Source of the DNA: Saccostrea echinata
Lineage: Eukaryota
Assembly (NCBI RefSeq): GCF_033153115.1
Contig: NW_026889803.1
Span: 5,890,001-5,954,000, forward strand
Direction of reading: 5' to 3'
Length of the DNA: 64,000 nucleotides
The notes beneath the pieces were generated by a model that worked only from the letters and a program-made list of their open reading frames with translations, was not told where the DNA came from and searched no databases. Positions 1 through 64,000 of this stretch are shown here, piece by piece (position 1 is the first letter of the stretch; every line of letters begins with the position of its first letter). The translations under genes and the position numbers were made by a program.

Positions 1-1112
1 ACCAAACTTGCATGGATGATGCATCTACTGATGGACACTACCACACTTGCTTCAAATGCTGGATCTGACCTACATTTTCCAGTTGAGTGACCAGGCTAAA
101 GTTTTTAGAGCAGGTCCATTCCCAAGTAACTAGAAGCCCTACCTTAACCAAACTTGCATGGATGATGCATCTAGGGATGGACATTACCACACTTGCTATA
201 GATGCTGGATCTGACCTAGATTCTTCAGATGAGTGACCAGGTTAAAGTTTTTGGAGCAGGTTCATTCCCAAGTAACTTAAGCCCTACCTTGACCAAACTT
301 GCATGGATGATGCATCTAGGGATGGACACTACCACACTTGCTTCAGATGCTGAATTAGACCTACATTTTTCAGATGAGTGACCAGGTTAAAATTATTTGA
401 GCAGGTCCATTCCCAAGTAACTATTAGGTCTACCTTAAACAAACTTGCATGGAAGATGCATCTAGGGATGAACACTACCACACTTGCTTCGGATGCTGGA
501 TCTGACCTAGATATTCCAGATGAGATACCAGGTAAAAGTTTTTGGAGCAGGTCCATTCCATAGTAACTATGAGCCTTACCTTGACCAAACTCACATGGAT
601 GATGCATCTTGGGATGTACGCTATCAAACCTGCTTCAGATGCTGGATTTGACCTAGATTTTCCACATGAGTGAATTTTAGCCATATTTTAACCAAATAAG
701 CATGGATGATGTAGCTAGGGATAGTCACTTCCAGACTTGCTTTGGATTCTGAATCTGACCTACATTTTCCAGATGAGTGACCAGGATAATTTATTTGGAG
801 TAGCTATATAACATGTCCTGTTATGATTAAACTTGCATAGATGGTGCATCTAAGGATGAAAACTTCCAGACTTACTTTGGATTGGAACTGACCAAAATTT
901 TCTTGATAAGTAAACAGAATAAACGTTTTTTGAACAGGTCTATTTCCAAATTACTATAATTCCTACTTAAACCAAACTTGCATGGATATTGATCTTGAGA
1001 TGTACACTAACTTAAAAAAGAATATGCTGTGAAATTTGCCTTACTTAAAGATACATTTGTAACATTGTAACATTCGTCGAGGTGAGCTTCGTAATCTTTG
1101 ATTACCTATGTT
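1..1112 (+). mobile_element. 3' part of a non-autonomous Helentron-like (HINE) element with a ~146-bp tandem satellite array
   Basis: Monomer start ACCAAACTTGCATGGATG recurs at 1, 147, 292, 438, 584 (period ~146) and decays to ~1000. It is followed by the typical 3' end: GGTGAGC, hairpin GTAATC-TTT-GATTAC, then TGTTT at ~1081-1112. Confidence 0.7.
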
Positions 1113-1391
1113 TAAAAGTTGCACAGAATCTAGTAGGAATGTTGTGAACTTCATAATGGTGTACAGCGCCATTGACTAAGTGTATGATATTAACTGCTGG
1201 AACAGATAGAAGATATTACTAAGGATTTATTTATTATATATAAATAATTGAAATAATGAAGAAGGAGAATTTGAAATTCACATATTTATAAATATTTATG
1301 AAGTTAAACTTTAGTAATTCATTCTCTTCAGTAGAAGTCCTGAGTTGTCAATGGCTTCGTCTTCGGTGATCTCTCCAATTGTATATGTAAT

Positions 1392-1519
1392 AGTTATTGT
1401 ATATTTATTATGGTTTATCCTGATTTATTTGGACAAAGGGCGGTGACAAGTATGAAGCACAAGTCTCCGCTCCTTTGTCCAAATAAATCAGGATACACCA
1501 TAATAAATATTCAATAACT
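1392..1519. repeat. ~128-bp imperfect palindrome, probably the terminal hairpin of a Crypton-like non-autonomous element
   Basis: AGTTATTG.ATATTTATTATGGT.TATCCTGATTTATTTGGACAAAGG pairs with CCTTTGTCCAAATAAATCAGGATA.ACCATAATAAATAT.CAATAACT. The family assignment is inference from architecture. Confidence 0.75.
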
Positions 1520-1597
1520 TTCTTGTATCATGGCCAATCAAAACGTCAATAATTGTCATGTCACAAATTTTCAAGCATGATTTTTAATTTCACCAAT

Positions 1598-2582
1598 AAA
1601 CCAGAAGTCTCTGATGAGACTGTAGCTCTACTGGTTGTATTTATAAAAGAAGATAAAAGTAGCACTTGGACTTGAAACTTTGCAACAGCAATAAATAGAA
1701 TAATGATCCTTGGTTTAGTCTCTTTTGTGGCAAGATTTATTATCATATCAGACGAAAACTGTAAGAGGAGTAGCCTTTTAAAACAATTTTACAGAAATTT
1801 TGATTTAAGTAACCATGGCAACATCATTCAACAAAATCAAAAAACAATAACACCAATTACATATCTCTGTAGTCTACTTGTATGCCACATTATACTGAAA
1901 TCAGACAAAAAGTGTAGGAGGAGTAGCATTTTGAAAGTATTTCAAGAAAATTTCTATTCTTAGTAACCATGGCAACATTGTTCACTGAAATTGGTACAGA
2001 GAATTATGTATCTTAGTGTAGTTTACTTGTGTGCTAAGTAATACTAAAATCAGACCAAAACTGTAGGGGTAGCATTTTGAAGGTATTTCAACAGAATTAT
2101 GTATCTTATTATAGTCTACTTGTGTGCCAAGTTATATTGAAATTAGATAAAAACTGTAGGAGGAGTAGCATTTTTGAAAGTATTTCACAGAAATTTCTAT
2201 TTTTAGTAACCATGGCAACACCGTTCATCGAAATCAAAAACCGATAAAAAGAATTATGCATCTTAGTATAATCTACTTGTGTGCGAAGTTATATTGAAAT
2301 CAGATAAAAACTGTAGGAGGAGTAGCATTTTGAATGTTTTTCACAGAAATTTCTATTTTTAGTAACCATGGCAACACCGTTCATCGAAATCAAAAACCGA
2401 TACACAGAATTATGTATCTTAGTGTAGTCTACTTGTGTGCCAAGTTATATTGAAAGCAGACCAAAACTGTAGGAGGAGTAGCATTTTGAACAATTGTTTA
2501 CAGACAGACAGACAGACGGACGGACGACGGACACCTTACTATCGCATAAGCTCTTCTGGTCTGTGACCAGTAGAGCTCAAAA
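1598..2582 (-). mobile_element. Complete non-autonomous Helentron-like (HINE) element with ~155-bp internal repeats
   Basis: Subterminal inverted repeats AGCTCTACTGGT (1624-1635) and ACCAGTAGAGCT (2566-2577); 3' hairpin AGTCTC-TGAT-GAGACT (1606-1621); (GACA/GACG)n microsatellite at ~2499-2532; AACCATGGCAAC monomer landmarks at 1811, 1965, 2208, 2364. Confidence 0.8.
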
Positions 2583-2633
2583 TAAAGTTTTTGTCAGGTG
2601 ACCACATGGATAATCTCTCCTTCTCGTCAGTAT

Positions 2634-2844
2634 TAAAGTAACTACCGAGGGTGTGTACTTATAATATTTATTAACAACTATATACAAATATACTCTTGTC
2701 GTGGGTTCTGGCCCGTGCTGACTCACCGTCTCTGCACCACGTCTGGTGTGCCTGACATCTTGGCGGTGAAAGAGGTTCGTGCGACTGTCCCGCCATCTGA
2801 CGTTGCATCATCAGTAGGTCATACCACGGGACAGTCGCACAGAT
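2634..2844 (-). repeat. 3' LTR (lacks its first ~6 nt)
   Basis: Direct repeat of 10401-10609; similarity stops at ...GCACAGAT. Confidence 0.93.
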
Positions 2845-3113
2845 TCTTTGAAAGGCGGGAGTCCACAGTGCGGGGGAGGGTCTGGAACCATCTCCAACGA
2901 TGGGGCGCTGTTAACGCCCACCCGGGCGGACGGCCCAGGGACGACTAGTGCCGGGGCGAGCCCCAGACAAAACACACCCAAGATAACTCCTGGGAAAGGG
3001 GTCCGGGATCGCTCCCAATTAAATACTTCCAGGCCCTAGGTCCGGGATAATTCCCAGGTAAAGAGTCTGGCCTGGCAGGGTACACTGGAGCGGGTCAAAG
3101 CCAGCTGACCCAC

Positions 3114-6100
3114 TCACCATTCCTGTAAAAACGCCAGAGTAACCCGTCTTACCCTGGGCCAAGATGGGGGCTCCAGAACAACACCAATGTTTGCTACCCG
3201 GGGTTCCCCCATACAATTGGGGCAGATATACTGATCCAGGGAGGAAGCCTCCTCTGAAGTGACCCCCACACAAACCCCGTGGAACCAACTGTCACACTGG
3301 TCGCATTGAATCATTAGCCCCCCATCATCCGGTCTACGACAGAAACAATAGAGCTCAGAGTCTGTCAGATCCCCATCTGACGACTTAGCGGACTCAGTAG
3401 AGGGCGACCGCACTTTACGTGGGCGCCCCCGTTTTTTCGGTATATGGGGAGGGTTGTCTGAGGACGAGCTCAACTGGGAAGGTCCAGGGACCACACTCGA
3501 GGGAGTTTTCTCCCCTGGGGACAATGGGACACTACTTAACTCACCACCTCCCTGGGACTGGGCTCTGAACTTCTCCTGATACAGGGACAGCCATAACGGT
3601 ATGTCCCGATCTACACACTTTTTCAGGCGATCATGATTGACAACCATCACTGTGAGCTTGGTCTTCACTCGGTAAAGGTGGGAACTTAACTTTTTCAAGA
3701 TAATACCTGGTTCCTTCCAGGAAGGGCTCAACTTTCTGCATTTCCCCTTGACAGTAGCCGTGTCAAGGACGTAAACTAGGTCACCTTCATTGTAAGTTCT
3801 GGCATGGACCTTCAAGTCATAATCCCTCTTCATTCGCTCCTCTGAGGTCCGGAGATGTCTCCGGGCTGTCTCATGAGCTGACTGGATGGTCTTCTCCAAA
3901 TTCACTACGTAGCCCTCAAGGTCAACAGCCGGGTCCCTCTGAGGTGGGGCATACATCAGATCAGCAGGGATATTCACCTCCCTGCCCAACATCAGCTTGT
4001 TCGCCGTAAAGCCTGTGTTCCGGTTGACTGCAGAGCGCAAGGCACCTGCTATCTGGGCAAGATGTTCATCCCAGCAGTTCTGGGCCTTGTCTATATAACA
4101 ACGCACAGCATCCATCAAGGTTCTATTATATCTTTCTACCTGGCCATTGGCTGAGGGACGATAAGGAGTGGTGTGGGCCTTATGGATCTGCAACAAGTCG
4201 CACACTGCTGTGAAGAGCTTACTTTCAAAGTTCTTACCCTGGTCGGTGAAGATCTGGAAGGGACAGCCAAAGCAACCAAAGAACTGATCGACCGCAGCAG
4301 TAGCTGTTGCCTCAGCAGTCTGAGTGGGCAGAGGGACACACTCCACCCACTTGGTGAACTGATCCACCATGACAAGTACATATTCATTACCCTGTTTAGT
4401 CCGGGGTAGGGACCCCAGAAAATCAAGATGGACTTTCTCCATAGGGGCACCAGCATGGTGCTTAATCATCTCTGCCCGGGCATGGCGCTGAGGATGCTTA
4501 TTCCTGCTGCAAGGACCACAGGTGCTCACGAACTGTTCTGCCTCCCTCATCACGCCATACCATAAAAATCTATCACGCAGGCGTGCCTTAGTTCTATCAA
4601 TGCCCTGGTGGCCTGCTGCTGGGACGTCATGGCACAGGCGTAGAACCTCCTTCCTCAACTCTTCAGGGACAACTAAAAGTCTAGTCTTCACACTCCCCTT
4701 CCCCACCTCTTTCCAAAGGACCTTGTCCTGATCTAAGGTGAAGGCCGTCCTATGGAGCCAATAGTTTTTAACTGCGGGACTTGCAAGGAACATCACACCT
4801 TCCTCTGGAGCTACATCATCGTCCAACCAGTCAAGAAATTGACTGATTTCCGAGTCCCTTGACTGGCATAAACTCATTTCCTCTGGGGTCAAACCCACAA
4901 ACGACAACAGGCTACCAGAATCGTCAGGGGGTGCCCCCACTACTGCCACAAAGTGGGGGTGCTTAGCAAGGCGAATCTGGGTCCGGAAGGGCCCCTCTAC
5001 TGACTCCTCATCATCAAAGTCAACTTCCGGGGGAGAGTAATGACCAATGCGACCTAACAATCCCCCAGAAACATAACCATAGGCCACTTCACTAACTGAA
5101 GGTTGGGCTGGTCCAGGGGGAGAGGGCAAGTCACTGGCTTCCTCAGTATTGCCCTCAGACTCTAAAACTGACTCCTCCACAGTTTCCACCTCCGAGCTAG
5201 GCGTATATATCCAGCTTCCAGGACTGGCCAAGGGTGCAATATTGTCAACCTCTTCTGCAAAGACATTCCAGGTCTGTTGAGCCTTAACACACCTCGGGCA
5301 TCCGCCACAAGGTAAGTCGCTGGGGTGTATGGTGACATCAGCTCCAGCACAGATGGCACTAGAAGGCAACCGGGACAGGGCATCCGCATTGACATGGCGT
5401 CGCCCCAGGTGATGCTGTATCTCCATGTCATACTGGCTGAGCTCTTCCATCCATCTGGCGAGTTGATCCTGGGGGTTTCTAAAGTTAAGGAGCCAAATAA
5501 GACTATGATGGTCCGTCCTCAAAATAAATCTCCTCCCCAGCAAGTAATGGCCAAACAGGCGGGTAAAGCGGATAACTGCCTGCAGCTCCTTTTGGGTTGT
5601 GCAGTACTTGCGCTGCTCCGGGGATAGACTGAGGCTTCCATAAGATATGGGTCTCTCCTGGCCATCTTGTAACTGGGAGAGTTCGACCCCTATGGCTTCA
5701 TTGGAGGCATAGGTGTCAAGTATAAACTCTCCATCGGGAATGGGGAGGGCCAGGACAGGCGGAGACGTAAGGGCCCTCTTTAAACCATCAAAAGCTGCTT
5801 GTTGCTCCGGGCCCCAGGCGAAGGGGTTCTTGCCTGTGATCTTGTAGATGGGCAGTGCCCACTCAGCATAACCCACAATGAATCCTCGGTGGTAGTTAGC
5901 AAACCCAAGGAACCTCTCTACCTCCTTTGTGTTGCCGGGGACAGCCCAGTCCTTGACTGCAGCAATGTAATCATCTCCCATCTCAATGCCTTCCTTGCTT
6001 ACCCGCCGCCCCAGGAATTCAACCTTGGTTTGGAAAAGTTTGCATTTCTTCGGCTTAAACTTAAAGTCGTACTCCCGGAAACGCATGAACACAGATCGCA

Positions 6101-6821
6101 AGTTCTCCAGGTGTTCCAGGAAGTCCTGACCTAAAACCAGGGCGTCATCTAAGAAGGCCAGAACAATACTCAAAGTAAGGCCTCTGAGTACAAGGTTCAT
6201 CGCCCTAGAAAAGGTAGCCGGGGCATTGCATAGACCAAACCCCATGCACACAAACTCAAACAGACCATACTTCATCAAAAATGCTGTCTTCTTCCTATCC
6301 TGGGGACGGATCTTTATCTGATGGAAGGCAGAGTTGGCGTCGAGCTTCGAAAACCATACATTCCCTGTAAGGTTGTCCAAGCACTCATCTATCAAAGGCA
6401 GGGGGAATACATCCTTCCGAGTCACCTTGTTCAAATGGCGGTAGTCCAAGCACCATCTGACCTGACCGTCTTTCTTCCTAATCAGAACTGGAGCTGAGGC
6501 CCATTCAGACATGGAGGGCTGTATCACACCAGCCTCCAGCATTTTCTTTAGGTGGGATTCCTCCTCACCAGCAAAGAACATGGGAGTACGTCTCATCCGC
6601 TCCTTTACAGGGGGTGCGTCTCCGGTATCTATCTCGTGTTCTAATGCGGTGAAGTTCCCAAAGTCGAACTCGCTCCGAGCAAATACATCTTGAAATTCCG
6701 AAGGCAGACTGGCCAGCGAGGCCCTCTTTTCTAAACCGAGTTCCACCGAGGAGCGCTCTAACAAATCCTGCAGAAATTCAGGCACCTCCGGATGTGGCTC
6801 CTGCCCCCCGATCCCCATCAT
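3114..6821 (-). CDS. pol: Gypsy Pol: reverse transcriptase, RNase H and integrase with C-terminal AT-hook and PHD finger
   Basis: RT motifs WCLDYRHLN, FSKLDANSAFHQI, GFGLCNAPATF, LAFLDD; RNase H LDTYAS...KELQAV...RTDHHSL...NADALSR; integrase HHCC (CHD..AGH...CGPC) and D-D-E (HLDF/TDQG/QVER); then KKRGRPRK and a C4HC3 PHD. Confidence 0.96.
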   Translation of the reverse strand: MMGIGGQEPHPEVPEFLQDLLERSSVELGLEKRASLASLPSEFQDVFARSEFDFGNFTALEHEIDTGDAPPVKERMRRTPMFFAGEEESHLKKMLEAGVIQPSMSEWASAPVLIRKKDGQVRWCLDYRHLNKVTRKDVFPLPLIDECLDNLTGNVWFSKLDANSAFHQIKIRPQDRKKTAFLMKYGLFEFVCMGFGLCNAPATFSRAMNLVLRGLTLSIVLAFLDDALVLGQDFLEHLENLRSVFMRFREYDFKFKPKKCKLFQTKVEFLGRRVSKEGIEMGDDYIAAVKDWAVPGNTKEVERFLGFANYHRGFIVGYAEWALPIYKITGKNPFAWGPEQQAAFDGLKRALTSPPVLALPIPDGEFILDTYASNEAIGVELSQLQDGQERPISYGSLSLSPEQRKYCTTQKELQAVIRFTRLFGHYLLGRRFILRTDHHSLIWLLNFRNPQDQLARWMEELSQYDMEIQHHLGRRHVNADALSRLPSSAICAGADVTIHPSDLPCGGCPRCVKAQQTWNVFAEEVDNIAPLASPGSWIYTPSSEVETVEESVLESEGNTEEASDLPSPPGPAQPSVSEVAYGYVSGGLLGRIGHYSPPEVDFDDEESVEGPFRTQIRLAKHPHFVAVVGAPPDDSGSLLSFVGLTPEEMSLCQSRDSEISQFLDWLDDDVAPEEGVMFLASPAVKNYWLHRTAFTLDQDKVLWKEVGKGSVKTRLLVVPEELRKEVLRLCHDVPAAGHQGIDRTKARLRDRFLWYGVMREAEQFVSTCGPCSRNKHPQRHARAEMIKHHAGAPMEKVHLDFLGSLPRTKQGNEYVLVMVDQFTKWVECVPLPTQTAEATATAAVDQFFGCFGCPFQIFTDQGKNFESKLFTAVCDLLQIHKAHTTPYRPSANGQVERYNRTLMDAVRCYIDKAQNCWDEHLAQIAGALRSAVNRNTGFTANKLMLGREVNIPADLMYAPPQRDPAVDLEGYVVNLEKTIQSAHETARRHLRTSEERMKRDYDLKVHARTYNEGDLVYVLDTATVKGKCRKLSPSWKEPGIILKKLSSHLYRVKTKLTVMVVNHDRLKKCVDRDIPLWLSLYQEKFRAQSQGGGELSSVPLSPGEKTPSSVVPGPSQLSSSSDNPPHIPKKRGRPRKVRSPSTESAKSSDGDLTDSELYCFCRRPDDGGLMIQCDQCDSWFHGVCVGVTSEEASSLDQYICPNCMGEPRVANIGVVLEPPSWPRVRRVTLAFLQEW

Positions 6822-7470
6822 CCAGGCTGCCTACTGTCCGCACCAAGTAGGGCACAGGCTGGTGTGGATCAGCTTCCACTGCAGTACCAACAAGGCTACC
6901 CCCTGTCAATGTCACATCTCGATCTGAAGCGTTCACTACACAGATTACTGCACTGTCCCCTCCCACATGGTATGTATGGAGCATAAGAAGCACATCAGAC
7001 TGCATATCAGTGCCAGGGACCACCACAAAATCATCCAGCTTCTGATCCAGGTGACAGAGGCATAAAACAACAGAGCCAGCTGGAACTCGTACCTTCCGGG
7101 CCAAAGTCACCCTGGCCTCCGGAATCTCCTCAGCTCGGCCGAAGTTCATTTTAATTGTCTCTCCTCCGAAGGTCAAAGTCCCATGCTCTAAATCTAATTG
7201 AGCCTTACGGGCATGAAGAAACTCCATGCCCAGCAACATGGGGTCCTGCTAGGGGGCAACATAAAGGTCAACCTCTTGAGTCTGCGTACCTATGCTCACT
7301 GCCACGGGTCTCACCATGAAACCTTTCAACTTGGTGTCCTTACCCGCCTGAGTCATAGTAACATGTTTCCATATCGGGGGCTTGGGCTCTAGCTGGTCAT
7401 AAACCTGAGTCAACAAAACACTGACCTCAGCCCCCGTGTCAACCACAGCACTCACCCGTGTGCCTTGCAC
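6778..7470 (-). pseudogene. Gypsy aspartic protease and linker, split over two ORFs
   Basis: VSAVVDTGAEVS in ORF 7249-7470; MLLGMEFL in ORF 6778-7239; a frame break separates it from the RT ORF. Confidence 0.85.
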
Positions 7471-7975
7471 AAGTAAACTAACAGAAAACCCTGTAGATGG
7501 ACGCAGCTATCCAATAGGTATGGTGGGCTCATTCCCCTCAACCTCTGGTGACCTCTGACCAGAGCCACCAGGCTTGGTCCTCCCAAAGCCCTGGAACTTC
7601 CTAGTCCTATCCCGAGCTGGTCCAAGTGGTTCCGGAGTGGAGTGGGGGGCCACAAGCTTCCCCACTTCCTCGTCCAAGGATGCCTCTTCCTCCTCAGCTG
7701 AGAATAGCTCTGGCGATTGGGGCCTCTCAAAGCGGACCCTCAATCTGCGCCACTTGCACCTATGCCGCATACAGAAGGGGGGTTGACTAGCCCCCTGCTC
7801 CTTACTCTCCGAGTCTGTCCTCTCTGGGGACTGCCCTGGGTTCATAAATCGAACTGCCTGGGAGGGCCCTCCCTGGGATCCAGGCCTTCCATTCTTTGGT
7901 CCCCTCTCCTGGGACTCGGACCTACAATACTTCTCACCAAGGGGTCCCTTCATCCGGGCTCCGCCCCGCAGCCCA

Positions 7976-10156
7976 TCAGTAGCTACTAACTTCCCAGCAG
8001 CTTGGGCAATCTCTACGGAAATGCCCCACCTCTACACACTTAAAACACACAGTGGGCTTCGGGTCTCGCTCTGCCAATCTGGGTGGCAGGGTACCAGTCC
8101 ACTGGGGTTTAGGGAGGGGGGCAGATCCTGTTTGCTTAACAGCTTGTTCCAGCTTTTCCATTCTGCTCTGGAGGGCTTCCAGCTCCTCCCCAGCAGCAAC
8201 ATTTACCATCCCGGGATGTCCTGTTCGGCGTCCTCATCGGAGATCAACTTCCGCAGCTCTTTCTTGGTCTTAGGCCTATGTAGCTGGGAGTGCAGGTAGT
8301 ACTGCATTCGCTCCACGGCTTCATCCATGGTCCTGGGATGCCCGTCGAGTGCGTAGAGGCCAGTGTCTCGGTCCTCGGCTCCATAACACAGCCTAGGTAT
8401 GGCGTGTGTGTGCAAGTCCGGCACACAAGGGAAGGCTCGCGTCGCCAAGGTCAGCACCCTGTCTGCCCACTGACGAAGTGACTCTCCTGATTCTGATTGG
8501 CAGCCTGGAAGTTGAGTTGATGAGTGAGATCGGGGGCAGAGGAGCCAAAACGCTTCTCAAATCTCTGCAAGATCTCACCTAGGCGGAGCTGGCTACTGGT
8601 TTCTAACAGCAAGGTGTAGTATTCACTGGCTGCCCCTTCAAGGGAAAAACAAAACTGGTCGTGCTGCTCCTCCTCTGTCCACAATTGGCTGCGAGATAAC
8701 CTAACGAACTTGTGCAAAAATGCCTTCCAGCTGGTCTTACCATCATACCTAAGGTCCTTATACCGGGGCTTACCCCCAGTGGCTGTCCTAACTGGGTATG
8801 GTGTGGTGCCCTGGTAACCAAGTGAGCCATAATGTACTGGTGTACTGAAGTTGCAAGCCTGGTTAGCCGGGACTGACTGACTAGCATAGTGTCCCGGATG
8901 GGCTGCCCCATACATGTTAGGTTGAACATGTGCTATCTTCTCCCCCTCCCTTCCAAAATGACAGGCTGGGGTATCGGGATGGGCAGGACTACAAGTCATT
9001 GACACAGGAACACTATGGTGCTGTAGTGCACTGGGCATAGCCATACCATGGAGTGTGGCTGGAGTACTCTCGCCTCGATACAACAGAGACTGGGCGAGGT
9101 CGGGTACTGGGGATTGGGCATGCCTACCCTCAGGATTGATGTACACTGATTGGGGCGCATGGTAAGGTGTGCTTGTGGAACTAGCATACAATGATGTAGG
9201 TTGGGGTCTGGCAGCAGTCACACCAGTGTCTAAAGGCCAAGAGACTAGGTTACCATTTGCTTGTGACTGAACCAGCGCTGGGGACACTCCAACATTTACT
9301 GGGGCTGGGGCAGATATAGTGCGTGGCATTGAGCTCCGGGGTTGCAAATCATCCCCAGGGAGAGAGGGCGCACCAAAATCTGCTAGTCTAGGTTGGCTCT
9401 GTATGTGTGCAGGGTCCCAGGTGAGCCCTAGAGGATCTACGGACCTCACATGTTGACGATCATACTCGGGGTGAGTTGTGCGGGCCTCACAGGCCTCTCA
9501 GGTTGCTGACTAACACACTGTGTATGGGACAGAAGGGCGGGGTCAAGTGGGTGTGGTACAACCTCACCCAAGCGGCTTGGTCTATAACCCATAGTAGCAG
9601 GGCTCCCCAGGTTAGCTGTGTCTTCCACAAGGACAGGGTGGCTACTAACTGAATGCACATGCCCTAAAGAATATGGATGCTCTAACCCTGAATTTGAAGG
9701 GGCCTCACTATATTCTTGTTTAGGGTGGGTACAACCCACAGTGCTACCAGGTGAGCTACACCTACACAGGCTACCTAGAGAGGACACCACGGAATCACTT
9801 GACATCATCCCTGGTGAGCCAAATTGAGGCTGGGCAAACCTTACCTCTTTTCCTGACTTTCCATGTAATACACTACCCTCCCCACAGGGGATGCCCGAGT
9901 GCAGGCCGGGCATAGGTGTAGAGGGACCCCCCAGGGGCAACCCCCCTCCCATGTGGCCTGACATTGGCTGAGCAAAAGGTGTGTGACAGGAGGCAAAATG
10001 CTCACTCCCGCTATAAGCGTATGGTGAATAACCCCCCTCCCCGGGGTATCCCCCCACCCTACCCGGAGTGTGAGGGGTGATATTGTCTGACCGCGTGACA
10101 GCCGGGTCACTACCCAGACCTAAAGCCGACACGGCTTCCTCCAGGGACATACCCAT
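7976..10156 (-). pseudogene. gag: Gypsy gag, frameshifted: long P/S/G-rich N-terminus, capsid-like core and CCHC knuckle
   Basis: LRYDGKTSWKAFLHKF...LEGAASEYY capsid-like motif; CFKCVEVGHFRRDC knuckle in ORF 7976-8209; split over ORFs 9446-10192, 8451-9449, 8203-8457, 7976-8209. Confidence 0.85.
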
Positions 10157-10388
10157 AATAAAATAGTACAAAATAATTTTCAAATGAATCACAGTCTACA
10201 AAATCACTAAATCACTTGCAATAAATATATACACAAATTGATTCCAGTTGATTCAAAATAATATTGTATCACAAAAATTTTGCAAATATCACACGTGCTC
10301 TCAGCACCAAAAACGGCGGCTAAAAACAATGCCGAGAAAAAAAAAACAAACTGACAGCAGTGCGGGAATCTAGCACCGGGCCCCGCGA

Positions 10389-10399
10389 GTTGGGCGCCA
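10389..10399 (-). promoter_or_regulatory. Primer-binding site, tRNA-Lys(CUU)-like
   Basis: Minus strand TGGCGCCCAAC lies 1 nt from the LTR end and matches the start of the canonical Lys1,2 PBS TGGCGCCCAACGTGGGGC. Confidence 0.85.
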
Positions 10400-10400
10400 G

Positions 10401-10615
10401 TAAAGTAACTACCGAGGGTGGTACTTATAATCTTTATTAACAACTATATACAAATATACTCTGTCGTGGGTTCTGGCCCGTGCTGACTCACCGTCTCTGT
10501 ACCACGTCTGGTGTGCCTGACATCTTGGCGGTGAAAGAGGTCCGTGCGACTGTCCCGCCATCTGACGTAGCATCATCAGTAGGTCGTACCACGGGACAGT
10601 CGCACAGATACTACA
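10401..10615 (-). repeat. 5' LTR (TGTAG...CTTTA on the minus strand)
   Basis: Direct repeat of 2634-2844, flanked by the TSD on one side and the PBS on the other. Confidence 0.95.
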
Positions 10616-11083
10616 GTATTTTTAATATGTGCACATTTTATGTGTGTGTTCATGAGATACTATCATAGGACGTCGGATTGCAGCTCTCCAACTTAATATA
10701 AACACGGATTGTTAAAGAAGTTCATAAAAAAACCTTTGGAAATCAAGGATGAAAAATTTGAAGTTGAAGAAGGGAAATTCAAGTGTTAATAAAAAATCAA
10801 GAAAAAAGATACCCGTTGATCATTTGACATATTCGAGAGCTGTCGCATGAAAAAAATAAACCGCTGTGTCAGGGTCAATAACTCTTCATCTATGGATGCA
10901 GTGCAGCTGAATTTTATTCTAGTTGAGCAAAGAACATAGCAAAGATGGTATGTCCTGCTAAAACGCTCTATTGTATCATTGCTGCGGTGTTTTTTCCTTT
11001 GATGTCCACTATGTTTTTATTTTTGATACACCATGACTAACTGTGCTCTAACAACCATGCTCTATCACGATAGAACACACCAG

Positions 11084-11180
11084 AGGCCTGTTCAACGAGC
11101 GAACGTTCGCTAGCGCTCGCCAAAATTCCTTATACCTCCAACAGAAATGTTCGCGAGCGCTCGCTCTGTTGAACAGGCCT
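11084..11180. mobile_element. 97-bp MITE with 3-bp CAG TSD (PIF/Harbinger-like)
   Basis: TIR AGGCCTGTTCAAC / GTTGAACAGGCCT; CAG at 11081-11083 and 11181-11183; the sister copy shows the empty site at ~12270-12285. Confidence 0.85.
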
Positions 11181-11242
11181 CAGGGTAATGATGCAACAAT
11201 TCCAATGACCCTTGACCTTACATTGATAAAGAAAAAGAATAT

Positions 11243-12386
11243 GTAATATATAGAGTACCTTTTAACGAGTGTATCTTCAGATATCAGACGAGGGGGCTTG
11301 TCCCCCGAGTCTGATATCTGAAGATGCACGAGTTAAAAGGTACTCTATATGTTTTGTATCATTGTTCTCAGGTATTGAGCTACCCATGATCTATCGATTT
11401 CACGTTAATAGTACGTAATTCAACTACATATTCTCATGCACTGAATTAGCTATGATCTATCAAAATTTCATCATACCATTTTATATAACCAATGAAAAAA
11501 GAGCACGTGATTCGAAAAGTATAGCGCGCTGTATTTCTTGAACTTTCTGCCTTGTCCATTCATATTCTGAACGCCATGGATGACGGTTGTGATTTTATGC
11601 TTTTGCAATTCTTATAGACACGGAAATTGGAATTATGAAGGAAAATTCCTAGTTAGGAAACAGGTTGAAGATTCTTTGGGAAGCATGACGTTTGATCTAC
11701 CGGAACTAAAAATTGAACCTATTATGGATTTCAATATAGGAGATATTATAGACATGATGGAGACTGAGTTGAGTGCGTTAATTTCACCATTCCTGAGGTC
11801 GACACGAAGACGAAAAATGAAAGGTTTGTACAAGTGTCTGATTATGAAATTCAGCGTTTGATAGACTCACAAAAAATATCCTAACACTCGTTACGTTCTT
11901 GAAAGCTAAGGAGTGGCGTGCGTCACGGGAAAATGTCCACTTTTGACCGAGATGAACAGCGATTCTCTAAATTACTGGATGCAGCGATTTGTGTTGGAAT
12001 TAAAAAACAAGGAATACTCGCTCCCTGTGTGTGGTTTGTTACGCTTCAGGTTTATGAGAGACGAAAACATTCATTTATGAAAATGTGCTTGTGTGAATTT
12101 CGTTTTGGATTAAAAAATTGACGTGCAAAATTTAGAATTTTTTATGTAGACCTATAGAAAGGTCACTATGTTTATATGTGCTTGTATTTTGCTTATAAAG
12201 TCAGCTACTTTGTTTATATTCTCTTTTTTTATCAATGTAAGGTCAAGGGTCATTGGAATTGTTGCATCATTACCCTGGCGTGTTCTATCTTGATAGAGCA
12301 TGGTTGTTAGAGCACAGTTAGTCATGGTGTATCAAAAATAAAAACACTGTGGACATCAAAGGAAAAACACCGCAGCAATGATACAA
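11243..12386 (+). mobile_element. Hairpin-ended non-autonomous element (Crypton-like, tentative), intact inner copy
   Basis: Starts with a palindrome at ~11247-11349 (ATATAGAGTACCTTTTAAC...GTTAAAAGGTACTCTATAT); TTGTATCATTG just after the hairpin is inverted relative to CAATGATACAA at the far end. Confidence 0.75.
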
Positions 12387-12497
12387 AAACAAAGTAGCTG
12401 ACTTTATGAGCAAAATACAAGCACATATAAACATAGTGAAGGTATATCTTTCCTTAGGTCTACACAAAAAATTCTAAATTTTGCACGTCAATTTTTT

Positions 12498-12882
12498 TAT
12501 ATTTACATTTGCTGTGTTTTTCTACTAAGCCAACTGTGAAATTGATTTGAAAGTCATTTTTGTGTATATACTCACTCGTGGAAATATAAACAGTAAAACT
12601 CGCGCTAAAGTGACGTCACAATGAGGCTACAGAGACGTTAATATATTAATAAAAATGTAACATATAGGGCAGCAAGAAATTCAAATATTGAGTATATAAT
12701 TGGTGCATTTAAACGTGTAAAATGTAAAAATAAGGAATGTTTTTAAGCATAGTGTGAATTATTGGTTTGTAAATCACACCGACTTGCACGTAGGCCTAGC
12801 GCGCTTCATGAAATATGCCTACGTGACGAGTCTGTGTGATTTACACACCAATAACTCACACAAAACTTAAAAACATTCCTTA
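12498..12882 (-). mobile_element. Second family of hairpin-ended element, nested in the outer copy
   Basis: Absent from the inner copy; palindrome 12731-12882 (TAAGGAATGTTTTTAAG...CTTAAAAACATTCCTTA); short inverted repeat TTTACATTT (~12502) / AAATGTAAA (~12720). Confidence 0.7.
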
Positions 12883-14020
12883 ATTAAATCCAAAACGAAA
12901 TTCACACAAGCACATTTTTATCAATGAATGTTTTCGTCTCTCATAAACTTGAACAAACCACACACAATGTAGTACAAGGAGCGAGGTGGATATTCCTTGT
13001 TTTCTAATTCCAACACAGATCGCTGCATCCAGTAATTTAGAGAATCCGCTGTTCATCTCGGTATAAGTGGACATTTTCCCGTGCCGCACTCCTTAGCTTG
13101 AACGTTACGAGGATATCTTTGAGAGTCTATCAAACGCTGAATTTCATAATCGGACACTTGTACAAACCTTTCATTTTTCGTCTTCGTGTCGACCTCAGGA
13201 CTGGTGAAATTAACGCCATCGTGTCTAAAATATCTCCTATATCGAAACCCATAATAGGTTCAATTTTTAGTTCCGGTAGATCAAACGTCATACTTCCCAA
13301 AGAATCTTCAACCTGCATCTGGTTTCCTAACTGATCTAAAGAATTTTCCTTCATAATTTCGGTTTCCATGTGAATAAGAATTGCGAAAGCATAAAATCAC
13401 AACCGTTATCCAGGCCATGGCGTTCAGAATATGAATGGACGAGGTAGAAAGTTCAAGAAACACAGCGCGCTATACTTTTCGAATCACGTGCTCTTTTTTC
13501 ATTGGTTATATAAAATGGTATGATGAAATTTTGATAGATCATGGCTAATTCAGTGCATTTGAATAGGTAGTTGATTAAGTGCTATTAACGTGAATGTGAT
13601 AGATCATGGGTAGCTCAATACCTGAGAACAATGATACAAAATATATAGAGTACCTTTTAACACGTGCATCTTCAGATATCAGACTCGGGGGACAAGCCCC
13701 CTCGTCTGATATCTGAAGATACACTCGTTAAAAGGTACTCTATATATTACTTACAATAGGTGTGGTATTTTAAGACATTTATCTGTGGAATTCATGTCAA
13801 GACCTTGATTTCTCTTAGCGGTGAATCGAATATTTGCAGAGTTCCGTAAGCACATTTCGTATTTTGGAATACATGTGCACTGTAATTTATGTGAAAGACC
13901 TTTATTTCATTGACAGAAATTTTGTCTTTATATATAACAAAGCCCATTTAATTCTGTTATTCAGATTTAATATACATGTAATTTAAAATGTTGAAATCGC
14001 CTTAGTGTTCAATAATTTAT

Positions 14021-17000
14021 TGACACGGCACAGTTTTTGCTGGCTCCGCCCATCGGTGTATCTGTATAATAAGCGTTACTCATTGTATAACTACTTATTC
14101 ATGCTAATTACATCGTTCTCAACTAGATTCCGTGATTAATTTGTCAATGTTTTGTTTAAATTATATGTTCTCATGTCTATAAATCGCTTTCTACCTAGAG
14201 CTCTATCAATAAAGATCTATTTGTGTTAAATCGGACTTTGTTTCCCTTTTTCCAATTAGATATTCCTGTAGAAGCCGATTGGCATTTGCAGCACTCCCAG
14301 AGTTAATTCCCCGAATTCACCATTCAGTATCACGAAGGAATTTATTCCAGTGTGACAAATTTAATGTGTGAAAAGTGGTGGAGAATCCGGGTAGAATTCA
14401 AAGATCCCGGACCTCATGAGTACCAGTAAGTACCTCACTTACAATCTTCGCTCAGCTAGTACTGAGAGTGAAAATCAAACTGAAAACCTCAGTGATACAA
14501 TCATGGCTACAGCTACGACAACCTCAGCAACAAACACCACAGTCACTTCAAGTTCTGGATTAAGTTCAATTTCCAGTACAACAAGAAGAACAACTACCTC
14601 AAGCATTGCATCCATCAGGACTTCCACTGTGAGTGCCTCAGCCCCAATTCCAAGTATTGTGTCATCAACCCCTACTCCTCAAATAAACATGGCACAAACA
14701 TTCATAAAAGGCCCTGAGTCCTCCCAGTTGCCAAAATTTTCTGGACGCAGAGGAAATATAACTGCATCACAATGGTGGATGTTATTTATCCAGTGTGTAC
14801 TTTGCACTCCTTCTCTGAAAATCAAATTCTCAGCCGAATCGTGTTCCATTTAACAGACATCGCACAACAGTGGTTTTTAGCCTTACCTCAGAACTCCAAA
14901 GCCACTCTCCGTCTTCTAAAAACGGCATTTTTGTCAAGATTTGGGAAACAGAATGCCTATAGTTTAGACTTTTTTAAATGTTCAACAGCTTATTGATGAG
15001 TCTGCTGAAGAATATATATCAAGGATTCAGCAATGGCTTGTGATTGAGATTCCTCAACAGCTATTAGTTAATCTTATAGCCAAAGGATTAAAGCCGGACT
15101 TATCAAAAAAAGTTCTAGATAAAGATCCCACAAGTTTTGATGAACTCTTTCCAAGCGTGCTGAATCAACAATTCAGATGAGAAAGTCGGACTCAACAGTT
15201 CTCGCATCAACAGAAGGTATGGAAGACCGCTTACTATCAAAACTCTCAAAACAGATAGAATCCACTGTGTTAGCATTCAAAGGAGAAAATGAACTAAAGG
15301 ACAGAAATCCAGAGCCCCCTTCAACATGGTCTAGAGACAAAGAGTATCGAAAAAACAAACAGTTTAATCCTCGTTCGGATAGTTACAACCATGTGAATAA
15401 TGGGACTTAAAATCATGGACAATCCAATGCATACAAACAATACAGACCGTTTACTCCGCGTGGTAACACTAGGCCAATGCGACCCCAGTTCCAGCCCCAA
15501 GGAGCCCCAAGGCAGCAGTACAGACAAGACGCACCCGAGTTTAGAGGACAGTCAGGCCCTCGTAAGTGTTTTAAATGTGGTTTAAACTGTTTTTATAGAG
15601 TTTGTTTTGCAATGGGTCATCAATGTAATATTTGTTCTGGTAAAAATCATTTTGACAATGTCTGTTTTAACAATCCTGACAGTCAATTTTTTTTATGCTT
15701 TTTCAACTCAACAAAAGGGACTCATGCCTATTCCAGAGATGGATAGGCGCCTCGAAAATTGTAAAGTTGCTGAAATCAATTTAGCTACAAATATGACAAA
15801 AAACACTGTCCCAGTATTTATTAATGGTGCTAAAACAAATGCTCTTGTTGATACAGGTGCTTCAATTACAGTCATTAGTTCTACATTTTTGAACAAAACT
15901 TCTTATGCTAACAATGTGCTACAAAACCCAGATTTTCAGTTTGTAAATGGAGTAGGTGGACAATTAAAAGTGCTATGAAAAATTGAACTACCATTAAATT
16001 TCACTAAAGGTGCTACATTTAACTTTTCAGTTCATGTTGTGGACAGACTTCCACATTCTTTAATTGTGGGTATAGATTTTATGAAACAACACAAGGTTAC
16101 CATCAATTTGGCAAACGATACTTTATCTTTTTATGACAGTTCTGTTAATGTTTGTTTGTTGCAGTCCAATAGTGGCATTGTCAGAGTGGCAAAATCAACA
16201 AATTGCCACCAAATTCTGAAAACATTTTGTCTGTCAATGTGTCCCGAAGGTTTTCAAGTGAAGAAATGCTATTAGAACCTTTACCTGAAATTCAAAACTT
16301 GCATATTTCAGGTGCTAAATGCTTAGTCAAAATTAAGAATGGACATTCCGTCTTAAAGGTGCTAAATCCAACTACTCAAACCGTTCATTTACCAAATGAT
16401 AAGATTCTTGCTAGTGCATCAGAATTTGACCAAAATGCTGTATTCAACTTTGATGACACACCATCTTCATCAACATGCAACATTGGACCTATTCATGTGG
16501 TTCAAACACAACAGCATTCTCATTCAAATTTTACACAGCAATCACCTGACATCTCTTTTGATCTCAGCAAATCTGATCTAAATGCACAGCAAAAACAAAC
16601 ACTGACACAATTTTTGCACAAATCAGAGATATTTTTGCAACAGGGTACCATGAACTTGGCATATGCAACACCTACATGCACAAAATTGAGACACAGCCCA
16701 ATGCCAAACCTGTCAAAATGCCTTTTTACCGCACAACACCTGCAAATCACAAAGATATAAATAGACAAGTTAAAGACTGGTTAAAAATGACATCATTCAA
16801 GAATCAAATAGTGATTGGCACTCCCCATGTCTACTTGTTAAGAAAGCTTCAGGTGAATTCCAACTTGTTACAGATTTTAGGCGTCTCAAGAAAATTACAA
16901 AACCAATGTCCTTCCCTTTACCTCGTTTAGAGTGTGTCTTTGATACCATTGGTCAAAGTAGAGCCCAGTTTTTCACAAGTCTTGATCACCACAGCGCTTT

Positions 17001-19285
17001 CCTTCAAATAGGTATGCATCCAGATTCTCGTCATAAAGCTCCTTTTATTACTCAGAATGGCATCTATGAATACAAGCGAATGCCATCATTTGACCCATTT
17101 AGAGCAGGTCTTTACTCATTTACGCCAAGCAAATTTGAAGCTGAAACCTAGTAAATGTGACTTTGCTGCTAAAGAAATCAAATACCTTGGTCACATTATT
17201 TCAAAACATGGTATCAGAACAAATCCAGAAAAAACACAAGTAGTCAGAACTTTTCCAGTACCCAAAAAGCAAAAAGATGTGTACGATCCTTTCTTGGCCT
17301 CTGCAACTATTACCGCCAATTTGGCAAAGACTATTCAAAAATTACTTCTCCTCTCAATAACCTACTCAGAAAAGATGTTCCATTTCAATGGACAGCAGAT
17401 TGTCAAGGATCCTTTGATTCCCTCAAACAATCTTTGGTCTCTTCTCCTATCTTAGCTTATCCAAATCTCAACAAAAATTTCATACTGACTTGTGATGCCT
17501 CTTCCTCTGCTATTGGTTATGTTCTTGGTCAGTTGGACGACAAAAATAAGGAACATGTTATTGCCTATGGTGGTAGGAGTCTTTCTGAGGCAGAAAGAAA
17601 ATGGTCCACTTCTGAACAAGGAATGCTTGCTGTACTTGAAGGTAAAAGATCTTACCGCATCTATCTGTCTGATAAGAAATTCACAATCTACACAGACCAC
17701 AAAGCCTTGAAGTATGTCATGGACCAAAAACGATCCACAGGACGCCTAGCACGTTGGGCTATGGAATTCCAAGGATATCAATTTGATATCATGCATAGGC
17801 CTGGCAAAAACAACGAAGTTGCGGACGCATTGAGCAGAAGAGAGTACAACACCCATATAGACAAGACAGAGGAAAACAATGTATGTTCTGTAACACCAGC
17901 TGAATCAACTTTTTCCTCTCAAATCTTTCCTCAAAAAGAGACTACTGTCATTACATCTGAAACATCACCCTCTGACTTACATTGTTTAAGCAGTCCTTCT
18001 GAGCTGACACTGGTTAGTCTTTTCAATGTAGACTCCCCTGACATTTGTAGTATAGAATCAGATATTGAAGTTGGCAACTTTCAACATCCAGATCTTTCAA
18101 CTCTCTCAAATCTGTCAAGTCTCCAACAGAAATGTCCTGATTTCAGGGATATTTATGCTTACTTAAAAGATGGTACCTTACCAGATGATGAAAAAAACTC
18201 AAATCAAGGTCATACAGACTTCCAAGTACTTCGACCTCTGCAATGATGTGGTTTCAAAGACGAGTAAAATCTACCTCACCAATGAACAACAAATGGATTC
18301 AACAAGTAGCCCTGCCAAGAATATTAAGATTAGATGCCCTCAAAGCCTATCACGATAACAGTGCAGGAGGAGCCCACCTTGGTATTGAGAAAGTCATGGC
18401 CGCCATGAAATCCAAATACCACTGTCCTCGTATGCACCAGGACATCTATGATTATATCCACTCTTGTGATACCTGTCAACGCATCAAAAGGGACACTCAT
18501 GCTCGAAACCCTCCTTTAACACCTCTTCCTATCGTTGGTCGTTTTGAGAGATGGCACATGGACTTCCTGAAGTTACACAAGACTAAAGAAGGTTACCAAT
18601 ATGTCTTGCTTGTTGTCGATTCCTTTTCCAAATGGGTAGAAGCATTTCCAATGAAAACTCAAGAGAGCACTGATGTGGCTAGGTGTCTTTTTGAGAACAT
18701 TTTCTCTCGTTTTAGCTGCCCAAAATATCTTGTCTCTGATCGTGGGAAATCTTTCATGAACAATCTCATATCATCTCTACGTGATATCTTTGAAATCAAA
18801 CATTTTCTCACTTCTAGCTATCATCCCAAAACAAACAGCCAGGTTGAGAGAACCAACAGCACACTCATTCAGTGTTTTCGAGCTTATTCAGACAAAAACC
18901 AAAGCAACTAGCCATCCAAACTTCCTGGTATTTTAATGGCCTTGAGAAATTCTCCATCAACACAGTCAACTGGTTATTCTCCCTACTACATGGCATTTGG
19001 AGTTGAAATGAATTTACCCTTTGATGTCAATGCTATCCCCAAAGACAAACCCCTAGGAAACAATGCAAATTCTCAGATGCAAGATTTAATTCAAAACATC
19101 AAAATTACTCAACAAATTGCCTCTGAAAACATAAAAAAGAGCCAAGAGAAATCTAAAGAGAGATTTGATCAACATTCGAAAATTCCTGATTTTAAACTCT
19201 TTGACAAAGTGTTACTCAAGGTTCACAAAGTTCCAGTAGGACTGTCTCCAAAGCTCACTGAGAAGTACCAAGGCCCATTTATTAC
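14021..19285 (+). mobile_element. Decayed Ty3/Gypsy retrotransposon, 3'-truncated (no 3' LTR)
   Basis: LTR-like region ~14021-14373 with TATA-like box and AATAAA; PBS at 14376; gag with Cys/His knuckles (~15560-15665); protease ALVDTGAS; RT and RNase H (LTCDASS, YTDHKAL, ADALSR); integrase (YHD...AH, CDTCQ, WHMDF, VSDRG, QVERTN) ending at KYQGPF; many stops and frameshifts. Confidence 0.92.
14376..14391 (+). promoter_or_regulatory. Primer-binding site, tRNA-Ala-like
   Basis: TGGTGGAGAATCCGGG resembles the complement of a eukaryotic tRNA-Ala 3' end (TGGTGGAGAATGCGGG). Confidence 0.7.
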
Positions 19286-22200
19286 TATCATTTTCAAAAT
19301 TATTTCATAATTTAACGACAATTATATGTTTCAAGAATGTAATAGCGTTTCATTTTAAAGAAATTTAAATACGTGATAAAAACCCTTTAAAGATATCGAT
19401 TTTCGCTGTTTAGACAGTTGGCCCCGTTCCTCTTCTGTCATACTTTTTAAGTTTGGAAGGTATCTGTTTCAAACTTCAAACACTTGTTCATGGCCCCTAA
19501 TGTAAAATTAGCTGTTCCCAATAATAAAATAATATCATTAACCTGACATTTATATAGATAGGAAATTGCATTGATCACAATGTAATTTATTTGCTGGAGC
19601 ACTCAACAAACTTTATTTTTGGGACCTTCGCATCCATTCCCATTTTTCGGAGGACTTGCTAATTTTAATAATTCTGAATCAAGGATTTTCGGAACATTGT
19701 TGTAACCAGGCTTGGAGTAGGGTGTCATACCGGATGAATGCTGTTACCAAGGCGTAGAATATGGTAAGCATATAAAAGTAGTATAAAATATTCATAAATT
19801 GAAACTAAGGTTGGTTTTGAAAATGGTATGAGAATATGTGGCTGTTGGTTGGATATCTTTGGTAAATAATGTGTTTTAAGAAATAAAATTGGATATGACC
19901 GAGATATTTGTATATAATCTGAATAGCGGTTAGCACGCTTCCTCTGAGAATATAGCAAAATTCTTTGTCGGACATGACGATATTGGAGTACCGTAGAGTT
20001 TATGTCCAATGAGATCAGACAAGAATTCGAAGCAGAAATAATGAATTGTACATTATTTAATAAATGACAAAGCCAGTAACATTGGAGTTCCTCCCATGAA
20101 CATGAACACACATTTTTTTAATCAATTGATGCCATTAGAGCATGTTCAATAAATTTATCAAGTTTTAATTTCCTTTGGGTTGAAATACAAAAAAAAAATG
20201 CAATTTTTGGAATTCAACTTCGGTGGCGAAAGGAAGTACTGACGACGCAAAAAAAAGTTATGTTAGACATCTATCTGTCATGCTCTATGATCTCGGGCAT
20301 TATGTTGTTACTATCGTTTGGTTGCTAGCATATAAAGATCTCACAGTATTATGAATTTGGAGAAGAGTTAAACTAACTGGATCAAAAGCAAAACTCCCTT
20401 TACCTCCTGTTTTCCAGTAAACGAAAGCTATAGACCATATATGTTCTAGCTGAAAGTGGGGATCAGACATGAGTCCGGTTACTTTAAAAAAAAATCAATT
20501 GATTAAATTACAGTTACATTGGTCTTTATAATTTTGTAATCGATTAAATTAATGATACACGATTTTTAAAATGTAATAAATTAAATTTATAATTACATAA
20601 AAGTAACCATGATTGTATATGATTACAATTAGGCTGGCTGAAATTAATTCTATGTTTAACGTCACCTGAAAACTTCAAAACCTGCGAGAGAGGGAGAAAA
20701 GATTAAACAAAAATTTCAAACAAATCAATATTTACCCATGAATAAAAATACTGTTAACATCCGTGCATCATGTAGGCTTATTACATGTTTAATTTTTAAT
20801 AATAATTTAATAATTTTTAGTAAATCTGTCAGTATAAATGATGGACTCATCTTAAATATACCTCTTAAAGGACCCATATGTTGTCTATTCATATTAAATG
20901 CATCTTTAGTTGCTAAAATCAAAGCAAACCGGAATACAAACTTAGGAAAATACCGATCTGTTTTTTGTTTTTTTTCTTCGGAATTGCAAATTTCTCCGAA
21001 ATCTACTCTCGCGGGTAACGTTAAACATAAAACTATCTTTGGACAGCCTTAATTATATTACTTTTGATAAATTTCTGTACATAATCAGAAAAGTTTTAAG
21101 GTTAAAACAATTTTATTGTATGATTGAATAATTCATTTCTCTCTGATTAATTGAGATCCAACAATGTAGAAAAATAGCACGTTAAATTCACCTGCACGTG
21201 ACCTTCCAGGTGAATATAAGGATTTATTTTTCTCCACATTAGACTAAAAATAGATTGGGAAATTCCAAATTGATACAAATAGTTTTGGAAAGTTGTTTCA
21301 CTTGCACCTGAGTTCACTCATATGAAGATAACAATAAGGCACATTGATTCTTGGGTGAGGGGGAAGTTGCGGGAGGCCTGTCCCTCTCCCCACCTTTTGA
21401 TAATGTAAAGATTTAATTTAAAGATATCCGCTCCTCAGCGAGGAATGATAACTCTTAAAATTATCATTTAATTAAAGGAGTCTCAACATAAAGCTTGAAA
21501 TTTTCATTTCATGCATCTCAATAAGAATCAAAGTTCTTTGAAGTCTTAGAAATGGTCTTGTAAAAAGTTGACATTTGTACCTCATAAAATACCTTTTTAG
21601 AAAAATTGACTTTTCCTAATCTAGCCTTAGAAACCAATGTTTATTAGCATGATAGTTACTCATGATATGAAATTAGAAGTGACCTGTGATGTCTTGCAAT
21701 GATAGCTGAAGTTTTTTACACTATATATTGTATTACAATTGAAGTCAATAGAAGAACTAATGTAGTGTATCTATACTTATAAATTAATAAATTTTGCAAA
21801 TAAACTCCGAAACGGGTGCACCAGAGTTCTTACTTACTCCTCTAACAATACACTAGATACAAGCTGATGTCCGTAAACTATATTTAGATTTCACTCGCAT
21901 AGTAAGTATCGTACATTAAATTAAAAGTCTACTTTCATTTTCTATAAACAGCCATGAAATAGCTAAAACGTGAGTAAGGTGGCGTTTCCGGTTGGCGGAT
22001 CTAAGTTACTGGCAATTTTTAATGAAACTGACAACAAGCAATCGTTTATTTATTACAGAAAACGTCATCACTGAATTATTCAATCAAAACTCGATTTAAA
22101 TTATATAAAAGAAATAAGCTGTGATAACCGATTAAAAAGGGAAATGTGCAAAATATTTTTGTCATTCACCGATCTTCATATTGACGGAAGCTTCTAGAAC

Positions 22201-22589
22201 ATCATATAGCATCGAGCCCGATGTTAAGAAAAAAACGAGGCGATTATAGCTACATGACCATAAAAAAGCTTTTGTGTAAATGGTCATAATTGAAATAATG
22301 GTAAATCACTGATAACACTCTAAGTTGTGAATATGATTATATGTCGAAAGACTATTACATATACATGTATGTAGTAGGTTTTCCTAATAAATCTATCGGT
22401 AAAATTTGTATATATTCCTTACTGAGAGCAATCGTGGCAACGAACCCGAAATACAATTTGTTCTTCGTAATAAACTTGCTTACATGAAAAGAGAAAATTA
22501 ATGAAAAAGGTATTGTTCAAATACAATTAAAGATGTAATATTTTCCGCTTTAATCAATGCACAGTTAATTTCTGAATACAATCTTTTAT

Positions 22590-22746
22590 AGCTGCAATAA
22601 TGTAGCCCTCTCCTTTTTTGAAAGGGGCGGGGGGCAGAGAGAGAGAGAGGCCAGAAAATATCAGATCCAAAAAAAAAAAATAAATAAAAAATAAAAAAAA
22701 TAATAATAAAAAAATAAAAATCGGAGAGAGCTACATTATTGCAGCT
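22590..22746. mobile_element. Small MITE-like inverted-repeat element
   Basis: AGCTGCAATAATGTAGCCCTCTCC pairs with GGAGAGAGCTACATTATTGCAGCT around low-complexity filler. Confidence 0.7.
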
Positions 22747-22802
22747 TAGTCTTTTGTATCAAATACTCAGCCTATTCATAGGGCGTTAAAAGCTAATTTT
22801 TA

Positions 22803-22929
22803 CACAGGTACTTGGTTCTTGGTTTATAAATATGTATGTACCTATTATTGATAGGTAAAAAAGTAAAATACATTTTTACATATCAATAAGGTACAAACAT
22901 ATTTATAAACCAAGACCCAAGTACCTGTG
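22803..22929. repeat. ~127-bp imperfect palindrome
   Basis: CACAGGTACTTGGTTCTTGGTTTATAAATATG pairs with CATATTTATAAACCAAGACCCAAGTACCTGTG. Confidence 0.85.
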
Positions 22930-23260
22930 AATTTTTAACCCCCCCCCCCCCCCCCCCAATCAATTTATTATAAAAATGTGCATATTCGTTGCTTTTATCC
23001 TTGACGGAAATGAAATAAGAGCATCTGAAGTACAATATCCATAACATGGTATAACAGGTTTCACAATAAACGTCAATTAATGATTTTCAAGTTTAAAAAA
23101 ATAATAATAAAATAAAACAAACACAAAAACGGAGGTTGGGGTGGATAGGTAAATCTACTTCCTGCGGGATTTGAGCAAAGTATTTGTTCCTGCTATAAGC
23201 CTGTAGGCTGTCAGTAGAGAACTACAATATATTTTCTGTCGGTAGTGGTATAAATTCAAT

Positions 23261-23290
23261 TCCCCGCGCTTGCGCGGGATTTCCTCTAGT
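23261..23290 (+). mobile_element. Helitron 3' terminus (5' end not located)
   Basis: GC-rich hairpin CCCGCGC-TT-GCGCGGG a few nt upstream of CTAG, followed by T. Confidence 0.7.
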
Positions 23291-23802
23291 AATTATATAT
23301 AAAAAAAAAAAAAAACATGCAATTTTCTCCAAATGCCTGGATACCTAAAATAAATATATTTTCTTGATCGATTTTTAATTAGAAAATTGACAATGGGTGC
23401 TTTTATTCGCATTTCCTGAAAATATTTTTGAGATTTGATAATTTCATCTATATAATATGATCAACTATAATGATGAACTTTGAAGAAATACCATAGGTAA
23501 ATACACATTATACTTTCAGAATTCAGAGACATTTTTGTGAACATTTTCAATTAATCAACTCCCGATTTTCCGAACCTGAGGATCGGACTACCTTGAATTT
23601 TAAGGATAAAAATTTTCAATGAAAACTCCCCCCTCCCCTCGTTTATGGACCCTAACATCCCACCAAATAAAATTTTTAGTTGGGGGAATTCTTTTCTTAT
23701 TTTTTGGCCGGGGTTGGGGGGGGGGAGGGGGCTAGTAAAAAATTTGTTTTCAGGTAAGTTGTCAATTTTTTTCCTTATAATGCACCCTTTTTCAAATTCA
23801 AT

Positions 23803-23804
<2 letters not shown>

Positions 23805-23893
<89 letters not shown>
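23805..23893. repeat. (TA)n microsatellite
   Basis: Uninterrupted TA run of ~89 bp. Confidence 0.99.
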
Positions 23894-23896
<3 letters not shown>

Positions 23897-26683
23897 CTTT
23901 ATTTTTTCTACACTGCACCTAAAATAGAATTGAAAATTCCAAAATAATACTATACAATTTTTGCTGGATTTTGAGGTCAATACGATGATTTAGACACCTG
24001 AGGAGTACAATGTTTGTTTGCCCGCTACAAGCCCAGTGCATGTATTTTATCTATGAATCGGTGAATTTGTAACAAAGAGTGTGAGAGAAAATTCTAGAAT
24101 TTATATCTTTAAATTTTATTATTGATAGGTTCCAAATACTATTTTATGGGTATATAAATAGAGTAATTCAAAAAATCCAAAACCAAAAACAATACAAAAA
24201 CACTGATCTTGCAAACTGTAGAACAAGTACGTATGTCCCATCGACCCAGAATTCCATTATTGCTAACACAATTCTTTCTTTAATTCTCTGTATTTAAACT
24301 CTTATTTTAACAAAAATCAAAAGGGGGTTCGAACCCCTCTTCTAGATCCAACAAAGGAGAGTATATTGTCAAAATATGTTGGTAAAAATATTTTTTTATG
24401 ATGTACATGTATTGGTTTTTGCGTGAGAACAGCAGCAGTTTATTTTCTTCTTCATAAGCTTATAGAAGTTTTAGAAAGTAATCTATTTTTTTCCAAACAA
24501 ATCTAGATTCTGACAGGATTTTTGTCCACGTTAAACCACCATAAACAAGGGTTTGACACTTGTCGGACGATTTAGCCAATTGTAAAGGATATGATGTGTA
24601 CGTCAATTCATTTTACAGGTTATATAAAGGTTGTGTAAACCCGGATTTTAATGTGTCCCTACTTAAATCGAAAAATTGAGTCAACACTATGGTAAGATAA
24701 AATTTCTATATTTTTTTTTTACTTCAAGTTTGCAAAATTCAATGCAATTAAATATATGCGAGAAATGTATATATTTTCATTTTGATTGAAGGTTCATTTG
24801 TCATCCCCAAATTTAAATTATGCATTGCTAATTTACATCAAAATGAAATTATCTGACTTAAATTTTGGCTATAGATAAACCATACAGTAATATATAGCAT
24901 GAATTTCAGGTCGTTGTATTCTATTACATGTGCATCCGAAGTTACAACACAATTATCTTTTGATCCATTTTTTTCTCTCTGTTTTATGACCACTCTTACG
25001 CCAGTTTATTTAAACAATCTTGACACATGAGAACTGCGATTTCTGGTTTGTATCTACCAAATTCATCATTAAGTAGAGAGTCGTAAATCTCTCTTATGAA
25101 ATCTTACACAAAAGCATCTGTGCTAAGCCATACTTTCCAATGATTTTATATGAACCATTGCAAAGAGGGCAACTGCAAGTTAAAGTATTCGAATTATGCA
25201 AAGAAAGCTGGGATAGACTTCGAAGACAGCATTGGAGGTTTGGATATACCGGTATGTCACGAGCGTTTTTGCTACACAGAGTAAAGCAAAATAAATTTTT
25301 AACGTTTCTCAAAATTACATTTTTTTTTTTTGCTTTAAACAATAATTGTTTTATATAATTATTTTTTTTAATTTCATCAAAATTTTCGAACGCGCAGAAT
25401 ACTGTAAGTGGCAGCCATATTAAAGTTTCTTTGCCAGCATCATCTTTAATAAAATGATTTCGTTGGTTATTAGTGTGGGAATTAATGTTGCAGCTGTTGC
25501 AGAAAATATACATTAACAGTAACGAAAGCGGGTTATGTATTTTTTCCCGCAATAGCTACGATGGTAATTCCTGTACTAACAAACACAAAAAGGCGTGGTT
25601 TTATGGTTTATATTTATGTCTGCATAAATAAGCATATAAAGTAGGGTTAAGTGCGTTAAATATTGTATTATTGAATGTTTCACTGGTGTAAGAGCTACTG
25701 CTCAACAATTTTCACGGAACCCCTCTGATTTTATCCATCAAAACATGCATATTTTTTTTGCCCACTAACCCCCTATTATCAATTCGCATTTTGATTCTTT
25801 GTAGTTTTGATAGTTTTTGATAGTCTTCTAACATTTTTTAAAGAGAAGTTTAATTCCAGATTATAAGTTTTCAGAAAAGGAAATATGCCATTCATTGTCT
25901 ATGAAAAATCCCAAGAAGTCTGGTTTCCCGCCATATTTTCAATGCCTTGTATCTCACGTATTTATATGTTCTACTTCTTTATTTTGGTTCAGATAGTGAA
26001 TACATCTAAATTAAAATGACAAAAATTGAAAAGTTAATTCAGTGGAAGTAAATACTCTTGAATAAACGTTAAGTAATGATACATTCAGTCACAATGCATA
26101 TTTCATTACTTTGCAATGAAAAATTGTGTTATCTGTGTATTTTTTCCATCAATAAAAACATTTTAATTGTGTCCATCCCTGATTTTGTTTCAAAGTGCAC
26201 CTTGAAAGGAAAGTAATTAAAGAGCTGAAACATGCTTAAAACATTAAAATCTTCATATAAGGAAGTTCCATATATGCATGCAGTTGCCTGATTTTAACAA
26301 CAGAGCAAGTTGTTTCGAAAAAATTATGACCACACGAACGATTTCTTGTAAGGTACCTTGCTAAACAACAAAGCAACACATTTGGTTGTGTCTATCTTTC
26401 AGTTTGTTTTATTATCCTCATGTGCACCATTTTAAATAAAAAAAATTAAGAAATACATACCTAGCAGTTACTATAGCCCTACCTCTGCATCAAACTCGAT
26501 AATATAATGGTATGCATAGTTCACAGAAACTGTACTTGAACTTTTTAAAATTAAACAATTTATATTTATCTAATAATTATGCGTGCATTAATTCAGTTAT
26601 TGCTCTCATCAATACCAATGAATTGTTGCACGCATCAATGGAACCCATGGGAACAATGAAGACTTAATTATTTGCGAGAGTTA

Positions 26684-27334
26684 AGCCTCAGTCAGATTTC
26701 CCGGCCGGTGGCCGTAGACCGGTGGTAATCGGTGGTGTGAACGATGCCCCAACATCGGTCCTCATCGGCCAAGTAGTCCTCAACATCTTACACAGCGATA
26801 GGCATACCCCCGCCGATGATCGTATGGCGAGTGACTCCAGAGGGAATCATTTTTGACCGGCGTGGCACCGATTACCGGCCGGACATCGGATACATGTAGT
26901 TTTCACTGACCATCCTACAAAGCTCGGCCGGTGACGCTCATACATTGGTGAACATCATTCGTGCATCAGTCGATTATGGGCCAATGTTTGGTCGAACATC
27001 GACAGATGATCGGTCGATGTCTGTTGCCCACCACTCACCCCCGATGACCTCAGATTCAACGGAACTGGAGGATGCTCGGCCATACATCGGCCAATCCTTG
27101 AAAGATGTGTTAATGATGGGTTGCCGATGAGGAGCGATGTGGGGCATCGGTGGAGACATCACTGATTTTTCACTACAACTAATTTTCTCCCGATGACCCC
27201 CACCGATTCGCCCGATGGCCTCTGTCACCGTCCGATTACCATATGGGTGTCCGGCCGGCAACCGCACCATTTTTATCAAAAAACGCATCGGTTGCCCATC
27301 GTATACCCCATCGCTGGATAATGTGACTGATACT
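26684..27334. mobile_element. GC-rich Harbinger-like MITE
   Basis: Ends AGCCTCAGTCAGATT / AATGTGACTGATACT; left flank TTA, right flank TTT; CpG-rich interior. Confidence 0.55.
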
Positions 27335-27343
27335 TTTGAGTAA

Positions 27344-27885
27344 TGCCTAGGTCACATTTAAGCCGAAGGTCGGGCGACCAAATTTTTCTCGTATCGTCGG
27401 CTGAAAAACATGATTGGGCGACGCGGAGCAGTCACATTAATTCCTAGGAACACCCATAATTTTCAAAAATTAAATAATTCTATGTCGGCGAACAGTCACC
27501 GATCATCATTCGTTAAGCCACAGTTTGATTTTCACCGTCGGGCGATATTTACGAAAACCCAATTCCTAAATGTCGACAGACCGACGACCGACTTAACGAA
27601 CTCTCTGCCGATGGTCGGACGATGATCGAAGGTTAGTCGATGGACTGTTCAATGACTGCTTCATTTTAAGGAATCGGCCACCGACGCAGAAAAAAATAGG
27701 AAAAAAATATTTAAAAAAAAAAAAAAACATGGCCCGACAGACACAAAATTGGTCGGTCGACGAAAAAAGAGGTCAAAATCGGGCAAGACAACGACCGATG
27801 AACAGCCGACTGTCGCCCGAAGAATCCTATTTTTTGCCTCAAAAACCGTCGGCCGTTGGTCCTTTTTGGAATTGTGACTGAGGTT
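27344..27885. mobile_element. GC-rich Harbinger-like MITE with TAA TSD
   Basis: TAA|TGCCTAGGTCACATT ... ATTGTGACTGAGGTT|TAA. Confidence 0.6.
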
Positions 27886-27944
27886 TAACAAGAATTAAAG
27901 AGAGAAAGAGAGAGGGAGGGAGAGAGAAATGCAAGACATGGTGT

Positions 27945-28470
27945 GCGCGCAATTCAGTTGATCAGAGCAATGCTGAATTGATTTCCATTTGTTTTCTCGA
28001 TCATCAATTCAGTTGAGCTCAGTTGAGCTCAACAATGTGGTGGAATTATTGCTTTTGAAAGCAAAAATTGATTCATGCATCGGTATAAACGATTTGTTGA
28101 TCTTTTTATCTTTAGTTGTCTTACAACGATTTTGATGTAGGAATTAATGCGCACTTCAATTCTTTTAGGGAGAACAATAATTTGATTGAAGAGATCTTCA
28201 TTCAATTTATCTAACTGGAGATGTCGCAAATTTAAAAATAGTTCCTTTTTCTAGAAGAATTGTTAATGATATTTTAATTCACTTGAAGAGAGCAGTAATT
28301 CAATTATCATAAATATCATTAATTAATTGAATTGATGTGTACAGTAATTCACTTGAAGATGGCAGTAATTCAGCCAATTCGCGTATGAATTGAAGTATTG
28401 CTCACTTCAATTAAAATTAATTAAATTGATGATATCATTTATTTATTTAAGAGTGCAACGTTTCTATTAT
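27945..28470. repeat. Degenerate short-period (~21-22 bp) repeat tract, probably MITE-derived
   Basis: Recurrent AATTGA / TTGAAGAG / TAATTCA words; a similar tract lies at ~36810-37260. Confidence 0.4.
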
Positions 28471-29063
28471 CAAATTGACAAGAATTAGAGAAATTGGCAA
28501 ATCAGCAAATACTCATACATGTATTTCAATAAAAATTGGCATATATGTGAACGATATCAATATACATACACTGTAATTTAGTACATCGATTTAATTTTGA
28601 TAAACAATATTGTTATAGTTAATGGTAAATTTAGTTTATAAATTCCTCTAAAAAGCTATTCTTCCTCAATTTCTGAGTTGAATTAAATAATATGCTCTAA
28701 TCACATCTTTATCCTTGTCATAATATTCAAATTTTATGCGATGCTTTATATTTGGCGATTCAAAGTAGAACGCAATGAAATTGTCAGATCAATATCATAA
28801 TGAGAAAAAAAAATCAAGTACGACTTTGAAACCATGTAGCAGTTTGCCTTGGGATTGGGTTTCACATATAGATATCCACTTGTAAACGAATAAAACATAT
28901 TTTATTATATCAGTATTTTGACCTCATTTAAAAGTAAAATATGTAGTTTCGAACTTTTTTGGAAATTATTGTTATTTTTAGTATACATTGTAATATACTT
29001 AATTAATAATTTTTAAAATAAACACTCCTTTTTGTACACTAGACCAAAGAACTCTGCGTCACA

Positions 29064-32000
29064 ATGGATGTAGAAGACAATCCGTCTTCGCTTTTAGAAT
29101 CGGAATCTGACAATTCTAGTCCCCAGGATCGGCCGGTATGGAATCGAAAAATAGAATACCTTTTATCTTTATTTGGTTACAGCGTTGGACTGGGTAATAT
29201 CTGGAGATTTCCATATCTTTGTATGCGAAACGGAGGAGGTAGGTGTTTTATATGTTGTAGAATTGAAAAAGATTTGTAATATTAATGTTAATTGAATAGG
29301 ACTTGAATAAAATGGGCTAAATGAATTTGTGCAATGATCCGTGAAAAAGCTAAATATATGCATGGACAGAAAGTATAAATTATTTCAGCTTTTATGAGGG
29401 AATGATTAGTGCCAATTAAACTTGACATTGAAATGTGAAGATAACGAACCAGGCCATTATCATTCTCAGATGTTGTGAGCAGGGCAAGAAGGCTTCTGAA
29501 AATATCAGAGTTGGGATTATTGTGCTTTTTAACATGGTATATTGAAAAGAATGGTAAAAAATATCTTAATTTGCGAAAGACCCAAACATTTCATAGAAAA
29601 ATAAATCGAATGTTGAGATATACATTCTACAGGTGCTTTCTTGGTCCCTTTCTTTGTCCTGTTATTTTTCTGTGGAGTTCCTCTTTACTTCTTGGAAGTT
29701 TCTCTGGGACAGTTTGCTGGGAAAAGTCCAGTGGTAGTGTGGTCTATTTCTCCCTTATTTACAGGTAATACCATAAAATACTGTGCACCTTTTTTATGAA
29801 TATTATTTTTTAAAAAAAGATGGATTAAGTCTTTATAAACGAAGACAAAGGTATTAATAATTGAAATCTGACATATAGATACACAGATGTGATATAACCT
29901 GTTTGTTCAGTTAACCGCATAATGAATGCTAATTATTTCAAAGTATTCTAATTTTAAAAAAAATGATGATAATTTCTTTTTGGAATTCATCTGATTTTTT
30001 TTATTTCAGCTTCGTACAATGGATTTTTTTTTTATCGAAATGAAAGATGTTCAAGACATTGAATCACATTTGCATCTTAAGAAATATTTATTCTTAAGAA
30101 TTATGATAAGATATTGAAGGCTTTCAATATTTGCTTATTCTGTATGTGGTGTTTTAGGACTCGGATGGCTCATGATGATAATCTCCTTAGTGGTCTCGTG
30201 GTACTACAATACGGTCATTGCTTGGGTTATCTATTACTTTGTCCATTCATTCTTTCCAAATATCCCATGGGCCACATGTGATAACTGGTGGAACACAGAA
30301 AAGTGTATTGTCAGCCTCAAGGATAGATCAAGTTTAAACAACTCTCTTCCACTGATGAACCAGTCTTTGGTAGCAGCTGTTATTATAAGTCAAAACGAAT
30401 CCCTCTACTCATCCAACGTGTCCTATGTCAGTCAGAATTTGACTTATAACACTGCAGCGTATGAATTCTGGGAGTATGTTTCTATTAAGAAGATTAATTT
30501 ATTTCATGTTTCAGAGAAGATTGTATTGCAAACCGAAAGAGATCCTGGTCACGGCACCAAAACTATCACGTAATTTTTTTTTTATAAATTGTATACGCCA
30601 TTTAGAACTGAATAGTTATAATTTGAAATTTTCCCATAACTTTTAGGTATAATGTCCTTAGGCGTTCTGAAGGCATAGAGTATCCTGGTTTGGTTCAATG
30701 GCACCTCGTTTTAGTTCTGTTTGCTTCTTGGCTATTGACGTTTGTATGCCTTCTCAAAGGTGTACATTCAGTTGGAAAGGTACACTTGTAGTGTTGATTT
30801 ATGCTTGCATTATTCATACATTCTTGTAAACTGTAATGGGTTTTAAGTTAAATTCCATAAATTATATCTTAAATCAACACAACAGTTATCTGAACTACAT
30901 GATACGAAGACTTTTTTCTTCAAATACATTGGAATCTTTCAGGAATAATTCGGATAATTTTCTTTCAAGTTTGCTATATGCAATTTATTTAAGGTTGTGT
31001 ACGTGACAGTAACTTTTCCATACATACTGTTGACAATTATTCTCATCCGTGGCCTGACGCTTGATGGAGCTATAGATGGAGTACTTTTCTATTTGAAACC
31101 AGATTTTTCCAAAGTTTTAAACTTTCAAGTAAGCATTTTACGAAATGTGAATGTGTACGATAAAAAATTGCTGAACATTTTAGCGAAGAGCACTCATCAT
31201 TTTTCATTAAAATACGTTGTCCACGGTTAACTAGACAATTCTCATACGTTCTAGCCAAATGGCTTAAACTACTTGTATTAGTATTTTGATATCTTGGGTA
31301 TTTTTTAAAGATTTATTTCGTTTGAAGGTGTGGGTTGAGGCGGGAATGCAAGTTTTCTTTTCTCTTGGTCCTGCTTGGGGAGGACTCATCACAATGTCAA
31401 GTTTCAATAAGTTTAACAACAAGTGCATGAAGTGAGTATATCATGCGTATAATAAATGAACAAAGATTCGATCTATATAAAAACATTGACTTTTCTGATT
31501 TGTTTGTCGATTTTTAACAGGGATGCCTGGTATGGTACGTTGGCTGATGGTCTGACAAGCTTCTACGCTGGCTTTGTTGTCTTCTCTATTTTGGGATTTA
31601 TGGCTCACAATGTCGACATGACAATGGAAGAAATTTNNNNNNNNNNNNNNNNNNNNNNNNNNNNNNNNNNNNNNNNNNNNNNNNNNNNNNNNNNNNNNNN
31701 NNNNNNNNNNNNNNNNNNNNNNNNNNNNNNNNNNNNNNNNNNNNNNNNNNNNNNNNNNNNNNNNNNNNNNNNNNNNNTGCTGTGTAAGTAAGTACATGTG
31801 TATTATATTTTGTCAGGACCTGGACTGGTGTTTATAGCATACCCAGAAGCCTTAACAAAACTCCCGATGCCACATCTGTGGGGGGTCCTGTTTTTCCTCA
31901 TGTTGATTACTGTCGGAGTTGACAGCCAGGTAAGTAAATACTATTATCAATCTCTATTTATATCACGGGGAACCGTTCCCCCCATGATTTTTTTTTTACA

Positions 32001-34194
32001 AAATGAAATCCATGAAAGTAAGNNNNNNNNNNNNNNNNNNNNNNNNNNNNNNNNNNNNNNNNNNNNNNNNNNNNNNNNNNNNNNNNNNNNNNNNNNNNNN
32101 NNNNNNNNNNNNNNNNNNNNNNNNNNNNNNNNNNNNNNNNNNNNNNNNNNNNNNNNNNTATTTTTATAAACCTTCATTTTCAGTTCGGAATGTTTGAAAC
32201 TGTTGCTAGTGGGCTAGCGGACATATTCCCTAAGCAGTTGAATTCGAGAAAAGTCCAGACAACGGCCATTTTGTGTGTCGTTCTCTTTTTGCTGGGAATT
32301 CCTTTCACAACTAATGTAAATTTTAATATAATAAAAGCGTTTTAGTTTGTATTATCAAGACATCTTTATAGCATTTTCATATACATATACATGCACTCTA
32401 AATTCACTGATGGGGGGTTGTAATTTTCGGTGACCAGGAAATCACATTCCCAGGAACCAATGTTTTTCCTAAAATCAAGAATTTTGTTCCCACGACAATA
32501 AGTTATCTTACAGTGCATTCAATAGTAAAAAGGAAATACGAAAAGGCTTCAAACATCGTAATTTTCTCGCTTTTTGTTTGTCTTACAAATTTCGTAAACA
32601 TACGTATAGTGTAAGAACACTCGAAATATACTAAATATCACTTTCTATTTTATGTCTAGGGAGGAATATTCATTTTCCAGCTGATAGACTGGTACGCTTC
32701 CACTTTCTGCATTATGTTTGGTTCATTCTTAGAATGTGTCGTTATTGCATGGGTCTATGGTAAGGAAAAGAACGTTGATACAAACTTTATACAGTGCATA
32801 AATGAATTTGAATTGAAATATGATTTTAACCATTTCAGGGTTGTAACAGAAATTTTGATACATCAATGCTAATGGTTACAGGTGCAGAGCGCTTCAGTCG
32901 AGACGTAGAGCTGATGATAGGAAGACGTGTCCCCCTCCCCATGAGGATAAGTTGGTGTATAGTTACACCATTATTTATGTTGGTAAGATGATATTAATAA
33001 AAAGAATTCATTTTGTTGTGTTGAGGGACATGTTAGTAAACTTTAATAACGAAGCCAGAGTATTGGGAGAAAATTTCAGTTTCAGATTTGTAGGAACACG
33101 AAAATTCCGTAAGTCCTGGTGAGACTACCCAGAAATTGCAAACATGCTTAACTGAGTATACAGTGAACTTCAATGAAGCTCTTAAGAACTTTTGTTAATG
33201 CTTACTACATACCAGTACGTATTTTTTTTTTATAATTCTGTCCATATAATTAATCTTTGGAACTATCACTTGTTCTTTGAAAGTATCAATAGAAAAAAGT
33301 GATTTAAAGTGTGTGCCCAATGTAAGGCTTTTTATGAATTATTTTTTCTCCTAATTAACAGAAAGAAATATAAAAGATTACTTTTCTGTCTTTGAAGGTG
33401 CTATTTCTGATGTCAATGATTATGTATGCCCCACCAAACTCAGCTAGTTATACGTATCCAGAATTCGCCATTGGAATCGGTCAGTTTTTCGCCATACTCC
33501 CTCTGTTACCAATACCAGTACTGATGATTTGGCAACTCCTTCGATCCAAGGGACCATTCACTAAGGTATCATGTAATTCAAAGTTGAGAATAATGGATGC
33601 AATGTACACGTATAATCCAGATTTACTGTATGCAATGTACATTATCTTAAATCGAAGGATAAGAAGAATTTGATCCTAGAATTCTGTTGCTTGCTCTTGT
33701 TTCTAAGTTTTTGGCACCACCTTAAGGTCTGGGTGAAGAGGAAAGATCAATTACGTACGGACATGTATGGTAGACTTTTCATCAACATTATTACATTTAG
33801 GGGCGAGCCAAAAAAATGCACATGTATACGAAATCTATCTATTTTGAATTTTTTCCCTTCTTAACGTTTTGAAAACTATCTTGAACAATTTCACACCCAT
33901 AATTATGATGACAAATTATCCATTAATCAAAATTTTTATGACATCTGGATAAGGGGTTATGTACGGTGACGGAATTTAGATGACCATACCAGTACACCAA
34001 AATATTATAATATCGTTTGCTTTTTGTTTTAGTATATATTACACCATCTTCTATTGCAGAGGATAAAGACTCTTGCTCGTCCGGATTCCAGCTGGGGACC
34101 TAACAGTAAACGTCACTGGCAGACGTACAAAATGTATGAATATAAGGGTGGACTAATAAACAGAATCAAAGTGAATCTACTGGGAGATAATTAA
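29064..34194 (+). CDS. SLC6 (neurotransmitter:sodium symporter) amino-acid transporter, glycine/proline-transporter-like; 13 coding exons
   Basis: GT-AG exons 29064-29238, 29633-29764, 30158-30473, 30647-30779, 30994-31128, 31328-31431, 31521->31636 (runs into gap), 31817-31929, 32184-32315, 32660-32759, 32882-32982, 33398-33565, 34060-34194. Motifs [82 protein letters not shown]. Confidence 0.95.
31637..31777. other. Assembly gap (hides the end of SLC6 exon 7)
   Basis: N run. Confidence 1.
32023..32158. other. Assembly gap
   Basis: N run. Confidence 1.
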
Positions 34195-35017
34195 AATTAT
34201 AATGTATTTTAGAATATATTTATTGCTCTGCAGTCAAGCTGATGCAAAGGAAATATAGAAATTTTAATATTGTGTGGCATTTTATAAATATTTATTAAAG
34301 CAGCTATAATCTTATTAATAAAAGATAACTTTATTCTGTTTTTTCATAAGTCAGTAGAATAATAACATTTCACATATCACTATGATTTGTATATTGTAAC
34401 ATAGTGCCAAGTGTCATTTACAAAAAAGAAAGATATTTCTTACGTATTTGCATACTTGACATTTTGCAAAAGGATTCTATAGGTTGGGAGTAAAATCAAA
34501 TCCAAGAATGTTAACTAAAGTTGATTACAATATCCAACATCATGAACATTGATCTTCCAAATACAGTTAAGTAATTGGTTTGCATGTAATTTCATTATTC
34601 AAACGAATCTAAGTGTGAATTAAATAGCCATTTTTGTAGATGTGATTCGTACAAAAATAATTCCGTAATTCTTGGAAAAGAGTATTAGGTATAAGTTATG
34701 CTTTTCGATATTTTTTGTCTATATTTATCGTTTGTATTCTAAATTTCGACCGTATCTGAAGATGATCACTATGTGTGGTTTTCCACTGAAGCAGCCATTT
34801 GCTGGCTCATTAGGTGTCTGCCACGAACAGTGGGTACATGTATATCGTACACTCCTTGACTAAGAATTTGTAACAATCATTCATGTAGATGTCACATCTA
34901 ATTAATCAAAAACCTTGATCAAGTCCAATGTTCCTCAGCATAGAGTTTAGATCAAGGTACGAGATGGATCAGAGTTTTGCTGTATGATTATAGATTTTTC
35001 CACTACACTGAATATTA

Positions 35018-36523
35018 CGGTGGTACATTTAGGACACGTAATTATTTTTTTTTTAAGATACCAGGAAATATTTATCTCGTGAAAGCGAAAAATTATCTCA
35101 TGAAAACGACATAATATCTCGTGAAAACGACTTATTTTCTAGTTTTAACGACATAATATCTCGTTTTAACGACATAATATCTCGTGAAAATAACATAATA
35201 TCTCGTGAAAACGACTTATTTTCTCGTTTTAACGACATAATATCTCGTGAAAACAACATATTAACTTGTGAAAACGACTTATTATCTCGTGAAAACGAAA
35301 TAATATTTTGTGAAATCGACTTATTTTCTCCTTTTCACGAGATATTATCTCGTGAAAACGAGATATAATGTCATGAAAACGACTTATTATCTCGTGGAAA
35401 CGAGAAATTATCTCGTGAAAACGAGATATAATCTTGTGTGAATTAAATTTTAGAAAATCACATTATTTCCCAAAATTGATTATTTTTCCCCAATTTCACT
35501 TACATACTTATAATATATGGATCGTGCTTTCTTTCATAACCAAGTATTTTTCTGCAGCTAGATTTGAGAAACTATTTCTACTGGTATATTGTATTGTTAG
35601 CTACATTAATCAATATCCTTCTGACAAGACAATGTGCTATCCTGAAATACTTATTATTGCCTTTTCAAATCTATTTGTTAGTGATTGAGATAGATGACAA
35701 TAAATATGTTAATATAATGTTATATATTATCAAATAAAAGTTGCATTGAGCATGTACTAAGTTACACATCCATAGTTACATTAAAATTATACATTATTAT
35801 ATTGTATAACCCTGTACAACTTCAATCAAAATTTCCCCTATACCTGAGCTTAAGATACAGGTCAAGTTTGAGTTTCATTCCTGTTGATCAAATTAAAAAG
35901 AGTTATGACCATATTTGCCATTTTTTTTCAAACTGTTTTACATAACATACATTTGCTGAATATCAACGTTGGTTTGGATCTAGTCTCCTTAATGCGACAT
36001 TTTTTTTTATCTAGGAGCTGTAGTTTTTGTATTCTAAAATTTCTAAATGTTTTTTAAATGATCTTTGAAACCAAAATGAAAGCATTCCTTAATGACATCC
36101 TCTCTTGTACACTCTTCATCCGTATTTGACAACGAATAGCAAAATACTAAATCAGGTTGTTTAATGTATGTAAAAAAATTTAAAGTCGAAAAAATATGTC
36201 GTTTTCACGAGATAATATGTCGTTTTCACGAGATAATATGTCGTTTTTACGAGATATTACCTCGTTTTCACGAGATAATATGTCGTTTTCACGACATAAT
36301 ATCTCGTTTTCACGAGATAATATCTCGTGAAAACGACATATTATCTCGTGAAAACGAGATAATATCTCGTGAAAACGACATATTATCTCGTGAAAACGAG
36401 ATAATATGTCGTTTTCACGAGATAATATGTCGTTTTCACGAGATAATAAGTCGTTTTCACGAGATAAAAAAAATTTTCCTGGTATATTCAAAAAAATAAT
36501 TACGTGTCCTAAAAGTACCACCG
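35018..36523. mobile_element. TA-flanked TIR element with inverted 21-bp subterminal arrays
   Basis: TA|CGGTGGTACATTTAGGACACGTAATTATTTT ... AAAATAATTACGTGTCCTAAAAGTACCACCG|TA; (GAGATAATATCTCGTGAAAAC)n at ~35070-35435 and ~36190-36470. Confidence 0.9.
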
Positions 36524-37519
36524 TAGAATGTGAAAAACCCGATTCTTCATAAAAAAGGATAATTTGTAAAAATATGTCGACATTAGTATGAAGATGTTTA
36601 TGAGGTTACCAGGTTCCCTTTTAAAGCTTTGTTCCGGTCTGTCGTCTTGTCTGAAGCTACTGAAGTAATTTGATGTAGTGTGTCTTGCCCGGGTAAAGAA
36701 AACAAAATTTGTTTATCTATCAGAAGGTGTCATTCATACAGAGGTTTGAACTGGGTGAACTTCCATGCGGAAAAGTACACGAAAATTGCAGGCGTAGGAA
36801 AATAATGAGCGTATCAATAATTATTCAATTATAAGATCATTAATCGAATCATGAATATGTTGAAGATATTGCTTATTAAATTGTTGTTTCTCTCTCTAAA
36901 AAAAAGATTTAATTATTGAATCAACAATGTCATTTATTCAATTGAAGGGAGGAATAATTAATTATTTATTGAGCGCATTAATTGAAAAGACGCGCACAAT
37001 TTATTTCAATTTAAGAGCGTAATAATTTATTTGATGCGCGCAATAAATGAATGAATTGCTGTCTTCGATGGAATTAGTGGGTATTAATACAATTGTTATC
37101 ATTAATTTAATTAATGGGAGCATGTGCGCATCAATTAAGGATTGTAGATGTCATTAATTATTGAAGAGGTATTGGTATTCAATTGAATTGCGCGCTTCAA
37201 ACGAATTGAGGATATCTTCAAATAATCAAAGATATGTTCAATTTATTTCAATTATTCAAGTTTACATTAATTTGGCACTTCGTTTATCCATACGAGAAAT
37301 ACCTGAAGTTTTAATCAAATACATACAAGGTACAATGTATATGTTGTAGTAGTTATAAATTATTGCAGGACTAGTACAGTTATTGCTCCCTTATTGTTTT
37401 AGATTTCAGACACCTTCCGTGTAGTTATTTCTTTGAAAATCAAACAAAGAAACTGTAATTATTTTCTCGAAAGTTCAATTGCCCCTTGTTGTATTCATGA
37501 AATGTGACCATGCTCAAAA

Positions 37520-38500
37520 GGCAATTTAAACAATACAAATTGTGAGCAGAATAAATACGACCTCTAAAAATAGAAGTGAGATCCGGAGCCTAGAGAGGTA
37601 AGAATCCCCTGTCGACTGATCACATCTGCCGTGTGCTCGTCGATCGTCATTGTATCGACCATAGAACTTGCGATATGATGTCTTTAAACGAGACTGTTGG
37701 TATTCTTGTTTCATCAACTTGTTTGTTGATAGCTTGCCTCGTTTTGTTCGGACGTAGAGCATGCTCTTGCATATTAAATATCAACTGGGAGACATAAACA
37801 GATGTGCAGTTGATATAATAAGCATAAAATTGCTACTTAAGTAAGGGAAGTTGAAAACAGAAAGTTGAAGTCATCACGTTTATCATAAAGTTTAGTTGTA
37901 AGTTTGTCATCAGTATCCAAATAGGAAACAGTTTTGTCTGTCTTTGGCGTCCATTATTTCAAAGGGAAACATCGAATCAACGTAGGAATGAAAATAGATA
38001 TTGTTAAATTGATAAAATCGTCGATATATCTAAATGTCGAATTGAAGGCCACAGCAAGGAACTTCTTCTCTTAATGTTGAAGTTTTTAAATAAATTCTGC
38101 TTCAGAAGTTTGCTAATAATGGGACACAATTAGAACCCATGGGAAATCCAACAGATAGTTGGAAGACCTGTTCCCCGAAAACTACATAGATATTGCCAAT
38201 GAGAAACTCAAAGATCTTTTTTTCAACCTCGGAGCACTTGTGTGTATAGAATCTGAATGTTTTTAACAAAATAAATTTGCAGATGACCTATAACAAGGTA
38301 TGCAAATTTACGAGTTCCATTTTTATTGAAGAAGCAGATGACAAAGAGCCTGACCTTTAATCTATCGTTGGAAAGCTTGTGTAAAATGTTGAAAAGCCGC
38401 ACGTTTAGATGGTAATGATTTTGGTAAATTTTTGCGATTTCAAATTTTCTAAACGTTCCTTTGAGTTTTTTTTAAATGTACATCTGATTAACATTATTTT
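37520..38500 (-). mobile_element. Penelope-like retroelement relic (RT and C-terminal region plus 3' stem-loop)
   Basis: Minus-strand remnants GFPMGSNCVP (~38125-38150), TFRYIDD (~38015-38037) and YQQSRLKTSYRKFYGRYND; heavily disrupted. Confidence 0.8.
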
Positions 38501-39060
38501 TCGAATAAATTGTTGTACAGTACTTCTCAAGTTATATGATTTGTTATGTTAGAAATATGACACATTTGGTGAAACACATATTGAAATGCTGAATTAGAAA
38601 AGATAAATTAGAGGTAACCTCTAGAAGTAAAATATTGCGATGCAATAATTTGTCTGATTTTTTTCCTTTTATCAAATCTTCCTTGGAAGACGGTTAACAG
38701 AGTTGAAGTATTTTATAGTCTTCGAACTATGCACTTCCTCTCTTTTGTGATTGGTAGAAATTGCATGATGTAAACATTTTCAGTTATTTCATTGGTTGAA
38801 ATGCTGTTCAGAGCAAAGAAAATAATTTTCTGTGATCTAATTTTCTACGACTTAACAATTTTTCAAGATTTTCAATCTTAAAAAAAAATTCAACAGAACG
38901 AACCGAGGAAAATGGCAATTATTGAGTCTAAATAACACTTTAATTTATAGAGCAATTATTATAAAGCGTTTCTATATTTTTATTGTAATCAGAAACGTTC
39001 TTTATCACATGCAAGCATTACAGCTTCAGTGTATTATTGTTTCACACCGTCTGTCTATTT

Positions 39061-39140
39061 TCGTTCAACTAGACACTTGGCTGTCTCCGTAAACCAGCAG
39101 AGTCAGAGTTTACGAGACAGCCCAGCGTCTGATTGAACGA
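39061..39140. repeat. 80-bp palindromic mini-element
   Basis: TCGTTCAA..AGAC.CT.GGCTGTCTC.GTAAAC pairs with GTTTACGAGACAGCC.AGCGTCT..TTGAACGA. Confidence 0.7.
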
Positions 39141-39459
39141 TACTAGTCTTTCCTATGGTTGGGCTAATGTCGGTAAAAAGCTGAAGGAGAAATACAAAGC
39201 CAAGAAATGCTCAAGAATTCGGCCTGATAGGTGTAGGTCAAATTCGTGTTTAAGGTTGTTGCAAAAGACGGCAAAGCTTTTTGAAAAAGCACTGCTTGTT
39301 AATAATCTTTACTCCAGTTTGCTATAAACCGTCTTCTTTTGAATTGTAGTATTAAAACTTTTTTAACTTGTCCAATTGTTATTTTGTTATTTCTAAATTC
39401 ATTTCAAATCTTATATATCATTAGTTTGAAGAAAAACGTCATTAAGCTATCACTTGCAT

Positions 39460-39930
39460 AAGATGTTTATGTCTCCCAACTTACTCATTATTCAAGAACA
39501 TGTCTGAGTATGATCAATTTTAAAACTAAGGCAGGCTACTGACAAATAAATTGATGTTACAGGCATTTCAACAAGCTCGTTTAAAGTCAGCATTTCGTAA
39601 ATTCTATGGTCGATATAATGACCTTGTCAGCAAATACAATCTAATTAAAGTAGATGTTTCGAATCCGCAAACGCCTCTCAAACAGGCGCTTGGTAGCGGA
39701 TTCGGAACATCTAATTTTAATTAGATTGTAGCAAATGTAACCTATTATTTGGTTGTATTTTTTCTGACATAGTTCATACCAATTGTTAAGCCTTTGTTTT
39801 TATAAATTTAAATATTCCATCTACCTGATCAATACATATAGGGCTCACGCCGGGTGTGATCGATCGACACTGGATGCTTACTCCTCCTTATGCTCCTAGG
39901 CACCTGATACCACCCCCGGGGTTTTATGCT
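39460..39930 (+). mobile_element. Penelope-like 3' fragment (same family as 37520-38500), interrupted by a MITE
   Basis: Translates to GRLLTNKLMLQAFQQARLKSAFRKFYGRYNDLVSK and is followed by the GGGTGTGA...GATGCTTACTCCTCCT...CACCTGAT motif. Confidence 0.75.
39637..39728. mobile_element. 92-bp palindromic MITE with CAATC termini and a degenerate 9-bp TSD
   Basis: CAATCTAATTAAA...TTTAATTAGATTG; flanks CAGCAAATA / TAGCAAATG. Confidence 0.7.
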
Positions 39931-40481
39931 CTATTCACAGATTCGTATTGTTGTAGATTTTTTTGTTTGTTATTTTTACCTTTTTCACAGTACCAAAGTA
40001 AATTTATCAGAAAAACATCCAGGGTCAACATGGAGCCACGAAGGGTAACACCGTCGCAAGCCACAAGTCTTTTTGTCCATTCTGTTTGTGGAAATGATAA
40101 ATATGGACACAGAAAACCTTCGCTGGCTACGATGAGTAACACTGTTGTAACACCATTTGGTCTAGAGTGGCATAGGAAATAATGTAGTGAATCAAGACCA
40201 TTCCTTCAATATTATGCCTAAATTAGTTAAAGTTTATTTCATTGTTGGTATTTATTAGTAGAAACGTTCGTTCCTCCAGTCTATTATAAAGAACAAGGAA
40301 CATTCCTATAATTCATCTGCCATATTATACCACCTACAATATTATACCATCTACTATATTATACCATCTACCATATTAAACCAGCAGTTGGGATCCTCAG
40401 GATAAGAGTTTCGGTCCAAAAATATTATTTTGAATAACCTTAATCATACATTAAAATTACATACCACTGTGAGTTATATCA

Positions 40482-40599
40482 TGTAAATTTTGAATTTACT
40501 ACGTGCATGGAGGTAAATGCAAAATTTACAACATGACAATTAGTTATCATGTTGTAAATGTTGTATTTACCTCCGTGCAACTAGTGAATTCAAAATTTA
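40482..40599. repeat. ~120-bp palindrome (hairpin-ended element)
   Basis: TAAATTTTGAATTTACTA..TGCATGGAGGTAAAT pairs with ATTTACCTCCGTGCA..TAGTGAATTCAAAATTTA. Confidence 0.75.
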
Positions 40600-40676
40600 C
40601 AATCTCTACCAAGAGTTATCGTTCCCGCTCCGCTCCACTTGTAGCGAAGCGTAATACGCCATCTGGTGAGAGATTG
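40600..40676. mobile_element. 77-bp MITE with a perfect 9-bp TSD
   Basis: CAAAATTTA|CAATCTC...GAGATTG|CAAAATTTA (TSD 40591-40599 and 40677-40685). Confidence 0.85.
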
Positions 40677-41876
40677 CAAAATTTACAGCATAATAGTTAT
40701 ATGGCTACCAAAAGTTTAACCTTTGCTATAAGTTGCCATACGGGGACATGTTTTGTTTTGGTTTTTTGCTGAATGTAGACGTTAATCACTCTCTACCATC
40801 GGCTCATACATTCACCTCTGTCGTTGACTCGCGTATATCACAGTGATAAGCACGAGAAATAGTGCATGCGTTTGTTTTAATTCATTATAATTAAATGCCT
40901 GCACTAATGTTCCTCTTTTAAGGTAGATATTTACTAAGTATATCTAGAACTATTAATTAAATTTGAAATAATCCTTTGAATGTCATGTTTTTTTACGTTA
41001 TGTCAAAAATCTTGACGTGTATTGCAGAGGTGTCTGAGAGAGGAACGAACGACAACTCTGCATAGGAGATTGGACGTTAATGACAAACTTACAAACAAAC
41101 GGGGTGATTTCTGCTTTTCGTCCCCCCCCCCCTCACATATTTATGTACATGTAATATTCCACTATCACATGCATATGGTGTCTATATGTTCCTAAATGGT
41201 TCGGTAATTAAACAGAAGCATGTTCAGTTTTTGTAACCGAAGCATGAGGCTATCTGTACCTTTACAGTTCAACATTAAAAAAATGTTAAAGATTAATTGT
41301 TAAGATATGTACCTTTCAAACACTCTTGTTTTAGCAATTTCGCAATTTTATGACCTTATAATTAATATAGTTTACAAATACAGTCTATTGTAGGGTCGAA
41401 TTTTGAATGGCTTGTTTCATACCAATTGTTACATGTATGCCATTAATTGTTTTCCAATTTTAACTACTGTAACAGATTACTCCATTTACACGAGTACTCA
41501 CAGCGGGATGCTTACTTGTCCTTGATCACCTGATCCCACCTTTGGTGTTTTCAGTGTTCTGTGTATTTCCTTGGTCTCCATTTGTATTTCTTATATATGA
41601 ATTATGAAATCGGAGACATAAATATTATTGTCTCTGATGAAAATGATCACTGTGCATTCGAGGATCTAGAAAGGGGAGGGGTCCGGACCCCCCCCCTCCC
41701 CCGAATTGCACAATTGACCCATGAGATCAAGCATACTCAGTAATTGTAAAATACAAGCAGGGGTCTATACTAGTATATAGGTCCCTAATAGTAAATTACC
41801 ATGTAATGAAATAATTATGAAAATGTGTTATACATTTAAATGAACAAAAATATACTCTGTATAAAGTCATTTACCC

Positions 41877-41975
41877 CATAGGCACTCCCCATCTTAATTG
41901 TTAAAAAATATACATCAACTATATTATAAACAGTAGATATATATTTTTTAACAATTAAGCTGGGGAGTGCCTATG
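41877..41975. mobile_element. Palindromic MITE with perfect 8-bp TSD (hAT/P-like termini)
   Basis: ATTTACCC|CATAGGCACTCCCC...GGGGAGTGCCTATG|ATTTACCC. Confidence 0.88.
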
Positions 41976-42202
41976 ATTTACCCGAGGATGACCCACTAAT
42001 AGATGAGCATGTTAAGGCAGCACTAGCGTTTTGATATAAATAAAGATAAATTAAAATAAAAATTAAATAAGTCAAGAAATGTTTTATAAAAACTAATAGT
42101 ATAAAAGCACATTTTCAGACATTGATCTCTTTTCGGAAAATGAGTTATTCTATGTAAAAATAACGAAAAAAACCGACCTTGGAACCTCCCCCCCCCCCCC
42201 CC

Positions 42203-42337
42203 AGGCACTCCCCATCTTAATTGTTAAAAAATATATATCTACTATATTATAAACATAACAAGTTTCATGCCTTGTTATGTTTATAGTATAGTAGATATAT
42301 ATTTTTTAATGTTCAATTAAGCTGGGGAGTGTCTATG
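42203..42337. mobile_element. Second, longer copy of the same palindromic MITE, between poly-C runs
   Basis: AGGCACTCCCCATCTTAATTG...CAATTAAGCTGGGGAGTGTCTATG. Confidence 0.8.
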
Positions 42338-42682
42338 TCCCCCCCCCCCTACCCCGGAAAAACGGACCCCTCTTAAAATTGTATCTGAAGAAAATTGACT
42401 AAGAAGTTTGTCAGCATTAAACACCATCTCCTATGAATATTTTTTTGTTTTGTTTTGTTTTTGCTTGTCAAAAAAAAAAGTTAAGAAGAATATTTATCAA
42501 TAATATACATCGGGATCGAAAGCCAGAAAATTAAAAGAACAAAAACAAAAAGTGAAAAACAAAACACGCAGATTCGACAGTCGGACAGAAGCGACAGTTA
42601 TTTTCGCAGAAACTAAAGAAGATGTAGGCCTATTCAAATAAAGTGAGTTCTTCTGGATAATTTTATTCTCCATCTAATCAAG

Positions 42683-45600
42683 ATGGCAAACAAAGAAGCG
42701 GGTGTTACTTCTTCAACAAATGTTGGATCTCTGAAAAGAAAATTTAGCAATTCGGAGGAGGAATGTAATAATAAACGGGAAGGTGAACCGAGTCTATCTA
42801 TTTTGAACTTAGATATTCCGTCAATTTCAAAAGACTGGGATGATCAGCTTTTACTGAACTTGCATGTAGAGGTGGTTCCGGGGGTTTTCACACCGTATGT
42901 TGTTTTTTCATCATATCCCGATTTCCTGGAAAATCAGAAGAACAAAAGAAGTGAACTTATAGCCATGATGAACGACGCACTCTCGGAGCGGAAAATTTTG
43001 CTAGATTGCTATAATCATGCAATGGAAAATATAATAAATCTTGATTATGAACATATTGACCATGTTCCAGTCTACAGAGTAAAGGAACTATATGAAAACA
43101 CAAAGACCCTGAATAAATTGGCATGGAGGGATTGGAAGAAGCAGTTGACAGAGAGTGATTTTAAAACCATCAGGGGATTAAAAGAAAAATGTAGAAGGTG
43201 ATCTTCGGTTGTAACTGTCCTCAGAGTCTTAACGCATCTTTTAATCCTGGCCCCACCCCACCCCAAAAAAAAATATTCTCAAGAAACCAAATACATATTT
43301 TACAATTTTAAAGGTACATTGAAAATTCAATTAAGAAATAATTCCTGCATCAAAGCAAGGCCATAACTAGACTAAAATTTTTAGTGAGACAAGAGATCTG
43401 GGACCACCCAAGTCACAATTGGGTCCAGGGAAGTGTCCTGATGGTGCTTCTTAGGGGGAGGGGGTCTAGAAACCTGGGTTTTAGCGAATCAAAAACTTAA
43501 TATTTGAAAGTTTTCATGTTTTGAATTATCTTTACATGTCTTCGAAACAATAATGAAACACCCGGTGAAATGATTGATTTACAGAAATTGAAACGAAAGT
43601 TGAACAGTTATTGAAAGCATTAATTTATTACAAAGACACATATAATGAATTAAAGATCAAAGTAAAACTTTATAACTTTCCAGAAAACTCTAAAATTTTA
43701 GTGAGGCATTTGCCTCACTTGCCTTAATGGTAGTTAAGGCCTTGCAAAGGAATTTACCCCAATAGTTGAGATTTTGTTGGCAAATAAAAACCGAGTCTGA
43801 GGGCAAGGTTTTTATTTGCCAAAAAAATCACAAGATTGAGGGGCCTCTTGTTTTTAATTCAGACTACAGCAAAAAGTGAATGATTTTCTATGGCAGCTCC
43901 TGTACATAGTAGATAGAAGACAGCTTCCAGAGCCAGAAGAATTATCAGAGGGAATGTTTCAAGAGCTTTTTATGAGATTTGCTAGAATATTTGAATTGGG
44001 TCTAGTGTAAGTCATGAAAATTACTTAAATACTTAAGGACATTAGCAAGGTTCCTGGTTTTCCTATAGCATTTTTCAAGAACTCTTGAGTAGGTGTAATG
44101 GTAATAAACATGTTATATTCTGGTACATGTAACCCACTAAGCCACCCTGTCTTTTTAAATTTTGTCAAATCAATGTTTTCACTGTACAATGCTAAATGCA
44201 TTTCCTATGTAAAATGTTTATAAAAAGGAGTTACATAATTTTTCATCATAAGATTTCTCTAAAACCCATTTATTTCATAAAGTTTATGTATATATTATTG
44301 TATCCTCATTTCCTATGACATGTACTGACTTTATTGGTTTTCACAGTGTAGAGAATTCTTCACTGGAGATCACTCTTAATCACAGTTTTATAAGTGAAAG
44401 AACCCATGAATTAAGCCTCTTTTCTCCGGATAACCGTGACTTGCCAATGTCCTTAAGATGAGAAGCCATATTCTTTGCATACAAAACTGGTATAAAGTAC
44501 CTTCATTGACAGCATATTGCTATTATATATGATAATAATTATATAAATTTATCTTTTTTTACTTTACCATACATTTATTTACATCTGATATGATTTCATG
44601 TTTTTCTCCTGATTTTGTTGTAAATATTCACATGATTTATTTGTGTCTAGAGGTGCACCGAATGTTGGATGTTACACTTTTAAAGTCAATGGTAAAGAGA
44701 TTTCCTCAGTCCCTGATGCTTTGGTCATCAATCCGTGTAAAAAGAATTCACTGCTGGCAGTTGTTAAGGTACCACATAACATCCAAATAAAAATCTTTAA
44801 ATGATCTTATAGTGATAATATCACTAATACATTGATTCTTTGAAAATCTTCTTCTCTGCTCCTGGGTATTTAGCAGACAAACAATTAAGTGCATGGATCT
44901 TATAAGCAATGTGTTTCTTCCAAAACTGTGAAATCCATGGCCCCAGGGTCAGGGGATAGGCTTTAATATGATCCTGAATGTAAATTTTACTCTGCTTTAA
45001 GAAAAGTTATTCCCCTTGGTAATTTACCTCTGATTGTAATTAATGTAATTGATAGGTACATGTAAATTGAATAAAATAATTATTTCTGAGGGAGAGGAGG
45101 GTGATGGGATTGCTGATTATATATTATCACCAGACTATTGAACTGTTATTTAGTTAGTCTGTCCTCATTGTCTTATATTTTCATCTATCAGTTTATTTTG
45201 TTTTATTTAAAAGCAAATGTTGTATAAATTGTCATTCCATGGATCCTATACAGGATTGTATTATACTCAGGTGACCGTAAAGAACCTTGGGCCTCTTGTC
45301 TTCAATATCATGAAATAAGTAGATATTGTTATGATTTGTCTTTGTTATGGTGTCCGGATAGGGCCATTTGCAAAAGCTCAGCAGCACATTCAGAAAAACA
45401 TGCCATCTCGCTAACACACAACACGCCATCACAATTATACAAAACACGTCATCGCACTTATACACAACACGCCGTCGCTCTAACACGCCATCATGCTAAC
45501 GCAACTTAACACGCTGTCGCACAACTCACTAACACAACTTTGTGACAGCGCGATGGCGAGTCATGTGTTAGCACGACGGCATGTTGTGTGTTAGCCCGAC

Positions 45601-45825
45601 AGCATGTCATGCGAACTTGTGCTAGCGTGTCGGTGTGTTGTTCAATGATGTGTTAGCGCAATGGCATGTTGTGTGTTAGCGTGACGGAGTGTTGTGTGTC
45701 AGTACGCGCTTTTGAGCTTTTGCAAATGGCCCTATCAGGACACCATACTTTGTTTATGTAGTTTTATTAGATTTATTTTGAAAATGATAGAAGTTACATT
45801 GAAAGAAATTTCATTATCTTGTGTG

Positions 45826-45873
<48 letters not shown>

Positions 45874-48800
45874 GAGTGTCCGGAGTCCGTTTGTCGTCTG
45901 TAAACTATACATTTTTGACTTCTTCTCAAGAACCACAGGGCCAATTTTAACCAAACTTACCGTAAAGCATCCTTGGGTGAAGGGGATTTAAATTTGTTGA
46001 CAGGAAGTGCTTCGCCCTCTTTCAAGGGAAGATAATTAAGAATTTGTGAGAATTTGGTGGCATTTTTAAAAAATCTTCTTTTCAAGAACCATTGGGCAAG
46101 AAAAGAAACTGATGTGGAAGCTTCATTACATACTCTAGATTCAAGTTTGTTCATATCATAACCCCTGGGGGCAGGGTGGGGCAACAAGAGGGTGTCGAAG
46201 TTTTACATAGGAATATATAGGAAATGTCTTTAAAAATCTTCTTCTCGAGAATAGCAAAGCCATGATTAGTCATAATATAAAAGAAGTATCCTCAGGTAGT
46301 GTAGATTCAAGTTTGTTCCAATCATGACCCCTGGGGGTAGGGCAGGATCACAACAGGGGGGTCAAAGTTTACCGTAGGAAATATCTTTAAAAATCTTCTT
46401 TTCAAGAACAGCTAAGTCATTATTAGACATATTAATAAAGAAGTATCCTCAAGTAGTGTAGATTCAATTTTGTTCAAATCATGACCCCTGGGGGTAGGAC
46501 GGGGCCACAACAGTGAGTCAAGGTTTACATAGGAATATATAGGTGTAATGATTAAAGGGTATTTGAGTATAATGCATTGAAGACTTCAAATAGTGGAATG
46601 ACCTGACAACTCTTAGAATGGACTAGCCTAAGGGAATATATGGCAAAGCTTTGGGAAAGTCAGGCATTTAGAAGGTAGCTGAAGAAGTTGGATAGTGACT
46701 CAGCAATAAAGAAGTTAAGGTATTCCATCCTAATAGCAAAAGATTCAGTGAAATTGAATACATAACAGATGTGTAGGTGTTGAATACTGAGTATATTTAG
46801 ACATAATTCCCATTTATTACTATTAGCATGTAAGGTCTGATGTGTCCTAATTTATGACCTTGAATTTTGGTAAGAGTAATCTCCTGTTTTTAATTATTAA
46901 AAAAAAAATAAATTTTAAAAAACTTATCTGTTAAAAAAAAATTGTTTTCAATTGTCATTCTATTTCTAATGTGTTTTAGTGCATTTTTCCACTACAGTAT
47001 TTATTGATATTCTTATTTGAATTTTTATTTTTAAAACATTGCTCTATAGACTTCAATGCAATCTTTATCAAGTACTTATTGCGTAGTTAATTACATTTTT
47101 GAAACTTTTTCTTAGTAAATCCTTTTCAACTGTAAATATCAGAGTATTATGTATGTGATGGACATTTAAGGATAGAGGATGGAAAACCTTAAGGGTAAAA
47201 GCAAAATAAAAGTATGAAAGTTATAAACACCAGTGACAAGTATCTTAGGGAATTGATGTTAAGCTCTGGATGTAGTAAATCTGAAGAAGATTAAGATGAC
47301 TCGTTCTTATCTATCAATGGGAACCTAGGGGAGAAACACGGTGCAAGCAGTACCTTACCCATTCCCCATCTCCAGATAGAGAAAATTTAAATATTGTGTG
47401 ATATACCCTCGGACAGAGCTGTCTTAATAATCATTCAAATCATTAACTTGGACAGAGTAAAAGGAAAACCTATATATCCCTTGTAAGAATCTGATCATAC
47501 ACGTTACTTGGGAAATTTATGTCTTTGAAATCTTCTTCTCAAGAACAATTAAGCCATTATTAGTCATATTTATACAGAAGCAATTGTAGAATTAAGTTTG
47601 TTCAAATTATGGGCCCCCAGGGGTTAGGGGCACAACAGAGGGTCAAAGTTTTGCATAATAATATCTTGAAAAAATCTTCTGTTCAAGAGCAGCAAAGCTT
47701 TGATTAGTCATATTATTATAGAATCATCATCAGGTAGTTTAGATTCAGATTTGTTCAAACTTACGGTGGATAGGGCGGGGCCACATTTAGCAATCAGAGA
47801 TTTACATAGGAATACATAGGGAAAACAATCTTTGAAATTCTTCTGTTTAAGAACAGCAAAGCCATGATTAGTAATATTGATACAGAAGCCTCCTGAGGTA
47901 GTGTAAATTTAAGTCCCCCCTTTAAAACTTTTCAATACTGAACTGAGTTCTGCTTCTTCCTAACCACTGTGCTCAGGCGAGCTTTGTGGCCAATGGGCCT
48001 TTTTGTTTTTTGTCTTTGACCAATACAAGTCTGAATACAATATATGTAAATAAGTTACTAAGATGTGTAAAATTCTTGTCTCAACCAAGGTTGTACCTTC
48101 GTCATTGATTAAGTATATGTAAACTTCTATCTGTTTATGTTGATTTTCAAAATTCATTGAAGGTTACAAAGACTTATAAGAAAGAAATTGATTTAGAAGC
48201 ACAGAAAAAGATGAGAAAGGTCATCAAAGTGCAAAACCCAACTGAGCATGTGGACACTAATTTGAAATGCCAGCACATTGGAGATATACTCTCAGTTCTA
48301 CGGTGTTCCTTGTTTGGACCAACTGGAATGTTTGGTTTTGTAGTTCAAGCAACAGAAGTTAGTTAATATAATTCCACTTTTTTTTCAACTTTATACAGTT
48401 TGGTACCAATAGTTGCTTTATACAAAGAGTTAATTAAAAGATTGAAGACACAAGTTGTGAAAAAAAGAACAGTTTGCTTAATTTTATATGGATAACCCCC
48501 CCTCCCCCCAAAGAAAAGGGGGTAAACTGTTTAACCCTTGTGTGTCTGTCTATCTGTCCCTAACAAATTTTTGTCACAGATTTCTCAGCAACTACACATA
48601 TTCTTTGTAGATGCTTGAAACTCTTTGTTTTGGCATGCCATGTGATGGGATTAATTTTTGTATGAATCAGATGTCAAATTCCTGTTCATCTCTTTCTGTA
48701 CATTTTTGTTCACAGTTTTCTCAGCAAATACTCTGAAATCGCAGATGCTTGAAATTTTAGCACACTCTTTCTGTAGGCATGCCATGTGGCGGGATTCATC

Positions 48801-49211
48801 TTTGTACGAATCCAATGTCAACTTCCTGCATCTGTCCATACAAAATTTCCCTCACAGTTTTCTCAGCAACTACTCATGCTTGAAATTTTAGCACACTCTT
48901 TGTTTAGGTGACTGAACTGGTGTATATTCACATGAGAATGTATATTCACATCAGAGTGGGGGTATTACTAGAAAGCATTGGCTCACAGTCTTCTTGTTAC
49001 ATAATCTTTTTTATCTGTTTATTTACAGGTAACTGTTGTAGCTTTTGCGACAGATAAAAATTACATCCAGTATATCAAAACAGGACTATTCCCTGAACAA
49101 GACTGTGCCACAGTAAAATACAGTGAGAAGTGTAATATTTTGTCAAAGAAAGGAAGACATAAACTTGTGAAGACTTTTCTTGATATGGCAACTCTGATGA
49201 AATACATGTAA
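42683..49211 (+). CDS. Uncharacterised ~384-aa protein, 5 coding exons, with a possible degenerate PD-(D/E)XK-like C-terminal domain
   Basis: Phase-consistent GT-AG exons 42683-43197, 43863-44006, 44651-44768, 48163-48357, 49029-49211 give 1155 nt with no internal stop (...GMFQELFMRFARIF...SVPDALV...LAVVKVTK...QHIGDIL...KYM*). Confidence 0.75.
43356..43744. mobile_element. Intronic MITE
   Basis: TIR CAAGGCCATAACTA / TAGTTAAGGCCTTG; no clean TSD. Confidence 0.55.
45348..45745. mobile_element. TA-flanked TIR element with short internal tandem repeats
   Basis: TA|TGGTGTCCGGATAGGGCCATTTGCAAAAGCTCA ... TGAGCTTTTGCAAATGGCCCTATCAGGACACCA|TA; ACACAACACGCC-type repeats, inverted in the two halves. 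Confidence 0.88.
45828..48006 (+). mobile_element. Non-autonomous Helentron-like (HINE) element with ~160-166-bp oyster-satellite-like monomers
   Basis: 5' TTTAGCTCACCTGAGCCGAAGGCTCAAGTGAGCTTT; GTC-rich microsatellite; AAAATCTTCTT.TCAAGAAC monomers; 3' CTCAGGCGAGC...GGCCAATGGGCC.TTTGTT. Confidence 0.85.
48482..48998 (+). mobile_element. Degenerate HINE-like element (different family)
   Basis: CCCCC...AAAGGGGGT 5' stem, TCTG microsatellite, ~130-bp TTCTCAGCAA monomers, 3' end CTTGTT. Confidence 0.5.
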
Positions 49212-62934: not shown

Positions 62935-63480
62935 ACAGTTGATAAACTAGGTTTATCGACTGTAAATTATAGTTTACAAACCGTAAACTATAGTAAACGA
63001 TTCGTTAACTATAGTTTTCATCTGTAAAACTATATTTAACGGTTGTTAACTATAGTTTACGAATGCTAATCTAAGTTTATCTGTCTGTAATTAAACGTTA
63101 ACAATAGATTTTGTTGATAAACATAGATTCACATCTGTAAACTATAATTTACAATCGTGAACTATAGTTAAGAGTTGTTAATCATAGTTTCACAAATCGT
63201 GAAACTATATTTATCAGATAAACTATGTTTTACATTCAAGTTAACCATAGATTTCGGTTGTAAACTATAGTTAACTGTCATTTATACTCACAAACTATAT
63301 TTAACAGACGTAAACTATACTTATCGATCGTAAACTATAGTTTTGAGAGCTAAACTATGATTCACATTTGCCAATCATAGTTTATCGTAATAAACTATAA
63401 TTCACACTCGTAAACTATAGTTAAGAGTTGTTAAATATAGTTTATGTATCTAAACACCTGTTAACTGTTAACGATAGTTT
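62935..63480. repeat. ~22-bp minisatellite array (GTAAACTATAGTTTAC core), probably a MITE arm
   Basis: More than 20 degenerate copies of AAACTATAGTT; the unit is itself palindromic. Confidence 0.8.
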
Positions 63481-64000
63481 TCAATTCGAAATTTCGCGTC
63501 ACCAATCGCGAGAAGCAATAATGAGGTATAGGTTTTATCAGTGCGGAGAATATTAAGGACACGTGTTGGGCATTATCTAAAGCAAAGACCGAGTTATATA
63601 TAATCAATATTACTTTCTCTATTTAAGGACACACGCAACGTAGTTTGAACTTTATTGTCTTTTTCCCTGGAGTTGAAGAGTTCCAATGCTTAAAGGAACT
63701 GTGTGCTACATTTTAATGTCTATATATGCTGCTGTACACTTCCTCTAAAACAAGTTTGAATGAACAAAACATCTAGAATATATGTTTAGTAATTTTTGTA
63801 TATTTTTCTTTGAATTATATAAGAATTTTCATTAATAAATATCTTTTCAAAACCCCTGGTAATGCATGCTGATTTTTTGTCTACGAACATCTGATGGCTC
63901 TATAATCTTAAATTAAGAATATCTTGAAAAATTATCAGTAGGTAAGGTACGTTGCGTATGTCCTTAAACAGGATTAATTGTATTTATTTTAAAATGTCAT

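What the first reader, a model, noticed from the sequence alone, without database searches (positions are those of the whole stretch)
3114..3560. Gypsy integrase ending in an AT-hook and an H3K4me3-type PHD finger: candidate chromatin-reading integration-targeting system
Seen: in the same open frame as the DDE integrase, after the GPY/F-like motif (SWKEPG) and a Ser/Pro linker, come KKRGRPRK (3414-3437) and a complete C4HC3 finger YCFC-RRPDDGGLMIQC-DQC-DSWFH-GVC-...-YICPNC (3213-3350). Established: RGRP is the AT-hook core that binds AT-rich minor grooves, and the Y/M/W residues are the aromatic cage of H3K4me3-reading PHDs (BPTF/ING/PHF2/DIDO type). Chromoviruses use a chromodomain at this same position to target integration. 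Inference: this animal Gypsy lineage swapped in a two-part module (active-promoter mark plus AT-rich DNA), which would bias it toward open chromatin rather than heterochromatin. PHDs occur in other transposon proteins, so how novel this placement is needs checking.
Basis: partly seen in the sequence, partly recalled or inferred. Interest (0 to 1): 0.85.

Follow-up and report, generated by a model that had tools for sequence, protein, structure and literature searches.

The report
Oyster Gypsy integrase with PHD finger
An oyster Gypsy retrotransposon really does carry an AT-hook and an H3K4me3-reader-type PHD finger at the end of its integrase, and this PHD fusion is conserved across many marine-invertebrate Gypsy elements, but such fusions are already listed in published surveys and whether they steer integration is untested.

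Summary
The 1235-aa pol ORF (window 3114-6821, minus strand) runs RT, RNase H and integrase. It then has a Ser/Pro linker with KKRGRPRK (3414-3437) and a complete PHD finger (3213-3350; Pfam PHD E 4.8e-11).

The closest solved structures by sequence and fold are BPTF, PHF2, PHF8, DIDO1, CFP1/Spp1 and TAF3, most of them solved bound to H3K4me3.

The fusion is not specific to this copy:
- The genome, almost certainly Saccostrea echinata, holds at least 22 close copies. Eight lie in intact gag-pol frames of 2357-2725 aa.
- Two further Gypsy families in the same genome also have a C-terminal PHD.
- 78 fetched proteins carry integrase C-terminus plus PHD. The named ones are oysters, mussels, an abalone and a sea urchin. 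The cage Tyr/Phe, Met and Trp are almost invariant.

The AT-hook is a later addition found only in this sub-lineage.

Integration targeting to H3K4me2/3 chromatin is the best-supported mechanism, but it is inferred only. Flank composition, within-family dN/dS and a docking test were all uninformative.

Gypsy 'Integrase_H2C2 rve PHD' architectures are already listed in the supplementary tables of Grau-Bove et al. 2022. This is therefore a new member of a known kind. First readers of this scan noted the same fusion on two other pieces of this genome.

The parts
2634..10615 (-). Whole Ty3/Gypsy LTR retrotransposon copy of the short (2357-aa type) form. Its gag-PR part is broken; pol is open.
   Evidence: LTR pair and 4-bp target-site duplication. 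Collinear at 95.3% with an intact copy, L032+L022.
2630..2633 (.). Target-site duplication GTAT (+ strand), 3' side of the element.
   Evidence: Same 4 bases at 10616-10619.
10616..10619 (.). Target-site duplication GTAT (+ strand), 5' side of the element.
10401..10615 (-). 5' LTR, starting TGTAGT... as in the other copies.
2634..2844 (-). 3' LTR, 96.7% identical to the 5' LTR. This copy has lost the first 6 nt (TGTAGT) together with the G-run of the polypurine tract that other copies keep.
10382..10399 (-). Primer-binding site, beginning TGGCGCCCAAC, one base after the 5' LTR.
   Evidence: Read directly. The same sequence follows the 5' LTR of the intact copy L032.
6808..10156 (-). gag (PNMA-like capsid, CCHC knuckle) and protease region. 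It is degenerate in this copy: the frame shifts near 9468, 8488 and 6800, and there are further stops.
   Evidence: tblastn of the intact L032 gag-pol onto the window. Domains of the intact copy. ORF list.
3114..6821 (-). Open pol frame of 1235 aa (RT, RNase H, integrase, linker, PHD), stop codon included.
6006..6482 (-). Reverse transcriptase (aa 114-272).
   Evidence: Pfam RVT_1, E 2.7e-28.
5430..5816 (-). RNase H (aa 336-464).
   Evidence: Pfam RT_RNaseH / RT_RNaseH_2.
4155..4670 (-). Integrase zinc-binding (H2C2) domain and catalytic core (aa 718-889).
   Evidence: Pfam Integrase_H2C2 E 3.4e-17 and rve E 5.2e-14.
3597..3824 (-). Integrase C-terminal SH3-like region with the GPY/F-like motif (SWKEPG at 3705-3722; W-K-G-P-G in most copies) and NHDRLKKC.
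   Evidence: Alignment A1. Homologues hit Pfam Integrase_p58_C and SH3_Tf2-1.
3351..3596 (-). Ser/Pro-rich linker, predicted disordered.
   Evidence: AF2 pLDDT 49-65. Pairwise dN/dS against the window copy ranges 0.34-1.17; pooled 0.42.
3414..3437 (-). AT-hook KKRGRPRK (RKRGRPRK in most copies).
   Evidence: RGRP core kept in 24 of the 29 loci that cover it. Also present in relatives P0165 and P0166. Absent from the other integrase-PHD lineages examined.
3213..3350 (-). PHD finger (C4HC3) of the BPTF/PHF2/DIDO class. Cage residues are Tyr (YCFC), Met (LMIQC) and Trp (SWFH). Asp sits at the BPTF-Y17 position.
   Evidence: Pfam. PDB sequence hits. AF2 pLDDT about 95. Foldseek rmsd 0.9-1.2 A to BPTF, DIDO and PHF2.
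3117..3212 (-). Short disordered tail after the PHD. It contains the junction (about 3172-3183) where this short form lacks 1107 nt (369 codons, in frame) that the 2725-aa long form has.

Best explanation
This is a degenerate copy of a young, abundant Ty3/Gypsy LTR retrotransposon of a rock oyster, almost certainly Saccostrea echinata. Downstream of its SH3-like C-terminal domain, the integrase continues in frame into a disordered Ser/Pro linker with one canonical AT-hook, then into a PHD finger of the H3K4me3-reader class. SHOWN: the fusion, its domain identities, its conservation in this genome and across diverged marine-invertebrate Gypsy lineages, and near-invariance of the Zn ligands and of the Tyr/Met/Trp cage. 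INFERRED: the PHD docks the integrase-cDNA complex onto nucleosomes whose H3 tail carries K4me2/3, that is, active or poised 5' gene regions. This would bias insertion toward open chromatin, the mirror image of chromovirus chromodomains that read H3K9me. In this sub-lineage the AT-hook adds low-specificity minor-groove contact with AT-rich DNA, much as LEDGF/p75 combines a PWWP reader with AT-hooks to tether HIV integrase. It may also double as a nuclear localisation signal.
For: One open frame from RT to PHD. At least 22 copies are at least 89% identical over this module; eight sit in intact frames of 2357-2725 aa and all eight keep every Zn ligand and the cage residues. Two further Gypsy families in the genome end in a PHD: L031 (2145 aa, PHD 8 aa from the stop) and L033 (1323 aa, PHD 2 aa from the stop). 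The best PDB sequence matches are BPTF (1.6e-16), PHF2, CFP1, PHF8, DIDO1, Spp1 and TAF3. The AF2 model of the finger has pLDDT about 95 and superposes on H3K4me3-bound BPTF, DIDO, PHF2 and PPS at 0.8-1.5 A. In 78 integrase-PHD proteins, the first cage aromatic is Y/F in 73, Met is kept in 76 and Trp in 77. All 47 aligned members score Pfam PHD, and some also score integrase C-terminal domains. Named sources are Saccostrea, Crassostrea, Mytilus, Haliotis and Diadema. Precedent from the literature: an ING2 PHD tethered to HIV integrase via the LEDGF IBD moved integration toward TSSs (PMC8149907); chromodomains direct Gypsy integration to H3K9me chromatin (Gao et al. 2008, as cited).
Against: There is no direct evidence for histone binding or for an insertion bias. 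Nineteen 3' flanks of about 1 kb have GC 0.336 against 0.336 in the window, CpG o/e 0.78 against 0.68, and no tRNA genes, so no promoter-like signature appears. This copy lies next to tandem repeats. Within-family dN/dS on the PHD is not significantly below 1 (pooled 0.83, p 0.34), because most differences are post-insertion decay. The fourth cage position is Asp rather than an aromatic. The AT-hook is also a plausible NLS and is missing from most PHD-bearing relatives.
Confidence: 0.55

Rival explanations
1. The module is a general chromatin tether or nuclear-entry aid rather than a site selector. PHD plus basic AT-hook/NLS simply keeps the pre-integration complex on chromosomes, for example through mitosis or for nuclear import. 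This would raise integration efficiency without a strong positional bias.
For: No compositional bias was seen in 19 flanks. KKRGRPRKVR is also a classical basic NLS-like cluster. A second family (L031) has a basic stretch but no GRP core at the same place.
Against: The cage residues that discriminate methylated K4 are kept in 73-77 of 78 diverged proteins. That fits selection for mark-specific reading better than generic tethering. Only 6 of 91 linkers have a basic cluster.
Confidence: 0.2
2. The PHD serves the element after or apart from integration. Examples would be a released C-terminal protein, or Gag-Pol itself, that binds active-chromatin marks or a non-histone N-terminus to promote the element's own transcription, evade silencing or recruit a host factor.
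For: PHF2's PHD also binds a non-histone peptide (VRK1; PDB 7m10 and 8f8y among the hits). Long-form copies carry 369 further residues after the PHD, and a third family carries an extra metallo-beta-lactamase-fold ORF right after it. This suggests a modular accessory region. PHDs in LINE ORF1 and other TE proteins are not attached to an integrase.
Against: In most of the integrase-PHD proteins inspected the PHD lies 50-97 aa after the integrase GPY/F-like W.GP motif, usually within 14 aa of the stop. This is the position used by chromodomains for targeting.
Confidence: 0.15
3. The PHD reads unmodified or differently modified H3 (K4me0, K4me1/2, or another tail), so the target chromatin is not active promoters.
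For: Asp replaces the fourth cage aromatic. The engineered BPTF Y17E (PDB 2ri7), which prefers H3K4me2, is the top sequence hit. EBS/SHL-type relatives in the hit list also bind H3K27me3.
Against: Tyr, Met and Trp of the cage are intact. My recollection, not tested here, is that natural H3K4me3 readers such as ING and TAF3 also lack the fourth aromatic. 19 of the 78 relatives carry W/Y/F at that position.
Confidence: 0.1

Closest known systems
Chromoviruses (Ty3/Gypsy elements with a chromodomain at the integrase C-terminus, e.g. MAGGY, Tf1)
   Same: An LTR retrotransposon of the same superfamily with a histone-mark reader fused in frame after the integrase C-terminal domain. The presumed role is tethering integration to marked chromatin.
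   Different: The predicted mark is H3K4me2/3 (active chromatin) instead of H3K9me (heterochromatin). No functional data exist.
PHD-bearing Gypsy gene models catalogued by Grau-Bove et al. 2022 (orthogroup PHD.HG9.1; e.g. [quoted passage not shown]
   Same: The same domain order, with the PHD directly after the Gypsy integrase core. An echinoderm example even carries an extra hydrolase domain after the PHD, recalling the metallo-beta-lactamase ORF of the third oyster family.
   Different: Those entries are only rows in a supplementary table. Homology to the oyster elements was not tested here. No AT-hook, cage analysis or mollusc members are reported there, and C. gigas scored absent for that orthogroup.
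BPTF/NURF301 C-terminal PHD finger (also PHF2/PHF8, DIDO1, CFP1/Spp1, TAF3)
   Same: 47-58% identity over the finger, the same fold at about 1 A rmsd, and the same Tyr/Trp cage with Met (as in PHF2/PHF8/DIDO). It is the probable kind of host gene from which the finger was captured.
   Different: The element's finger has Asp where BPTF has Tyr17, a loop one residue shorter, no adjacent bromodomain, and it sits on an integrase.
LEDGF/p75 (host tether of HIV integrase) and the engineered LEDGF-IBD/ING2-PHD fusion
   Same: A histone-mark reader plus AT-hooks cooperate to hold an integrase on chromatin. The engineered PHD version redirected integration to TSSs (PMC8149907).
   Different: The domain composition of LEDGF is from my own knowledge.
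Other TE-borne PHD fingers (CR1/Jockey LINE ORF1, Rehavkus, Chlamydomonas REM1 and Gypsy-7a_cRei, Chlamys PLEs, cnidarian PYGO-like PHD retrotransposons)
   Same: Capture of a PHD reader by a mobile element. The suggested role is in chromatin recognition.
   Different: They differ in element classes or in position within the polyprotein (for example between RNase H and integrase in Gypsy-7a_cRei), or in PHD subtype (PYGO-like).

Membership tests
Ty3/Gypsy (Metaviridae) LTR retrotransposon | Two LTRs flanked by a short target-site duplication | tested here: met
   LTRs at 2634-2844 and 10401-10615, 96.7% identical; 4-bp TSD GTAT.
Ty3/Gypsy (Metaviridae) LTR retrotransposon | Domain order gag - PR - RT - RNase H - IN | tested here: met
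   Pfam on the window pol and on the intact copy L032, which shows PNMA-like gag, CCHC, aspartyl protease, RVT_1 and RNase H.
Ty3/Gypsy (Metaviridae) LTR retrotransposon | PBS after the 5' LTR and polypurine tract before the 3' LTR | tested here: met
   TGGCGCCCAAC follows the 5' LTR. The A/G-rich tract with a G-run precedes the 3' LTR in the other copies and is deleted in the window copy.
PHD finger (Pfam PF00628) | C4HC3 zinc ligands with canonical spacing, scoring above the curated cut-off | tested here: met
   42.9 bits against a cut-off of 24, covering profile positions 1-47 of 47. Most ligands are invariant and the rest at least 90% conserved in alignment A2.
PHD finger (Pfam PF00628) | Interleaved two-zinc fold | tested here: met
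   AF2 pLDDT about 95 over the finger. Foldseek probability 1.00 and rmsd 0.9-1.2 A to solved PHD fingers. This is a predicted structure, not a solved one.
H3K4me3-reader subclass of PHD fingers (BPTF/PHF2/DIDO/ING/TAF3 type) | Aromatic cage: N-terminal Tyr/Trp before the first Cys pair, Met or aromatic before the third Cys, Trp before the His | tested here: met
   The three residues are Y1158, M1170 and W1179 of pol by my numbering. They align to BPTF Y10, Y23 and W32 and to the PHF2 equivalents. They are kept in 73, 76 and 77 of 78 relatives.
H3K4me3-reader subclass of PHD fingers (BPTF/PHF2/DIDO/ING/TAF3 type) | Fourth cage aromatic (BPTF Y17) | tested here: not met
   Asp at that position (RRPDDGG) aligns with E17 of the BPTF Y17E mutant 2ri7. 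Among relatives: D 38, W 14, Y/F 5, H 4, E 2 and 15 unassigned. This residue is not present in all natural readers (own knowledge).
H3K4me3-reader subclass of PHD fingers (BPTF/PHF2/DIDO/ING/TAF3 type) | Measured preferential binding to H3K4me3/2 peptides | not testable with these tools
   Needs ITC or a peptide array.
AT-hook | R-G-R-P core flanked by Lys/Arg in a disordered region | tested here: met
   KKRGRPRKVR at 3414-3437+. The region is disordered in the AF2 model. The core is kept in 24 of the 29 loci that cover it, and the exceptions are single changes within the core in individual copies.
AT-hook | Minor-groove binding to AT-rich DNA | not testable with these tools
   Only indirect evidence: a weak R-T-A-Y target consensus and 0.31 GC in the first 10 flank bases against 0.36 background, n=19.
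Chromovirus | Chromodomain at the integrase C-terminus | tested here: not met
   No Chromo family hit in Pfam at E up to 0.01. The C-terminal domain is a PHD finger.

The most novel reading that the evidence does not exclude
The integrase-PHD Gypsy lineage of molluscs and echinoderms is a natural euchromatin-targeting counterpart of chromoviruses. The PHD reads H3K4me2/3 and directs new insertions to active 5' gene regions. Sub-lineages tune this in two ways: a fourth cage residue that is Asp or Trp/Tyr, possibly setting me2 versus me3 preference, and an added AT-hook.
Probability: 0.4. Interest if true: 0.7.

Novelty: new member of a known kind. Interest (0 to 1): 0.45.

Why it matters
Chromodomain-guided integration into heterochromatin is the textbook case of a retrotransposon reading the histone code. 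Whether TE-borne PHD fingers do the opposite, steering insertions into active chromatin, has been suggested repeatedly but never tested. This oyster family offers a clean system for that test. It has many near-identical young copies with intact frames and a PHD whose methyl-lysine cage is conserved across about 80 diverged relatives. It also has natural variants: Asp versus aromatic at the fourth cage residue, with or without the AT-hook, and with or without a 369-aa extension. There is a practical annotation point too. Fragments of these elements are named as host genes ('inhibitor of growth protein 4-like' in Haliotis rubra) or as bacterial proteins in a symbiont MAG.

Tried and rejected
1. 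Within-family dN/dS on the PHD. Pairwise values against the window copy were 0.23-0.84 on 1-10 synonymous changes. Four independent pairs pooled gave pN/pS 0.83, p 0.34. This is inconclusive because most differences are post-insertion decay; cross-lineage conservation was used instead.

2. Insertion-site context. In 19 3' flanks, GC and CpG o/e equal the background, there are no shared repeats and no tRNA genes. This gives no support for or against promoter targeting. No gene annotation or chromatin data were available.

3. Complex prediction of the PHD (+2 Zn) with the oyster H3 tail returned no verdict, because a control scored higher. It is not evidence either way.

4. The idea that the AT-hook and PHD were captured together from a BPTF-like host gene. 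One BPTF-like protein (P0133) has a GRP motif about 75 aa before its PHD. However, the alignment over the linker is low-complexity, and most integrase-PHD lineages lack the hook. Rejected as unsupported.

5. The 369-aa post-PHD extension has no Pfam family and no convincing ESM Atlas neighbour.

7. Literature searches found no paper describing this mollusc lineage or testing a TE-borne PHD.
Full report
**What is at the coordinates**

The minus strand of window 3114-6821 is one uninterrupted 1235-aa frame. Pfam places several domains in it:
- RVT_1 at aa 114-272
- RT_RNaseH at aa 362-464
- Integrase_H2C2 at aa 718-776
- rve at aa 792-889
- a full-length PHD finger at aa 1159-1203 (E 4.8e-11; 42.9 bits against a cut-off of 24)

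KKRGRPRK is at 3414-3437. The finger, from YCFC to CPNC, is at 3213-3350. The GPY/F-like SWKEPG is at 3705-3722.

**The element**

- The frame lies in an LTR retrotransposon spanning 2634-10615 on the minus strand.
- BLAST gives LTRs of about 211 bp that are 96.7% identical.
- Comparison with other copies shows the true LTR begins TGTAGT. This extends the 5' LTR to 10615 and reveals a 4-bp target-site duplication, GTAT, at 2630-2633 and 10616-10619.
- A primer-binding site beginning TGGCGCCCAAC follows the 5' LTR.
- In this copy the 3' LTR has lost its first six bases together with the G-run of the polypurine tract.
- The gag-protease part (6808-10156) is broken by frame changes near 9468, 8488 and 6800 and by further stops. 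RT to PHD stays open.

**Is the fusion family-wide?**

Yes. The last 168 aa found 103 places in the window's own 923-Mb assembly. Twenty-two are at least 89% identical over at least 149 residues. Eight of these sit in open frames of 2357, 2363 or 2725 aa.

One such copy, read in full (L032+L022), is a single gag-pol frame. It runs PNMA-like capsid, CCHC knuckle, aspartyl protease, RT, RNase H, integrase, AT-hook and PHD.

The main subfamily is 98.3-99.5% identical in this region, so it is young. The window copy is 96.0-96.7% identical to it.

A RefSeq protein of Saccostrea echinata (P0004, LOC133174957) is 100% identical to the translation of copy L005. The genome is therefore almost certainly that oyster.

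In the copy-by-copy alignment, the RGRP core is intact in 24 of the 29 loci that cover it. The exceptions are single changes inside the core in individual copies, several of which also carry stops. The eight copies in long open frames keep the cage residues and every Zn ligand inspected.

**Beyond this family**

Two other Gypsy families in the genome also end in a PHD:
- L031: a 2145-aa gag-PR-RT-RH-IN-PHD frame, with the finger 8 aa from the stop.
- L033: a 1323-aa PR-RT-RH-IN-PHD frame, with the finger 2 aa from the stop.

A HMMER scan of 1.84 billion representatives with pol aa 1000-1235 gave 6931 hits at E up to 0.001. Among the proteins fetched in this and the word-index searches, 78 show the same arrangement: the integrase C-terminal signature (W.GP ... 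NHDRLKKC), then 50-97 aa later the same type of finger, usually within 14 aa of the C-terminus.

All 47 members of alignment A2 score Pfam PHD. Eleven also score Integrase_p58_C and three score SH3_Tf2-1.

Sources that carry a name:
- Saccostrea echinata
- Crassostrea virginica
- Mytilus galloprovincialis and M. edulis
- Haliotis rubra, mis-named 'inhibitor of growth protein 4-like'
- the sea urchin Diadema antillarum
- a Candidatus Thiodiazotropha MAG, which I take to be host contamination

The remaining proteins are unnamed contigs from ENA, JGI or Logan.

**What kind of PHD**

By sequence, the best solved relatives are BPTF (E 1.6e-16), PHF2, CFP1, PHF8, DIDO1, EBS, Spp1 and TAF3. An AlphaFold2 model built on A2 has pLDDT of about 95 over the finger, with low confidence over the linker, AT-hook and tail. 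Foldseek superposes the finger on BPTF, DIDO, KIAA1718, PHF2, PPS and Spp1 at 0.8-1.5 A. Many of these structures are H3K4me3 complexes.

In the HMMER alignments, the element's Tyr, Met and Trp fall on BPTF Y10, Y23 and W32 and on the PHF2 equivalents. BPTF Y17 is replaced by Asp, and the top hit is in fact the engineered Y17E mutant solved with H3K4me2.

Across the 78 relatives:

| Cage position | Conservation |
|---|---|
| First aromatic | Y/F in 73 of 78 |
| Met | 76 of 78 |
| Trp | 77 of 78 |
| Fourth position (BPTF Y17) | Asp 38, Trp 14, Tyr/Phe 5, His 4, Glu 2, unassigned 15 |

This deep conservation of the residues that recognise methyl-lysine is the main evidence for function.

There are too few changes, many of them post-insertion (pairwise 0.23-0.84; pooled 0.83, p 0.34).

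**The AT-hook**

The motif is canonical and lies in a predicted disordered stretch. It recurs in two relatives of 58% and 50% identity, P0165 and P0166. Otherwise integrase-PHD proteins have a short linker. The median is 19 aa after NHDRLKKC; 6 of 91 have any basic cluster and 1 of 91 has a hook.

The PHD is therefore ancestral to the lineage, and the long linker with the AT-hook is a later addition in this sub-lineage. It was not a two-part module acquired at once. The stretch would also serve as a basic NLS.

**Mechanism**

The architecture is shown. What it does is inferred from three things: position (the same place as the chromovirus chromodomain), class of reader, and precedent. One precedent is that tethering an ING2 PHD to HIV integrase through the LEDGF IBD moved integration toward TSSs (PMC8149907). 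Another is that chromodomains send Gypsy elements to H3K9me chromatin (Gao et al. 2008, cited).

I could not find an insertion bias:
- Nineteen 3' flanks match background GC (0.336 against 0.336) and nearly match CpG o/e (0.78 against 0.68).
- They share no repeat and hold no tRNA gene.
- The target sites show only a weak, roughly palindromic R-T-A-Y consensus and mild AT-richness in the first 10 bases.

Without gene annotation or chromatin maps this neither supports nor refutes promoter targeting.

**Novelty**

TE-borne PHD fingers are well known. Examples include:
- CR1 LINEs (Kapitonov and Jurka 2003)
- Rehavkus
- Chlamydomonas REM1 and Gypsy-7a_cRei
- Chlamys PLEs

Grau-Bove et al. 2022 state that Chromo and PHD domains often co-occur with reverse transcriptases and integrases, and they describe PYGO-like PHD retrotransposons in cnidarians. 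Their supplementary table lists 'Integrase_H2C2 rve PHD' Gypsy models, including:
- Acanthaster planci XP_022111688.1, with a TatD_DNase domain after the PHD
- Chlamydomonas PNW70767 and PNW77671

These sit in an orthogroup of 152 genes from 20 species in which C. gigas and Lottia score absent.

I found no paper that describes the mollusc lineage, the BPTF-like cage, the AT-hook, or any functional test. I therefore file this as a new member of a known kind. First readers of this scan noted the same fusion on two other pieces of this genome.

**Limits**

Comparisons were pairwise between natural copies.

Noticed in passing
L022:1947-3053 (G000:C33, long-form copy); junction in the window at about 3172-3183: Two forms of the element exist. 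The 2725-aa form has 369 extra residues right after the PHD. The commoner 2357-aa form, including the window copy, lacks exactly 1107 nt in frame. The extra region has no Pfam family, but it shares a block with a Cys-x3-4-Cys ... His-x4-His motif with Crassostrea virginica LOC111114177 (E 3e-11).
   Followed up: partly
L033:4406-5959 (G000:C27:14339205-14340755) and at least 7 near-identical places (C36, C5, C6), plus several more diverged pairs: A third PHD-ending Gypsy family carries an extra 517-aa ORF immediately after, and overlapping, the PHD. This ORF has a metallo-beta-lactamase-fold domain (Pfam Lactamase_B, E 2.5e-14). It sits next to the PHD in every copy checked. An Acanthaster Gypsy model in the literature has a TatD_DNase domain in the same position.
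   Followed up: partly
L031:371-6808 (G000:C25:26558370-26564807): An intact 2145-aa single-frame gag-PR-RT-RH-IN-PHD element of a second family, about 37% identical in the C-terminal module. It has a basic stretch but no GRP core before the finger.
   Followed up: partly
Proteins P0005 and P0234 (public records XP_046566019.1, MCM8922319.1): Fragments of integrase-PHD Gypsy elements are annotated as 'inhibitor of growth protein 4-like' in Haliotis rubra and as a DDE integrase of a Candidatus Thiodiazotropha MAG. These are likely mis-annotation and host contamination, respectively.
   Followed up: no
window 1-1000 and 1795-2483: Tandem arrays of about 146-bp units and about 156-bp units lie directly beside the 3' end of the element. 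The insertion therefore sits next to satellite-like repeats.
   Followed up: no
window (whole): The window contains 405 N. They were left as they are.
   Followed up: no
3' flanks of L001-L018 and L025: Target sites of the family show a weak palindromic consensus R-T-A-Y over the 4-bp duplication (purine 17/19, T 16/19, A 13/19). About half of positions 4-7 are T.
   Followed up: partly
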